Shown here piece by piece: positions 1-64,000 of a DNA stretch of 64,000 nucleotides. This DNA comes from an uncultured Alphaproteobacteria bacterium (GTDB lineage Bacteria; Pseudomonadota; Alphaproteobacteria; Rhizobiales; Xanthobacteraceae). Numbering within the stretch: the stretch's first letter is position 1; the number at the start of each line of letters is the position of its first letter. The translations under genes were made by a program, and so were the position numbers. The DNA lies in the NCBI GenBank assembly GCA_963827585.1, contig CAWHCK010000036.1, positions 31,131 to 95,130 on the forward strand, read 5' to 3'. The notes under the pieces were generated by a model. That model did not search any database. It had not been told where the DNA came from and saw nothing but the letters and a program-made list of their open reading frames with translations.

Positions 1-209
1 GTGGAGAAGCATATGGCGCGCGTGCGAATAGACAAGAGACCGTGAGACCGGGCACTCGCCCATGCGCGCCAGTATGGGCAGGAGCGCGTCACGAGTGCCC
101 ACGTCTCCTAACCATCAAGGTGGGACAGGGATGACCGGCCGGCACGCTGGACGTATGATGGACGGCGCCCGTCACCGTCGCGCCGTACGCGACGCAGGAG
201 CGACGATCC

Positions 210-1740
210 GTGGTTGGAATGGATGCGGTCCGGCGCGAGTTGCGCGGCATCGCCATCGCCCTGGCGATGGTCGCCGCCACTACGCTCGTCGCCTATGTGC
301 TGATCCAGTCTCTCGACGTGCGCAGAGGCTCGGTCATCTATCTGCTGCCGGTGCTGCTCGCGGGCTGGCATCTCGGGCTGGTGCCGGCGCTGGTTGCGGC
401 GGTCGCCGGCGTGCTCTGGTCGGGCTATTTTTTCTTTTCGCCGTACTACAGCTTCTACCTGGCGCGGCCGAATGAAATCCTCAATCTGCTGCTGTTCATG
501 GTGGTGGCGGTGGTGACGAGCCACCTGGCGAACTCGATGAAGAAGCAGACCGAGATCGCTCGCAAACGCGAGAAGGAGATGGGCGATCTCTACGCCTTCT
601 CGCGCCGGCTGGCGGCGGCACCATCCGCGGCCGACATCTACCTCGCGATCGAGCAGCATCTTGCCAGCCTGGTCCAGCGCAAGGTGGTGCTGTTCGGAGC
701 CGGCGGCGGCAACGATTGGGATGCCAATCCCGACCAGAACGCACTGTCGCAGCGTCTGCACGCCGCGATCGCGGACGTGCAAGCGGGCAGCACGCCGGCG
801 ACCACCGTCGATGACGGCGCCGGCGATATCTGGCTGGTCCGGCGGGTGTCGCACAAGACCGCCGACTTCGGCGTCATCGCCATCGACCTCGGCAGCGTCC
901 CGCCGGGCGCCCTCGACGAGGTTCGCCAGCGCGTCGACGATGCGCTGTCGGATGCCGCGGCCACGCTCGAGCGGCTCGACGTCGCGCGCGCACTCAACGA
1001 CGCCAGAATGCGCTCCGAGACCGAACTGCTGCGCGAAGCGCTGATCGGCTCGGTGTCCCATGAATTGCGCACGCCGCTGGCGTCGATCCTCGGCGCCGCC
1101 ACGGTGCTGAGCAAGTCCGCGGCGGTTGCCAAGGATGAGCGGCTGACCTCGCTTGCCGGCGTCGTGCGCGACGAGGCCGAGCGCCTCAACAACGACATCC
1201 AGAACCTGCTCGACGCGACCCGCATCAGCCGCCAGCAGATCAGGCCGAGGCAGGAATGGATCGAGCCTCAGGACATCGTCAATTCCGCGCTCGAGCGCCG
1301 GCGGCGGCGGCTTTCCGGTCACGCCGTGTCGCTCGACATGGACTTCGAATCTTCCGTTCATCTATGTCGATGCCGTCCTGGTCGAGCAGGCATTCGTGCA
1401 GATCGTCGACAACGCTGCAAAATATTCGCCGCCGGGCTCGCCGATCGCCGTCGCTGCCAAGCGCAACGGCCGTGACGTCGTACTGTCGGTGCACGATCGC
1501 GGCGTCGGGCTGACGGCCGAGGAGAACGCGCAGCTCGGCGAGCGGTTTTTCCGCGGTCGCCGCCACGCGGCCACGACCTCGGGCTCGGGTCTCGGCCTGT
1601 GGATCGCGAAGGCGTTCGTCACCGCCAACGGCGGCAAGATCCAGGCCGAGAGCTCGGGCGCCGATCAGGGAACCACGGTGTCGATCCATCTGCCGTTTGC
1701 AACGCCGGCGAGCCAACCGGAGGTCGGTCCCGATGACTGA
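210..1740 (+). pseudogene. Sensor histidine kinase (DUF4118 / KdpD C-terminal type, lacking the N-terminal KdpD domain); frame broken near 1347-1350
   Basis: ORF 210..1475 has an N-terminal TM bundle and the H-box SHELRTPL. ORF 1153..1740 in the next frame has the N/G1/G2 boxes DNAAKYSP, DRGVG and GSGLGL. The frames join as ...VSLDMDF(E)|LPFIYVDAVLVEQ if one base is skipped. AGGAG lies about 10 nt upstream of GTG 210. Confidence 0.85.
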
Positions 1741-2449
1741 AGTCAATCCCGTCGTCCTCGTTGTCGACGACGAAGTCCAGATCCGCCGCTTCCTGCGCGC
1801 CGGGCTCGAGCTCGACGGTTTCACCGTGCAGGATGCCGAGACCGGCGGCGATGCGCTGCGCTGGGCCACGCTCAAGCCGCCCGATCTGGTGATCCTCGAT
1901 CTCGGATTGCCGGACATGGACGGCGCGGAAGTGCTGGAGCGCCTGCGGGCGTGGTCGAGCGTCCCGCTCATCGTGCTGTCGGTGCGTTCCAACGAGGCCG
2001 AGAAGGTGCGCCTGTTGGAGAGCGGCGCCGACGACTACGTGGTCAAACCGTTCGGCATGGCCGAGCTCTTGGCGCGCGCCCACGCCGCCATGCGGCGGCA
2101 CGTGCGCGTCTCCACCGGCGAGCCGGTGGTCAAGGTCGGCCCGCTGTCGATCGACCTCGCCGCGCGCATCGTGACCATCAACGGCGCGCGCGTGATGCTG
2201 ACCCCCAAGGAATATCGGCTGCTGCAGCTGCTTGCGCAGCACGCCGGCAATGTCGTCACCCACCAGTTCCTGCTCAAGGAGGTGTGGGGGTCGCCCCACC
2301 TGCACGACACCCATTATCTGCGCATCTTCGTGCGCAAGCTGCGCCAGAAGATCGAGGCCGACCCGACCCAGCCGCGCATCCTCTTGACCGAGCTCGGGGT
2401 CGGATATCGCCTGGTCGTGCCCGAGCCGGCCAGCGCCGTGGCGAATTAG
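1733..2449 (+). CDS. OmpR/KdpE-family response regulator
   Basis: Receiver domain (VLVVDDE, DLVILDLGLPDMDG, KPF) plus a winged-helix C-terminus (LTPKEYRLL...GVGYRL). ATG 1733 overlaps the kinase stop (ATGA). Confidence 0.9.
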   Translation: MTEVNPVVLVVDDEVQIRRFLRAGLELDGFTVQDAETGGDALRWATLKPPDLVILDLGLPDMDGAEVLERLRAWSSVPLIVLSVRSNEAEKVRLLESGADDYVVKPFGMAELLARAHAAMRRHVRVSTGEPVVKVGPLSIDLAARIVTINGARVMLTPKEYRLLQLLAQHAGNVVTHQFLLKEVWGSPHLHDTHYLRIFVRKLRQKIEADPTQPRILLTELGVGYRLVVPEPASAVAN

Positions 2450-3018
2450 CCCTCCCGCGTAGCCTGCAACGCCGCCCTGAGCGCCTTGCGCCGCGCCGGA
2501 TCGTAGAGGTTCGGATAGTCGTAGGTGAGCGGCTTCGATCGCTCCACGCGCAAGGTCGCGAATACCGGACCGTCCTGCGTGAGAACGTGGGCGGCCTGCT
2601 GCTCGAAATTGGCGAGATCCGAAAAATCATGCACGTGCGCATAGCCGGCCGCGCGCGCCATGGCCGCGAACTCGACCTCCGTGTTGGGGATGGGGTGGCT
2701 GCCGTTCGCCTCGTAGGTGCCGTTCTGCACCACCATATGGACGAGGTTCTTCGGCGCCGCCGCGGCGATGGTCACCAGGCATCCGAGATTCATCAACAGG
2801 CTGCCGTCGCCCTGCAGGCAGACGATGCGCCTGTCCGGCCGGCCCAGCGCCAGTCCCAGGGCGTGCGAGGAATCGAGTCCCATCGCGCCGACCGAAAAGT
2901 AATTGAGCTTGCGCTCGCCGAGCTCGAGCCAGTCGACGGCGGAGCTGTAGGTCGCGACCACGACCTCGTCGGTCATGTGCCGCGCCAGCACGCGGAAACA
3001 TTCGTCGCGCTTCATCAT
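2446..3018 (-). CDS. TPP-dependent decarboxylase, beta (pyrophosphate-binding) subunit; sulfopyruvate/phosphonopyruvate decarboxylase-like
   Basis: Has the TPP motif GDGSLLMNLG...QNG. Start MMKRDE at 3018 overlaps the alpha-subunit stop (ATGA). Confidence 0.7.
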   Translation of the reverse strand: MMKRDECFRVLARHMTDEVVVATYSSAVDWLELGERKLNYFSVGAMGLDSSHALGLALGRPDRRIVCLQGDGSLLMNLGCLVTIAAAAPKNLVHMVVQNGTYEANGSHPIPNTEVEFAAMARAAGYAHVHDFSDLANFEQQAAHVLTQDGPVFATLRVERSKPLTYDYPNLYDPARRKALRAALQATREG

Positions 3019-3557
3019 GATGCGGACGGCCTCCGGCCGATCAGCAGCGCAACCGGATGTGACTTGGCGTAGGCGTCCTCGATCGCCGGGCGGATCTTGG
3101 CAACGTCGGCCTGCTCGTTGATCAGGTGGTGCGGGATGCCCATGGCATCGAGGATCGGCTCGATGATGCGCACGCCGTAACGCGGCGAATTGCGCGGCGT
3201 GGTGTAGGGATCGTGCCCGAGCAGCCCGATCATCATGCAGATCGGCTGGCCGTACTCGACGCCGACGCCGCGGATGGCATTGATGGAGTCGAGAAAGCCC
3301 GTGTACTGGATGAGCGTCAAGGCGCGCTTGTCGCAGTAGGAAAGGCCGGACGCGATGCCGATGCACTCGTCCTCCTTGCAGACGCGGACGAGCTTGAGGT
3401 CAGGATCGCGCGCAATCGGCCGCAGCAGGCCGCCGCTGGTCACGATGTCGGGCACCGACAGGATGAACTCGACGCCGCTCGCCTTGATTGCGGCGATGAT
3501 GCCCGAGCCCTTGAGCTCGATCTTGTCGTCGGGCTCGGTCAGCAAATCCGCGTCCAT
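3015..3557 (-). CDS. TPP-dependent decarboxylase, alpha (pyrimidine-binding) subunit
   Basis: N-terminal TPP-binding fold (GVEFILSVPD, CKEDECIGIASG). I prefer start MDADLL at 3557 because the longer ORF would run through a terminator hairpin. Confidence 0.65.
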   Translation of the reverse strand: MDADLLTEPDDKIELKGSGIIAAIKASGVEFILSVPDIVTSGGLLRPIARDPDLKLVRVCKEDECIGIASGLSYCDKRALTLIQYTGFLDSINAIRGVGVEYGQPICMMIGLLGHDPYTTPRNSPRYGVRIIEPILDAMGIPHHLINEQADVAKIRPAIEDAYAKSHPVALLIGRRPSAS

Positions 3558-3570
3558 GCGCGCCCTCCGC

Positions 3571-3606
3571 CAAACAAAGACGCCGATGCGGCGAGACATC
3601 GGCGTC
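3571..3606 (-). terminator. Rho-independent terminator candidate downstream of the Bug gene 3648..4624
   Basis: Perfect 10-bp stem gacgccgatg / catcggcgtc (3579-3588 / 3597-3606) with an 8-nt loop. On the minus strand it is followed by TTTGTTTG (3571-3578). Confidence 0.55.
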
Positions 3607-3647
3607 GGTAGCTAAGCGGAAATCAAACACCCCCGCAACGGGCGCCA

Positions 3648-4624
3648 TCATTCCAGCCGGATATTGGCCTGCCGGATCACCTCGCCCCACTTCTGCCGCT
3701 CCGCGGCGATGTGAGCGGCAAATTCGTCCGGGCTTCCCAGCGGCAGCGACGTGCCCTGGGACAGGTAGCGCTGACGCACCTGCTCGACCGCGAACGCCTT
3801 CCTGGTCTCGCTCGCGACCCACGCGATGGCTTCGCGCGGCGTGCCGGCGGGCGCGAACATGCCGAACCAGGTGCCGCTCTGCATCTGGCCGAAGCCGCTC
3901 TCGGCCATGGTCGGAACGTCGCGCAACGCTTCGATCCGTTGCGGCGTGAGCACCGCGAGCGCGCGGGTCTTGCCGTCATTGACCAGCGGCGCCTGCAGCG
4001 TGACGCTGTCGAACATGACTTGAACGTGGCCGGCAACCAGATCCTGGATCGCGGGCGCGGCGCCGCGATAGGGGACGTGCACCATCTCGATGCCGGCCAT
4101 CTGCTTGAACTGTTCCCCGACCAGGTGCCCGGACGCGGCGTTGCCCTGCGAGGCATAGCTCAGCTTGCCCGCATGAGCTTTTGCGTGGGCCACGAGCTCC
4201 GCCACCGATTTGACCGGCAGCGCGGGATTCACCACCAGCACGTTCGGGAAGGTGGCGACATGGATGATTGGAGCAAGGTCCTTGGCGGGATCGAAGGTGA
4301 GCTTGGTGAGGTGGGCGAGCACCGCATTGGTGCTCAAACCGCCCATGAACAGGGTATAGCCGTCGGCCGGCGCGCGTACTGCGGCTTCCGCGCCGATCGC
4401 GCCCGCGCCGCCGGGGCGGTTTTCGACCACCACGCTCTGGCCCGATGCCTCGCCCAGCCGTTGCGCGACGATACGGGCGAGCGTATCGGCCAGGCCGCCG
4501 GCCGCGAGCGGCACGATGATCTTGATCGGCTTTGCGGGATAGTCCTGGCTGCGCGCGGGCGCACCGCGAGCACGAGGGCGCACAGCGTGACGATGAGCGA
4601 GACCAAGGCGCGACCCGGTGTCAT
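3648..4624 (-). pseudogene. Bug/TctC-family periplasmic solute-binding protein; signal peptide out of frame with the mature part
   Basis: ATG 4624 encodes MTPGRALVSLIVTLCALVLAVRPRA (signal peptide). The mature domain QDYPAKPIKIIVPLAAGG... to IRQANIRLE lies in the other frame. One base appears to be missing near 4545-4556. Confidence 0.8.
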
Positions 4625-4797
4625 GGTTTGCTTCCTCTCCCGGTGTGCTGGATTTTTCAGCCTGCGCTGCTTGCCGGTCCTTTACGTGGCCCGCGACACC
4701 CAACGATGGGCGAGCTCCCATCGGGCGATGCGCGCGCTTGCGAGGCATGCGCAAAGCCCGCATCATGGAGCGCACCATGACTCATGCCGAGGGCATT

Positions 4798-5754
4798 ATG
4801 AAGCGTCTCGCGGTCGCACTCGTGGTCGGCGTCACGTGCATCGGCACAGCAGCGGCCGCCGACTGGCCGACGCGGCCGGTGCGCATCATTGCGCCGTCGA
4901 CGCCGGGCGGCGCGGCCGACATGTTCGGGCGGCTCCTGTGCGACCACTTCAGCGAAACGTTCCGCGAGCGCTGCTTCGTGGAGAATCGGGCCGGCGCCGG
5001 CGGGCTCATCGGGACCGCGGCCACGGCGCAGGCGGCGCCCGACGGCTACACGCTCACGACGTCGAGCACCGCCTATCACGTGATCGCGCCGGTGGTCAGC
5101 CCCAATCCCGGCTTTGATCCGATGAAGGACTTCACCCACATCGCCTATATCGGCGGCCCGCCCAATGTCTTCGTGGTGAACCCTGCGCTCGGCGTGCGCT
5201 CGCTCAACGAATTGGTGGCGCTCGGCCGGCGCGGCCAGCCGATCGATTACGTCTCGCCGGGCGTCGGCACGCTCGGACACCTGCTGGCGGAGTTCTTCGC
5301 GCAGAAGGCCGGCATCAAGGTGCAGCAGATCATGACCAAGGGCGCCTCGCAGGCGATGATGGATCTCATCAGCGGCAACGTGAATGTCGGCACCATGACC
5401 TGGACCTCGGCGCTGTCGCAAATCCGCGCCGGCAAGGTGATCCCGATCGCCGTGACGTCGGGCGCGCGGCTCGCCGAATTTCCCGATCTGCCGACGTTCA
5501 AGGACCTGGGCTACCCGGAGCTCACGGCGGTGTCGTGGTTCGCGCTTTCAGGGCCGGCGGGCTTGCCCGACGAGATCACGGAGCGGCTCAACGCGGCGGT
5601 CGCCAGGATGCTGGAGCTCCCCGACGTGCGCAGGCGCCTCGAGCGCGACGCCGTCGAGACGCGCGCCATGACCTCGGATGAGTTCACGCGGTTCGTGGCG
5701 AGCGAGATCGCCAAGTGGACGCCGGTCGCCAAGCGCGTGATGCCGGGGAATTAA
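4798..5754 (+). CDS. Bug/TctC-family solute-binding protein
   Basis: Signal peptide MKRLAVALVVGVTCIGTAAAADWP followed by the family pattern RPVRIIAPSTPGGAAD...ENRAGAGG...APDGYT. Confidence 0.85.
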   Translation: MKRLAVALVVGVTCIGTAAAADWPTRPVRIIAPSTPGGAADMFGRLLCDHFSETFRERCFVENRAGAGGLIGTAATAQAAPDGYTLTTSSTAYHVIAPVVSPNPGFDPMKDFTHIAYIGGPPNVFVVNPALGVRSLNELVALGRRGQPIDYVSPGVGTLGHLLAEFFAQKAGIKVQQIMTKGASQAMMDLISGNVNVGTMTWTSALSQIRAGKVIPIAVTSGARLAEFPDLPTFKDLGYPELTAVSWFALSGPAGLPDEITERLNAAVARMLELPDVRRRLERDAVETRAMTSDEFTRFVASEIAKWTPVAKRVMPGN

Positions 5755-5764
5755 TCGCCGCGGT

Positions 5765-6752
5765 TCATTGCGACCGCGCGATCCCGGCCTGCTCCACCAC
5801 TTTTCCCAGGCGCACGATCTCGGATTCTCATGAACTGTTGCAGTTCCTCGACCGACGGATAGTCGACGGAGATGCGGCCGGTGCGCGCGAAGTCGGCCTT
5901 GATCTCGGGCAGGTCCAGCACCTTCTTCACCTCCAGATGCAACCGGTCGATGATATCCTTCGGCGTGCCCGCCGGCGCGACGATCATCTGCCAGGAGGTC
6001 AGGTTGAACCCGGGGACGCCGGCCTCGGCGACGGTCGGAACCGCCGGCAGGATCGGCGAGCGAGTGGCGGACGACACGCCGAGCGCGCGCACCCGGCCTT
6101 CCGCGAGCAGCGGCAGGATCGGCGTGGGCTCGCCGAACATCATCGGAATGTGCCCGGCAACAAGATTGGTCAGCGCCGGCCCGTCGCCGCGGTGGGGGAC
6201 GTGCACGACGTCGATGCCGGTCATGGTCTTGAGCAGCTCGAAGCTCAGATGTTGCGGCGAGCCGGGTCCCGCCGACGCGTAGGAGAGTTCCCCTGGCTTT
6301 GCCTTGGCGAGCGCGACGAGGTCGGCGACGGAGTGGATCGGCTGCGATGGATGCACCAGCAGCAGGAACGGCGCGTTCGAGGTGAGCGCGATCGGCGCAA
6401 AGTCGCGGGCGGGATCGTAGGGCAGGCTCTTGTTCAGCGTGACCGTGATCGCAAACGGGGTGCTGGTGCCGAGCATGATGGTGTAGCCGTCGGGCGCGGC
6501 CTTGGCCACGGACGCGGCTCCGATCACGGTGCCGGCGCCGGTTCGGTTCTCGATCACCACCGGCTTGCCCAGGCGGTCCGCGAGCTTTTGCCCAAGCAAG
6601 CGCGCCAGCGCGTCAAGGCCGCCGCCGGCGGGGTAGGGAACCACCAGCGTCACCGCCCGGCTCGGATAGCCCTGGACCTGCGCGAGCGCGGGCAGCGCGG
6701 CGAACGCCGCCGAGACGAGAGTGGCCAGCATCAGCCGGTTGGTGAAGCGCAC
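5765..6752 (-). pseudogene. Bug/TctC-family solute-binding protein with a frame break near the 3' end (about 5825)
   Basis: Good Bug sequence up to ...SVEELQQFMR. Skipping one A restores SEIVRLGKVVEQAGIARSQ* with the stop at 5765-5767. As assembled, the ORF runs on to 5751 through an Arg/Gly-rich tail. Confidence 0.8.
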
Positions 6753-7075
6753 GCGTCCTCCCCGCCGATCGTTGATGTCGGCTCGTTACTTTGGCCGTGA
6801 AAGACTAACGGAACCGTCGGCAAGCCGTAAGCGTCGTCGCCGACGCAGGGGCAGGCCCGCAAAACATGGGCCGTTCTTGACTCCGGGACGGCGCATCCAT
6901 AGGTTTGCCGCGCTCTCGCAAAGAGCCGAAATTGAGCCCGCCGACCGGCCCCGGAGGCCGGAGGCTACCGCCCGACAGCGCGATGCGCCCTCGGGCGCCG
7001 GTGCTGTTTGTTGATGCGTTTCTGCGGCGAGGAAGGCCACCTCGCCGGAAAACGCGATCGAAAGGTGTTTGGAGC

Positions 7076-8632
7076 ATGTTCAATTCGCTGTCGGAACGGC
7101 TCGGCGGCATTCTCGACCGCCTGACGCGGCGCGGCGCGCTGACCGAGGAGGACGTCGATGCCGCGCTGCGTGAAGTCCGCCGCGCATTGCTCGAAGCCGA
7201 CGTGGCGCTCGATGTGGTGCGCGCCTTTACCGACAAGGTGAAAGGCCATGCGGTCGGGGTCGAAGTCATCAAATCGGTGACCCCCGGGCAGATGGTGGTG
7301 AAGATCGTGCACGACCAGCTGATCGAGATGCTCGGGGTGCAGGCCGAGCCGATCGATCTCAATGCAGCGGCGCCGGTACCGATCATGATGGTCGGCCTGC
7401 AGGGCTCGGGCAAGACCACGACCAGCGCCAAGCTCGCCAAGCGCCTCGCCGAGCAGGCGCGGCGCAAGGTGCTCATGGCCTCGCTCGACGTCCGCCGTCC
7501 CGCGGCGATGGAACAGCTTGCCGTGCTCGGGCAACAGGTCAATGTCGATACCTTGCCGGTCGTTGCCGGCCAGCAGCCGACGCAAATCGCACAGCGGGCG
7601 CTGCAGGCGGGCCGCCTCGGCGGCTACGATGCGGTCATCCTCGACACCGCCGGCCGCACCACGCTCGACGAGGCGATGATGGCGGAGGCTGCCGACGTCA
7701 AGCGCGCCGCCAATCCGCACGAGGTGCTGCTCGTCGCCGACGCGCTCACCGGCCAGGACGCGGTCAATCTCGCGCGCGCCTTCAATGAGCGCGTGGGGCT
7801 CACCGGGATCGTGCTCACGCGGGTCGACGGCGATGGCCGCGGCGGGGCCGCGCTGTCCATGCGGGCGGTCACGGGCAAGCCGATCAAGCTCATCGGCACC
7901 GGCGAGAAGATGGATGCGCTTGAGGATTTCTATCCCGCGCGCATCGCCGACCGCATCCTCGGCATGGGCGACATCATCACGCTGGTGGAGAAGGCGGCGG
8001 CGACGATCGACGCCGAGAAGGCGGCGCGCGTCGCCGAGAAGATGCGCAGGGGCGCCTTCGATCTCGCCGACTTGCGCGAGCAACTCTTGCAGATGGAGCA
8101 GATGGGCGGCATGACCGGGCTGATGGGCATGCTGCCCGGCATCGCAAAAATGAAGAACCAGCTCGCATCGGCGAATCTCGACGAGCATGTGCTCAAGCGC
8201 CAGGTGGCGATCATCAACTCGATGACGCCGCGGGAACGCAGGAGCCCCGACCTGCTGAAGGCGAGCCGCAAGAAGCGTATCGCCGCCGGCTCCGGCACCA
8301 GGGTCGAGGACGTCAATCGCATGCTCAAGATGCACCGGAGCATGTCCGACGTGATGAAGGCGATGGGCTCGGGCAAGCGCGGACCGATGTCCGGGCTCGC
8401 CAATATGCTCGGTCTCGGCGGCGGCATGCCGAGCCCCGAGCAGATGCAGAAGCTCGCGGAGAAGATGCCGGGCGGCTTGCCGGGATTGCCGCCTGGCGCG
8501 CCCGGTTTTCCCGGGCTCCCGCCCACGATGCCCGGTCTGCCGCCGAAATTTTCCGGTGGTCCGCTGCTTCCCGGCCTCGGCGGCAAGCCGCCGGGATTGG
8601 GCGGGCTCCCGGGATTGGGGAAGAAGAAGTGA
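7076..8632 (+). CDS. ffh: Signal recognition particle protein Ffh
   Basis: [16 protein letters not shown]..., GTPase motifs [10 protein letters not shown] and DTAGR, and a Met-rich M domain. Confidence 0.95.
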
Positions 8633-8673
8633 GTTTGAAACGCCGAGATTCACCGACCAGAAAGGAACCAAGC

Positions 8674-9039
8674 ATGTCCCTGAAAATCCGTCTCGCCCGC
8701 GCCGGCACCAAGAAGCGGCCGGTCTATCACATCGTGGTCGCGGACAGTCGTTCGCCGCGCGACGGTCGCTTCATCGAGCGGCTCGGCTATTTCAATCCGC
8801 TGCTGCCGAAGGACAAGACTGAACGGCTGCGGCTCGATTTCGAAAAGGCCAAGGCGTGGCTCGAGAAGGGCGCGCTGCCGACCGACCGGGTGCTGCGCTT
8901 TCTCGACCAGGCGGGCGTAGTGACGCGCGAGAAGCGCAACAATCCGATCCGCGCGGTCCCGCGCAAGGAGCGCAAAGCGCGCGCCGAAGAGGCCGCCAAG
9001 GCCGCGGCCGCGGCCAAGGCCGGCGCACCGGCGAGCTGA
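8674..9039 (+). CDS. rpsP: 30S ribosomal protein S16
   Basis: [42 protein letters not shown]. Confidence 0.95.
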
Positions 9040-9053
9040 TCGGCCAACGTGCC

Positions 9054-9581
9054 GTGGTCGACCGCATCTGTGTGGCCCAGATCGGTGGAGCGCACGGCAT
9101 TCGCGGCGAGGTGAAGCTCAAACCGTTCACCGCCGATCCCATGGCCGTGGCGAAGTATGGACCGCTGGAAACCGAGGACGGCTCGATGAACCTCGAGATC
9201 GAGACGGTGCGCCCGGCCAAAGGTCATCTGGTCGCGCGGTTTCGCGGCGTCGGCGACCGCAACGCGGCCGAGCGGCTGACCAACGTGCGGCTGTTCGTGT
9301 CGCGAACGCGCTTGCCGCCGCCGGCCGCGGACGAGTTCTACCACGTGGATCTGATCGGGCTTGAGGCGGTGACCGCGGACGGAGCCGAGGTCGGCACGGT
9401 CGTGGCGATCCATGATTTCGGCGCCGGCGACATCCTCGAGCTGCAGCCGCCGGACGGCGGAACGACCTTGATGGTGCCGTTCAACGCTGCCTTCGTGCCC
9501 AGCCTCGACCTTGCCGGCGGCCGGATCGTCGTGGCGCCGCTCGAACCGATGCCGGGATCGCCCGGCGGCAGTTCCGAATAG
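9054..9581 (+). CDS. rimM: Ribosome maturation factor RimM
   Basis: [20 protein letters not shown]...FYHVDLIGL... and its position between rpsP and trmD. The GTG start at 9054 is inferred. Confidence 0.8.
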
Positions 9582-9604
9582 GCCAGCTCCTGCGTTACGT
9601 CATC

Positions 9605-10342
9605 ATGTGGCGCGCGACCATCCTCACGATCTTTCCCGAGATGTTCCCGGGACCGCTCGGCTCGAGCCTCGCAGGCAAGGCGCTCGCCGCCGGGGTCTGG
9701 GCCCTCGATGCCGTCGACATCCGTGCCCATGCAACCGACAAGCATCGCTCGGTCGACGACACGCCGGCGGGCGGCGGGCCCGGCATGGTCATGCGGGCGG
9801 ACGTGCTCGCCCGGGCCGTGGATACGGTGGCGCCCGCAGGCGATCAGCGTCCTCGCCTGGCGATGAGCCCGCGCGGAGTTCCGCTGACGCAAGGCCGGAT
9901 CGTGGCGCTGGTGGGCGGACCCGGTGCCGTCATCCTGTGCGGCCGCTTCGAGGGCATCGACGAACGCCTGCTGGAAGGCCGCGGCTTCGAGGAGGTTTCG
10001 ATTGGCGACTATGTGCTCTCGGGCGGGGAAATCGCGGCCTTGGCCGTGCTCGATGCCTGCGTGCGGCTGTTGCCGGGGGTCATGGGCAAGGAGGCTTCGG
10101 GCGCGGACGAAAGCTTCGCCCACGGCCTGCTCGAATACCCGCAATATACCAGGCCGCAACTCTGGGAGGGCCGCGCGATCCCCGCCGTGCTCAGCTCCGG
10201 CGACCATGCCAAGATCGCGGCCTGGCGCCGGGCCGAGGCCGAGCGGCTCACCCAGGCGCGCCGGCCCGACCTGTGGGCGGCCCATCTGGCCCGTGCCGGC
10301 ACGCCCAAAACGCCCGGCAAGAAGTCCGACCCGGACGGGTGA
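9605..10342 (+). CDS. trmD: tRNA (guanine37-N1)-methyltransferase TrmD
   Basis: [13 protein letters not shown]...[13 protein letters not shown]...[11 protein letters not shown]...[11 protein letters not shown]. Confidence 0.95.
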
Positions 10343-10437
10343 CAAACGCCCCTCGGTGTCGTAGAAGCTCGCCCGACCCGAACAACCAATAAGACCGCGC
10401 GCTTCACGATATTGGCGCTGCCCGATGGAGAATTCCC

Positions 10438-10846
10438 ATGAATTTGATTCACGAGCTCGAAAAAGAGCAGATCGCAAAGCTTTCCGCCGGCAAGGAGATT
10501 CCGGACTTCGGGCCGGGCGACACGGTGCTGGTCAACGTCAAGGTGGTGGAGGGCGAGCGCACCCGCATCCAGGCCTATGAGGGCGTTTGCATCGGCCGCG
10601 CGGGCGCCGGCCTCAACGAGAATTTCACCGTGCGCAAGATTTCGTATGGCGAGGGGGTCGAGCGTGTGTTTCCGCTCTATTCGCCCATGATCGAACTCGA
10701 TCAAGATCGTGCGCCGCGGCAAGGTGCGGCGCGCCAAGCTCTATTATCTGCGTGGCCGTCGCGGCAAGGCGGCGCGCATCTCGGAGAAGCAGGATCACCG
10801 CGCCGCTGACGAGGGGGTTGGGGTGACCGGGAAGGCTGCCGAATAA
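10438..10846 (+). pseudogene. rplS: 50S ribosomal protein L19, frame broken by one extra base at about 10696
   Basis: [11 protein letters not shown]...[11 protein letters not shown] is good L19. Skipping c10696 restores [32 protein letters not shown]..., ending at TAA 10844-10846. Confidence 0.9.
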
Positions 10847-10851
10847 CGTCG

Positions 10852-10869
10852 CGCGCCGTTGCCGGCGCG
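10852..10869 (+). terminator. Weak hairpin downstream of rplS (possible terminator)
   Basis: 7-bp GC stem cgcgccg / cggcgcg with loop ttgc. There is no clear T-tract. Confidence 0.3.
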
Positions 10870-10989
10870 AGATCGGTCCTGGCGCAGGCGCCCCATTGTG
10901 CGTCTTGACGTCCGCGTGATCGGGCGGCAATTGACCTGTCCGGCCCTATATATTGATTGAGACCACGGCGCTTTCCGGAGCATCCAGGT

Positions 10990-12396
10990 ATGGCCAAGCC
11001 GCGTACCCTCTACGACAAGATCTGGGACGACCATCTGGTTGATGAGCAGCCGGACGGCACCTGCCTCATCTATGTCGACCGCCATCTCGTGCACGAGGTG
11101 ACGAGCCCGCAGGCCTTCGAGGGTCTGCGCCTGTCCGGCCGCAAGGTGCGCGCGCCGGAGAAGACGCTCTGCGTCGTCGATCACAACGTGCCGACCACCG
11201 ACCGTAACTTGCCCAATCCCGATCCCGAAAGCGCCGCGCAGATCGCCTATCTCGCCGAGAATGCCAAGCTGTTCGGGCTCGAATATTTCGACGAGTTCGA
11301 CAAGCGCCAGGGCATCGTCCACATCATCGGGCCCGAGCAGGGCTTCACGCTGCCGGGCACGACGCTCGTTTGCGGCGACAGCCACACCGCGACCCATGGC
11401 GCCTTCGGGGCGCTCGCCTACGGCATCGGCACGTCCGAGGTCGAGCACGTGCTGGCGACGCAGACGCTGATCCAGACCAAGTCGAAGAACATGCGCGCGG
11501 TGGTCGATGGCAAGCTGCCGAGCGGGGTCACCGCCAAGGACATCATCCTCGCCATCATCGGCGAGATCGGGACCGCCGGCGGCACCGGCTACGCGCTCGA
11601 ATATGCCGGGGAGGCGATCCGGTCGCTGTCGATGGAAGGCCGCATGACCGTCTGCAACATGTCGGTCGAGGGCGGGGCCAAAGCCGGCTTCATCGCGCCC
11701 GACGAGAAGGCCTTCGCGTATCTCAAGGACCGGCCGCGGGCACCCAGGGGCAAGCTCTGGGACGCGGCCATGCGTTATTGGGAGACGCTGCGCTCCGACG
11801 ACGGCGCGCATTTCGACCGCGAGATCAGGCTCGACGCCGCGAAGCTTCCGCCGCTCGTGACCTGGGGCACCAGTCCGGAGCAGGTGGTCTCGGTGACCGG
11901 GCACGTGCCGCAGCCGCAGGATATCGCCGACGAGAACAAGCGCCGCGCCGCCGTGACCTCGCTCGATTACATGGGCCTCAAGGGCGGCGAGAAGATCACC
12001 GACATCGCGCTCGATCGCGTGTTCATCGGCTCCTGCACCAATGCCCGCATCGAGGATTTGCGCGCGGTGGCGCGGGTGGTCGACGGCAAGCAGGTCAACG
12101 CCAACGTCAACGCCATGATCGTGCCGGGCTCCGGGCTGGTGAAGGAGCAGGCCGAGGCGGAAGGATTGCACAAGATTTTCGTCAAGGCCGGTTTCGAATG
12201 GCGCGAGCCCGGGTGTTCCATGTGCCTCGCCATGAACCCCGACAAGCTCGCCCCGGGCGAGCGCTGCGCCTCGACCTCGAACCGTAATTTCGAGGGCCGC
12301 CAGGGCTACAAGGGCCGCACCCACCTGGTGTCGCCGGCGATGGCCGCGGCGGCGGCGATCGCCGGACATTTCGTCGACGTGCGGGAGTGGAAGTAA
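10990..12396 (+). CDS. leuC: 3-isopropylmalate dehydratase large subunit
   Basis: [17 protein letters not shown]...[15 protein letters not shown]...GDSHT...NRNFEGRQG. Confidence 0.95.
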
Positions 12397-12421
12397 CGCG
12401 GGCCCGCGCGCGCAGCGCGCT

Positions 12422-12492
12422 CTAAGTGGCCAAGGCATCCTAAGGTGGCCTTCCCCGAAGATGGCCACCTTAGGCGATCATGGCCACCTTAG
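12422..12492. repeat. Cluster of four GGCCACCTTAG-type motifs, including a perfect 12-bp hairpin; probable bidirectional terminator between convergent genes
   Basis: cctaaggtggcc (12439-12450) pairs with ggccaccttagg (12463-12474). A further direct copy lies at 12482-12492 and an imperfect inverted copy at 12422-12431. Confidence 0.6.
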
Positions 12493-14125
12493 CGCCGCGC
12501 TTCATCGTCGGTCGCCGCGTTCGGCTACTCCCGGGACCAGCATGAGGCGGGTGTCCGGCAGGGGACCGAGCCCGGCGAGCACCGCTCCGAGCCGTGTCGC
12601 GTCGCTGCGGAGCGCCACGATCCGCAGCGGAACGTTGCGGTAGGAGAAGTTTCCAGCCGTCGAATTCCATCACGATCGCGGGGCGCGCCAGCAGTTCGCC
12701 ATAGGCGCGGGCAAGCGCGCGGACACGCTCGCTCTGGCGCGGGAAGGCGCCGGCCTGGACGAAACGGTCGGCGGTCTCCTGCACCAGCACGACGTAGTCG
12801 GTGGCGCCGTCGATGGTGGTGAGCGGCGGATAATGTGCATAGCCCGGAAACGTGGCGTACCAGTCGACGGCATCGCGGCCGTCGAGCGCAGCTCTCACCC
12901 GTTCGACTACGCTGCGCGTGTCGTTCGGTGCAGAATGGGCGATGACGATGGTGGAGACGGCAGCCGGCGCGGCGACGATGGCCACGATGGCGGTCGCGAT
13001 CGCGGCCCGCCACGGTCGCGCCGCCGGACGGAACAGGCGGTCGACGAGATAGACCGCGAGGATGGCGAACAGGCCGCCCATCACCGTCATGTGACGCTCG
13101 ATCGCCATGAACGGCTTCATCGGCGAGAGCTCGTGCATCAAATACCACGGTAGCGCAAACACGAGCACGAGGCGGATCGCCGGCGGGCTCGAGCGCCAAT
13201 CGGCCACGACCAGAAGCGCGCCGGCGAGGCCGGCCAGCGCCAGCGTCGGTCCGAGCCCGGGCCACAAGCTCGTCGTCCAATGAAACAGGAAATGCGAATA
13301 CCAGCCGGGCCAGACGATGATGTGCTTCGTCACGGCGTGGGCGATCTCCGTGCCGAGCCCGTGCAGGAAGATGTCCGGCGTCAGAAACGCCGGCGCATTG
13401 ACGAGTGCGAAGACCGCAATCGCCGCTCCTGCAGACCACGCAAGCGCGGCGTAGTAGCGGCGCAACGCAGCGCCCGTGACCGGCGCGATCAGCGGCAGCA
13501 GGCACGCCACCGGCAGCAGCACGGCGCCGACATACTTCGCCGAAGCGGCAAGCCCGGCCGTGATCCCGAACAGCAGCGCCCGTCGCACCTCCACGCTGTC
13601 ACGCAAGCGGTCGAGCGCGGCGAGCCCGAACAAGAGCCACGGCGCGAGGAAGATGTCTTCTTTCAAGAGCTGGGCGTGGAACGCGACCAGCGGCGTCACC
13701 GCGGCGATGAGCCCGGCGGCGAGAGCAAGCCCGCGTCCCACAACGCGGCGTGCGAGCACGATCGTCGCCAGCACCGTCAAGCCGCCGAACACTGCGGCGA
13801 CGGTGCGTCCGAGTTCGACCACCGCGAGTTGGTCGCTGTATCGCGCGACGAGGTTGACCAGGCGGACGGTCTGCAGGAGCAGCAGCGGCTGCAGGAAATC
13901 CTGCTGGCCGTCGAGCACGAAATTCGCTTTCTTGGGCTCGTCGGATTGCGGAGCGAGCGGCAGGTCGGGGATGGCGTCGTAGGCGAGGGCGGCCAGCATC
14001 GCGAGCGCACCGGCCGTGCACCCGTATGCAATCGTCGCCCGGCGCGGCATTCGATCAGGCGTGGCGCAACGGGCAGCGCTTTCGGCGAACGCATATTCCA
14101 TTGGCGCAGGACCGTCCGCCGTCAT
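12470..14125 (-). CDS. Glycosyltransferase family 39 / ArnT-PMT-like polytopic membrane protein; the 3' end is probably frameshifted near 12650-12652
   Basis: Many TM segments and an extracytoplasmic C-terminal domain. The tail after ...VMEFDGW is Arg/Ala-rich. The alternative frame gives NFSYRNVPLRIVALRSDATRLGAVLAGLG..., ending at 12502-12504. The N-terminal start is uncertain. Confidence 0.6.
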   Translation of the reverse strand: MTADGPAPMEYAFAESAARCATPDRMPRRATIAYGCTAGALAMLAALAYDAIPDLPLAPQSDEPKKANFVLDGQQDFLQPLLLLQTVRLVNLVARYSDQLAVVELGRTVAAVFGGLTVLATIVLARRVVGRGLALAAGLIAAVTPLVAFHAQLLKEDIFLAPWLLFGLAALDRLRDSVEVRRALLFGITAGLAASAKYVGAVLLPVACLLPLIAPVTGAALRRYYAALAWSAGAAIAVFALVNAPAFLTPDIFLHGLGTEIAHAVTKHIIVWPGWYSHFLFHWTTSLWPGLGPTLALAGLAGALLVVADWRSSPPAIRLVLVFALPWYLMHELSPMKPFMAIERHMTVMGGLFAILAVYLVDRLFRPAARPWRAAIATAIVAIVAAPAAVSTIVIAHSAPNDTRSVVERVRAALDGRDAVDWYATFPGYAHYPPLTTIDGATDYVVLVQETADRFVQAGAFPRQSERVRALARAYGELLARPAIVMEFDGWKLLLPQRSAADRGAPQRRDTARSGARRARSPAGHPPHAGPGSSRTRRPTMKRGAKVAMIA

Positions 14126-14204
14126 TCCAGGCGTCGGGAAGCGGCGCTGCCGTTCGGGGCCGGAATGACATCGGAGCGTTGGCGCCCATCGAGTGGAATA
14201 TGTC

Positions 14205-14591
14205 TTAGCTCCCCGGCTGCCACCAGCAACGCATTTTCGGGACGATGACGGGGCCGCTCAGGCGATTTTCCGGCGCGAGCCAGGATGCGCATTCGCGCAC
14301 GAAGCCGGGACCCGGATACTCGTACTTGTACTGAACCGGAAAGTCGGTCGAATAGAGCCGGTAGGGATAACGTGGGGCCACCCGAATGCGCGTGCGCGCG
14401 CGGGCGGGTTCCACACGTGACTGCGACGAGAACTCGGTCGGGGCGTTGCTTGCCGTGCTAGGCGCCCCCTGTGCCGAAGCAGCGGATGCTGCGGCCGCGC
14501 CGAGCACGCCTGCACCTACCGCCGCCAGGACGACTGTCGCTGTCCGTGTCATCTTCGCTTTCGAGTTGCCAAGCTTCTTTCGAGCTGCCAA
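14205..14591 (-). CDS. Small secreted hypothetical protein
   Basis: Signal peptide MTRTATVVLAAVGAGVLGAAAASAASA (alternative start at 14552). Contains RIRVAPRYPYR and a C-terminal VPKMRCWW motif. Confidence 0.55.
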   Translation of the reverse strand: MAARKKLGNSKAKMTRTATVVLAAVGAGVLGAAAASAASAQGAPSTASNAPTEFSSQSRVEPARARTRIRVAPRYPYRLYSTDFPVQYKYEYPGPGFVRECASWLAPENRLSGPVIVPKMRCWWQPGS

Positions 14592-14714
14592 GCCATCCTA
14601 CGCTCGCCCATCGCAACGCGGCCGTCAACGCCTGCCCGGCCTGGCCGTCGCTCCGCCGGCATGACCAGCCGCCGATACCTTGGCCGCCTGCCCGCTCTCG
14701 CCTAGAACTAGGCC

Positions 14715-15143
14715 ATGGCCGATCCCGCATTTGCCGACCCGCTCGGGTGGCGCAGCGCCAAGGCACCATCGCTCGAGGAGCTCGAAGCGCTGGCCGAGAC
14801 CGCGTTTCGGCGCCTGCCGCAGAAATTCCGAGCGCTGTGCGAGGGTCTGGTCATCCGCGTGGACGATTTCCCGACCGAAGAGGTGCTGGACGAGCTTGGG
14901 GCGCAGAGCGAATTCGACCTGCTTGGCCTGTTCCAGGGTGTCGGCCTGCCGTTTCGCTCCGAAAGCGTGTCCGGACAGATGCCCAACATGATCTGGCTCT
15001 ACCGTCGGCCGATCCTCGACTATTGGGCCGAGCACGACGAGGCGCTGGGCGCGATCATCACCCACGTGCTGGTGCACGAGATCGGGCACCATTTCGGCCT
15101 CTCCGACGACGACATAGCGGCGATCGAGCAAGCGGCCGATTGA
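14715..15143 (+). CDS. Metallopeptidase-family protein (zincin-like, DUF1025-type)
   Basis: HEIGHHFG zinc motif near the C-terminus; 142 aa. Confidence 0.75.
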
Positions 15144-15237
15144 ACGCGACGCTCAGCGCTGCCTGCATGGCCCGCACTTGACAAACGCCGGCGGCGCCGT
15201 GAAACAGAGCCATTCCAATGTGACCCGAGTGAAGCGC

Positions 15238-15843
15238 ATGGACAAGTTCACCACGCTCGAAGGCGTCGCGGCGCCGCTCAAGATGATCAATGTCGACACC
15301 GACATGATCATCCCCAAGCAATATCTCAAGACCATCAAGCGCACCGGGCTGGGCACCGGCCTGTTCGCGGAGAAGCGCTTTCGCGACGACGGCAGCGAGA
15401 ACCCCGATTTCGTGCTCAACAAGCCGGCCTATCGCAAAGCCAGGATTCTGGTCGCCGGCGACAATTTCGGCTGCGGCTCCTCGCGCGAGCACGCGCCGTG
15501 GGCGCTGATGGATTTCGGCATTCGCTGCGTGATCTCGACCTCGTTCGGCGACATCTTCTACAACAACTGCTTCAAGAACGGCGTGCTGCCGATCAAGGTA
15601 TCGCCGGACGATTTGGAGAAGCTGTTCGACGATGCCGAGCGCGGCGCCAATGCGACGCTCTCGATCGACCTGGAGAAGCAGGAGATCAGGGGTCCCGACG
15701 GCGGCGTGGTGAAGTTCGACATCGATCCGCACCGCAAGCACTGCCTGCTCAACGGGCTGGACGATATCGGGCTCACCATGGTCAAGAAGGACAAGATCGA
15801 GCGCTTCGAGGAGAAGTCGAAAGCCGCGCGCGCCTGGGCGTAG
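15238..15843 (+). CDS. leuD: 3-isopropylmalate dehydratase small subunit
   Basis: [14 protein letters not shown]...[11 protein letters not shown]...[17 protein letters not shown]. Confidence 0.95.
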
Positions 15844-15844
15844 C

Positions 15845-15990
15845 CCGCGTTAAGGGCGTTTACGCCCGTCTTCGCGGGCTATGAAGCGAAGCGCAATGCG
15901 GGGCAGTTCCGCCACGCGGCACGAATCCCGGATTGCGCCATAGCGCGTCGAAGACGCGCGTTAACGCGCTTAAGGCTCCATCCGGGCTAC
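15845..15990. repeat. REP-like composite element: inverted pair of roughly 30-bp hairpin-forming units
   Basis: Unit at about 15849-15877 (cgcgttaagggcgtttacgcccgtcttcgcg) and an inverted, roughly 85% similar unit at about 15946-15977. Several internal GC stems. Confidence 0.55.
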
Positions 15991-15994
15991 GGAC

Positions 15995-16315
15995 TCACGC
16001 CGCCTCGACGTGGGCGACCTGGTAGAGGCATGGTTCCGCCTCCTTGATGAGCTCGCCGAAGCGCGGCCATTTCTTGCGGAATTCCGGTGAGTGATGGGCC
16101 GCGGCGAGCTTCTCGCGATTGCTCCATTGCACGTAGTTGATGACGTGGCTGCCGTCTTCGCTGCGGTGCAGGCTGACCGAGATGAAGCCGGGCTGAGTCG
16201 CCATGAAGCGGGCGCGCTCGGTCATCAGCTCGAGCACTTCGGATTGATTGTCCAGCGGGACCTTGACGGTCGTGATCTGGGTCACGATGTCGTTGTTTTC
16301 GGTGATTTCGGGCAT
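15995..16315 (-). CDS. Antibiotic-biosynthesis-monooxygenase (ABM) domain protein
   Basis: About 106 aa with an ABM-like pattern (ITTVKV...FMATQPGFISVSLHRSEDGSHVINYVQW). Confidence 0.65.
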   Translation of the reverse strand: MPEITENNDIVTQITTVKVPLDNQSEVLELMTERARFMATQPGFISVSLHRSEDGSHVINYVQWSNREKLAAAHHSPEFRKKWPRFGELIKEAEPCLYQVAHVEAA

Positions 16316-16388
16316 AGGCGTGCTCCTGTTGTCCAACAGGACAACGCACATGCCACGGAGCAGGTTCGACGAGCCTTATGCTCCGCGA

Positions 16389-17180
16389 TCAATCCGGCAC
16401 CGACGGCTGCCAGGAACCCGCCGGCGCGACATCGAGGCCGACGATCCCGCTGTTGACGAGTGCGTTTTGCAGGAAGCCCGAGGCGCGCACCTCGTCGATG
16501 AAGCGATTGACGGCGGTCAGAGCCTCCGGCCTGCCCCTGGGCACGATGATCGTCTGCGGCACCCCGAAGAGGCTGTCCGGCAGAAGCCGTGCGCCAGGCG
16601 CGTCGGCCATCAGCGTCGTCAGGCGTTGCCGATTGGCGCCGAAGGCGTCGATCTCCCGCGCCGCCAGCATGCGCTTGATCTCGGTCGGATTGTTCTCGAC
16701 TTCGAGCAGCGTCGCATGCTTCAGCTTGCGCTTGAGGTAGAGCGTAATGGAATCGTTCCTGGTGCCGGCGATCTTCTGCCCGGCGCGGTCGATGTCGGCG
16801 ATGGCGCGGATCGGTGAGCCGTCGAGCACGAGAAAGCTCTGCCGCACCAGCATGTAGGTCTGGGAGAACTCGACCGTGCCGGCGCGCGAGGGCTCGTAGG
16901 CGACAAAGCCGATATCGGCGGCGCCGGCGCTGACGGCGTCGATCACCCCCTGCGGATTGGCGGCCGGCTTGAGCTCGAGCGGCATGGCGATGCGCTTGGC
17001 GAGCTCCCGCGCAAGATCGGCCGACGCACCGCGAATGGCGCCGGTTGCGCGATCCTGCACGGCTTGCGCCGGGTTGCTGCCGAGATAGACCGCGCGCAGG
17101 GTGCCGCCGGGCGCAATGTCGTTGGCGGATGCCGGCAAGGCAAACCAACAAATCACGGCGGCAATTGCGAGCTGGCGCAT
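16389..17180 (-). CDS. Periplasmic substrate-binding protein (family 3, amino-acid/polar solute type)
   Basis: Signal peptide MRQLAIAAVICWFALPASA; PBP type-2 pattern. No adjacent permease or ATPase genes. Confidence 0.7.
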   Translation of the reverse strand: MRQLAIAAVICWFALPASANDIAPGGTLRAVYLGSNPAQAVQDRATGAIRGASADLARELAKRIAMPLELKPAANPQGVIDAVSAGAADIGFVAYEPSRAGTVEFSQTYMLVRQSFLVLDGSPIRAIADIDRAGQKIAGTRNDSITLYLKRKLKHATLLEVENNPTEIKRMLAAREIDAFGANRQRLTTLMADAPGARLLPDSLFGVPQTIIVPRGRPEALTAVNRFIDEVRASGFLQNALVNSGIVGLDVAPAGSWQPSVPD

Positions 17181-17225
17181 GACGTTTCCTCATGCCGGGG
17201 AAAGCCCGGCGCTGGCACGAATGTT

Positions 17226-18125
17226 TCAGCCGGCCGGCTGCGCCGCGAGGCTGCGCGCCTCGATCGCCTGCGCGATCGCAACCGTGCGGCGCGCCATGTC
17301 GGCATGCAGCCGCTCGACCATACGGCCGTCGAGCTGAACCACGCCCTTGTCCTTGTTCTCCGGCAGATCGAAGGCGGCGATGATCTTCTTGGCCTGCGCG
17401 ACTTCGTCCGGGCTCGGCGAGAACGCCGCGTTGCAAGGCTCGATCTGGTTCGGATGGATGAGCGTCTTGCCGTCGAAGCCCATGTCGCGCGCCTCGCCGC
17501 ATTCGCGCGCGAAACCTTCGGCGTTGCCGAGGTCGTTGTAGACGCCGTCGAGAATGTCGACCCCATGGGTGCGGGCTGCCGCCACGCACGTCATGAGCCA
17601 CGGCACCATTGGCGCGCGGCCGGGTACGATGCGGGCACGCGTCTCCTTGGCGAGATCGTTGGTGCCCATCACGAACGCGGCGAGCCGCGATTCCGAATCG
17701 TCTGCTTCGGCTGCGAGCGCAAGAATGTTGAAAATCGCCAGCGGCGTCTCGATCATCGCCCAGACCCGCGTGCGGTGGTTGGTATGCAGGTCGAACAGCC
17801 GCTGACCGATCCCTTCGAGCTGCTGCGGGGTCGATATCTTCGGAACCAGGATCGCGTCGGGTGCGGCGCGTGCGGCAGCAGTTATGTCGTCGACGTGCCA
17901 AGGCGTGTCGAGGCCATTGACGCGCACGATGACCTCGCGCGCGCCGAACCCGCCCGCGGTCACCGCCTCGACGACCTGCTTGCGTGCCGCTGCCTTGGCG
18001 TCGGGCGCAACCGAATCTTCGAGGTCGAGGATGACGGCATCGGCCGGCAAGGTGCGCGCCTTCTCGATCGCGCGGGCGTTGGACCCCGGCATGTAGAGCA
18101 CGCTCCGGCGCGGTCGGATGGTCAT
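17226..18125 (-). CDS. HpcH/HpaI-CitE family enzyme, closest in my memory to (3S)-malyl-CoA thioesterase (Mcl2)
   Basis: RSVLYMPGSNARAIEKA...DLEDSVAPDAK...MIET...GTNDLAKE...GFDGKTLIHPNQI. Confidence 0.75.
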   Translation of the reverse strand: MTIRPRRSVLYMPGSNARAIEKARTLPADAVILDLEDSVAPDAKAAARKQVVEAVTAGGFGAREVIVRVNGLDTPWHVDDITAAARAAPDAILVPKISTPQQLEGIGQRLFDLHTNHRTRVWAMIETPLAIFNILALAAEADDSESRLAAFVMGTNDLAKETRARIVPGRAPMVPWLMTCVAAARTHGVDILDGVYNDLGNAEGFARECGEARDMGFDGKTLIHPNQIEPCNAAFSPSPDEVAQAKKIIAAFDLPENKDKGVVQLDGRMVERLHADMARRTVAIAQAIEARSLAAQPAG

Positions 18126-18192
18126 GATGCTCCCCGTGTTGACCTGGCCCCAGCCTATCGCCCGAATGGCGGGGATGTCACTCTCTCGCCGC

Positions 18193-18936
18193 ATGGGCAA
18201 AGACTTGGACGAGACCTTGCTCGTGGGTGTCGACGGCTGTCGGGCGGGCTGGATCGCCGCCTTCGCGCATCCGCACGGCGACGAGGTCGCGGTGCGCGTC
18301 GTGCCGCGCTTTGCCGACCTGCTCGGCGCGCCGCAGGCGCCCGCCATCGTCGCCGTCGACATCCCGATCGGGCTGCCGGAGCGCGCGGGCCACGGCGGGC
18401 GGGCGGCCGAGAATGCGGTGCGCCCGCTCCTCGGCGCTCGGCAATCCGCGGTGTTCTCGGTCCCGTCGCGGGCGGCGCTGGCGGCCGAGGATTATCGCGA
18501 GGCGTGCCGGATCGCGCTCGCCACGTCGGACCCGCCGCGCAAGATCTCGAAGCAGCTGTTCATGCTTGTGCCGAAGATCCGCGAGGTGGATGCGTGCCTG
18601 CGTGCCGATCCGGTGGCGCTCGCGCGGGTGTTCGAGGTCCATCCCGAGCTCGCATTCTGGCGGCTCAATGGAGCGCGGGCGCTGGCGGAGCCGAAGAAGG
18701 TCAAGGGCAAGTGCTACGAGCCGGGCCTGGCATTGCGCCGGCGGCTGCTGGTCGAGGTGGGCTTTCCCACGGACGTGGTCAACGCCGCGCCGCCCAGGGG
18801 CGCGGGCGCCGACGATCTTCTCGATGCGCTCGCCTGCGCCGCGATCGCGCGGCGCCTGCACGCCGGGCTCGCCCGGCCGTTCCCCGATCCCTACCAGCGC
18901 GACGCGTTTGGACTGCCGATGGCGATCTGGGCGTGA
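18193..18936 (+). CDS. DUF429-domain protein
   Basis: LVGVDGCRAGW...VDIPIGLP...FEVHPELAF pattern. Start MGKDL is inferred. Confidence 0.6.
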   Translation: MGKDLDETLLVGVDGCRAGWIAAFAHPHGDEVAVRVVPRFADLLGAPQAPAIVAVDIPIGLPERAGHGGRAAENAVRPLLGARQSAVFSVPSRAALAAEDYREACRIALATSDPPRKISKQLFMLVPKIREVDACLRADPVALARVFEVHPELAFWRLNGARALAEPKKVKGKCYEPGLALRRRLLVEVGFPTDVVNAAPPRGAGADDLLDALACAAIARRLHAGLARPFPDPYQRDAFGLPMAIWA

Positions 18937-19111
18937 ATGCTCCCGTTTCCCGGACGAGCGCGCGTCAGCGCGCGAAGATCGGACCCAGGGCAACAAGGAC
19001 AACCCTTGACCGCAGTGAATACTGCGCTTCGCGAGTTCGCGCTAGGTCCCGGGTCTCGCTCCACTCGGGCTGAAGAAGCCCTCGCTGCACTCGCCCGGAC
19101 ACGCGACCGAG

Positions 19112-20146
19112 TCACGCCGCCTTGCGCTTGGCCTCGATGAGCTTGCGGTTGATCAGGCACTCGGCGATCTGGATGGCGTTGAGCGCCGCGCCCTTGCGCA
19201 GATTGTCGGACACGCACCACAGCACGAGGCCGTTCTCCACCGTGGGATCCTCGCGGATGCGGCTGACATAGGTCGCGTCCTCGCCGGCCGCCTCGTGAGG
19301 CGTGACGTAGCCGCCGGCCTCGCGCTTGTCGATGACGATGACGCCCGGCGCATTGCGCAGCACGTCGCGCGCCTCATCCGCGGTGATCGGGTTGGCGAAC
19401 TCGATGTTCACCGCCTCTGAATGGCCGACGAAGACCGGTACGCGCACGCAGGTGGCGACCACCTTGATCTTGGGATCGAGGATTTTCTTGGTCTCGGCCA
19501 CCATCTTCCATTCTTCCCTGGTGAATCCGTCGTCCTGGAAGACGTCGATATGCGGGATGACGTTGAAGGCGATGCGCTTGGGGAACTTCTTCGGCGTGAT
19601 CTCGTCGAGCACATAGACCGACTTGGTCTGGGAGAACAGCTCATCCATCGCGTCCTTGCCGGCGCCCGAGACCGATTGATAGGTGGCGACTACGACGCGC
19701 GTGATCTTGGCCTTGTCGTGCAGCGGCTTGAGCGCGACCACGAGCTGCGCGGTCGAGCAGTTCGGATTGGCGATGATGCCCTTCCTGCGGAAGCCCGCGA
19801 CCGCGTCGGCGTTGACCTCCGGCACGACCAGGGGAACGTCGGCGTCGTAGCGCCAGCACGAGGAATTGTCGATGACGACGGCGCCGGCGGCCGCGATCTT
19901 CGGCGACCATTCCTTCGACACCGCCGAGCCCGCCGACATCAGGCAGATGTCGATGGCGGAGAAATCGTAATGCTCGAGCGCTTTGACCTTGAGCGTGTCG
20001 TCGCCGAAGCTGACCTCGCTGCCCTGGCTGCGGCGCGAGGCGAGCGCCACCACCTCGTCGGCGGGAAACGACCGCTCGGCCAGGATCCCCAGCATTTCGC
20101 GGCCCACATTGCCGGTGGCACCCACCACCGCGACCCGGTAACCCAT
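19112..20146 (-). CDS. asd: Aspartate-semialdehyde dehydrogenase
   Basis: MGYRVAVVGATGNVGREML...NPNCSTAQLV... Confidence 0.95.
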   Translation of the reverse strand: MGYRVAVVGATGNVGREMLGILAERSFPADEVVALASRRSQGSEVSFGDDTLKVKALEHYDFSAIDICLMSAGSAVSKEWSPKIAAAGAVVIDNSSCWRYDADVPLVVPEVNADAVAGFRRKGIIANPNCSTAQLVVALKPLHDKAKITRVVVATYQSVSGAGKDAMDELFSQTKSVYVLDEITPKKFPKRIAFNVIPHIDVFQDDGFTREEWKMVAETKKILDPKIKVVATCVRVPVFVGHSEAVNIEFANPITADEARDVLRNAPGVIVIDKREAGGYVTPHEAAGEDATYVSRIREDPTVENGLVLWCVSDNLRKGAALNAIQIAECLINRKLIEAKRKAA

Positions 20147-20278
20147 TGTCAACGCTCCGAAAGTTTTCGGCGACCGGCGCGGCGCGCACGGTGCAGGCGC
20201 TTCTAGGCGAGAACAACGCCGCTGACAACGCCGATTCGAGGGCAAGTGGCGCAGTTCAGCCCTGCACGACCTCGGCGT

Positions 20279-20629
20279 TCATTTCTGGAACGGGTTCTGC
20301 CACCCCCGCGCGGCGCGGGCGGGAAACGCCGCTTCGAGATAGTCGAGCATGACCTTACGGTCGCTGTCGCGCGGCTTCGGCATGCTGTGCCGCTGCGTCA
20401 TCCAGTCGAGGGTGTCGTCCCACTGCCGGCGCGTCTGGCCCTGCGCCGCGACGACCTTGAAGCCGTGACACGGCGTGCAGGCGTAGAAGGTGTCCTCGCG
20501 GCCGGGGCCGGCCGGGTACTCCTCCGGGCTCTCGTCACGCGGTGTGTAACCAGGCGTTTGCGCGGCCGCCGGCCCCGGCGCAAGAGCAACAAGGAGCAAG
20601 AGCCCGCAAAGAGTTCTACCGGCTGTCAT
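20279..20629 (-). CDS. sorB: Monoheme c-type cytochrome, SorB-like partner of sulfite dehydrogenase
   Basis: Signal peptide and a single CTPCH heme motif; lies directly downstream of the SorA-like gene. Confidence 0.65.
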   Translation of the reverse strand: MTAGRTLCGLLLLVALAPGPAAAQTPGYTPRDESPEEYPAGPGREDTFYACTPCHGFKVVAAQGQTRRQWDDTLDWMTQRHSMPKPRDSDRKVMLDYLEAAFPARAARGWQNPFQK

Positions 20630-20697
20630 TATCCGCCTCGGGTTCGTTGGCTGGCCGCCCCGAACTTGATCGGGCGGGTATGACAGCCCGTATTGAC

Positions 20698-22053
20698 TCA
20701 CGCAATGCGGATGGCAACCCGGTGCATCGCATTGCCGGCGTAGCCCTGCGGATTCCAGTTACCGGCGATGTGCGGTTGCATGATGCCGCGCGAGTCGGTC
20801 GCCCGCGCCCAGATCTCGTAGTAGCCCTCGCTCGGCAGCTTCACGGTCGCGGTCCAGCGCTGCCAGTCATAGGGATTCTTCGGCGCGGAGAGCTTTGTCG
20901 GCTGCCAGGTTGCGCCAAAATCGGTCGAGACGTCGACGCGCCGCACCGTGAGGTCGCCGGCCCAGGCCGCGCCGCGCAGCTTCACCTCGCGCACGTCTTT
21001 GCCGAAGGTCGTGCCGTTCATCGGGCTGGTGATGATCGAGCGCACCGGCATCGATTCGAGGTCCCTGAAATTCTTCTCGTCCGGCCGGTCGCCGGGCACC
21101 ATGGGGTTGATGGCGACCCGATACGAGGTGCCGCCCATGCCCGGGCCGTCGTGCACCTTGTCGCGCAGCCAGATGCGGGTGAACCATTTCGACCCCACCG
21201 AGCCGGGCCAGCCCGGAATGATGAGCCGCACCGGCCCGCCGTGAATGTTCGGCAGCGGCTGGCCGTCCATGGCGAAGACGATGAGGTTGTTGACATCGAG
21301 CGCCTTCTTGATGGGGACACCGCGCGAGAGCGCATCCTTGCTGGCGTCGGCGAGGCTGCGGTCGGCCCCGTAGTTGCCGGTGAAGACGGCGGATGGCTTG
21401 ACGCCCGCCGCCTTGAGCACGTCGGCGAGCCGCACGCCGGTCCATTCGGCGCAGCCGACGCCGCCATTGCCCCACTGGTTGCCGCGCGCCTGCGGCGAAA
21501 AGAACGAGCGGCCGTTGCCGCCGCATTCCAGCACCAGGCGCCGGGTCACCGGCTTGAATTTCGCCTTCAACTCGCCGAGCGTGAGCTCGAGCTTCTGATT
21601 GACCTCGCCGTCGACCACGATCTTCCAGGCGTCGGGATCCTTCGGCGCCTCCGGCACCATGCCGTTGTTGCGGATGAAGAATTTCTCGATCGGCGTGGTG
21701 TCGTCGTCGAGCAGGTGCTCGGGCGTCTCTGCCACCAGGGGACGCTCGCCCAGCACGATGAGCTTGTCGTTCTTGCCGGGAAAATTGAGGTATTGCGGCC
21801 CTTTGGGCGGGGAGCTCGCCGATTGGCCCTGCGCCATGGCGGAGGGAAAGAGCCCAGCCGGGATCAACCCGGCCGGCATGTTCTCGCCGAGCGGGATGTG
21901 CCCGCCCACCATGACCCCCATGGCTGCCAACCCGGTGCCTCCCAGGAAACCGCGGCGATCGATGCCCGTCCGTCGGCCGAAGGCGATGGCGTCGGCGCGT
22001 TCCGGATCATTATGGTAAAGCTCTTCGATCGAGCGCTCGATCTTGCCCGGCAT
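20698..22053 (-). CDS. sorA: Sulfite-oxidase-family molybdopterin oxidoreductase (SorA-like sulfite dehydrogenase), Tat-exported
   Basis: Tat motif DRRGFLGG, a Mo-domain (LECGGNGR...GCAEWTGV) and a C-terminal dimerisation domain. Confidence 0.8.
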   Translation of the reverse strand: MPGKIERSIEELYHNDPERADAIAFGRRTGIDRRGFLGGTGLAAMGVMVGGHIPLGENMPAGLIPAGLFPSAMAQGQSASSPPKGPQYLNFPGKNDKLIVLGERPLVAETPEHLLDDDTTPIEKFFIRNNGMVPEAPKDPDAWKIVVDGEVNQKLELTLGELKAKFKPVTRRLVLECGGNGRSFFSPQARGNQWGNGGVGCAEWTGVRLADVLKAAGVKPSAVFTGNYGADRSLADASKDALSRGVPIKKALDVNNLIVFAMDGQPLPNIHGGPVRLIIPGWPGSVGSKWFTRIWLRDKVHDGPGMGGTSYRVAINPMVPGDRPDEKNFRDLESMPVRSIITSPMNGTTFGKDVREVKLRGAAWAGDLTVRRVDVSTDFGATWQPTKLSAPKNPYDWQRWTATVKLPSEGYYEIWARATDSRGIMQPHIAGNWNPQGYAGNAMHRVAIRIA

Positions 22054-22275
22054 GACGTTGCTCTCCTGGGTTCTGGTCGTTTTTTCTCTTAGCAGTGATT
22101 TTGGCGGAATGTTTGCGTCGGGTATAGCGAAAGTCCTAAACGGATTTCCCCGAGAGCCGGTAGAGGGAATTTTGCCACACCTGCCAGCGAAGCGACGGCC
22201 GCCGCGCCCTGCCTGCTGTTGCCGCGGCGCAAAACAAGCTAGGATGCCGTTTGGACTGAATTGCGTGAGGACGCC

Positions 22276-22626
22276 ATGGGTATGAAGGCTTATGCGGCCG
22301 GGCTCTGCGCTGCTGTCATCGCGGCAACGGCGCTTGCCGTTCCCCCGGTCGAGGCACAGACCCAGCGCAGGCAGTACGTCTACAGCAATTCACGCGTGAC
22401 CCCGGCCAACCGCCCGCGGGCGCGCGTCACGGTCGCGCCGCGCTCATTCCTCGATGCCGGTACCGAGGTGTTGCCGGGCGAGCGCAAGTTCACCGATTAC
22501 GCCTTTCCGCCGACCGGCAATGGCGGGATCGGGATCAATGCCGTCACCAATACCGGCGGCAAGGTCGGCTGGGATCGCTCGCCAATGATGCAGCCGTACC
22601 AGCTGCCGGGTTATAACCCCTGGTAG
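22276..22626 (+). CDS. Small secreted hypothetical protein
   Basis: Signal peptide MKAYAAGLCAAVIAATALAVPPVEA; contains RARVTVAPR, similar to the motif in the 14205..14591 product. Confidence 0.5.
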   Translation: MGMKAYAAGLCAAVIAATALAVPPVEAQTQRRQYVYSNSRVTPANRPRARVTVAPRSFLDAGTEVLPGERKFTDYAFPPTGNGGIGINAVTNTGGKVGWDRSPMMQPYQLPGYNPW

Positions 22627-22722
22627 CTGCCCGGGCCACACGACCGACTTGCGCTCGGACAAGAATTTGGCGGCCTTGAGCGCGCTTGAGATCGTTATGT
22701 TCGCAGCCCGGATACGACGGGC

Positions 22723-23709
22723 TCACTCCGCCTTGATGTTGGCGGTGCGCGCGATCTCGGTCCAGTTCCTGAGATCGGCGGCAATGGTGCTTTGAAAATC
22801 GGCGGGTGTGCCGCCGGCGGGCGTGATGCCCTGCTGCGCGAACTTGGCGATGAGCTCGGGATCCTTCAGGGCGCGGTTGAGCTCGGCATTGATGCGCTCG
22901 ATGATGTCCTTGGGCGTGCCCGCGGTCGTCAACAGTCCGATCCATTGGATGGCCTCGAACCCGGGATAGCCCTGCTCCGCGACGGTCGGCAAATCGGGAA
23001 ACTGGGCTTCGCGCGCGGGATTGCCGGTCGCGATGGCGCGCAATGCGCCCGCTTGCAGTTGCGGCAGCGAGAGTAGCGTCGAGATCACGGTGAACTGCGT
23101 GTCGCCGGCAACCATGGCCGTGATGGCGGGCGCGCCGCCGCGATAGGGAATGTGCTGCAGCTTGATGCCGGCCTTGCGGCTGAACAGCTCGACCACAAGA
23201 TGGGTTTGGGTGGCTGCGCCCGGCGAGGCGTAGTTGAATTTGCCCGGCTCGGCTTTGGCGAGCGCCACGAATTCGGCCAGCGAATTGGCCGGCACTTTCG
23301 GGTTGACCAGGAACAGCATCGAATTCTTCGCAACCATGATGATGGGCGCGAGGTCGCGCTCGCTGTCGTAGGGCACGCTTGGTCGGGTGGCCGGAATGAC
23401 CGTGAAGCTCGAGGCGACCATCAGCAGGGTGTAGCCGTCCGGCGCTGCCTTGGCGGTGGCGTCGGTGCCGACGATGCCGCTCGCGGCCGGCCGGTTGTCG
23501 ATGATGAACGGCTGTCCCATCGCCCGCTCGAGATACGGCGCCACCAGCCGCGCCACCACGTCGTTGAGCCCGCCGGCCGCGAATGGCACGATCAGGCGGA
23601 CGGGACGATTGGGATAGGTGTCGGCGCGCGCAGCGCAGTCGCCGATGACGACGAGCGCCATGCATGCGAACAGCCAGGCACCGAACGTGTTTGCGCGCGC
23701 GTGAGCCAT
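22723..23709 (-). CDS. Bug/TctC-family solute-binding protein
   Basis: MAHARANTFGAWLFACMALVV... then YPNRPVRLIVPFAAGG...APDGYT...IARTANIKAE. The listed 685-aa ORF is an artefactual upstream extension into leuB. Confidence 0.85.
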   Translation of the reverse strand: MAHARANTFGAWLFACMALVVIGDCAARADTYPNRPVRLIVPFAAGGLNDVVARLVAPYLERAMGQPFIIDNRPAASGIVGTDATAKAAPDGYTLLMVASSFTVIPATRPSVPYDSERDLAPIIMVAKNSMLFLVNPKVPANSLAEFVALAKAEPGKFNYASPGAATQTHLVVELFSRKAGIKLQHIPYRGGAPAITAMVAGDTQFTVISTLLSLPQLQAGALRAIATGNPAREAQFPDLPTVAEQGYPGFEAIQWIGLLTTAGTPKDIIERINAELNRALKDPELIAKFAQQGITPAGGTPADFQSTIAADLRNWTEIARTANIKAE

Positions 23710-23747
23710 CGTATGCGTCCTCACTGCGATTATTGCCGCCGCGAACG

Positions 23748-24860
<1,113 letters not shown>

Positions 24861-24994
24861 TGCGCGCTGCCTCGCTCGAATGCGTTTCCACGCGGATTGC
24901 TAAAGGCCCGCGCAGGCCTTGGCAAGAAGCCTGCCAGGGCGGGCTTGGCAGCACTGGCCCATCATCGAACCGCAGCCCTCGGAGAGATGTGCTA

Positions 24995-25903
24995 ATGTCA
25001 AGCTTCGCGCCCAAGCGCCTCGGACAGTCGATCTCGATGACCAGCGCGGCCGTCGCTCTCGCCTTGGGGTCGGCATTTTGCTTCGGGGTGGCGCTGCTGT
25101 TGACGCAGTTCGGCCTGCGCGGCCTCTCGCCTTTGTCCGGTGCAGCGATCAGCATCCCGGTCTCCACGCTGCTGTTCATTTGCGCCGCGCCCATCGCATT
25201 GAGCGACGGTGAGGCTGATCTGGCGGCGGTCCCGATCTTCGCGGCGGTCGGGTTGCTGTTTCCGGGCTTGGTGACATTGCTGACGTTCGAGGCGAACCGC
25301 GTCCTGGGTCCGGTGATCACCGGCACGTTGGGCAATCTCGCACCGCTGTTCGCGGTCGCGCTTGCCGTGGCGATGCTCGGCGAGCCGTTGCGGCCGGCGC
25401 CGCTTTTCGGCCTCATCGTGATCGTTGCCGGAATCGTGATCATGACCGCGTCCGGCCGCACCGAAACGTTACGCTGGCGTTCCTGGTACCTGCTGCTTCC
25501 GCTGACCGCTGCTGCGATCCGCGGTTTCGTCCAACCCACGATCAAATTGGGGCTCGACATGTGGCCGAGCGCGTTCGCGGCGGCGCTTACGGGCTATGTC
25601 GTATCGTCCGTCATCGTGATCGCGGCGGCGCGATGGCGCACGGGGCGGTTCGTGGCGCGCGCGCCGGCGCGCAACCAGTTGTGGTTCGCGGGCGTTGGCG
25701 TCTGCAATGGGCTCGCGGTCCTGCTGATGTACGCGGCGCTGGCGAACGCACCGGTTACGCTCGTCGCCCCGCTCGTTGCCGTCTATCCGCTGGTGACGGT
25801 CGGCGGCAGCATTTTCCTGCTCGGCAGGATCGACGGCGGTGCGAGGCTTGCCTTCGGGGTCATGCTCACCGTTGCAGGTGTCGCGCTGCTCATCGCGGGG
25901 TAA
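24995..25903 (+). CDS. EamA/DMT-family transporter
   Basis: About 10 predicted TM segments in a duplicated EamA-like arrangement. Confidence 0.7.
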   Translation: MSSFAPKRLGQSISMTSAAVALALGSAFCFGVALLLTQFGLRGLSPLSGAAISIPVSTLLFICAAPIALSDGEADLAAVPIFAAVGLLFPGLVTLLTFEANRVLGPVITGTLGNLAPLFAVALAVAMLGEPLRPAPLFGLIVIVAGIVIMTASGRTETLRWRSWYLLLPLTAAAIRGFVQPTIKLGLDMWPSAFAAALTGYVVSSVIVIAAARWRTGRFVARAPARNQLWFAGVGVCNGLAVLLMYAALANAPVTLVAPLVAVYPLVTVGGSIFLLGRIDGGARLAFGVMLTVAGVALLIAG

Positions 25904-25927
25904 GATTGGGCGACGAAAGGAAGATGC

Positions 25928-27226
25928 ATGTCCCAGAAGCGTCCGAACGTGGTCATCGTCGGCGCCGGCTTCGGCGGGCTCGAGGCGGCAAAGGCGCTTG
26001 CGCACGCCGCCGTCGACGTGACGGTGATCGACCGCCAGAACCACCATTGCTTCCAGCCGCTGCTCTATCAGGTCGCGACCGCCGCCCTGTCGCCGGCCGA
26101 GATCGCCTGGCCGACCCGGCACATTCTGCGGCGGCAGGCGAACGCGACGGTGTTGATGGCGGAGGTTACCGGCGTCGATGCCGACGGGCGGCGCGTTCTG
26201 ACCAGTGCGGGCCCGATCCCTTACGACTATCTCGTGCTCGCCACGGGCGCCACGCATTCCTACTTCGGAAATGACGACTGGGCGGAGTTCGCGCCGGGAC
26301 TCAAGCGCATCGAGGACGCCACCCGCATTCGCCGCAGCATTCTGTTGGCGTTCGAGCAGGCCGAGCTCGCCCACGACGATGCCGACCGGCAGCGCCTGCT
26401 CACCTTCGTGATCGTGGGCGGCGGTGCAACCGGCGTGGAGATGGCGGGCGCCATCGCCGAGATCGCGCGCCAGACCCTGGCCAAGGACTTCAGGCGCATC
26501 GACCCCCGCAGCTCCCACATCATCCTGCTCGAGGCGGGCCCGCGCGTGCTCCCCACCTTGCCCGACGACCTTTCGGATTATGCCGCGCGCACGCTCACGC
26601 GCATGGGCGTCGACGTGCAGACCTCCACGCGGGTCACGCGCGTCGATCCGCACGGCGTCGATCTCGATCCCGGCCGCATCGATGCCAGCACCGTGATCTG
26701 GGCCGCGGGCGTGGTCGCCTCGCCCGCCGCAAACTGGCTCGGCGCCGAACGCGATCGCGCGGGACGCGCACTGGTGGGCCCCGACCTGTCCGTCCCGGGC
26801 CGACCGGATGTCTTCGTGATCGGCGATGCCGCGGCGGTAAAGGACGACAAGGGACAGCCGGTGCCGGGCATGGCGCCGGGTGCCAAGCAAATGGGTCGCT
26901 ATGTCGGCCGCCTCATCGCCGCGCGCATCGCCGGACGATCATTGCCGCCGTTTCGCTATCGCCACCTCGGCGATCTCGCGACCATCGGGCGGCGCGCCGC
27001 AGTAGTGAAGTTCGGCAATCTGCGGCTCAAGGGCTTCGTGGGATGGGTGTTCTGGAGCGTCGCTCACATCTATTTCCTGATCGGGCTCAAGAACCGCTTC
27101 ATCGTGGCGTTCACCTGGCTCTGGGACTACGTCACGTTCCATCGCGGCGCGCGGCTCATCACCGAGGTCGCGCCTCCAGGGAAGAGGATCGTTCCTTCCG
27201 AGTCCGGCCCGGTCAACTCCCGCTGA
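25928..27226 (+). CDS. ndh: Type II NADH:quinone oxidoreductase (NDH-2)
   Basis: VVIVGAGFGGL, second dinucleotide fold VIVGGGATGVE, and GDAA motif. Confidence 0.85.
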   Translation: MSQKRPNVVIVGAGFGGLEAAKALAHAAVDVTVIDRQNHHCFQPLLYQVATAALSPAEIAWPTRHILRRQANATVLMAEVTGVDADGRRVLTSAGPIPYDYLVLATGATHSYFGNDDWAEFAPGLKRIEDATRIRRSILLAFEQAELAHDDADRQRLLTFVIVGGGATGVEMAGAIAEIARQTLAKDFRRIDPRSSHIILLEAGPRVLPTLPDDLSDYAARTLTRMGVDVQTSTRVTRVDPHGVDLDPGRIDASTVIWAAGVVASPAANWLGAERDRAGRALVGPDLSVPGRPDVFVIGDAAAVKDDKGQPVPGMAPGAKQMGRYVGRLIAARIAGRSLPPFRYRHLGDLATIGRRAAVVKFGNLRLKGFVGWVFWSVAHIYFLIGLKNRFIVAFTWLWDYVTFHRGARLITEVAPPGKRIVPSESGPVNSR

Positions 27227-27989
27227 ACCAGTTGTAGCCCTGGTCCTCCCAGTAGCCGCCGAGATACTTGTCGGTGACGGCCATCTCCATCACGTATTTG
27301 GGGTTCTTGAAGCCGAGCTTGGTCGGCATGCGCACCTTCATGGGGAAGCCGTACTTGCGCGGGAGGATCTGGCCGTCGAACTGGAAGGTCATCTGCGTCT
27401 GCGGATGCAGCGCGGTCGGCATGTCGATCGAGGTGGAATAGCCTTCGGCGCAGCGGAACCAGACGTATTTCGCCCGCGTGTCGGCGCCGACGCGGCGAAG
27501 GAACTCGCGCAGCGGCGTGCCGGTCCATTTGCCGATGGCGCTCCAGCCTTCCACGCAGATGTGGCGGGTGATCTGGGTTTCCTGCGGCAGCGCGTACAAT
27601 TCGTCGAGCGTCCACGACTTGGTGTTGTCGACCATGCCGCCGACCTCGAGCTTGTACTCGTCCTTGTCGACCTCCGGCGCTTCATCTTCCGGATAATAGC
27701 CATTGAACGGGAATGGGCGGGTGATCGCGCTCTCGGGATACGTGGGCGCGAGCTTGTTCGGATTGAACAGCCAAGCCTGCACGCGGTCGTTGAAATAGGA
27801 AACCTTCATCAAGGCATTTTCCGCCGACAGGCTATCGACGATGTCGCAACCGGTGAGGAAGGTCAGCGCGCCCAGGCTCGCGCCTCCGCGCAGGAACAGG
27901 CGCCGTGTGGGCTCGGGCATCAGTTTCGCCGCATCCTTGATGAGGAGCCGGGGATCGACGCCGGGTGGGTTCTTGCGAATGCGGGACAT
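27213..27989 (-). CDS. Molybdopterin-dependent oxidoreductase (YedY/MsrP-like sulfite-oxidase fold), probably a Tat-exported lipoprotein
   Basis: Tat motif TRRLFLRGG followed by lipobox LTGC; ICVEGWS Mo-domain motif. Confidence 0.75.
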   Translation of the reverse strand: MSRIRKNPPGVDPRLLIKDAAKLMPEPTRRLFLRGGASLGALTFLTGCDIVDSLSAENALMKVSYFNDRVQAWLFNPNKLAPTYPESAITRPFPFNGYYPEDEAPEVDKDEYKLEVGGMVDNTKSWTLDELYALPQETQITRHICVEGWSAIGKWTGTPLREFLRRVGADTRAKYVWFRCAEGYSTSIDMPTALHPQTQMTFQFDGQILPRKYGFPMKVRMPTKLGFKNPKYVMEMAVTDKYLGGYWEDQGYNWFSGS

Positions 27990-28030
27990 CTCGATCTCTC
28001 CTCAACTCTGCGGCCGCTTCGGCGGAGGGC

Positions 28031-28675
28031 CTAGCGTCCGGTGATCATGGCACGCAGCGACTTCGGCACCAGCAGGGACATGATCACGTGCACGACGAGG
28101 AAGCCGACGATTGCCGCCATGGCGAGGAAGTGCACGTAGCGCGCGGCCTCGTAGCCGCCGAACAGCGCGGTCAGCTCCTGCAATTGCACCGGCTTCCAGA
28201 TCGCCACGCCCGACAGGACGATGACGATGCCGGCCAGGATCACGCCGAGATAGAGCAGCTTCTGCACCGCGTTGTACACCGAGAGATCGTCGTGGGCGAG
28301 CTTCCCGGTGAGCGCAGCCTTGGCATCGGCCAAGACCTCGCCGGCGCGGATCGGAACGAGCTTGCGCCGGAACCGGCCGGTCGCGATGCCGAGTGCGATA
28401 TAGACGAGACCGTTCACCGCCAGCAGCCACATCGCCGCGAAATGCCAGAGCAGCGCGCCCGCGAGCCAGCCTCCGAGCGTGATGCTGCGGGGAAACCGGA
28501 ACGGGAACAGCGGCGAGGCATTATAGATCTCCCAGCCGGAGGCGATCATCACCACCATGGCGACGACGTTGATCCAATGGGTGATCCGCACCCAGGCGGG
28601 ATGGATGACGGCATGCGCGGCCGTCGTCGGGGTGTGATCATGGGTGGCTTCGATCGCAGCTTTGGCAAGGGACAT
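28031..28675 (-). CDS. Cytochrome b (b561 / HyaC-PhsC-like) membrane subunit
   Basis: 4 TM helices with conserved His (ITHWIN..., LLWHF..., VHFL..., VVHV). Lies immediately upstream of the Mo-oxidoreductase on the same strand. Confidence 0.7.
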   Translation of the reverse strand: MSLAKAAIEATHDHTPTTAAHAVIHPAWVRITHWINVVAMVVMIASGWEIYNASPLFPFRFPRSITLGGWLAGALLWHFAAMWLLAVNGLVYIALGIATGRFRRKLVPIRAGEVLADAKAALTGKLAHDDLSVYNAVQKLLYLGVILAGIVIVLSGVAIWKPVQLQELTALFGGYEAARYVHFLAMAAIVGFLVVHVIMSLLVPKSLRAMITGR

Positions 28676-28829
28676 GGCGCGGGTCTTGCTAGTGTTGGCG
28701 GGTGATCTATAGCAAACTTGGCCGGACCGGTGGTTTCACGTTCCCGTGCCGACGGTCGCAATCGAGTTACGAGATGAGGGGCCCGTTGGACGCATCGCCG
28801 TCCGGTGGGCCTAGATTTTGAGGTCAAGC

Positions 28830-29879
28830 ATGGCGAAGACGAGCACCGGCAATTTTTTCGAAGACTTCCGCATCGGCCAGATCATCAAGCACGCCACCCC
28901 TCGGACCATCACGGTCGGGGACGTGGCGCTCTACAACGGCCTGTTCGGCCCCCGCTTTGCGGTGCAGTCGTCGGACGTGTTCGCGCAAGCGATCGGCTAT
29001 CCGCGCGCGCCGGTCGACGACCTCCTCGTGTTCCACGTCGTGTTCGGCAAGACCGTGCCGGACATTTCGCTCAACGCCGTTGCCAATCTCGGCTATGCCG
29101 CTTGCCGGGTGCTCGCGCCGGTCTATCCCGGCGACACACTCAATGCCGTGTCGGAGGTGATCGGGCTCAAGGAGAATTCCAGCCGCAAGACCGGGATCGT
29201 GTTCGTGCGCTCGACCGGCTGCAAGCAGGACGGCAGCAAGGTGCTGGAATATGTCCGTTGGGTGATGGTGCTCAAGCGCGACCCGGCGGCGCCGACGCCC
29301 GGCGATCATGTCCCGCGCCTGCCCGAGGAGGTGCTTGCGAGCACGCTCGGCGATGCCTGCCCGCGCATCGATGTCGCGGCCTATGACTTCACGCTCGCCG
29401 GCAGTCCCTATCGTTTCGGCGACTACGCCGTGGGCGAGAAGATCGATCACGTCGACGGCGTGACCGTGGAGGAGGCCGAGCACCAGATCGCGACGCGGCT
29501 CTACCAGAACACGGCGCGTATCCATTTCGATCAGCACACGGCCGCCCAAGGCAGGTTCGGGCGCCGCCTGATCTACGGCGGACACGTGATCTCGCTTGCG
29601 CGTACGCTCTCCTTCAATGGGCTCGCCAATGCCTTCCACATCGCGGCGATCAACGGCGGGCGGCACGTCTCGCCGCTGTTTGCCGGGGCGACGGTGTTCG
29701 CCTGGTCCGAGGTGCTCGCCAAGGCGGACGTGCCGGGGAGCGACGATGTCGGTGCGCTGCGGCTGCGCACGGTGGCGGCCAGGGACCATCCTTGCGCCGG
29801 CTTCCCGCTCAAGTCGGGCAACGAGGAGCACCCCGCGGTGCTGCTCGACCTCGATTACTGGGCGCTGATGCCGCGATGA
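28830..29879 (+). CDS. mch: Mesaconyl-CoA hydratase (2-methylfumaryl-CoA hydratase, MaoC double hot-dog)
   Basis: Near-collinear with the Rhodobacter Mch sequence as I recall it: GNFFEDFRIGQ..HATPRT.T.GDVALY...GEKIDHVDGVT.EEAEH...LDYWALMPR. Confidence 0.85.
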   Translation: MAKTSTGNFFEDFRIGQIIKHATPRTITVGDVALYNGLFGPRFAVQSSDVFAQAIGYPRAPVDDLLVFHVVFGKTVPDISLNAVANLGYAACRVLAPVYPGDTLNAVSEVIGLKENSSRKTGIVFVRSTGCKQDGSKVLEYVRWVMVLKRDPAAPTPGDHVPRLPEEVLASTLGDACPRIDVAAYDFTLAGSPYRFGDYAVGEKIDHVDGVTVEEAEHQIATRLYQNTARIHFDQHTAAQGRFGRRLIYGGHVISLARTLSFNGLANAFHIAAINGGRHVSPLFAGATVFAWSEVLAKADVPGSDDVGALRLRTVAARDHPCAGFPLKSGNEEHPAVLLDLDYWALMPR

Positions 29880-29900
29880 TGTTGGTGTCTTTCCGCGGTG

Positions 29901-29988
29901 GTCATTGCCGGGCTTGACCCGGCAATCCATCTTCTTCGCAAAATTTCTTGCGAAAAGATCGGACCCGCGGGTCAAGCCCGCGGGTGAC
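29901..29988. repeat. REP/MITE-like element with GGGCTTGACCC / GGGTCAAGCCC terminal modules (copy 1)
   Basis: The 31-nt and 28-nt terminal modules are identical to the reverse complement of 51089..51179. The central roughly 30 nt differ but keep a stem. Confidence 0.8.
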
Positions 29989-30033
29989 GAGCGGTGGGTA
30001 TACAACGGATGATCAAGTCAACCAACCATGTCC

Positions 30034-30591
30034 CTACCGCGCCGGCGCGCCGCCGACGGTGGCGGGTGCCTCGCTGATCATACCGCAGGCGATGCGGTCC
30101 CCGGAATTGCCGGCGGGATCGCTCTTGTAGTCGTCCTTGCCCGTGTGGATCACGATCGAGGTGCCGCCGGGATGAAAGACCGAGCTCGGCTTGGCCTTGT
30201 CGAGGGTGATCGATGCGTTGACCGCTTCGACCTCGAGCTCCCCGGTCGGCGGAATGTGCAGGTTGGGCATGTCGCCGGCATGGCCTTCGCCCGACAGGAT
30301 GCCGTGGTGCTTGTTGTCGGGGTTGAAATGCGGACCGGCCGACTCGAACGACGGCGGCTCGCACTTGCCGACGTTATGAATATGGAACGCGTGCTCGCCG
30401 GGGGGCATTCCCTTGAGCGAGAGCTTGATCAAGACTCCGGCCGGCGTTTGCACCAGATCGACGATGCCCACATCCTTGCCGCTCCTGTCCTTGAGCGTCG
30501 CCTTGGCCGATTGCGCGGCCGCCGGCAGCGCGATGCCCGCCGCGAGCAAAGCCGCGGCACCGACGGTTCCAACATATTTCAAAATCGTCAT
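30034..30591 (-). CDS. sodC: Periplasmic Cu,Zn superoxide dismutase
   Basis: Signal peptide; [11 protein letters not shown]...GPHFNP...GHAGDMPNL...DRIACG. Confidence 0.9.
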
Positions 30592-30742
30592 GACTGAACT
30601 CCTTGGTGTACTACCAGGCACCCCGGCCTCGACGTGGATCGCAGGCAGTCACCTGGGAAACCGTCCGCGCAACGTTCGGTTCCGTGCGAAAATACCGGTC
30701 ATCCGTTGCGGGGCCGCAGCGAAGACAGGGGCGGCGGGACGG

Positions 30743-31645
30743 CTATGCGGCCGTGCGCAAATGCTCGACCAGCTGGCGGGCATAGGGCGGCAGCTCATCG
30801 AAGCTGCGGATGCAGATGGTGAGCTCGCGCACCGCCCAGGCATCGGTCAAGGCCACCGGCACGATCGCCATCGTCCGCGCCACGCGCCGTGCCGTGGTCT
30901 CGGGCACGATGCCGATCCCGACATTGCATTCGACCAGACGGCATACCGCGTCGAAGCTGCGCAATTGCACGCGCAGCCGCAGCGGCTGCCCGATGCGCGC
31001 GGCCTTGTCGGCGAGGAAGCGCTGGAGCGCGCTGGCGCGGTCGAGGCCGACGAAGTCGTGGTCCAGCACCTCCGCGAAAGCGATTTTGGAGCGCTTGGCG
31101 AGCGGATGATTGCGCGCCACCACCAGCACGAACCGGTCCTTGCGGAAGGGATAGGTTTCCAGCGCGCTCGCATCGACGGTCGCGGCGACGATGCCGAGAT
31201 CGCCGACCCCTTCGGCGATCAGGCCCACGATCTCGTCGCTCAGCCGCTCTTCGAGGTCGACGCTGACGTTGGGATGCGTGGCGAGGAACGAGCTCAGTGC
31301 CTCCGGCAGGAATTCGGTCAGCGCATTGGTGTTGGAGAGCACCCTGATCTGGCCGGCAAGCCCGCCGGCATAGGCGCCGAGATCCTCGCGCAGCCGCTCG
31401 GCCTGGCGCAGGATCGCGCGCGCGTGCTGCAGCAGGGTGCGACCCGCCTGGGTCGGGGTGACGCCTTGACGCCCGCGCACGAGCAGCGCGGCCCCCAGCG
31501 CCTCCTCCATGTGGCGAATGCGCGTGGAGGCGGCAGCGAGTGCCAGGTGCGCGCGAGCGGCGCCGCCGGTAATGCTGCCGGCCTCCACGACGTGGCGAAA
31601 CAGGTTGAGATCGATGAGGTCGAAACGCATGAGGCCGAAACGCAT
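30743..31645 (-). CDS. LysR-family transcriptional regulator
   Basis: N-terminal wHTH (LNLFRHVVEAGSITGGAARAHLALAAASTRIRHMEE) plus a LysR substrate domain. Two in-frame ATGs (31645, 31630) were created by a 15-bp tandem repeat. Confidence 0.9.
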   Translation of the reverse strand: MRFGLMRFDLIDLNLFRHVVEAGSITGGAARAHLALAAASTRIRHMEEALGAALLVRGRQGVTPTQAGRTLLQHARAILRQAERLREDLGAYAGGLAGQIRVLSNTNALTEFLPEALSSFLATHPNVSVDLEERLSDEIVGLIAEGVGDLGIVAATVDASALETYPFRKDRFVLVVARNHPLAKRSKIAFAEVLDHDFVGLDRASALQRFLADKAARIGQPLRLRVQLRSFDAVCRLVECNVGIGIVPETTARRVARTMAIVPVALTDAWAVRELTICIRSFDELPPYARQLVEHLRTAA

Positions 31646-31684
31646 GGGATCGTTGACGTGAGCGGGCCCTGCCGTCGGGCTGCC

Positions 31685-31699
31685 TTCGAATTTGACGAA
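31685..31699. promoter_or_regulatory. Candidate LysR-type box (T-N11-A within TTCGAATTTGACGAA)
   Basis: Dyad ttcg-N7-cgaa about 40 nt upstream of the LysR gene, in the LysR/sdhC intergenic region. Confidence 0.3.
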
Positions 31700-31862
31700 G
31701 GAAAGCTACGCCAAATACCTATTGTGCGCCAAGTCCTTGCACGCCATATTCGCGCGTGACGAATGTACCCGATCGCGGATTCCGTCGCCGGCGGTGCATT
31801 GCAGGGCGTTGCAACATTGGATAGGAACGGTCCAATGCGCGTGGGCGGAACGGAGCAGCACA

Positions 31863-32273
31863 ATGGCCGAAACCAAGGCGCCCGTTGAGCGCCCGCTCTC
31901 TCCCCATCTCTTCATCTACAAGCCGACGCTGACGATGACGATGTCCATCGTCCATCGCGTGACCGGTGCCAGCCTCTATTTCGGTACGCTGCTGGTGGTC
32001 TGGTGGCTGATCGCCGCCGCCTCCAGCCCCAATGCCTATGCCGGCATCGGATCGTTCATGAGCTCGTTCTTCGGCCGGCTCATCCTGTTCGGCTATACCT
32101 GGGCGCTCATCCATCACATGCTGGGCGGCATCAAGCACCTGATCTGGGACACCGGGCACGGCTTCGGCCCCCACGAGCGGGAATGGCTGACGGTGGCAAA
32201 TCTCGCCGGCTCCATCAGCCTGACCATCGTCATCTGGGTCGTCGGCTACCTGTTCATGGGAGGGCCGCGCTGA
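31863..32273 (+). CDS. sdhC: Succinate dehydrogenase cytochrome b556 subunit
   Basis: [12 protein letters not shown]...SIVHRVTG...[13 protein letters not shown]. Confidence 0.9.
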
Positions 32274-32662
32274 TGGTTGCGGGAAAAATGAGCACGCCGC
32301 TCGCGCGCGTGCGCGGGCTCGGCGCGGCCAGATCCGGTACCGAGCACTTCTGGCGCCAGCGCTTGACCGCGGTCGCGAACGTGCCGCTGACCATCGCCTT
32401 CGTCTTGATCGTGGTGGCACTGCTCGGCCGCAACCACGCCGCCGTGGTGCAGATCCTCGGCTCGCCGCTCGTGGCGGTGATCATGCTGCTGTTCATCCTG
32501 TCGATCACGACGCATATGCGCATCGGCATGCAAGTCATCATCGAAGACTATGTGCACGACGAGAGAACGAAGCTGGCCATGCTGATGGCGAACACGTTCT
32601 TCGCCGTCGCGGTCGGGCTCGCTTCGGCTTTCGCCATCCTCATGCTCAGCTTCAAGGTCTGA
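32273..32662 (+). CDS. sdhD: Succinate dehydrogenase hydrophobic membrane anchor subunit
   Basis: [20 protein letters not shown]...H.R.G.Q.IIEDY pattern. The start overlaps the sdhC stop (TGATG); an alternative ATG is at 32288. Confidence 0.85.
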
Positions 32663-32667
32663 TTCCA

Positions 32668-34491
32668 GTGGCTACCAACGGCGATCCCGCCCCGGCTACC
32701 AACGGTCGTGCTTATCCGATCGAAGATCACAGCTACGACGTGGTCGTGGTCGGCGCCGGCGGCGCCGGCTTGCGCGCGGTGGTCGGCTGCAGCGAGGCCG
32801 GGCTCAAGACCGCCTGCATCACCAAGGTGTTTCCGACCCGCTCGCACACGGTCGCGGCGCAGGGCGGCATCGCCGCCGCGCTCGGCAATATGAGCGAGGA
32901 CGACTGGCGCTGGCACATGTACGACACCGTCAAGGGCGCCGACTGGCTCGGCGACCAGGATGCCATCGAGTACATGTGCCGCAGCGCCCCGGACGCGGTC
33001 TACGAGCTCGAGCATTGGGGCCTGCCGTTCTCGCGCCGGGAGGACGGCAAGATCTATCAGCGCCCGTTCGGCGGCATGACCACCCACTACGGCAAGGGCA
33101 TCGCGCAGCGCACCTGCGCCGCCGCCGACCGCACCGGCCACGCCATGCTGCATACGATGTATGGCCAGGCGCTGCGCCACGCCGCCGAGTTCTTCATCGA
33201 ATTCTTCGCCATCGACCTGATCATGGACGAAGAGGGCCGCTGCCGCGGCGTCGTCGCCATCAAGCTCGACGACGGCTCGATCCACCGCTTCGGCGCCCAC
33301 ATGACCATCCTCGCCACCGGCGGCTACGGGCGCGCCTATTTCTCCTGCACGTCGGCGCATACCTGCACCGGCGACGGCAACGCCATGGTGCTGCGCGCCG
33401 GGCTGCCGCTGCAGGACATGGAATTCGTGCAATTCCATCCCACCGGCATCTATGGGGCGGGCTGCCTGATCACCGAGGGCGCGCGCGGCGAGGGCGCCTA
33501 TCTCGTCAACTCGGAGGGCGAGCGCTTCATGGAGCGCTACGCACCCTCCGCCAAGGATCTCGCCTCGCGCGACGTCGTCTCGCGCGCCATGACCATCGAG
33601 ATCCGCGAGGGCCGCGGGGTCGGCAAGCACAAGGACCACATCTATCTGCACCTCGATCATCTCGATCCGGCGGTGCTGCACGAGCGCCTGCCGGGCATTT
33701 CGGAATCCGCGCGCATTTTCGCCGGCGTCGACCTTACCCGCGAGCCGATCCCGATCGTTCCCACCGTGCACTACAACATGGGCGGCGTCCCGACCAACTA
33801 TCACGGCGAGGCGCTGACCAAGAAGAACGGCAACGACGACTACTCGGTGCCCGGCCTGATGTCGCTGGGAGAAGCCGCCTGCGTGTCGGTGCACGGCTCC
33901 AATCGCCTGGGCTCGAACTCGCTGATCGACTTGGTGGTGTTCGGTCGCGCGGCGGCCATGCGCTGCGCCGAGATTCTGCATCCCGGCGACAGCCATCCCG
34001 ATCTGCCGAAGGATTCCGCCGACCGCGCGCTCGCGCGCCTCGACAGGTTCCGCCACGCCTCCGGCAAGACGCCGACGGCGCAGCTGCGCCTCAAGATGCA
34101 GAAGGTGATGCAGAACAATTGCGCGGTGTTCCGCACCGCCGAGGTGCTCGAGGAAGGCCACAAGCTCATCCACGAGGTCTATTCCGGCGTCGCCGACGTC
34201 AAGGTCACGGACCGTTCGTTGATCTGGAACTCGGACCTGATCGAGACGCTCGAGTTCGACAATCTGATCGTACAGGCGATCGTCACCATGGATTCGGCGC
34301 GCAACCGCACCGAAAGCCGCGGCGCACACGCGCGCGAGGACTTCCCCGAGCGCGACGACAAGAACTGGATGAAGCACACCCTCGCCTGGCTCGACCCGAA
34401 GGGCGTCGTCACCATCGACTACCGGCCGGTGCACGCCTACACCCTCACCAACGAGGTCTCGTATATCGAGCCGCGGCCACGAGTGTACTGA
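32668..34491 (+). CDS. sdhA: Succinate dehydrogenase flavoprotein subunit
   Basis: [13 protein letters not shown]...HTVAAQGG...HPTG...full-length 607 aa. Confidence 0.95.
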
Positions 34492-34528
34492 ACGAGCAAG
34501 ACCGACGCGCGAAAGGCAAGTCATCGAC

Positions 34529-35309
34529 ATGGTTCAACTCACGCTGCCGAAGAACTCCAGGGTCACCGAGGGCAAGACCTGGGCCTATCCCACCGACGCG
34601 CATCACGTGCGCGAATACAGGATTTATCGCTGGGATCCGGACGAGGGCAAAAACCCGCGCATGGACACCTACTATGTCGACTGCGGCGATTGCGGGCCGA
34701 TGGTTCTCGACGCACTGATCTGGATCAAGAATCACATCGATCCGACGCTGACCTTCCGGCGCTCCTGCCGCGAGGGCGTGTGCGGGTCGTGCTCCATGAA
34801 CATCGACGCCACCAATACGCTCGCCTGCACCAAGGCGATGTCGGACATCAAGGGCGTGGTGAAGATTCTATCCTCTTCCGCACCAGCCGGTGGTGAAGGA
34901 CCTGGTGCCCGATCTCACCAACTTCTATGCCCAGCATGCCGAGATCGAGCCGTGGCTGCAGACCACCTCGCCGGCGCCGCAGAAGGAGTGGCGGCAGAGC
35001 CACGAGGATCGCGAGAAGCTCGACGGCCTCTACGAATGCATCCTGTGCGCGTGCTGCTCGACCTCCTGCCCGAGCTACTGGTGGAACAGCGAACGCTTCC
35101 TCGGCCCCGCTGCGCTGCTGCAGGCCGACCGTTGGCTCGAGGACAGCCGCGACGAGGCGACCGGCCACCGCCTCGATAATCTCGAGGATCCGTTCCGCCT
35201 CTACCGCTGCCACACCATCATGAATTGCGCCAAGGCCTGCCCCAAGGGCCTCAACCCGGCCGAGGCCATCGCCCGCATCAAGCGCATGATGGTCGAGCGG
35301 CAGGTGTGA
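34529..35309 (+). pseudogene. sdhB: Succinate dehydrogenase iron-sulfur subunit, frame broken by one extra base at about 34867-34868
   Basis: ORF 34529.. is good to ...[11 protein letters not shown]. Skipping one base gives [23 protein letters not shown]..., continuous with ORF 34890..35309 ([31 protein letters not shown]). Confidence 0.9.
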
Positions 35310-35445
35310 TCCGACGCGGTAACGTACGCGCCATCTTTTCTGTGCACGTTCAGGCACGGCGACCACCGGCTGGTGGACGCCCGCGCACTGTTGCATGATC
35401 GGCCCCCTTCGCATCACCCCAACCAAGCACGGGAGAAACGCAATC

Positions 35446-35982
35446 ATGGCTTTGAGTGCAGACGTTCGTCGTGTGGTCACGACGGTCGACAACAAGGACA
35501 AGGCGGTGGTGCTGTTCGACGGTCCCAATCCGCACAAGAAGGTGCGGCCGCATGCCCAGACCGTCTCGCGCGTGATCTGGGTGACCGATCAGAGCCCGGC
35601 CGACCTGTCCGGCGCCGCCGACCGCGCCGCCGTCGAGATCGGCATCCAGCCTCCGCGCAACGGGTCGGTGTTCCGCATCGTTGAATTTCCACCGGAGACG
35701 GCCGAGATGCGCAATCTCGATCCCAGCACCATGCACCAGAGTCTCGGCGACAGCGCCCCCAAGCGCGGCCTGCCGCCGCGGCATCCGGCCATGCACCGCA
35801 CCCGCACCGTCGACTACGCCATCGTCATGGCCGGCGAGATCGACATGCTGCTCGACGATTCCGAGATCCATCTCAAGGCCGGCGACGTCCTGGTGCAGCA
35901 GGGCACCAATCACGCCTGGGTCAACCGCGGCACCGAGCCCTGCCGCATCGCCTTCGTCCTGATCGATTCGAAGGAGCCTTGA
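35446..35982 (+). CDS. Cupin-domain protein
   Basis: C-terminal cupin motif (HRTRTVDYAIVMAGEIDMLLDD...GDVLVQQGTNHAW.N). Confidence 0.65.
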   Translation: MALSADVRRVVTTVDNKDKAVVLFDGPNPHKKVRPHAQTVSRVIWVTDQSPADLSGAADRAAVEIGIQPPRNGSVFRIVEFPPETAEMRNLDPSTMHQSLGDSAPKRGLPPRHPAMHRTRTVDYAIVMAGEIDMLLDDSEIHLKAGDVLVQQGTNHAWVNRGTEPCRIAFVLIDSKEP

Positions 35983-36072
35983 GCACGGGCGCGCCGGCGG
36001 CCCATAATCCGACACAACGAGCCGCGGTGCCTCTCAGTGGGGCAACCGCGGCATCAAAAGGGAGCGGTCGGG

Positions 36073-36942
36073 ATGGCAACGAAACATGCTCAATCGGAGC
36101 TGACGCATCGTCCTCCCGCATTCGTCGTGCGGCCGTTGTCGCCGGCGTTGGGTGCCGAGATCGTCGGCATCGATCTCGGCAAGGAGATCGACGATCTCAC
36201 CGTCGCCCAAATCCGCGACGCCTGGCACCAGAACCTCGTGATCCTCTTGCGCGATCAGAAGCTGAGTGAGGAGGACGAGGTCCGCTTCGCCGAAAAGTTC
36301 GGGCCGCCGGCGGTGATCCACACCAAGCAATTCGTGCGCAATCACCCCGCGGTCATGCTGATCTCGAACATCCGCGAGGACGGCAAGCCGATCGGCGCCT
36401 TGCCCGACGGGGAGATGCATTTCCATACCGACCAGTGCCACCAGGAGCGGCCGGCCATGGCCTCGATGCTCTACGCCCTCGAGGTGCCGAGCGCGGGAGG
36501 CAACACGCTGTTCGCCAACGGCTACAAGGCCTACGAGACGCTGCCGGATGCCATCAAACGCCGCATCGCTGGCCGCAAGGCGCTCAACGCCTACGACTAC
36601 GAGACGGCTTCGATGAAGCGCGGCACGCGGCTGGCGGAGGGCGTGCCGTCCTACGTGCACCCGGTGGTGCGCACCCATCCGGCGACGGGCCGCAAGGCGC
36701 TTTACGTCAACCGGCTCATGACCGTGCGGATCGAAGGGCTGGCCGCCCAGGAGAGCGACGAGATGCTCGACCTGCTGTTCGAGCATCAGGAGCGCCGCGA
36801 ATTCATCTACGAGCACGTCTGGCGCCCCGGCGACCTCCTGATGTGGGACAACCGCTGCACGCTGCATGCCCGCACCGATTTCAGCCCCGACGAACGGCGA
36901 CTGATGCGGCGGGTGACCATCCTCGGGGAAAAGCCGGTGTGA
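36073..36942 (+). CDS. TauD/TfdA-family Fe(II)/2-oxoglutarate dioxygenase
   Basis: HFHTD (His-X-Asp), distal His in TLHAR, and the ...WDNRCTLH motif. Confidence 0.85.
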   Translation: MATKHAQSELTHRPPAFVVRPLSPALGAEIVGIDLGKEIDDLTVAQIRDAWHQNLVILLRDQKLSEEDEVRFAEKFGPPAVIHTKQFVRNHPAVMLISNIREDGKPIGALPDGEMHFHTDQCHQERPAMASMLYALEVPSAGGNTLFANGYKAYETLPDAIKRRIAGRKALNAYDYETASMKRGTRLAEGVPSYVHPVVRTHPATGRKALYVNRLMTVRIEGLAAQESDEMLDLLFEHQERREFIYEHVWRPGDLLMWDNRCTLHARTDFSPDERRLMRRVTILGEKPV

Positions 36943-36976
36943 CATTGGCCGCGCCACACACTCGCTGTCATCATCC

Positions 36977-37068
36977 GCGCAAGCGGATGATCCAGTAATC
37001 ACCGGACGAAGAGCTTGGCGCGCAGCGTATCACCGAATGGCCAGTGATTACTGGGTCCCCGCTTGCGC
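36977..37068. repeat. Imperfect inverted-repeat (REP/MITE-like) element
   Basis: gcgcaagcggATGATccagtaatcac (36977-37002) versus the reverse complement of 37044-37068 (gcgcaagcggGGACccagtaatcac). Each arm also contains a small GC hairpin. Confidence 0.65.
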
Positions 37069-37097
37069 GGGGACGACGATACAACCAGGAGCAAACC

Positions 37098-38288
37098 GTG
37101 ATCGGCCGCAAAGACGACCCCGCCTTCCTCTACTTTCCCACAAACTACCGCTGGTCCATGGGCCTGCTCATTTGCCTGGGCGCCGCGCCCTGGGCCGGTG
37201 TCGAGATCGACGAGGTGCATCGCGTCGGGCGCGCGCTGGAGGATCGCGTCGGCGACGACGATGCCTGGTTCGAAGAATGGACCCGAATGGGCGCGCGGAT
37301 CGAGGCGCGCGGCCGCGACGCGGAGACGAAGGGCCACAAGCTCACGGCCGCGTCATGCTTCATGCGCGCGACGCGCTACTACCAGACCGGCGAGCGCTTC
37401 ATCCATCCTCGCTCCGAGCGCAGCATGGCGGTCTACGCCAACTCGGTGAAGATCTTCAAGGACGCGGCGGCCATGATCCGTCACCCGCGCGTCGAGCCGG
37501 TCGAGGTGCCCTACGACGGCACGAGCCTGCCGGCGCTGCTCGTGCATCCCGATCCCGCCGCCGCCGGAGCGAAGCCGGCACCTTGCATGGTGTTTTTCGA
37601 CGGTTTCGACGTCACCAAGGAGCTGCAATACGGCTACGGCGTCCCCGACCTCGCCGCCCGCGGCATCGGCTGCCTCATCGTCGATGGTCCCGGCAACGGC
37701 GAGAGCGTGCGCTTCCGCAATCTGCCGCTCATTGCCGAGACCGAGCGCTATGCCAGCGCGGCCTACGAATATCTGGCGGAGCGGCGGGAGTTCGATCCGC
37801 GCCGCATCGGCGTCATGGCGCTCAGCCTGGGCGGCTACTACGCGCCGCGCGCGGCCGCGCTCGAGCCGCGCTTTGCCTGCTGCGTCGCCTGGGGCGCGCA
37901 ATGGGACTATCACGCCATCTGGGCGAAACGGCTCGACGAGCTTGCCTCCGGCAAGGTCTTGTCGCTGTCGGTGCCGCCCGAGCATCTGCAATGGGTGCTC
38001 GGCGTGTCGAGCCAGGCCGAGGCGCTCAAGAAGCTCGAGGGCTTCCGGCTCGACGGCATCGTGCAGAAGATGGCCTGTCCGTTCCTTCTCCTGCACGGGG
38101 CGGGCGACGAGCAGATTCCACTTTCGCTTGCGGAGAAATGCTTTGCCGCCGTCGGCTCGAAGCAGAAGACCCTCAAGGTCTTCACGCGCGAGGAGGGCGG
38201 CTTCCATCACTGCCAGGTCGACAACGTCACCATCGGGGTGCACACCATGTGGGACTGGATCGAGGACGTGCTCAAGCCCGGAGCGTAA
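37098..38288 (+). CDS. Alpha/beta hydrolase, resembling the 2,6-dihydroxypseudooxynicotine-hydrolase / FrsA-like (C-C hydrolase) group
   Basis: N-terminal helical domain followed by an alpha/beta fold with nucleophile elbow LSLGG. GTG 37098 is preceded by AGGAG. Confidence 0.6.
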   Translation: MIGRKDDPAFLYFPTNYRWSMGLLICLGAAPWAGVEIDEVHRVGRALEDRVGDDDAWFEEWTRMGARIEARGRDAETKGHKLTAASCFMRATRYYQTGERFIHPRSERSMAVYANSVKIFKDAAAMIRHPRVEPVEVPYDGTSLPALLVHPDPAAAGAKPAPCMVFFDGFDVTKELQYGYGVPDLAARGIGCLIVDGPGNGESVRFRNLPLIAETERYASAAYEYLAERREFDPRRIGVMALSLGGYYAPRAAALEPRFACCVAWGAQWDYHAIWAKRLDELASGKVLSLSVPPEHLQWVLGVSSQAEALKKLEGFRLDGIVQKMACPFLLLHGAGDEQIPLSLAEKCFAAVGSKQKTLKVFTREEGGFHHCQVDNVTIGVHTMWDWIEDVLKPGA

Positions 38289-38313
38289 CCGCAACATTCG
38301 GTTGGACATCGGC

Positions 38314-39273
38314 ATGACTACATCTCCCATCTACCTGACCGAGGCGGATGTCGGCCGTCTCGTCACGGTGAAGGACGCCATTGCGACACTCGAAGAGCTG
38401 TTTGCCACCTGGGGGCAGCCTTCGACCGTCAATCTGCCGCGGCAGCGCGCGCGCCTAGCGGGCGGCTCCTTCAACCTGATGGGCGCCGCCTACGGCGCCA
38501 AGGGCGTGCATGGGCTCAAGGCCTATGCGGGTGTGAAGGGCGCCCAGTTCCACGCGCTGCTGTACTCGTCGGTCGACGGCAGGCTCAAGGCGATGATCGA
38601 AGCCGACCTGTTCGGACAGATGCGCACGGGCGCGGCGAGCGGCCTCGCCACCAAGCTCCTGGCCAATCCGGACGCACGCACACTGGGCGTCATCGGCACC
38701 GGGCGGCAGTCGCGCACGCAGGTCGTGGCGGTCTGTGCGGTGCGGCCGATCAAACGCATCAACGTGTTCGCGCGCACGCCCGAGCACCGCGAGGCTTACG
38801 CCCGCTCGCTGGAAAAGGAGCTCGGGATCGAGGCGCTGCCCGCGCCTTCGGCGGAGGCCTGCGTCGGGGATGCCAACGTGGTGGTCACCATCACCAAGTC
38901 GGCGGAGCCGGTATGCCGGGCCGACTGGCTCGCGCCGGGCGCGCACGTCAACGCCGCCGGTGCCAATTCCGGCGATCGGCGCGAGATCGACGGTGAGACC
39001 GTGCTGCGCGCCGCCGTGAAGGCGACCGACCAGGTCGAGCAGGCCAAGGTGGAAGCGGGCGAGTTTCGCGACCTGGTCGCCGCCGGCAAGCTCGCCTGGT
39101 CCGATATCCGCGAGCTCGGCGAATTCGTCATCGGCAAGGCCAAGGGCCGCACCTCGCCGTCCGATCTCACCCTGTTCAAATCGCTCGGCATCGCGCTCGA
39201 GGACGTGGCCTTTGCCGAGCTCGTCTATCAGCGCGCGCTTGCCGCCGGGGTGGGAAAGCCCATCACGGCGTAG
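38314..39273 (+). CDS. Ornithine cyclodeaminase / mu-crystallin family protein
   Basis: MRTGAASG..., Rossmann motif GVIGTGRQS, about 320 aa. Confidence 0.8.
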   Translation: MTTSPIYLTEADVGRLVTVKDAIATLEELFATWGQPSTVNLPRQRARLAGGSFNLMGAAYGAKGVHGLKAYAGVKGAQFHALLYSSVDGRLKAMIEADLFGQMRTGAASGLATKLLANPDARTLGVIGTGRQSRTQVVAVCAVRPIKRINVFARTPEHREAYARSLEKELGIEALPAPSAEACVGDANVVVTITKSAEPVCRADWLAPGAHVNAAGANSGDRREIDGETVLRAAVKATDQVEQAKVEAGEFRDLVAAGKLAWSDIRELGEFVIGKAKGRTSPSDLTLFKSLGIALEDVAFAELVYQRALAAGVGKPITA

Positions 39274-39420
39274 GTTGGGTTAGCGCGGCCCGGGAGCCCG
39301 CGTTTTGGCTCGACACGTGCGCCGCGCGTAACCCAACATTTCAGTTAGATGTTGGGTTACGCGCGGCGCATGGACGGAACGAGGAATACGACGTTCTCGG
39401 GCCGCGCTAACCCAACCTAC
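39270..39420. repeat. Nested perfect palindromes built from four GTTGGGTTA[GC]GCGCGGC units (alternating forward and reverse orientation)
   Basis: Outer 23-bp arms 39270-39292 / 39398-39420 are perfectly complementary. Inner 22-bp arms 39318-39339 / 39349-39370 are also perfect, with a 9-nt loop. The element sits between convergent genes. Confidence 0.9.
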
Positions 39421-39429
39421 GACGGCGCG

Positions 39430-39951
39430 CTATCTCGCGATCGCCTGCTGCAGGATCTTGCGCGCGCCCTCCGAGCCGTCGAGCTGGCGCAGCGTCCGGT
39501 GCTTGATCTTCCAGCCCTCCCGCGTGCGCACGAGCTCCCAGCGGTTGGCCGTCAAGCGATGGACGCGGAAGCCTCTGGAGCTGCCGTGGTTGGGAACGTC
39601 GACGGGATCGCCTTGGGTCTGCGGCACGAGAATCTGGAGATAGGACGTGACGGTCGCGGTGTCGCCATCGATCGCGACATGGGGCAGCCCGGTGAAATGC
39701 GCAAGGCCGCGCGCGATCGCGGCCTGGTGTTCGGGGCTCAGCACCTGGTCTGAAATGGCATCGCGCCCGCGCGGGCTCGAGAGATTTTCACCGCGGTCGA
39801 AAACGCCGTCGTCCACCCAGCTCGCCGCGATGTGGTCCTTGCCGCCGGTATCGGCGCTCGGCGGATGGCTGGCGATTAGATCATAGATTTCGAGGCGATC
39901 TTCGACGGCGCGGATTCGATCTTCGAGGCTGCGATTGGCGTTCATGTCCAT
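39430..39951 (-). CDS. NTF2/SnoaL-like fold protein
   Basis: 173 aa. RLEIYDLIA... N-terminal helix and a C-terminal WKI.HR pattern typical of SnoaL-like proteins. Confidence 0.55.
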   Translation of the reverse strand: MDMNANRSLEDRIRAVEDRLEIYDLIASHPPSADTGGKDHIAASWVDDGVFDRGENLSSPRGRDAISDQVLSPEHQAAIARGLAHFTGLPHVAIDGDTATVTSYLQILVPQTQGDPVDVPNHGSSRGFRVHRLTANRWELVRTREGWKIKHRTLRQLDGSEGARKILQQAIAR

Positions 39952-39975
39952 GCTCCTGCGTGCGCCGGCGCGCGT

Positions 39976-41056
39976 TCAGATGGAAATTCCGAACAGGCGC
40001 GCGGCATTGGCGCCGAGGATCGCGTCCTGCTCCTTCTTGCCAATCCGCTTGGCGCGGCGCACGTATTCGACCGGCTGCTTTTCCGCGAACGGATAGTCGG
40101 ACGCCAGCATGATGTGGCTCGACGGAACCTTCGTCACCAGGAACTCCAGCATGTCGGGATTGAACAGCACGGTATCGTAGAAGAAACGCGGCAGGTAGCT
40201 GCTGAAGTCGCCCTTGAGATGGGGCGTGCGGCCGTAGCGATATTCGTTGTCGTGCCGGCCGGCGTAGAACGGCAGATAACCGCCACCGTGGGCGACCATG
40301 ATCTTGAGCTTCGGGAACTGGTCCATCACCCCTTCATGGATCAGCGACGACAGCGCGTAGGCTTCCTCCAGCGGCTGCCCGACGGTGATCATCAGGCGAT
40401 TGCGGAGCATGCGCTTTTCGGTACTGCCGGCGGGATGGATGAAGATCACGGCGCCCAGCTCTTCCGCCTTGGCCCAGAACGGCCGCAACCGTTCGTCGCC
40501 CAGCTCGATCCCGTTCACGTGCGACGAAACGATGACGCCGCGCAGACCGAGATCGCGCATGCAGCGCTCGAGCTCTCCGGTCGAGAGCGCGACCTCGTGC
40601 AGCGGCAGCGAGCCGAGCCCCACCAGCCGGTCGGGATGCGCGGCGACGGCCTCCGCCACGCGGTCATTGCCGAGGCGGTCGGCCTTCAGCGCTTCCTCCG
40701 GCTCCATCCCATAGGTGCATTGCTGCATGATGCTCGGGCTGATGACCTGGATGTCGATCGCCGGTGGCATCCATCTCGTCGAGCCGCAGCGGCACCTCGG
40801 TCATGCGCTTGAGCAGTGGCTCGGGCACGCCGTCCGGGCCCGCCACCGCCCGCGAATATTGCGATTGCTCGTAGGTGAGCCTCAACACCTCGGGCACGAG
40901 CACATGCGCATGCACGTCGATGACGGTCGGCTTGGGGGCGGGCCCTTTCGATCGTCCGGATTTCACCGCTCGGCGCATTGGCTTGCTCGATTTGGCGTGT
41001 GCGGGCCGCTTGGATGCGCGCGGGCGCTGCTTGCGGCGCTTGGTTGATGTCGCCAT
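39976..41056 (-). pseudogene. Amidohydrolase-2 (ACMSD-like decarboxylase/hydrolase) family protein, frame broken by one extra base at about 40759
   Basis: ORF 40664..41125 gives ...VIDVHAHVLVPE...RLDEMDATG. Skipping g40759 continues as IDIQVISPSIMQQ..., matching ORF 39976..40770 (HPAG..., VAHGGGYLPF, SDYPF). Confidence 0.85.
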
Positions 41057-41185
41057 GAAACGGATGTCCTCTCGTATGTGCGGCTGCGGGTCGCGACGGT
41101 TATAGCAGGCCTGCGCGCGAGCCACCTAGCCAAGGGTAACGATCGCGACGATGATAACGGCAACGAAAAATACCGGGAGGATTCC

Positions 41186-42178
41186 GTGATCGTTCACCGC
41201 TTCGTTGTGTGCGTTCTGGTCGCGATCGGCACCGCGCTAGGCACCGCGCTAGGCATGGCGGACCGCGTGGCAGCGCAAGCCTATCCCGACCGGCTGATCA
41301 AGATGGTGGTGCCGTATCCGGCCGGCGGGCCGATCGACACCACCGCGCGCCTGCTGGTGCAGCGCCTGGGGCCGATCCTCGGGCAGACCGTCATCGTCGA
41401 AAACCGCGGCGGTGCCGGCGGCGCGCTCGGCACCAAGGCGGTCGTGGGCGCCGAGCCGGACGGCTACACGCTGCTGTTCGGCAACGCGAGCGCGTTCGTC
41501 GTGGGCCCCGCGGTCTACCGCTTTCGCGATTACGACACGGTCAAGCATTTCACTCCGATCGCCAAGGTCACGGAAGGCTACGAGGTGCTGGTGGTCGCGC
41601 CCGACTTCCCGGCGAAGACTCTCCAGGAGCTCATCGCCTATGCCAAGGCCAATCCCGGCAAGCTCAACTTCGGCTCCATGGGTTACGGCAATCTCACGCA
41701 TCTGGTCGCCGAATTGTTCAAGCTGCGGACCGGAACGGACTTCGTCCACGTCCCCTACAAGGGATCGCCTGACGCGGTCGCCGGCATCGTCACCGGCCAG
41801 GTGCACATCCTGTTCGGGGAAGTGGCCGGCCTGCTGCCGCTGGTGCGTGAGGGAAAAATCCGCGCGATCGGGGTTTCGAGCGCCGCCCGCAATGCGCTGG
41901 CGCCCGAACTGCCCACCCTGATCGAGAGCGGGTTGCCGGATTTCATCGCGCTGACATTCACCGGGGTGGTGGCGCCGGCCGGCACGCCCCCTGGTATCGT
42001 CAACAAGCTCAATGCCGCCATCAACGAGAGCCTCAAGCCCGGCGAGATGGTGGCGGCCCTGGGCAAGCTCGGCGCCGAGGTGCGAACGGGGTCGGCGGAG
42101 GAATTCGGCGCCTTTCTCGCCAAGGAACGGGACAAATGGGTCGACGTGGTGACGCGCACCGGGATCAAGGCGGAGTGA
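41186..42178 (+). CDS. Bug/TctC-family solute-binding protein
   Basis: GTG start after GGGAGG, a signal peptide, then YPDRLIKMVVPYPAGG...EPDGYT...VTRTGIKAE. Confidence 0.85.
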   Translation: MIVHRFVVCVLVAIGTALGTALGMADRVAAQAYPDRLIKMVVPYPAGGPIDTTARLLVQRLGPILGQTVIVENRGGAGGALGTKAVVGAEPDGYTLLFGNASAFVVGPAVYRFRDYDTVKHFTPIAKVTEGYEVLVVAPDFPAKTLQELIAYAKANPGKLNFGSMGYGNLTHLVAELFKLRTGTDFVHVPYKGSPDAVAGIVTGQVHILFGEVAGLLPLVREGKIRAIGVSSAARNALAPELPTLIESGLPDFIALTFTGVVAPAGTPPGIVNKLNAAINESLKPGEMVAALGKLGAEVRTGSAEEFGAFLAKERDKWVDVVTRTGIKAE

Positions 42179-42195
42179 GGCGCCAGGCACAGCCC

Positions 42196-42290
42196 CGTAG
42201 GATGGGTTGAGCGCTATGCGAAACCCATCACACACGAGCACCGTGCTTGTGGAAAGATGATGGGTATCGCTTCGCTCCACCCATCCTACG
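42196..42290. repeat. REP-like nested inverted repeat (CGTAGGATGGGT... family)
   Basis: Outer arms cgtaggatgggttgagcg / cgctccacccatcctacg (1 mismatch); inner arms gcgaaacccatca / tgatgggtatcgc. Confidence 0.7.
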
Positions 42291-42309
42291 CAAGCGGTGA
42301 ATCATCGCG

Positions 42310-43818
42310 CTAATCCTGAAACGCCTCCTCCCGTCCTTTGCGGATCTTCGGCAGCAGCACCGCAGCGAGCAGGACCGCCGCGGTCAGCAGCAAGCCCGCG
42401 CTGATCGGCCGCTGCAGGAAGGTCAGCGGATTGCCGCGCGCGAGCAGCATGGCGGTGCGCAGCTTTTCCTCCAGCATGGGACCCAGCACGAAGCCGAGCG
42501 CGAGCGGCGCGGGCTCGCAGCCGAGCTTGTACAGCACGTAGCCGAAGACGCCGAAGCCTGCCGCCAGCACCACCTCGAAGCTGCTGTTGTGCACGCTGTA
42601 GATGCCGATGCTGCTGAACAGCAGGATGGCCGGAAACAACAGCCGATAGGGCACGCGAAGGAGCCGCACCCAGACGCCGATCAGCGGCAGGTTGATGACG
42701 ACCAGCATGGCATTGCCGAGCCACATGCTGGCGATCAGCCCCCAGAACAGGTCGGGCCGCTGGTCGAGCACCTCCGGCCCCGGCCGGATGCCGTGGATCA
42801 TCATGGCGCCGATCATGACCGCCATCACGGCATTGGGCGGGATGCCGAGCGTCAGCATCGGGATGAACGCGGTTTGCGCGCCCGCATTATTGGCGGATTC
42901 CGGCCCGGCGACGCCCTCCACCGCGCCCTGGCCGAAGCGCGTGGGATCCTTCGCCAGCTTGCGCTCGAGCGAATAGGACGCAAAGGCGCTCAGCACCGCG
43001 CCGCCGCCGGGCAGCACGCCGAGGACGCAGCCCAGCAACGTCCCGCGCACGGACGCGGGCCAGGCCAAACGGAAATCGTCGCGCGTCGGCCACAGGCGCT
43101 GGATTTTCGCGTGCAGAACGGAAACGCTCTGCGCGTCTTCGCCCTTCTCGAGGCTGGCAATGATGCTGCCGAAGCCGAATATGCCGACGGCGACGACGAC
43201 GAAGTCGATGCCGTCGAACAAGTCGGCGGCGCCGAAGGTGAAGCGCTGCAGCCCGGTATGGATGTCGGTGCCGACGAGACCGAGCAGCAGCCCGACCACG
43301 ATCATGGCCAGCGCCTTGGCGACCGATCCGCGTGCCATCACCACGGCGGCGACCAGACCGAGCACCATCAGCGAGAAATATTCCGCCGCGGTGAAGGTGA
43401 TGGCGAGCGCGGTGAGCGGCGTCACCAGCGCAGCGATCACGAGGGTGGCGACGGAGCCGGCAAAGAAGGAGCACAGCGCCGCCACCGCCAGCGCCGATCC
43501 GGCGCGTCCCTGGCGCGCCATCTCGTGGCCGTCGATGCAGGTGACGACGGACGAGCTTTCGCCGGGCAGGTTGACCAGGATGGCCGTGGTCGAGCCGCCG
43601 TATTGGGCGCCGTAGTAGATTGCGGACAGCATGATCAGCGCGGTGATCGGCTCGAGATAGAACGTGATGGGCAGGAGCATCGACAAGGTGGCCAGCGGTC
43701 CGATGCCCGGCAGCACGCCGATGAGCGTGCCGATCAGGCTGCCCAAGAGCGCAAACGCCAGATTTGCCGGTTTGAGCGCGGTCGCCATCCCGAGCGCAAG
43801 ATTGGCGAAGATGTCCAC
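42310..43818 (-). CDS. tctA: Tripartite tricarboxylate transporter large permease TctA
   Basis: 502-aa polytopic protein with TctA-family sequence (LGSLIGTLIGVLPGIGP..., PGGGAVLSAFASY). Confidence 0.9.
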   Translation of the reverse strand: MDIFANLALGMATALKPANLAFALLGSLIGTLIGVLPGIGPLATLSMLLPITFYLEPITALIMLSAIYYGAQYGGSTTAILVNLPGESSSVVTCIDGHEMARQGRAGSALAVAALCSFFAGSVATLVIAALVTPLTALAITFTAAEYFSLMVLGLVAAVVMARGSVAKALAMIVVGLLLGLVGTDIHTGLQRFTFGAADLFDGIDFVVVAVGIFGFGSIIASLEKGEDAQSVSVLHAKIQRLWPTRDDFRLAWPASVRGTLLGCVLGVLPGGGAVLSAFASYSLERKLAKDPTRFGQGAVEGVAGPESANNAGAQTAFIPMLTLGIPPNAVMAVMIGAMMIHGIRPGPEVLDQRPDLFWGLIASMWLGNAMLVVINLPLIGVWVRLLRVPYRLLFPAILLFSSIGIYSVHNSSFEVVLAAGFGVFGYVLYKLGCEPAPLALGFVLGPMLEEKLRTAMLLARGNPLTFLQRPISAGLLLTAAVLLAAVLLPKIRKGREEAFQD

Positions 43819-43819
43819 C

Positions 43820-44272
43820 TCAGAACTCCGGCCAGATCGGGATCGGCAGCCCGATGCCCCAGATGAAGACGGCGGTGGTCATCGCGCCGAGCACCACGGC
43901 GGCCGCGATCATCTCGAGTATGCGCACCCGCGGGCTGGCAAAGCCGCCGATGAGCGTGATGAGCGCGGTCGCGACCACGAGCCCCAGCGTCTGGATGGAA
44001 TAGGCGAAGGCGACGACCGCGGCGGTGATCAGGAGCACCGGACGCAGCCGCACGGCAGTAAGCGCCGGACCTTCGACGACGAGGGATCGCAGCGCGACGA
44101 ACAGGCCGATGACCGCGAGCAGCAGGCACAGCAGGCGCGGAAAGTAGCCGGAGCTCATGCGCACGGCGGTGCCGGTGGGATAGTCCCATGCCACCCACAG
44201 CGCGCCGCCCGCGATCGCCAGGAAGAACAGGCCGGCGAGCAGATCCTCCGGATTGCGGACGCGGATGCGCAC
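43820..44272 (-). CDS. tctB: Tripartite tricarboxylate transporter small subunit TctB
   Basis: 150 aa with 4 TM segments. Its stop lies 1 nt upstream of the tctA start. Confidence 0.8.
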   Translation of the reverse strand: MRIRVRNPEDLLAGLFFLAIAGGALWVAWDYPTGTAVRMSSGYFPRLLCLLLAVIGLFVALRSLVVEGPALTAVRLRPVLLITAAVVAFAYSIQTLGLVVATALITLIGGFASPRVRILEMIAAAVVLGAMTTAVFIWGIGLPIPIWPEF

Positions 44273-44336
44273 GTTGATACCCCCGACCGTGCCGCAGATG
44301 CGGCGCGCTCCCTCTATCCCGGCGACGCGTCTCCCC

Positions 44337-45321
44337 TTACTGCGTCTTGTCGACCATGGCCTTGGCTTCGGCGACGATCGGCGTCCAGTGTTGCACGTCC
44401 TTCGCCAGCCATGCCCGCGCCTCGTCGAGCGAGCGCGTCGGCAGCACGGTGAACTGCAGCTCTTCGAGCTGCTTCGCCGCTTTGCCGGAGGTGAGGACTT
44501 CGGCGATCGCCGCCGTCATGGTGTCGAGGATTTCCTTCGGCACCGCGCGCGGGGCGAACATGGCATTCCAGGCATTGGTGCCGATGCCGTCGAAGCCCGC
44601 TTCCTTGAGGGTGGGGACGTCCGGCAGCGCCGGCAGCCGCTGCTCGCTGGTGACCGCCAGCGCCTTGAGCTTTCCCGCCTTGACCAGCGGCGTCACCGTC
44701 GCGGCGTTCTGCAAGCGCGATCTGCACGGCGCCGTTCATGAGGTCGATCTGTCCGCCGCCGGCGCCCGCGCGCAACGGGATCGCCACCAGCTTGATGCCC
44801 GTGCGTTTCTGCAGCATGAGAAAGTCGATGTGCGAATAGGCGAGAATGCCGGCGGTGTTGTGATTGATCTCGCCCGGACGCGCCCGCGCATAGTCGACGA
44901 CCTCCTGCACGGTGTTGGGCGGGAAGTTCACCTTGGTCGCGAGGAAGACGCCGGGGACGTCGGCCAGCCGCGCCACCGGCACCAGATCCTTGAACGGATC
45001 GAACGCCATGGGCGGATCGCCGATCAGCGGCGTGAGCAGGTTGGTGGTGATGTTGCCGATGAGGAAGGTATAGCCGTCGGGCTTGGCACGCACGGTTTCC
45101 TGCAGCGCCACCACGCCGTTGCCGCCCGGCTTGTTCTCCACCACCACGGGCTGGTGGAATTTTTCCTTCAGGTGCTCGCCCAGGATGCGCGCAACGATGT
45201 CGGTCGCGCCGCCCGGGCCGTAGGGAACCACGATGCGGATCGGCTTCGATGGATAGTCCGCGGCCTGCGCGAGGGCTTGCACGCCCAGCAGCAGCGCCGC
45301 TGCCAACAGCAACCGTTTCAT
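44337..45321 (-). pseudogene. tctC: TctC (Bug-family) binding protein of the tctCBA operon, frame broken by one extra base at about 44715
   Basis: ORF 44314..45321 is good to ...GGGQIDLMNGAVQIA. Skipping one base continues as LQNAATVTPLVKAGKLKALAVTS..., matching ORF 44337..44714. Confidence 0.85.
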
Positions 45322-45396
45322 TTGATTCTCGCCTCTGCGTTTCGTCCCACCGGGGGAGGCTAGCAGAGCGTTGGGCTTGCGGCTACGCGCCGGCGG

Positions 45397-46525
45397 TCAC
45401 GCCGAGCCCCACACCTCGCGCGCGGTCTCGACCACGAGGCGCAACTTGGCGACCTCGCCGTCGACGTCCATGGTGTTGCCGCCGATGCCGCTGGAGAATC
45501 CGCATTGCGGGCTCAACGCGAGCTGCTCCAGCGGGGCGTGCTTGCTCGCGGCTTCGATGCGGCGCTTGAGCTCGTCCTTCGACTTCGAGCGCGCCGCTCT
45601 TGGTGGTGACGAGACCGAGCACGGCGACCTTGCCCTTGGGCAGAAAGCGCAGCGGCTCGAAGCCGCCGGCGCGGGCGCTGTCGTATTCGAGAAAATAGCC
45701 ATCGACGTTGATTGCGTTGAACAGGAGCTCGGCGATCGGCTCGTAGCCGCCTTCCGCCACCCAGGCGCCGGCGAAATTGCCGCGGCAGAGATGCATGCAC
45801 ACCGTCATTCCCTGCGGACGGTCCTTGATCGTGTCATTGAGCAGCTTGGCATAGGTTTGCGGCAAGGTGGCGGGATCCTCGCCGATATTGGCGACTTGCT
45901 TGCGCAGCTCGGCATCGCAGAGATAGGCGAGATTGACCTCGTCGATCTGCAGATAGCGGCAGCCGGCGGCTGCGAGGTCGCGGATCTCCTCGCGGTAGAG
46001 CCGCGCGAGATCGTCGTAGAAGTCGGCGATGTCGGGATAGGCGTCGGCGTCGATGGCCTCGCGGCCGCCGCGGAAATGCATGACGGTCGGCGAGGGCAGG
46101 GTGATCTTGGGCGTCGCCCGCGCGATCGATGCCAGGAACCTGAAATCGTCGACGAAAATTCCACCGCCGTCGGGACGCGCGAGCTTGCCGGTCACCTGCA
46201 TGGTCGGCGGGCTGTGCTGGCGGTCGCCTTGCGCGGAATGAAAGCGCACCGTGAGCTTGGAGGGGATCATCCGCACGTTCTTGAACTTCAGCATGAAGTC
46301 CCGGTGCCAGGAGTGGCGGTTGTATTCGCCGTCGGTGACGAGCCTGAGGCCGGCCTCCTCCTGCAGGCGGACCACGTCGCGGATCGCAGCCTGCTGGATG
46401 CGCGCGAACTCGGCCTCGGAGATCTCCTTTTTCTCCGACTTCTCACGTGCCGCGATCAGTTCGGCCGGCCGGATGAGGCTGCCGACATGGTCGGCGCGGA
46501 AGGGAGGCTTGGTGCGTTCCAGCAT
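45397..46525 (-). pseudogene. Cobalamin-independent methionine-synthase-like (MetE C-terminal domain family) protein, frame broken by one extra base at about 45583
   Basis: ORF 45383..46525 is good to ...VLGLVTTKSGALE. Skipping g45583 continues as SKDELKRRIEAASKHAPLEQLALSPQCGFSS... (ORF 45397..45702). Confidence 0.85.
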
Positions 46526-46549
46526 GGATGTCTCCGGGGCGGCGGCCCA

Positions 46550-46573
46550 CTATCGTGTTTTGACAAACGATAG
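46550..46573. promoter_or_regulatory. Dyad CTATCGT-N10-ACGATAG (candidate operator) in a divergent intergenic region
   Basis: Perfect 7-bp arms about 25 nt upstream of the MetE-like start. The loop contains TTGACA. Confidence 0.25.
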
Positions 46574-46689
46574 CACACGACACGCCGCTTCCGGCGCCGG
46601 TCTCAAGTCATGTAGACTGTGCCGCCGCCGTGCATATCGGCGCTGCACATAACGCACGCCGCCGATGCACGGCCGGCGGGGAGGAAACG

Positions 46690-47673
46690 ATGACGACGCG
46701 ACGAAACCTGTGGTCTGCCGTGGTTGCGCTCGGGCTTGCGGCCATGGTCGCCCCATCGGCACATGCCCAGACCCTCTATCCGGACCGGGTGATCAAGATG
46801 ATCGTGCCGTCGCCGGCCGGAGGTCAGACCGACGTGATGGCGCGCCTGATGGCGCAGAAGATGCAGCAGTCGCTCGCCCAGAGCGTGATCATCGAGAACC
46901 GCGCCGGCGCGGGAGGTGCGCTGGGGGCGCGGGCCGCGGCGGCCGCGGAGCCCGACGGCTATACGCTGTTCTACGGCAACACCAGCACGCTCGCGGTGAT
47001 TCCGGCGGTGTCAAAGAACCCCGGCTACGATCCGGTCAAGCATTACGCGCCGGTCGCAAGCGTGTCGGAGAGCTACATGATCCTGGTCGTGCATCCGTCG
47101 TTCCCGGCCCGGACGGTGCAGGAATTCGTCGCGCATGCGAAGGCCAATCCGGGCAAGCTCAACTACGCCCATGCCGGGGCCGGCAACGTAACTCATCTCA
47201 CCGGCGAAATGTTCCGTACGCTGGCGGGGATCGACTTCGTCAATGTGCCGCACAAGGGCGGCAACGAGTCCGTCCAAGGCGTCTTGGGCAACCAGGTCGA
47301 CTTCGCGCTGGAGAGCCCGGTCATCCTGCTGCCGCTGCTCAAGGACGGGAAGCTCCGGGCGCTCGCGGTCACCAGCGCCAGGCGCCAGGCGGAAATCCCG
47401 GATGTTCCGACCATGGTCGAGAGCGGGATCGACGGTTTCGTCGCGACCTTGTTGACCGGCGTGGTCGCCCCAGCCGGCACGCCCGCGCCGATCGTCGGCA
47501 AGCTCAACAGCGTGATCAACGAAAGCCTCAAAGCCCCTGACATGAAGGACCTGGTCGTGCGCTTCGGCTCCGAGGCGCGCGTCGGCTCGCCGCAGGAATT
47601 CGGGACCTTCCTCGCCGGCGAGACCCGCAAATGGGCCAACATCGCCAAGCAGGCGGGCGTGGCGCTGGACTGA
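46690..47673 (+). CDS. Bug/TctC-family solute-binding protein
   Basis: MTTRRNLWSAVVALGLAAMVAPSAHA then YPDRVIKMIVPSPAGG...EPDGYT. Confidence 0.85.
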   Translation: MTTRRNLWSAVVALGLAAMVAPSAHAQTLYPDRVIKMIVPSPAGGQTDVMARLMAQKMQQSLAQSVIIENRAGAGGALGARAAAAAEPDGYTLFYGNTSTLAVIPAVSKNPGYDPVKHYAPVASVSESYMILVVHPSFPARTVQEFVAHAKANPGKLNYAHAGAGNVTHLTGEMFRTLAGIDFVNVPHKGGNESVQGVLGNQVDFALESPVILLPLLKDGKLRALAVTSARRQAEIPDVPTMVESGIDGFVATLLTGVVAPAGTPAPIVGKLNSVINESLKAPDMKDLVVRFGSEARVGSPQEFGTFLAGETRKWANIAKQAGVALD

Positions 47674-47769
47674 AAACCCGGCCGGCACGGATATCGATGC
47701 TGGTTTCCGCCGATGTTCCCCCGGGCGGGATCGGCGGGCAACCGACGACTGCCATCAACGGAGAATGAG

Positions 47770-48741
47770 ATGAAAGCTGGCGTGGCAAGCGAAAAGGGAC
47801 TCGAAGTGCGCGACATTCCGCAACCGCGCCCGAAACCCAACGAGGTGCTGGTCAAGGTGCGGGCGGCGAGCCTCAACCGCGCCGATCTCACCACCGCGCG
47901 TGGGCTCCCGCACGGCAGCCATGGCGGGGTCGGCGCGCCGGTCGGCATCGACTGGGCGGGCGAGGTCGTGGAAACCGGCGCCGAGGTCCAGGGCAACTTC
48001 AAGCCCGGCGACCGCGTGATGTGCTCGGGCACTGGGGGCTACGCCGAATACGCCGTCACCGACTGGGGGCGCGTCTATCCGATCCCGGACGGCATGAGCT
48101 TCGAGCAGGCGGCGACCTTGCCGGTCGCGCTCGCCACCCTGCACAACGCGCTCATCACCGCCGGCCGCCTGCGGGCGGGCGAGAGCGTGATGATCCAGGG
48201 TGCAAGCTCGGGCGTCGGCCTCATGGGCTTGCAGATCGCCAGGCTCAAGGGCGCGAAGCTCGTGATCGGAACATCGACCAACGACGCGCGCCGAGCACGC
48301 CTGAAGGAATTCGGCGCCGATCTCGCCATCGATACGCGCGATCCCGCCTGGCCCGACGAAGTCAAGAAGGCGACCGACGGCAAGGGTGTCAACCTCGTGG
48401 TCGACATGCTGTCCGGTCCGGTGGTCGCGCAGACCATGAAGGCGATGGCGCTGCTCGGCCGCATCGTCAATGTCGGCCGTCTCGCCGGAACCAAGGCCGA
48501 GTTCGACTTCGACCTGCATGCGCTGCGCCGCATCGACTATATCGGCGTCACCTTCCGCACCCGCACCCTCGACGAGGTGCGCGAGATCGGCCGCCGCATG
48601 CACGCCGATCTCTGGGATGCGGTGACCGCCGGCAAGCTGTCGCTGCCGATCGATCGCCGCTTCCCGCTCGACCAGGCGGTCGAGGCGCAGGCGCATATGC
48701 GCGACAACAAGCATTTCGGAAAGATCGTGCTGACGATGTGA
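47770..48741 (+). CDS. Zinc-type alcohol dehydrogenase / NADPH:quinone reductase family oxidoreductase
   Basis: MDR fold; nucleotide motif GASSGVG; ends HFGKIVL. Confidence 0.8.
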   Translation: MKAGVASEKGLEVRDIPQPRPKPNEVLVKVRAASLNRADLTTARGLPHGSHGGVGAPVGIDWAGEVVETGAEVQGNFKPGDRVMCSGTGGYAEYAVTDWGRVYPIPDGMSFEQAATLPVALATLHNALITAGRLRAGESVMIQGASSGVGLMGLQIARLKGAKLVIGTSTNDARRARLKEFGADLAIDTRDPAWPDEVKKATDGKGVNLVVDMLSGPVVAQTMKAMALLGRIVNVGRLAGTKAEFDFDLHALRRIDYIGVTFRTRTLDEVREIGRRMHADLWDAVTAGKLSLPIDRRFPLDQAVEAQAHMRDNKHFGKIVLTM

Positions 48742-48765
48742 TACCAGCGGCACCAAACCACGATC

Positions 48766-48890
48766 CGTCATCCTGAGGTGCCCGCGCTCTTGCGCGGGCC
48801 TCGAAGGCCCCCGCTCGTTGCCTCCAGTGGCTAGGACGGGGCCGTCGCCCTTCGAGGCTCGCCCAAAAGGGCTCGCTCCTCAGGGTGACG
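48766..48890. repeat. REP-like composite palindromic element (CGTCA[TC]CCTGAGG termini)
   Basis: Terminal arms cgtcatcctgagg / cctcagggtgacg (1 mismatch), plus internal hairpins such as gcccgcgc-tctt-gcgcgggc. Confidence 0.65.
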
Positions 48891-48912
48891 GTGAGAGTGG
48901 CGAGCCAACGGC

Positions 48913-49902
48913 CTACATCTGAATATTCGCCGCCTTAATGATCGGTCCCCACTTGCGGATCTCGGCGGCGATGAAGGCCTTCGCCTGCTCCGGGGTGCCG
49001 CCGGCGGGCAGCGAGTCGAGCTTCATCAGGTCCTGGCTGCCCTTGTCGCCGCGGAGGAATGCGTTCGCGATCGTATTGATCTTGTCGACGATATCGGCGG
49101 GCGTGCCCGTCGGCGCCGCCAGCGCGAACCAGGCAGTGGCCTCGAAGCCGGGAAAGCCCGCCTGCTCGACGGTGGGAACATCGGGCAGTTGCTGCGTGCG
49201 CGTGGCACTGGTCACCGCGAGCGCGCGCAATCGTCCGCCCTGCACATGCGGCCCCGGGCTGGTGGTCAAGGTGCAGGCGAAGTCGAGCTGCCCGCCGACG
49301 AGATCGGTGAGCATTTGAGGCTCGGAACGATACGTCACCACCGTCATCTTGGCGCCGGTCTCGGCCATGAACGCTTCGAGCGTGATGTGAGCGGTGGTGC
49401 CGGCGCCCGGCACGCCGGCGTTGAGCTTGCCCGGATTGGCCTTGGCGTAGTCGACGAGTTGCTTGAGCGTGGTCGCCTCGACCTTGGGGTTCACGACGAA
49501 GATGTGCGGCAGCTTGGAGAGGATCACGATCGGCGTGAGCTCCCGCTCCGGATCGTATTGCATGCTGCTGAACATGAATTTGTTGAGCGCGAGCGAGGCG
49601 GCACCGGCCATCAGGATGGTATAGCCGTCGGGCGCCGCCTTGGCGGCCGCCATCGCGCCGATATTGCCGGCGGCGCCGGCGCGGTTGTCGACCACGAATT
49701 GCTGGCCGAGCTTGTCGCCGAGATCCTGCGCCACCGCGCGCCCCAACAGGTCCATCGCGCCCCCGGCGGGGAAGGGAATGATCAGAGTAACCGGGCGGGC
49801 CGGCCAAGTCTGGCTGCCTGGCGTCTGGGCGTTCGCGAACGAACTCGCGAACGGAGCAAGCGCGGTACCGATCAGCAATGAGCGGCGCGTAATCATGCCC
49901 AT
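48913..49902 (-). CDS. Bug/TctC-family solute-binding protein
   Basis: Tat/Sec-like leader MITRRSLLIGTALAPFASSFANA then WPARPVTLIIPFPAGG...APDGYT. Confidence 0.85.
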   Translation of the reverse strand: MGMITRRSLLIGTALAPFASSFANAQTPGSQTWPARPVTLIIPFPAGGAMDLLGRAVAQDLGDKLGQQFVVDNRAGAAGNIGAMAAAKAAPDGYTILMAGAASLALNKFMFSSMQYDPERELTPIVILSKLPHIFVVNPKVEATTLKQLVDYAKANPGKLNAGVPGAGTTAHITLEAFMAETGAKMTVVTYRSEPQMLTDLVGGQLDFACTLTTSPGPHVQGGRLRALAVTSATRTQQLPDVPTVEQAGFPGFEATAWFALAAPTGTPADIVDKINTIANAFLRGDKGSQDLMKLDSLPAGGTPEQAKAFIAAEIRKWGPIIKAANIQM

Positions 49903-50080
49903 GACGGTCCTCGACTGTTCTCGACCGACAATGCCGCACCAGCAGTGCCACCAAAGGATGGTTCAACCCAAAATTGTCAAGCCTTTTGCAAGGGCATGCT
50001 TTGCGCGGTCGCGAGTTGATCGCGAGTCAAATCTTCTCCAAGGTAAGTCATTCATCTCACCAACACCGCGAAAGGCACAT

Positions 50081-51067
50081 ATGTCCCGCAAGCTCGAGCT
50101 CACCTTCGCCTGCGGCGATTACGAGATCATGCGCGCCCTGAAGGAAGGCATCGTGTGCCCGGAAGGGATCGAGCTCACGGTGCTCACCGACATGGCGGCG
50201 TCGCCGCGGCACTGGCGCTTCCTGCGCGGTCGCGAATTCGATATCGCCGAGGTGTCGGGCTCGGGCTACGTGGCGGCGCGCGATCGGGACCTTCCGTTCC
50301 GGGCGATTCCGGTCTTTCCCCACCGCCGGTTCCGCCATGGCTTCATCTTCGTCAATACCTCGAAAGGCATCGGCAAGCCGACCGATCTGATCGGCCGCAA
50401 GGTCGGCACCAAGGGTTATCTGTTCACCGCCGGCCTGTGGATGCGCGGCATCCTGGAGCACGATTACGGCGTGCCGCACAAATCGATCGAATGGCTGAGC
50501 GAGACCGACGAGGACGTCGATTTCACGCCGCCGCCCGGCCTCAACATCACGCAGGTGCCGCTGGACAAGTCGCTCGAGGACATGCTGGTCGCGGGCGAGA
50601 TCGATGCGCTGCTCTCGCCCGACCTGATCCGGCCGCTCACCCGCGGCGACAAGCGGGTGGCGCGGCTGTTTCCGAACTACAAGGCCGAGGAAATGGCTTT
50701 CTACCGCACGACCGGCATCTTCCCGATCATGCACGTCGTCGGCATCAAGCAGGAGATCGTCGAGCGGCATCCGTGGGTGGCGATCAACATGTACAAGGCG
50801 TTCGAGCAGGCCAAGGCGCTGGCCATGCAACGAATGGAGAATCCGCGCATCGTCCCGCTCGCCTGGTACCGCGAGACCTGGGAGGAGCAGGAGCAGATCC
50901 TCGGCAAGGACCCTTGGGAATATGGACTGGGGGAGCGCAACGCCAAGAATTTCGAGCGGCTCGTGACCTATTCGCACGAGCAGGGCGTGATCAAGCGGCC
51001 GCTCCCACTCGATGAATTGTTCCTCAACGTCTCCGAGGGCCGCAAGCGCGACGAGTTCCGGATTTAG
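50081..51067 (+). CDS. 4,5-dihydroxyphthalate-decarboxylase-like protein (PhtD family, PBP fold)
   Basis: Collinear with PhtD as I recall it: FD.AE.S...IPVFP.R.FRH..I.....I..P.DL.G..VG...Y..TA..W.RGILE..YGV...YY..TGIFPIMH..GI......RHPW. Confidence 0.7.
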   Translation: MSRKLELTFACGDYEIMRALKEGIVCPEGIELTVLTDMAASPRHWRFLRGREFDIAEVSGSGYVAARDRDLPFRAIPVFPHRRFRHGFIFVNTSKGIGKPTDLIGRKVGTKGYLFTAGLWMRGILEHDYGVPHKSIEWLSETDEDVDFTPPPGLNITQVPLDKSLEDMLVAGEIDALLSPDLIRPLTRGDKRVARLFPNYKAEEMAFYRTTGIFPIMHVVGIKQEIVERHPWVAINMYKAFEQAKALAMQRMENPRIVPLAWYRETWEEQEQILGKDPWEYGLGERNAKNFERLVTYSHEQGVIKRPLPLDELFLNVSEGRKRDEFRI

Positions 51068-51088
51068 GGCGCATCCAACTCCGCGTGC

Positions 51089-51179
51089 GTCACCCGCGGG
51101 CTTGACCCGCGGGTCCATCGTTCTTCGCAAGACTTTTTCACGAAGGGCGATGGATTGCCGGGTCAAGCCCGGCAATGAC
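51089..51179. repeat. REP/MITE-like element, copy 2 (inverted relative to 29901..29988)
   Basis: Terminal modules identical to copy 1 in reverse complement; lies in the intergenic region after the PhtD-like gene. Confidence 0.8.
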
Positions 51180-51215
51180 CGCATTGGGCCTGACCGACAT
51201 CCGGGCTACCTATTG

Positions 51216-51440
51216 TCAGCTTTTCCTGATGCGAAACACCAGCACGTCGCCGTCGCGGGTGCTCAACTCGAGCTTGTCGCCGGTCTGGTTGAGGAGGTTC
51301 GGGATGTCGATGGCCGTGAGCGGGTCCGTGCATTCGGCGATCAGCATGTCGCCGGCCTTGAGCCCCGTCAGCGCCTTGCGCGCGCGCAGTGCCGGCAGGG
51401 GACATTTGAGCCCGCGCAAATTGATGGTCTTCTCGGCCAT
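51216..51440 (-). CDS. TusA/SirA-like sulfurtransferase
   Basis: 74 aa with the LKCPLP active-site Cys motif. Confidence 0.8.
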   Translation of the reverse strand: MAEKTINLRGLKCPLPALRARKALTGLKAGDMLIAECTDPLTAIDIPNLLNQTGDKLELSTRDGDVLVFRIRKS

Positions 51441-51529
51441 GTGATCTCGTCGCGTTTACGGGATATTCACCGCTGGCGCCGTTGCGGGACGGTTTCGCGG
51501 GACGACACAATATAATAGTGACACAGGCA

Positions 51530-52645
51530 ATGGTCGTGGAGCCCGACACCGCGCAACGCATCGCCCGGCTGACGCCGCTTGCAGACTTGCTCGCCCGTAT
51601 CGATGAACGGGTCAAGCCGGCGGCGCCGCAGCGGAGCGATCTCGCCGCCGCGGTAGGGCGTATTGTGGCCGAGGACGTCGTCATCCATGCTCCGCTTCCC
51701 GCCGCGGCGCGCGCGCTGTGCGACGGCTGGGCCACGCGATCCGATCTTACCACCGACGCCGGCGCCTATGTCCCGGCGCCGCTTCCTGCCGCCGTGCGGG
51801 TCGACGTCGGGGAGGCCCTCCCGCCCGCTGCCGATGCGGTCGCGCCGCTCGATGCGGTGACGATCCGCGATGGCGTGCCGCACGCTTTGGCCCCGGTCGG
51901 GCCCGGCGAAGGCGTGCTGCCGGCCGGCGCCGATGCCGCGCCTGGCACGACGCTGCTGCAAGCCGGCCGCCGCCTCGGCGGTGCGCAGATCGCGGTGCTC
52001 GCGGCGGCGGGCGTCAGCAGCGTGAGTGTCCGCGTGCCGCGCCTGCGCCTCGTGCCCGCCGGGCCGCGCAGGGATGCCGTGATCGATGCCGCGATCGCGT
52101 GCATCGCCGGCGCCATTGCGTCCGGGGGCGGTGCTGCCGTCATCAGCGCGTCGAACGATCTGGCAAACGCATTCGCCGACGCTGATGCCGTCATTGCCGT
52201 GGGCGGGACCGGCAGCGGCCGCCACGACGCCACCGTGCGAACGCTTGCGTCGCTGGGCGAGGTGCACGTGCACGGGGTCGCCTTGTTGCCCGCAGAGACG
52301 ACGGCATTCGCAACGGTGGGTGCGCGCCCGGTGCTGGCATTGCCGGGGCGGCTCGATGCGGCGCTGGCGGGCTGGCACGTCCTGGGCCAAGTCATGCTCG
52401 CGCGGCTCGCGGGCAGCCGGGAGCCGTTGCGTACTGGAACCGCCAAGCTCACCCACAAGGTGTCGTCGACCGTGGGGCTTGCCGAACTGGTGCCGGTGCG
52501 GTGCGAAGGCCTTTCCGCCACGCCCATAGCCTCGGGCTATGTGCCGCTCGCGGCGCTGGCGCAGGCCAATGGATGGATTTTGATCGCGCCCGAAAGCGAG
52601 GGCTATCCGGCGCATACCGAGGTCGTGATAAGACCTTGGCCATGA
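51530..52645 (+). CDS. MoeA-like molybdopterin molybdotransferase paralogue (divergent)
   Basis: MoeA layout (AVGRIVAEDV..., central MoCF-like VIAVGGTGSG, C-terminal beta domain). TATAAT at 51511-51516. Confidence 0.65.
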   Translation: MVVEPDTAQRIARLTPLADLLARIDERVKPAAPQRSDLAAAVGRIVAEDVVIHAPLPAAARALCDGWATRSDLTTDAGAYVPAPLPAAVRVDVGEALPPAADAVAPLDAVTIRDGVPHALAPVGPGEGVLPAGADAAPGTTLLQAGRRLGGAQIAVLAAAGVSSVSVRVPRLRLVPAGPRRDAVIDAAIACIAGAIASGGGAAVISASNDLANAFADADAVIAVGGTGSGRHDATVRTLASLGEVHVHGVALLPAETTAFATVGARPVLALPGRLDAALAGWHVLGQVMLARLAGSREPLRTGTAKLTHKVSSTVGLAELVPVRCEGLSATPIASGYVPLAALAQANGWILIAPESEGYPAHTEVVIRPWP

Positions 52646-54641
52646 CTGCTCGCTTCGAACCCAAATCCGCTGCGCGCGATCCCGCATCCGATCTCCTCGC
52701 CGCCATCCGCCGCGCCGCGCGCCAGGAGCAATTCCTCGAAGTGGTCTCGGCCGAGGAGGCGCGCGCGCGCTTCACGCGCCGCCTCGATGCTGTCGCCGTT
52801 GCCGGCCGAGACGCGTCGGCTTGGCGACGGCGCTCGGCCGCGTGCTCGCCCACGACGTGGCCGCGCCGATCGACGTGCCGCCGTTCGATCGCGCCAACGT
52901 CGATGGATTTGCGGTGCGCTCCGCCGATACGGCGGGCGCGAGCGACACCGCGCCGCGCCGTTTTCGCCTCAACGGGGAAGTGATCGTCTGCGGGCATGCG
53001 CCGGCGCTCGAAGTCACCGCGGGCTCCGCCACCACGATCGCGACCGGCGGCGTGATCCCGCGCGGCGCCGACGCCGTCGTCATGATCGAGCACACCGAGC
53101 TCATCGACGATGCCCGCGTGCCGGCGATCGATGTGCGCCGCGCTGTCGCTCCCGGGCAGTTCGTGTCCTACGCGGGCTCCGACCTCGCCCGCGGCGAAGT
53201 CGTGCTGCGGCGAAATACCCGCATCTCGTCGCGCGAGATCGGCATGCTGGCGGCCGGCGGCATCGCCGAGATCGAGGTGGTGCGCCGGCCCAAAGTGGCC
53301 GTGCTCTCGACCGGGGATGAGCTGGTGGCGCCGGGACGCGCGCTCGCTCCGGCGCGGGTCTACGACAGCAACGGGGCGATCATCGCGGCGGCGGTGGTGG
53401 AGGCGGGCGGCGAGCCGATCTCCTTCGGCGCATTTCCGGACGATGAGGCGGCGCTCGAGGCGGCCATGCGCCCGGCCCTCGAAACCTGCGACATGGTCGT
53501 GCTCTCCGGCGGCACGTCGAAGGGCGCGGGCGACCTTTCCCACCGCATCGTCTCGAAGCTCGGGGATATCCTCGTCCATGGCGTCGCGCTCAAGCCGGGC
53601 AAGCCGCTCTGCCTGGCGGTGATCGACGGCAAGCCGCTCGCCGTGCTGCCGGGATTTCCCACCTCCGCGATCTTCACCTTCCATGCCTTCGTCGCGCCGG
53701 TGATCCGGGCGCGAGCCGGCCTGCCGCCGGAAGCGGCGCGCAGCATCGAGGCCGACGTGCCGGTGCGCATCGCCTCCGAGCTCGGGCGCAAGGAGTTCGC
53801 GCTCGTTGCGTTGGTGGCGGGTGAGGAGGGGCCGATCGCATTTCCGATCGCCAAGGGCTCGGGCGCGGTGACGAGCTTCTCCCAGGCCGACGGCTTCATC
53901 GAGATCGACGCGCTCGCGGGAGCGCTCGATGCCGGCACCCGCGCGCGCGTGACCTTGATCGGCGAGAGCGCCGCGCTGCCCGACCTCGTGGTCATGGGCA
54001 GCCACTGCGTCGCGCTCGACGTCGTGCTCGGCGCGCTGGCCGAGCGCGCCTTGACCGCGCGCACCATTGCGGTCGGCAGCATGGGCGGGGTGGCGGCAGC
54101 CGAGCGCGGCGAATGCGACCTCGCGCCGGTGCATCTCGTCGATCCCGCGAGCGGCGTCTACAACGCGCACCTGCTGCGGCCTGGCATCGCGCTGGTGAAG
54201 GGCTGGCAGCGCATGCAGGGCTTCGTGCACCGGGCCGATGACCGTCGCTTCGCCGGACGCAGCGCCGCCGACGCGCTCAAAGCTGCGCTCGCGGATCGGA
54301 GCTGCCTGATGGTCAACCGCAATGCCGGCGCCGGCACGCGCGTGCTCATCGACCAGCTGCTCGAGGGGGCACGTCCCGCCGGCTACAGCAATCAGCCGCG
54401 CTCGCACAACGCGGTCGCCGCCGCGGTGGCGCAGGGGCGCGCCGATTGGGGCATCGCGATCGAGTCGGTCGCCCGCCTGTACGGCCTGGGGTTCCTTCCG
54501 ATCGCGCCCGAGGACTACGACTTTCTCCTGGTCGAGAGCCGCCGCGAGCGGCCGGCGGTCGCAGCCTTTCTCGCCGCATTGCGCAACGAGGCGGTGCGCG
54601 AGAAAATCCGCGCGCTCGGCATGCGCCCTGCCGATGCCTGA
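52642..54641 (+). pseudogene. moeA: MoeA fused to a C-terminal PBP-like (putative molybdate/tungstate-binding) domain; N-terminal frame break(s) at 52789-52831
   Basis: MTARFEPKS...FLEVVSAEEARARFTRRLD (ORF 52501 frame) is followed by ALGRVLAHDVAAPIDVPPFDRANVDGFAV... (ORF 52821 frame). The intervening LSPLPAETRRLGD reads best in the third frame. ATGA overlap with the upstream moeA-like gene. Confidence 0.8.
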
Positions 54642-54678
54642 TTTGCCGGTACGCTCCTGACGATGTTCCGCATCCTCG

Positions 54679-55950
54679 TTGCCGTCACTGCTCCTTCTGG
54701 CCGCCGCGCCTGACCTCGCGCAGGCGCAATTGCGCGGCCATGGCGGGCCGGTGCGCGCGCTCGCGATCTCGCCCGACGGCACGCAGGCGATCTCCGGCAG
54801 CTTCGACACGTCGGTGATCCGCTGGTCGCTGCAGAGGAACGCGGCCGAGCAGGTGCTGCGCTTCCATGACGGCGCGGTCAACGCGGCGGTCTTCTTGCCG
54901 GACGGCCGGATCGCGACCAGCGGCGAGGATGCCCGCATCGCGATCTGGCGGCCCGGCGAGGCGCAGCCGTCGATGGTGCTCGAAGGACACAAGGCGCCGG
55001 TGGTCGCGCTGGCCGTATCGCCCGACGGGCGCACGCTCGCGTCCGCGTCCTGGGATCACACCGCGCGGCTGTGGCCGCTCGCCGGCGGCGTGCCGCGGGT
55101 GATCGAGGGCCATGCCCAGAACGTCAACGGCGTCGCGTTCACGCCCGACGGCCGCGCGCTTGTCACCGCGGGCTACGACGCGACGCTTCGCATCTCGCCG
55201 CTCGCCGACGCCGGCGCGCCGATCATCACCACGCTGCCGACGCCGCTCAACACCGTCGCGGTCGCTCCCGACGGCGAGATCGTCACCGCCGGCGCCGACG
55301 GCAAGGTCTATGTCCTCTCGGCCGCGGGCGAGCGCACCGGCGAGATCGAGGCGATGCAGACGCCGCTCATCGCGGTCGCGCTTTCAGGCGACGGCAGGCT
55401 CATCGCCGCCGCCGGCATCCGCGGCTCGGTTGCCATCATCGACCGCGCGTCGCGCAAGCTCGAACGCACGCTGGTCGGGCCGGGGCTGCCGGTATGGTCG
55501 GCTGCGTTCTTCCCGGACGGCCGCACGCTCCTCACCGGCGGCACCGACCGCATGATCCGGCGCTGGGACGCGGTCACCGGCGAGCCGATCGGCAACGTGG
55601 TGATGGGCGCACCCGAAGACCCGCTCGCTCCCTTCGCGGGCGATCCCGGCGCCGAGGTGTTTCGCGCCTGCGTCGCCTGTCACACCTTGAGCGCCGACGA
55701 TGGCGTTCGCGCCGGCCCGACGCTGGCCGGCATTTTCGGGCGCAGGATCGCGACCTTGCCCGGCTACAATTTCTCCGCCGCGCTCAAGCAGCTCGATATC
55801 GTGTGGACGCCGGAGACGGTCTCCAAGCTGTTCGAGGTCGGGCCCATGGCCTACACGCCCGGCACCAAGATGCCGGAGCAGCAGATCGGCTCGGCCGAGG
55901 ACCGCGCGGAGTTGATGAAGTTTCTGGAGAAGGCGACGAAGGCGCAGTGA
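54679..55950 (+). CDS. Periplasmic WD40-repeat protein fused to a C-terminal class I cytochrome c domain
   Basis: Repeated GH..V...A.SPDG units and a C-terminal CVACH heme motif. Leader LLLLAAAPDLAQA. An out-of-frame ATG at 54663 (MFRILVAV) may be the true start if one base is extra near 54688. Confidence 0.75.
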   Translation: MPSLLLLAAAPDLAQAQLRGHGGPVRALAISPDGTQAISGSFDTSVIRWSLQRNAAEQVLRFHDGAVNAAVFLPDGRIATSGEDARIAIWRPGEAQPSMVLEGHKAPVVALAVSPDGRTLASASWDHTARLWPLAGGVPRVIEGHAQNVNGVAFTPDGRALVTAGYDATLRISPLADAGAPIITTLPTPLNTVAVAPDGEIVTAGADGKVYVLSAAGERTGEIEAMQTPLIAVALSGDGRLIAAAGIRGSVAIIDRASRKLERTLVGPGLPVWSAAFFPDGRTLLTGGTDRMIRRWDAVTGEPIGNVVMGAPEDPLAPFAGDPGAEVFRACVACHTLSADDGVRAGPTLAGIFGRRIATLPGYNFSAALKQLDIVWTPETVSKLFEVGPMAYTPGTKMPEQQIGSAEDRAELMKFLEKATKAQ

Positions 55951-55979
55951 GGGCGCGGCCGGGTGACGTCCACGCCATC

Positions 55980-56882
55980 TCATTTCGTCGCGCGGATCAC
56001 CTCGAGCACGGCGTCGGTCACCGCCTCGGGCACTTCCTGCGGCAGGTTGTGGCCGGCGGTCGGGATCACCCGATGCTGATAGGGGCCGGTAAAGAACGCG
56101 GCCTGCTGCAGCGAGCTCTCCGGCCGCGACAGGCCGCTGCCGCTGCCGTGCAGCACGATGGTCGGCACCGAAATGCGCGGCCTTGCCGCGAGCCGCTGCT
56201 CGATCGCCTCCAGCGCCGGGTCGCCGGCGGCATAGCCGAAGCGGTGACGGTAGGAGTGGATCACGACGTCGACGAAGTCCGGATTGTCGAACGAGACGGC
56301 GGTGCGGTCGTAGGTCGTGTCGTCGAACTGCCAGTTCGGCGACCACAGCCGCCACAACAGCTTGCAGAACTCGTGCCGGTTGGCCTGCAGTCCCGCGCGG
56401 CCGCGCTCGGTGTTGAAGTAGTACTGATACCAGAGCCGGTGCTCCTGGTCCGGCGGCGCGGGTTTGGCCGATCCGGCAATGTCCTGGATGTTGTAGCCAT
56501 TGGCCGAGACCAGGCCGCGCACCTCCTGCGGCCACAGCGCGGCGACGATGCAGGCCGCGCGTCCGCCCCAGTCGTAGCCGGCAAGCACGGGGCGCTGCGC
56601 GCCGAGCCCGTCGATGAGCTCCTTGAGGTCGTTGCCGAGCGCCGCCTGCTGGCCCGAGCGCGGCGTGTCGGGCGCAAGGAAACGCGTGGGACCATAGCCG
56701 CGCAGATACGGCACGATCACCCGGCATCCCGCCGCGACCAGCGCCGGAACCATGGCGTCGTAGGTGCGTGGGTCATAGGGAAATCCGTGCATGAGGAACA
56801 CGGGAATGCCGTCGGCGGCGCCGCTCTCCTCGTAGGCGGTCTCGAGCGCGCTGGTGCGGATACTTTTGAGCGCGGGCGGCAT
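55980..56882 (-). CDS. Alpha/beta hydrolase (epoxide hydrolase / haloalkane dehalogenase-like)
   Basis: HGFP oxyanion motif, nucleophile region GYDWGG, C-terminal His in AGHNLPQE. Confidence 0.75.
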   Translation of the reverse strand: MPPALKSIRTSALETAYEESGAADGIPVFLMHGFPYDPRTYDAMVPALVAAGCRVIVPYLRGYGPTRFLAPDTPRSGQQAALGNDLKELIDGLGAQRPVLAGYDWGGRAACIVAALWPQEVRGLVSANGYNIQDIAGSAKPAPPDQEHRLWYQYYFNTERGRAGLQANRHEFCKLLWRLWSPNWQFDDTTYDRTAVSFDNPDFVDVVIHSYRHRFGYAAGDPALEAIEQRLAARPRISVPTIVLHGSGSGLSRPESSLQQAAFFTGPYQHRVIPTAGHNLPQEVPEAVTDAVLEVIRATK

Positions 56883-56892
56883 GCCTGCGGCC

Positions 56893-58927
56893 TCACGTCT
56901 CCGGCTTGCCGGCGCGCTCACGCTCCTCGCGCTCGCGCAGATAGTCCTCGGTGGTGCGGGCCTTGGGCCGCGGCGGGGCGCCGTAGGGATCGAACTGCTG
57001 CTCGGTGATCGCCACGACCCGGCAGTCCTCGCACATTTTTATCACCTCGAGGCGTTGCGCCGAGTTCTGGAACATCCAGTGCTTGCCTTCGAGCTTGGCG
57101 GCGACGCGCTCGATCGTGCTCTTGACGCCGAACGGCTTGTTGCAGCGGATGCAGTGGAACGGCTCCTCCTGCTTGAGCACCCGCGCCGTGGCAGTCGCGG
57201 CGCGGAAATCGAGCTGCGGCTTGAGCGTGATCACCTTCTCCGGGCAGGTCGCCTTGCACAGCCCGCACTGCACGCAGGCGTCTTCCGCGAAGCGCAGCGT
57301 CGGCCGCTCCGGATTGTCGCCGAGCGCGCCGGTCGGGCAGGCGGAGACGCAGGCAAGGCAGAGTGTGCACCCCTCGACGTTGATCTCGACCGCGCCGAAC
57401 GGCGCGCCTTGCGGCAGCGCGACCACGTCGACGGGCGCCGGGGCCGCGCGCTGCAGCTCCCGCAATGCGAGCCGCATCACGTCGCGCTTGTCTCCGACCG
57501 GCAGGAAGCTCGCGGGGCGCGGGCGGATTCTCCGCTCTCGATCGCGCGCAGCGCCTCGCCGAGGGCGTCGGGATCGTCGGTCTCGATCGTCGCCACGCGC
57601 CCGTTGCCGAAGCCGAGCCCAGAAGGATCGGCTCGGCGAGCGCGAGCGTCTTCGCCAGGCCTGCGATGTCATGGCGAGGCTTTGCGCGCAACAGGAAGCG
57701 CACTGCAGAGGCGCCGTAGGCGAAAGCGGCGGCAATGACCTCAAGACCGACCTGAGTGACTTCGTTGACCGCGACCGGCAGGACGTTCGCGGGCAGGCCG
57801 TCGCCGAAGCGGGCAAGCGCGTCGATCAGCGGCACGCCGTGCGCGTCGTCGTGGATGAGGATGAGCGGCCGCCGTCCTCCCGCTTCGCGATACGCGGTCA
57901 GCAGCGCGCGCAGCTTGCGCATCAGGGCATCCGCCGGCGGCAGCGCATAGGCGGCGGCGCCGGTGGGGCAAACGGCGGCGCACTGTCCGCAGCCCGCACA
58001 GACATAGGCGTCGATGGCGACGTGATCGCCGGCGGGCGCGATCGCGCCGGTCGGGCAGAGGTCGAGGCAGCGCGTGCAGCCGACGATGTTCGAGCGCGAA
58101 TGGGCGCAGAGGTCCGCGGTGAAGGCGACGTAGCGTGGCTTGTCGAAGCTGCCCACGAGGTCGCGCGCGCGGAGCACCGCCTTGAGCACGGCTGCCGGGT
58201 CGGCGGGATCGGCACGCAAATAGCCGTCGCGCAGATCGGATGCGGTAAACAGCGGCGCGCCGCCAGAGATGTCGAGCATGAGGTCGCAGCGCGATACCGC
58301 GCCGTCGCGCGGCGCAGCGAAGCTCAATGTGCCGCGCGAGGACGGGGCGGGCTGCGCGTAGCCATCGACCGTGAGCTCGAACGCACCGAGATGGCCCGTG
58401 GCCGAGCGGATCGCCCCTTTCACCACCGGGAAATCGGTCACCCGCGGCGGGGCCACCTCGGCGGGCGGCCTGATCAGCACCGTCACGTCGAGATGATCCT
58501 TGAGCAGATTGCCGGCCTCGATTGCCTGCTCGTCGCCGCCATAGATCAGGATCACGCCTTCGCTGTTGAAGCTGACGAAGGAAATATCCGGCGCGGGCTC
58601 GGCGGCGGCCGCGAGCAGTGCCGCCATTTTGGGTCCCGCCGCGTCGGCGTCCTTCGACCACCCGGCGGTCTCGCGAATGTTGACGTAGCTGATGTCGGCG
58701 CTGCCGGCTTGTGCCAGTTCCGAGAACAGCGGTGCTTCCTGCGTGCAGCCCACGATCAGCGGCGCTTCGCCCGCGGCCGCTGCGCGGAATTTTTCGAGTT
58801 CCGCCCGGCAGAGCTGGCGCGCGGTCAAGACATTGGCGCCGCGACAGCCGCGTTTCACCGCGGCGCCGTCGAGCGGCATCGTGTCCTCGCACGAGCAGAT
58901 CAAGATGTCTGGCGGCCGATCGGCCAT
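56893..58927 (-). pseudogene. Large multi-[4Fe-4S] ferredoxin-domain protein with a C-terminal Cys4 motif; two single-base frame breaks (about 57618-57621 and 57511-57514)
   Basis: CTRCLDLCP...CAGCGQCAAVCP and CTLCLACVSACP...CVQCGLCKATCP motifs, plus CIRC...CEDC. Three frames join as ...AEPILL|GLGFGNGRVATIETDDPDALGEALRAIESGESARAP|ASFLPVGDKRDV... Confidence 0.8.
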
Positions 58928-59008
58928 TTCGTCTCCGAAATCGATCTGGTCTCGCTGTACATCAAGTTATAATCATTACAAACAGCTATCGCGAGTCCGG
59001 GACCCCAC

Positions 59009-59770
59009 ATGCCGCTGGAACACCGCACGCGCCTGCGCACATCGTCGAAGCCCGCGCTCGACCTGCCGCCGCCGTTCCGGCTGGTGACGCTGCGCGAGGT
59101 CGGCGATGCCTTTGCCCATGCCACCGGCGTCGCGGCAGAGGAGGGGGCCGGCACGCTGGTCCATGTGGGGCGCTTCGATCTTGCGGAATTCGCGGTCGTG
59201 CTCGAACCCGAGGAGCCGCTCAGGACCGCGCGGCGCGCCCTCTATGCCGGTCTTACCGCGCTTGCCGACGCGCTCGCGGTGCACGCTCCGCCCGAGCGGC
59301 CGATCAGCTTCGACTGGCCCGACGCGGTGCGCGTCAATGGCGGGCTCGTGGGCGGGGCGCGCCTCGCCTGGCCGAAGGGCGCCAACGAGAGCGAGCCGCC
59401 GGCATGGCTCGTGTTCGGCGCCATGATCCGCACCGTGGCGATGGGTGACGACGAACCGGGCCTGCGTCCGCTCTCGGCGGCGCTCGAGGAGGAGGGCTTC
59501 GACGATCTCGGCTCCGGGGCGCTGGTGGAGAGCTTCGCCCGCCATCTCATGGTCGCGGTCGACACCTGGCAGGAAAAGGGCTTCGGCGAGATCGCGAAGA
59601 ATTATCTCGCCCGGCTCGCGCCCGAGAGCGGCGTGCGCCGCGACATCGGCGAAACCGGCGATCTTCTGGTGCAGCGAATGGGCAAGGCCGCGGCCGAGCC
59701 GCGCTCGCTCGTGCGCTCGCTCGCGCAGCCGTCGTGGCTCGACCCGTCAACCGGAGGTCCGCGCCGGTGA
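59009..59770 (+). CDS. Biotin/lipoate protein ligase (BPL_LplA_LipB)-like protein, apparently degenerate
   Basis: SFDWPDAVRVNGGLVGG aligns with the BirA KWPND..(K)LAGIL region but has Asp in place of Lys. I found no GRGRxGR loop. Confidence 0.55.
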   Translation: MPLEHRTRLRTSSKPALDLPPPFRLVTLREVGDAFAHATGVAAEEGAGTLVHVGRFDLAEFAVVLEPEEPLRTARRALYAGLTALADALAVHAPPERPISFDWPDAVRVNGGLVGGARLAWPKGANESEPPAWLVFGAMIRTVAMGDDEPGLRPLSAALEEEGFDDLGSGALVESFARHLMVAVDTWQEKGFGEIAKNYLARLAPESGVRRDIGETGDLLVQRMGKAAAEPRSLVRSLAQPSWLDPSTGGPRR

Positions 59771-60309
59771 GGCTTCTGCGCACGATCCGGCTCGACCCAT
59801 CGGATACGTTCGTGTTCGAGCGCGCCGCCGAGCCGGGGGAATGGGCGGTGTCGGGCGCCTTCATGTTCGCCGATGCCGATCCCGATGCGCTCGAGGGCAA
59901 GCCGCGCGCGGCCTTCCGCGGCGGGTTCCTGGGCGTGCCGTCGCTCGGCTGGTCGACCCTGGTGCAGATCGTGGAGGCGAGCGAGGACGACCGCGCTGCG
60001 CTCGTCGATATGCTGGCGCGGCAGCTGCAGGCGCGTCTCGGCGCGCCCGATCTTTCGGCCGCGCGCGCCGCGGCCGAAGAGGAGGTCGCGTTCGCGGCCT
60101 CGCTCTGCGAGCATCCTCACGACACGCTCATTGCCGTGCGCCGGACATTCGAGGACGGTGCGATCCGCGAAGCGTTTCGCACGCTGCGGCCGCGCGGCAC
60201 GCGCAAGCCGATGCGGGCGTTCTCGTTCCTGGAAGTGGACGGCGAGGAGGAGCCGGAGGAGACGGTGGATCTTGCTACGCTGGCGCGGAGCGAGCGGAAG
60301 GACGGGTGA
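59767..60309 (+). CDS. Conserved hypothetical protein (I recall this family being labelled DUF6505; name unverified)
   Basis: The GTG start overlaps the upstream stop (GTGA). 180 aa with an acidic C-terminus. Confidence 0.5.
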   Translation: MRLLRTIRLDPSDTFVFERAAEPGEWAVSGAFMFADADPDALEGKPRAAFRGGFLGVPSLGWSTLVQIVEASEDDRAALVDMLARQLQARLGAPDLSAARAAAEEEVAFAASLCEHPHDTLIAVRRTFEDGAIREAFRTLRPRGTRKPMRAFSFLEVDGEEEPEETVDLATLARSERKDG

Positions 60310-60361
60310 TTGCGATGCTGTGGTATAGAGGCGCGGCAGTATCACGTCGAGGCGCGACCGC

Positions 60362-61369
60362 ATGACGGATTTCTGGCTCTCCTGCGGGCATCATCTGCTC
60401 GATCGCGACGAGGGTGGCGGGCTCGTCGTCACCGACGAGTTCCTCAAGGCCTATCTCGCGCGCCCGGAGCTTGCGCCGCCGCCGGACGCCTGCATCGCCG
60501 AGCGCACCTTGCACGCTGCGCTGCTCACCAATCCGCGCCGACCGGTCGCCGCCTCCGAGATCGCGGCGATCGCGGATGCCGACGCGCGCGAGAACTGGAG
60601 CGTAATGACCGCATTTCGCGACCGCCTCGTCGGTCACAAGACCGTAGAGGCCGCCTATCTCGATCTCGTGCGCCGCGGCGTCGGCGCGACGCCGCCGCTG
60701 TTCATGAACCAGCTCGTGCATGTGATCCTGCGCAACCTGCTCGACGGATGCGAGGACGTCTTCGTGCTGCGGGCGGCCGAGCTGTTCTTCCGGGCGCAAC
60801 GCCTGACCGTGCAGGACGGCTCGCTGATCGCGGCCGACGAGGAGACGGTCGCGGGCGCGCACCCGCAGCAGGTCTCCCCGCTCGTCGCCATGCTGGGCTT
60901 GCCGGCCGCCGGCGAGATCGACGTGCTCAACGACGGCAATGCCGAGACCTATTGGGAGCGCAGCGACATGTTCGACATGGCGCTCGATCTCACGGCCGGG
61001 CGGCGCGGGCTCGACGCGCTCGGCAAGGTGATCGGTCAGTGGATCACGCATCTTCTCTCGGTCGAGGTCGAGATCGAGGCGCTGGTCGAGGCCACCGACG
61101 TCAGTCTCATCTGGTATGTCGGGCTCGATGCGGAGGCCACCGCGATCGGGGATGCGCTGTGGAACGACGAAGAGGTCGACCAGGCGGCGCGCGAGCGCAT
61201 CATCGGGCTCTATCGGCTGACCTTCCGCAACGCCGAGGTCGTCCTGGACAAGGCGAAAGGCGAGCCCATCTATCTGATATTGGCGATGACGGAAGACCGG
61301 ATGCTGCGCATGAAGCCGCAAAATCTCGTGACCGGCCTGCCGATTGCGCATCTCGAGGCGGTGTCGTGA
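60362..61369 (+). CDS. Conserved hypothetical protein (I recall DUF6352; name unverified)
   Basis: 335-aa ORF with protein-like composition and no recognisable catalytic motif. Confidence 0.5.
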   Translation: MTDFWLSCGHHLLDRDEGGGLVVTDEFLKAYLARPELAPPPDACIAERTLHAALLTNPRRPVAASEIAAIADADARENWSVMTAFRDRLVGHKTVEAAYLDLVRRGVGATPPLFMNQLVHVILRNLLDGCEDVFVLRAAELFFRAQRLTVQDGSLIAADEETVAGAHPQQVSPLVAMLGLPAAGEIDVLNDGNAETYWERSDMFDMALDLTAGRRGLDALGKVIGQWITHLLSVEVEIEALVEATDVSLIWYVGLDAEATAIGDALWNDEEVDQAARERIIGLYRLTFRNAEVVLDKAKGEPIYLILAMTEDRMLRMKPQNLVTGLPIAHLEAVS

Positions 61370-61881
61370 ACGTGGCGCCCGCCCTTGGGAAGATTACGGT
61401 CGGCATCGTGGTCGAGCGACGCAAGGCGCAGAGCCCGTGGATCGACTTCACCTGGAAGCCGGTCGCGGCGCTCGCCGGCCTGCCCGATGCGTCGCCATGG
61501 ACCATGCTCGCGCAAGACGGCGATGGCGCGACCTTTTATGCAGGCGCCGCCGAGATCGGGCTCTACCGCACCGAGACCACCAACTATCGCGACAACCTCG
61601 CGTCCGGCGCGCCGCGGCTCTGGGTCGCGCTGCGGCCGACCGGCGTCGAGCCGCCGTACGAGATTTTCGCGGTGACGGCCGATCCGGCCGAAGGTGAAGC
61701 CTGGACCGAGTCGGGCGGCGATCTTGTCGACGTGGTGGCGATGCCGGAGGCGGTGCGTACGGTGATCGACGCCTTCGTGGCCGAGCATCATGTCGAGCGG
61801 CCGTTCCACAAGCGCAAGCGTGAAGCCGCGGATCCGGAGGCGCTGGCGCGACGCGGACCGCTGCAGAAAGGGCGCGAATGA
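61366..61881 (+). CDS. DUF3305-like protein
   Basis: GTGA overlap with the upstream gene. Pattern VGIVVERRKAQSPW...W.PVA...LYR.ET..YR.NL.S..P.LWV.LR...FV..HH.E..F.KRKR as I recall for DUF3305. Confidence 0.6.
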   Translation: MNVAPALGKITVGIVVERRKAQSPWIDFTWKPVAALAGLPDASPWTMLAQDGDGATFYAGAAEIGLYRTETTNYRDNLASGAPRLWVALRPTGVEPPYEIFAVTADPAEGEAWTESGGDLVDVVAMPEAVRTVIDAFVAEHHVERPFHKRKREAADPEALARRGPLQKGRE

Positions 61882-62627
61882 GCGAGCCCGAGAACTTCAT
61901 CGCGCGCTGGTCGCGGCGCAAGCGCGCGGCAGCGGAGGAAGCCGACACGAAAGCTTCCGTCGCGCCGGAGACCGCGGCAGATGGCGCGCGTGCCGGCGAA
62001 GATGAGCGCAAACCAAGCGATGCTCCCAGCGCGCGCAGCGACGCGCGCGAACCGCGCGAGCCCTCGTTCGATCCAACCCAGCTGCCACCGATCGAAACGA
62101 TCACCGCCGAGAGCGACATCCGTGCCTTCCTTGCTCCCGGCGTTCCGCCTGAGCTGACCCGTGCGGCGCTTCGTCGCGCGTGGGCTGCCGATCCCAAGAT
62201 TCGCAACTTCGTCGGCCTTGCCGACTACGACTGGGACTTCAACGCTCCGGGCGCGATCACGGGTTTCGGGTCGCTCGAAATGACCGATGAGCTCCGCCGC
62301 CAGGTCATGCGAATGGTTGGGCGCAGCCTCGGCGCCGACGAGGCCGAGCCGCCCGCTCCCACCTCCACAGCAGTGCCGTCGGAGTCGCCGCCGGTTGAAA
62401 CGTCAATCGAATCGGCTGCCACAACCGGCGAGATGCCCACACAGCAAAGTCAAAGCAGTCGTGGGACATCTCATGACGAGCCGGACGGGCCGGACAATAA
62501 ACCCTACAATTCCGAGCCTTCCGTGCAGCGCGATAAAGAATATGTTGCGACGCAATATAATCCAGCAAAACCCGAAAACGATCAATTGAATGCGAGGCGG
62601 CCGCATGGGCGCGCTTTGCCTAAGTGA
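61878..62627 (+). CDS. DUF3306-like protein with a low-complexity, AT-richer C-terminal extension
   Basis: ATGA overlap. N-terminal FIARWSRRKR and conserved LPPIE.IT.ESD...F...VP..L...ALRR.W..DP.IRNF.GLADYDWDF. Confidence 0.6.
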   Translation: MSEPENFIARWSRRKRAAAEEADTKASVAPETAADGARAGEDERKPSDAPSARSDAREPREPSFDPTQLPPIETITAESDIRAFLAPGVPPELTRAALRRAWAADPKIRNFVGLADYDWDFNAPGAITGFGSLEMTDELRRQVMRMVGRSLGADEAEPPAPTSTAVPSESPPVETSIESAATTGEMPTQQSQSSRGTSHDEPDGPDNKPYNSEPSVQRDKEYVATQYNPAKPENDQLNARRPHGRALPK

Positions 62628-62720
62628 TTACGTGGACTCATAGCCTCGAGCTATTGACCGGAACTCGCCGCCGGCAGTATTTTTCTACAATCGAATTGAA
62701 ATAATAAAGAAAAAGCCCTG

Positions 62721-63524
62721 ATGCGCGATGGCGGTCTTGACGAAGCGATCCGCGTTGCCGGCGGTGTCGGCGCGCTTGCCCGAAAAATTGGCATCTCGCA
62801 GCCGTCGGTCTCGAACTGGTCGCGCATTCCCGCCGAGCGCGTGCTGTCGGTGGAAGCCGCGACCGGCGTGAGCCGTGTCGTTCTGCGGCCCGATCTCTAC
62901 CGCGATCCTTCCGATTTTACCGGCGACGGTGTCGATGTCGGCGATGGCGGTGTCGACGAGGTCGACGCCGCGCGCGCGCAGGAATATGCGCTGCTCTCGG
63001 TGCTGCTCGCGCGCGCCCCCGATGCCGGACTTCTTGCGCGTCTTGCCGCGCTTCGCTGCGATGCGAGCCCGCTCGGACTGGCGCATGCCGGACTCGCTGA
63101 GGCGGCCTCGCGCGCCAAAGTCGAGCGGGTGGAGCGCGAGTATTTCGATCTCTTCATCGGGCTGGGGCGCGGAGAGCTGCTGCCCTACGGATCATACTAC
63201 CTCAGCGGGTTCCTGCACGAGCGGCCGCTCGCGCGCCTGCGCGCGGAGCTCGGCAAGCTCGGCATCGAACGCTCAGTCGGCCAGGCCGAACCCGAAGATC
63301 ATGCGGCGATCCTGTGCGAGATCATGGCGGGGCTAGCGAGCCGCCGCTTCGAGGCTCCTGCCGGCGCCGAGCGCGAATTGTTCGAGCACCATCTCGCTCC
63401 GTGGATCGGCCGCTTCTTCGTCGATCTGGAGCGCGCCGAGGCTGCCGATTTCTACCGGCACGTCGGAACCGTCGGCCGGGTGTTCATGGCCATCGAAACG
63501 GATGCTTTCGTGCTGCCGCCATGA
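62721..63524 (+). CDS. Fusion of a Cro/YdaS-like HTH domain with a TorD/DmsD-family redox-enzyme maturation chaperone
   Basis: N-terminus: GGVGALARKIGISQPSVSNWSRIPAERVLSVEAATGVSRVVLRPDLY. Then a D/G-rich linker, followed by TorD-like EYALLSVLL...EREYFDLFIG...LPYGSYY... Confidence 0.7.
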   Translation: MRDGGLDEAIRVAGGVGALARKIGISQPSVSNWSRIPAERVLSVEAATGVSRVVLRPDLYRDPSDFTGDGVDVGDGGVDEVDAARAQEYALLSVLLARAPDAGLLARLAALRCDASPLGLAHAGLAEAASRAKVERVEREYFDLFIGLGRGELLPYGSYYLSGFLHERPLARLRAELGKLGIERSVGQAEPEDHAAILCEIMAGLASRRFEAPAGAERELFEHHLAPWIGRFFVDLERAEAADFYRHVGTVGRVFMAIETDAFVLPP

Positions 63525-63607
63525 CGGCGGACTGACTGCTGCAACGAGAACAGCAAGTCGCCTGACCGACTTGCCCGAAGACAAGGGGAACACAGGAGGT
63601 AACCGCG

Positions 63608-63814
63608 ATGAAGAAAGAACCCAAAGCAACGCTCGGTCGTCGGGAGTTCCTTCGTACGCTTGGCGCGGGCGCGACGGTCGCGGCGGCGAGTGCCGCGCCG
63701 CTCGCGAGCGACGCGCGCGCCGATACCGAGAGCAACGATGAGAAGCGCAAAGCCCGCTATCGGGAGACCGAAGAAGTGAAGACCTTCTATCGGGTCAACC
63801 GGTATCCGAGCTGA
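63608..63814 (+). CDS. Small twin-arginine-signal protein (formate dehydrogenase region TAT target type)
   Basis: 68 aa: GRREFLRTLGAGATVAAASAAPLA followed by ...KARYRETEEVKTFYRVNRY. Lies immediately upstream of the FDH catalytic subunit. Confidence 0.7.
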   Translation: MKKEPKATLGRREFLRTLGAGATVAAASAAPLASDARADTESNDEKRKARYRETEEVKTFYRVNRYPS

Positions 63815-63825
63815 GGGAGGCACCC

Positions 63826-64000
63826 GTGCTGATCAAGAGAACAGAACGTCAGGCTCGCTGCGGCACGCTCGCCGGCGCGCTGCCAATCCAATCGAACGGC
63901 GGTCTCGATCGCCGCGCGTTCCTGCGCCGCTCCGGCCTCGTCGCCGGCGGCCTCGCCACCCTCGGCGCGCTGCCGCTCGCGAGCGTGCGCAAGGCGGAGG
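63826..64000 (+). CDS. Formate dehydrogenase (FdnG/FdoG-like) catalytic subunit, N-terminal fragment running off the window
   Basis: GTG after GGGAGG. Tat signal LDRRAFLRRSGLVAGGLATLGALPLA. Only about 58 codons are visible, so the family call rests on context and the signal peptide. Confidence 0.55.
   Translation, partial: MLIKRTERQARCGTLAGALPIQSNGGLDRRAFLRRSGLVAGGLATLGALPLASVRKAE

Follow-up and report, generated by a model that had tools for sequence, protein, structure and literature searches.

Tat-exported bis-MGD enzymes depend on cytoplasmic maturation factors, among them NapF and NapD of the E. coli and Rhodobacter Nap systems and FdhD and FdhE of E. coli FdnGHI and FdoGHI; NapF is a polyferredoxin and FdhE a Cys-rich iron protein. 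The gene set described here appears to follow the same logic, in which soluble proteins encoded next to the enzyme work on the catalytic subunit ahead of its export. Its FeS protein, however, is about four times as large as NapF, and its DUF3305, DUF3306, DUF6505 and DUF6352 proteins have no counterpart in the NapF/NapD or FdhD/FdhE systems.

Shewanella FdhAB is tungsten-supplemented and O2-tolerant, and its cryo-EM structure has been solved. In Shewanella oneidensis MR-1, SO_4504 and SO_4505 are presumably DUF3305 and DUF3306, as the matching pattern suggests. The published annotation of SO_4503-SO_4511 lists FdhD, two 'conserved hypothetical' genes, an iron-sulfur cluster-binding protein, FdhT, FdhX and FdhA1B1C1, and fits the order found here in a distant clade: FdhD, then DUF3305-DUF3306-FeS-TorD-small Tat protein (FdhX)-FdhABC (PMC2535785, PMC13066108). 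The roles of FdhT and FdhX are conjectured only, and SO_4504-4506 are not discussed (PMC13066108). As judged from this annotation and the distant-clade contigs, the Shewanella-type arrangement has neither a gene for the biotin protein ligase (BPL)-like protein, DUF6505 or DUF6352 in its operon nor a helix-turn-helix (HTH) domain on the chaperone, whereas the window (the whole stretch of 64,000 nucleotides analysed) has all of these.

The gene association of the window is also that of the 'DmsD(fdh)' operon class of Bay et al. 2015, who found a DUF3305, DUF3306 and fer4/hybA gene upstream of ~60% of dmsD-fdhGHI operons, noted an 'fdh tat' gene in the same class and proposed no function for the association (PMC4464133). 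Their account calls DUF3305 and DUF3306 'putative membrane proteins', in contrast to the lack of any membrane segment here, and is silent on the BPL-like protein, DUF6505 and DUF6352 (PMC4464133). The original prediction held that none of the six families has a demonstrated function, and a literature search on them indeed found no functional study. Its term 'undescribed' is nevertheless too strong, since the association of DUF3305, DUF3306 and a fer4 protein with formate dehydrogenase (FDH) was already in print and a structure of a BPL-like homologue, 3BFM, exists.

The six-gene set lies beside a periplasmic tungsten/molybdenum formate dehydrogenase in the window and in hundreds of other bacteria. 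It comprises a polyferredoxin-like FeS protein, a BPL_LplA_LipB_2 protein, DUF6505, DUF6352, DUF3305 and DUF3306, followed downstream by HTH-TorD, a TIGR02811 small Tat protein and FdhA:

54679..55950, plus strand: WD40 beta-propeller fused to a c-type cytochrome (CxxCH); Pfam WD40 3e-49, CVACH motif.
56893..58927, minus strand: polyferredoxin-like FeS protein, 678 aa if intact; two 1-nt deletions here.
58928..59008, no strand: divergent intergenic region, 81 bp, 48% GC, including a TATAAT hexamer.
59009..59770, plus strand: BPL/LplA/LipB-fold protein, PF16917; Pfam BPL_LplA_LipB_2 3e-58.
59767..60309, plus strand: DUF6505 protein, 180 aa; Pfam 3e-56; overlaps the BPL-like stop codon by 4 nt (GTGA, 59767-59770).
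60362..61369, plus strand: DUF6352 protein, 335 aa; Pfam 6e-61.
61366..61881, plus strand: DUF3305 protein, 171 aa; Pfam 4e-41; GTGA overlap at 61366-61369.
61878..62627, plus strand: DUF3306 protein, 249 aa; Pfam 4e-27; ATGA overlap at 61878-61881.
62628..62720, no strand: AT-rich gap of 44% GC; sigma-70-like site TTGACC-18-TATTTT, 62654-62683.
62721..63524, plus strand: TorD/DmsD-family chaperone, FdhT-like; N-terminal YdaS/Cro HTH and Nitrate_red_del matches.
63608..63814, plus strand: small twin-arginine protein, 68 aa, FdhX-like; TIGR02811 'formate dehydrogenase region TAT target', 1e-16.
63826..64000, plus strand: N-terminus of the FdhA catalytic subunit, cut by the window end.

Gene order, strands, the three start/stop overlaps and the two AT-rich gaps (against 67% GC for the whole window) are as originally predicted, and profile matches to Pfam and NCBIfam bear out the family assignments. 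Also as implied, the DUF6505-to-DUF6352 junction does not overlap in the window, where it is a 52-nt gap; the two genes do overlap, by 4 nt, in 55 of 69 related loci. A 4-nt overlap also joins the BPL-like and DUF6505 genes in 60/67 loci. Such overlaps are kept across genomes, which fits the proposed coupling within a single co-translated operon. The gap between DUF3306 and TorD exceeds 20 nt in all 43 loci compared, and in the window it separates the accessory operon from the TorD-fdh operon. None of the six proteins has a membrane segment, no 19-residue window reaching membrane-helix hydropathy, and this fits the predicted cytoplasmic, pre-export role. The enzyme itself is Tat-exported: FdhA carries its own twin-arginine motif (DRRAFLRRSG), and the TIGR02811 protein goes by the name FdhX in the Shewanella cluster (PMC13066108). 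The closely related contig L002 contains the whole FdhA gene (977 aa; Molybdop_Fe4S4, Molybdopterin and Molydop_binding domains).

The WD40-cytochrome gene is a further conserved neighbour, absent from the list in the original prediction. It is found in 44/54 full-flank loci, and in Salipiger a homologue that carries a c-type cytochrome annotation sits downstream of FdhC. The WD40-cytochrome protein probably belongs to the periplasmic part of the FDH3 system.

Synteny with molybdoenzyme genes, on which the original prediction had staked its case, is clearly upheld. FeS, DUF3305, DUF3306, TorD, FdhA, FdhB and FdhC/CytB are jointly present in every one of the 54 full-flank DUF6352-anchored genome loci. 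Loci anchored in this way span Xanthobacteraceae, Bradyrhizobium, Methylobacterium, Phreatobacter, Bosea, Microvirga and Mesorhizobium, and a Sinorhizobium plasmid locus has the same gene order. The arrangement recurs beyond chance, in each related genome locus looked at, and FdhA stays within 10 kb even where the locus is rearranged. On Rhodobacterales plasmids, FeS-DUF6494-Mrp/ApbC-BPL-DUF6505 is divergent from DUF3305-DUF3306-TorD-FdhX-FdhABC, which places an Fe-S carrier ATPase (Mrp/ApbC) gene within the FeS-BPL-DUF6505 operon. The same families still surround FDH in distant members (34-36% identity), and the distant-DUF3305-anchored metagenome contigs, where long enough, all show FdhD followed by DUF3305-DUF3306-FeS-TorD-FdhX-FdhA. 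In these distant loci and contigs the run from DUF3305 to FdhA forms a single operon adjoining FdhD and MobA. TorD lacks the N-terminal HTH in both the Roseobacter and the distant loci.

The six genes do not, however, form one indivisible set. DUF3305, DUF3306 and usually FeS constitute a core, while the presence of the BPL-like protein, DUF6505 and DUF6352 varies between loci. In Azospirillum brasilense only BPL-DUF3305-DUF3306 precede TorD-FDH, with no FeS match within the 12 kb fetched per side, and in A. lipoferum and A. ramasamyi the DUF3305-DUF3306 pair is retained, with the surrounding 10-12 kb free of FDH. The set is thus modular, and its action need not be confined to the neighbouring enzyme.

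The neighbourhood points to the molybdenum cofactor (Moco). FdhD, MobA, MobB, MoeA and TusA genes all lie inside the loci, and one locus (L092) has the order FeS-TorD-MobA-DUF6352. NCBIfam NF011058 is a curated two-domain model of MobA plus DUF3305, with DUF3305 as its C-terminal half; MobA matches it at 8-209 (5e-53) and the DUF3305 protein of the window at 213-368 (9e-30). No fused MobA-DUF3305 ORF was seen directly in this analysis, and this curated 'exception' model probably covers a narrow clade. The fusion model, the orphan DUF3305-DUF3306 pairs on two Azospirillum plasmids, the adjacency of DUF6352 to MobA in L092, and the MoeA-PBP_like fusions, ABC transporter genes, MobB and TusA nearby would all suit a general module for Mo/W-bis-PGD cofactor or metal handling (W/Mo selection, cofactor storage or transfer) that serves several molybdoenzymes in trans, with FDH adjacency reflecting a Moco island. 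This is rather unlikely, because an FDH3-type enzyme is the only nearby molybdoenzyme wherever the flank suffices, no other bis-PGD enzyme genes were seen in ~110 loci, and distant-clade DUF3305 and DUF3306 share the strand of TorD-FdhX-FdhA and lie upstream of it in a closely packed, operon-like run.

Family, strand and place of the ~680-aa FeS protein were predicted correctly, but the gene is broken in the window by two frameshifts: 56893-58927 is 2035 nt, not a multiple of 3, and the gene is spread over three frames. Compared with L002, the window lacks 1 nt in each of two homopolymer runs, near 57620-57622 and 57520-57524. Over their shared 13.6 kb the two contigs are 98.7% identical (175 mismatches). 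The deletions are probably assembly errors, because L002, 99.4% identical over the gene, encodes an intact 678-aa protein. Two separate 1-nt deletions 98 nt apart, which throw the C-terminal third out of frame, could instead be real and mark strain-specific decay of the locus into a partial pseudogene cluster; we consider this quite improbable, as both fall in homopolymer runs, the rest of the set is intact in the window, and the WD40 gene of L002 carries indels of its own while frameshifts abound in L005, L111 and L112, errors typical of long-read metagenome assemblies.

The cysteine map of the FeS protein, drawn from 69 homologues, shows a five-Cys N-terminal region, four CxxCxxCxxxCP-type motifs within two ferredoxin domains and a C-terminal CxxC...CxxC. 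Pfam and PDB matches are limited to the ferredoxin domains, whose solved relatives are FwdF, MvhB, the HdrA C-terminal domain and HycF; the 270-aa N-terminal and 186-aa central stretches have no family match. The NapF model matches weakly, below the cut-off (7e-8), and no similarity to FdhE was found for the C-terminal Cys4 region.

Four or more Fe-S clusters are equally compatible with a true electron-transfer role. The polyferredoxin and its partners would then be a working cytoplasmic redox module, exchanging electrons with FDH via the membrane cytochrome b or passing them to a cytoplasmic acceptor. The four ferredoxin-type motifs with two further Cys clusters, the electron-wire polyferredoxins FwdF and MvhB and the HdrA/HycF ferredoxin domains as best solved relatives, and the conservation of the FeS protein in 54/54 loci speak for such a module. 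It is very unlikely all the same, as none of the six proteins has a membrane anchor or transmembrane segment and the partner genes are those of Moco insertion (FdhD, MobA) and the Fe-S carrier ApbC rather than respiratory subunits. Moreover, the FdnI-type cytochrome b of FdnGHI reduces quinone, and we know of no cytoplasmic polyferredoxin partner for it.

The BPL-like protein has a clear homologue of known structure in PDB 3BFM (profile 2e-55, nearly full length), a structural-genomics crystal structure from the Roseobacter-type branch that is ~30% identical to it and was deposited as 'Biotin protein ligase-like protein of unknown function'. It belongs to the fold family of the BirA/LplA/LipB ligases (PF16917 clan) and, like them, has a conserved WPxD-type strand, but it lacks the catalytic lysine. 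In the 3BFM alignment, Leu stands where BirA has this lysine; across the family the residue is Leu, Ala, Arg or Cys. The 21-sequence alignment contains no invariant Lys and no recognisable glycine-rich ATP/biotin loop, and the window protein has no cysteine at all. Because the catalytic lysine is missing, the protein is unlikely to be a ligase and should not be classed as one; it is probably a ligand-binding or scaffold pseudo-ligase. That it pairs with DUF6505, and possibly DUF6352, as ligase and acceptor, placing a carboxylate cofactor on Lys45 of a new prosthetic-group carrier for FDH biogenesis, is highly improbable despite the solid BPL fold, the overlapping genes that stay paired in the Roseobacter operon and the single invariant lysine of DUF6505 (invariant residues G24, G30, K45 and A99), given the missing lysine and nucleotide loop, the lack of a cysteine for a LipB/LipL-type thioester and four loci with DUF6352, DUF3305, DUF3306 and FDH from which the BPL-like gene is absent.

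DUF6352, whose homologues form 1229 clusters at 50% identity, has an invariant cluster of charged residues and a C-terminal KPQNLLxNLPL motif; its AF2 model is confident (pLDDT 92.6, pTM 0.90), and a Foldseek search against the PDB gave no match with E below 1. DUF3305 combines a beta-rich core with a basic KRKRDR tail; it too has a confident AF2 model, as a soluble alpha/beta protein (pLDDT 86.4), for which no fold match was found in the PDB. The modelled structures, having no fold relatives, thus give no pointer to cofactor binding. DUF3306 begins with a conserved F.xRWSRRK peptide, continues through a long, variable, low-hydropathy acidic/proline-rich linker into a conserved ~60-aa domain and ends in an R.HG.ALP motif.

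Taken together, the region is somewhat more probably than not the accessory half of an FDH3/FdhABC-type locus, with the six proteins forming a dedicated cytoplasmic maturation module. The originally proposed maturation role is thus supported in part, by synteny, the lack of membrane segments and conserved overlaps. SO4504, SO4505, SO4506 and SO4509 also group together in one Shewanella transcriptome data set (PMC2535785), which we count in its support. By guilt by association, we infer a role for each protein. The six soluble factors would act, ahead of Tat export, on a periplasmic tungsten- or molybdenum-bis-PGD formate dehydrogenase. DUF3305 and DUF3306 may be a universal core at the point where the TorD-type chaperone and apo-FdhA receive finished bis-MGD from MobA/FdhD. 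The 678-aa polyferredoxin could be a NapF-like cytoplasmic redox partner that keeps the cofactor or Fe-S clusters reduced or helps to equip FdhA and FdhB with them. The BPL-fold protein, as a putative non-catalytic ligand-binding or scaffold subunit, would join DUF6505 and DUF6352 in a lineage-variable add-on. If the frameshifts in the window are real, the FeS gene would be inactive in this strain.

The genes flanking the Tat-exported formate dehydrogenase in the window form a genuine accessory set, very strongly conserved, of FDH3-type enzymes, the periplasmic W/Mo-bis-PGD formate dehydrogenases (FDHs) encoded by fdhABC. An ORF map combined with family scans reproduces the gene order and strands described in the original prediction:

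Genes of the set and the start of the FDH operon in the window
56893-58927, minus strand: multi-cluster FeS protein, divergent from the plus-strand run
59009-59770, plus strand: BPL_LplA_LipB_2 (BPL-like) protein
59767-60309, plus strand: DUF6505
60362-61369, plus strand: DUF6352
61366-61881, plus strand: DUF3305
61878-62627, plus strand: DUF3306
62721-63524, plus strand: HTH-TorD fusion
63608-63814, plus strand: TIGR02811 small twin-arginine protein
63826 onward, plus strand: start of FdhA, with its own Tat motif

The two AT-rich regions are present as well. The divergent one, between the FeS gene and the five-gene run, measures 81 bp at 48% GC, and the second, ahead of HTH-TorD, measures 93 bp at 44% GC and contains a sigma-70-like site. 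The GTGA, GTGA and ATGA overlaps lie at the positions claimed. The FeS gene does not form the single frame of about 680 aa that had been described; it spans 2035 nt and its frame switches twice in the window. The four DUF proteins score above the Pfam gathering thresholds over full models (DUF6505, 189.7; DUF6352, 207; DUF3305, 141; DUF3306, 95.9 bits; cut-offs 23.9-25 bits), and hydropathy in 19-residue windows reveals no hydrophobic stretch of membrane-spanning length in any of the six proteins.

A search with a DUF6352 profile, covering a single genome for each GTDB species, gave 80 loci, almost all of them with titles naming Alphaproteobacteria, and tblastn mapping of these loci shows a near-invariant order. 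A WD40-cytochrome c gene is followed by the FeS gene on the opposite strand, then by BPL, DUF6505, DUF6352, DUF3305 and DUF3306, and thereafter by TorD, the small Tat protein, FdhA, FdhB and cytochrome b, often with MobB and MoeA behind them. Among the 54 loci with complete flanks, FeS, DUF3305, DUF3306, TorD, FdhA, FdhB and cytochrome b are each present in 54, the BPL-like gene in 50, DUF6505 in 48 and WD40-cytochrome c in 44. The proposed synteny with molybdoenzyme genes is thereby borne out by FdhA and TorD in all 54, and FdhA stays within 10 kb even in rearranged loci. An alpha/beta hydrolase gene (55980-56921, minus strand) is inserted between the WD40-cytochrome c and FeS genes; it occurs in 1 of the 54 loci, in this lineage only, and was rejected as a member of the set. 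Within the plus-strand run, 4-nt overlaps join BPL to DUF6505 (60/67 loci), DUF6505 to DUF6352 (55/69), DUF6352 to DUF3305 (53/78) and DUF3305 to DUF3306 (40/52), while DUF3306 and TorD are more than 20 nt apart in every locus. These conserved overlaps and the constant gap support an organization into two operons.

The enzyme beside the set is probably of the known FDH3/FdhABC type. Its chaperone belongs to the TorD/DmsD family (Nitrate_red_del, 7e-30; the TorD and DmsD NCBIfam models match below their cut-offs), and the small Tat protein between chaperone and FdhA matches TIGR02811 (1.3e-16, score 60.7, cut-off 48.45). The window covers 58 codons of FdhA, which include the Tat motif. In the related contig L002, FdhA has 977 aa and the three expected Pfam domains and is followed by a Ni_hydr_CYTB gene; FdhB is seen by tblastn in other loci. 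DUF3305, DUF3306 and the polyferredoxin-like FeS protein are encoded alongside, as in FDH3/FdhABC-type loci. A YdaS/Cro-type helix-turn-helix occupies the N-terminal 60 aa of the chaperone (62721-62900) in Hyphomicrobiales-type loci only; Roseobacter and distant loci encode a plain TorD of about 200 aa. This fusion suggests a chaperone that doubles as a transcription regulator, possibly acting at the AT-rich region just upstream. The WD40 beta-propeller-cytochrome c fusion (54679-55950, plus strand) has a CVACH motif and a hydrophobic N-terminal leader, and its Salipiger homologue (L091 17120-18418) immediately follows the cytochrome b subunit; the fusion protein is a possible redox partner of this FDH in the periplasm.

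Genes of cofactor synthesis surround the locus. Upstream, at 51219-54641, lies a Moco island with TusA (51219-51440, minus strand), a MoeA-like gene and a MoeA-PBP_like gene, the latter two being called as one 1036-aa fusion in L002 and present as two genes in S. meliloti; window and L002 differ here by indels at 52317, 52789 and 52813. In S. meliloti, where RefSeq names the enzyme FDH3 type (fdh3B), MobA, FdhD, MoeA-like genes and an ABC transporter are nearby. The two-domain NCBIfam model NF011058 matches MobA over 8-209 and DUF3305 over 213-369. When a plasmid collection was searched for a fused MobA-DUF3305 ORF with a chimeric query, an apparent extension in S. medicae proved spurious, MobA of that species being an ordinary ORF of 207 aa, so NF011058 is the sole source for such a fusion.

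Judged by hydropathy, all six are soluble proteins of the cytoplasm, they are co-encoded with a Tat-exported bis-PGD FDH and a TorD-type chaperone across distant Proteobacteria, and they are embedded among the late cofactor synthesis and sulfuration genes MobA, MobB, MoeA, FdhD and TusA; in one clade an Fe-S carrier ATPase is also among their neighbors. From these three lines (cellular location, co-encoding and Moco-gene surroundings) we infer, with a modest preference over the alternatives, that the set is a dedicated module for maturation of the FDH before export. The individual roles are conjecture: DUF3305 and DUF3306 would form the core and act around the point where MobA and FdhD pass cofactor on to TorD, the polyferredoxin would serve as a NapF-like redox helper, and the BPL-like protein, DUF6505 and DUF6352 would be a variable add-on. 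A bolder version, which we put forward only tentatively, is a new type of W/Mo cofactor-insertion machine. In it, DUF3305, DUF3306 and the polyferredoxin would constitute a redox-gated hand-over or checkpoint complex between MobA/FdhD and TorD, joined by a small-molecule-binding or protein-modification branch made up of a BPL-fold pseudo-ligase, DUF6505 and DUF6352. To our knowledge, no maturation pathway has a branch of this kind.

The composition of the set varies with lineage. On Rhodobacterales plasmids, from whose sets DUF6352 is absent, an operon of FeS, DUF6494, Mrp/ApbC, BPL and DUF6505 diverges from DUF3305, DUF3306, TorD, small Tat and FdhABC. The 67-aa DUF6494 protein accompanies the FeS gene in several lineages, and on Roseobacter plasmids the Fe-S carrier ATPase Mrp/NBP35 (ApbC) does so too (L090 6363-7640; L091 6402-7661; also L087 6974-7180 and L112 11508-11714); tblastn found neither in the window. 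Loci with distant DUF6352 relatives of 34-37% identity (L094, L088) carry DUF3305-DUF3306-FeS-TorD-small Tat-FdhABC divergent from DUF6505-DUF6352, and another (L092) carries FeS-TorD-MobA-DUF6352. In a further such locus (L086), a 156-aa gene upstream of DUF6352 was rejected as DUF6505 at 20% identity. A metagenome scan with a distant DUF3305 yielded 14 contigs, and all those long enough read FdhD, then DUF3305-DUF3306-FeS-TorD-small Tat-FdhA. This is the published order of S. oneidensis SO_4503-4511, namely FdhD, two conserved hypotheticals, an iron-sulfur protein, FdhT (the TorD-type chaperone), FdhX (the small Tat protein) and FdhABC.

Azospirillum species depart from these arrangements. 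A. brasilense has only BPL-DUF3305-DUF3306 ahead of TorD-FDH, and in A. lipoferum and A. ramasamyi a DUF3305-DUF3306 pair stands by itself on plasmids (L089 9890-11063; L096 11884-13072), where neither an FDH gene nor one for another molybdoenzyme lies within 10-12 kb. Close to this pair are TonB/ExbBD and a phytochelatin synthase-like gene. The orphan pair favors a module for general handling of the Mo/W cofactor that is not specific to FDH, an explanation we consider rather unlikely.

The interrupted FeS gene could also mean that the locus is decaying. In L002, which is 98.7% identical to the window over the shared 13.6 kb and 99.4% identical within the FeS gene, that gene is intact and encodes 678 aa; relative to L002, two homopolymer runs of the window are each one base short, at about 57620-57622 and 57520-57524, with further single-base homopolymer deletions at 52317 and 54897. 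L002 itself has three single-base deletions outside homopolymer runs, the neighboring WD40 gene of L002 has indels, and sister assemblies are full of frameshifts. Both assemblies, window and L002, therefore appear to contain indel errors, the two deletions in the FeS gene are read as such errors, and other genes of the window may be similarly affected. Real frameshifts, marking a recent pseudogene in this strain, would be compatible with the other readings and strike us as improbable.

Long-read frameshifts also explain apparent FeS-DUF6352 fusions. Two database proteins (P0176 and P0248; L111 10001-11722 and L112 10001-11488) were considered as Rosetta-stone evidence and rejected as artefacts of long-read metagenomes at the DNA level. 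A different frame gives a normal FeS C-terminus, ...RTTDDYLREREADRDRPPSKGKPH, with a stop 4 nt before the DUF6352 ATG, and what remains is same-strand adjacency alone. Fusion-based inference from such collections calls for a check at the DNA level.

Among 69 homologues, the FeS protein has five cysteines in its N-terminal region that are about 93% conserved, and at least 99% conservation applies to three canonical CxxCxxCxxxCP motifs, one C...CxxCxxxCP and a C-terminal CxxC...CxxC. The four [4Fe-4S] ferredoxin-type motifs are spread over two domains, which match the polyferredoxins FwdF and MvhB, the HdrA C-terminal domain and HycF and are the sole matching regions; the first 270 residues and a central 186-residue stretch have no Pfam or PDB match. 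Its maximal 19-residue hydropathy is 1.59, so no segment reaches 1.6, and its N-terminus (MADRPPDILICSCEDT...) has no twin-arginine motif. The protein shares several [4Fe-4S] motifs and its cytoplasmic character, without signal peptide or membrane segment, with the NapF family, but it is not a member (TIGR00402 napF, 32.6 bits against a cut-off of 102.2), having only generic ferredoxin domains in common. A search for FdhE-like character in the C-terminal Cys4 region gave chance zinc-finger matches only, and an internal duplication of N-terminal and central domains was discarded at an hhalign probability of 0.2%. That the set is a true cytoplasmic electron-transfer module seems to us quite improbable.

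The BPL-like protein belongs to the BPL/LplA/LipB fold family (PF16917, 3e-58) and is clearly homologous (2e-55) to PDB 3BFM, deposited as a 'biotin protein ligase-like protein of unknown function'. Ligases of this fold carry a catalytic lysine in a K-x-x-G strand (BirA K183 or K187, LplA K133, LipB K135). In a BirA alignment that is weak (E ~0.4) and anchored on a WPxD motif, the window protein has Leu at the corresponding site, where homologues have Leu, Arg, Ala or Cys. A 21-sequence alignment of the family has no invariant Lys, and the window protein lacks the acyl-enzyme cysteine of the LipB/LipL type, having no cysteine at all. On these sequence grounds the protein is probably not a ligase. 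The missing catalytic residues speak against a ligase-acceptor system of BPL and DUF6505, which we consider most unlikely; in DUF6505 a single lysine (K45) is invariant and no cysteine is conserved.

The remaining proteins include at least two predicted folds that have no solved relative. DUF6352, a family of 1229 clusters at 50% identity in at least 591 GTDB species, has an alignment in which several charged residues are invariant and the motif KPQNLLxNLPL stands at the C-terminal end, and its AlphaFold model is very confident (pLDDT 92.6, pTM 0.90). DUF3305 is confidently modeled as an alpha/beta protein that is rich in beta structure and carries a basic tail (pLDDT 86.4). Foldseek matched neither AF2 model to the PDB at E <0.5 (TM scores ~0.1-0.2), and profiles of DUF6352, DUF3305 and DUF6505 found nothing significant among PDB sequences. 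In DUF3306, a long variable linker of low hydropathy separates a short, basic and conserved N-terminal peptide, F.xRWSRRK, from a small conserved C-terminal domain. A 2015 report that linked dmsD-fdhGHI operons to DUF3305, DUF3306 and a fer4 gene called the DUFs putative membrane proteins and proposed no function (PMC4464133). This membrane assignment (Bay 2015) finds no support in the hydropathy of both or in the DUF3305 model.

Given that report, the set cannot be termed undescribed, as it had been: the neighborhood itself is no new discovery, the window holds an unremarkable example of a cluster that hundreds of species share, and the set is functionally unstudied. The view that the six families lack a demonstrated function agrees with our literature search, which turned up no functional study of them: no paper mentioning DUF6352, DUF6505 or DUF6494, none giving PF16917 a function, and no functional work on DUF3305, DUF3306, TIGR02811, 3BFM or the SO_450x genes. 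From Shewanella, the enzyme encoded by a locus of this type has been purified, its structure solved and its oxygen tolerance shown; the roles of FdhT and FdhX were conjectured only, and the upstream genes lay outside that study (PMC13066108). NapF/NapD and FdhD/FdhE follow a similar logic as cytoplasmic maturation factors of Tat-exported molybdoenzymes, but they are unrelated to the four DUF proteins and to those parts of the FeS protein that lie outside its ferredoxin domains.

Metal-dependent formate dehydrogenases rank with the best catalysts known for the reduction of CO2. One report describes the heterologous production of such enzymes as limited by maturation of the catalytic subunit (PMC13396061). 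The set bears on this practical problem of maturing W/Mo formate dehydrogenases, and the three to six unstudied cytoplasmic genes beside this FDH class are obvious candidates for the missing assembly factors. It is carried by tractable hosts, Shewanella oneidensis, Sinorhizobium meliloti, Methylorubrum and Bradyrhizobium, and because two of its confidently predicted folds have no solved relative, its characterization could bring to light new W/Mo cofactor-handling biochemistry.
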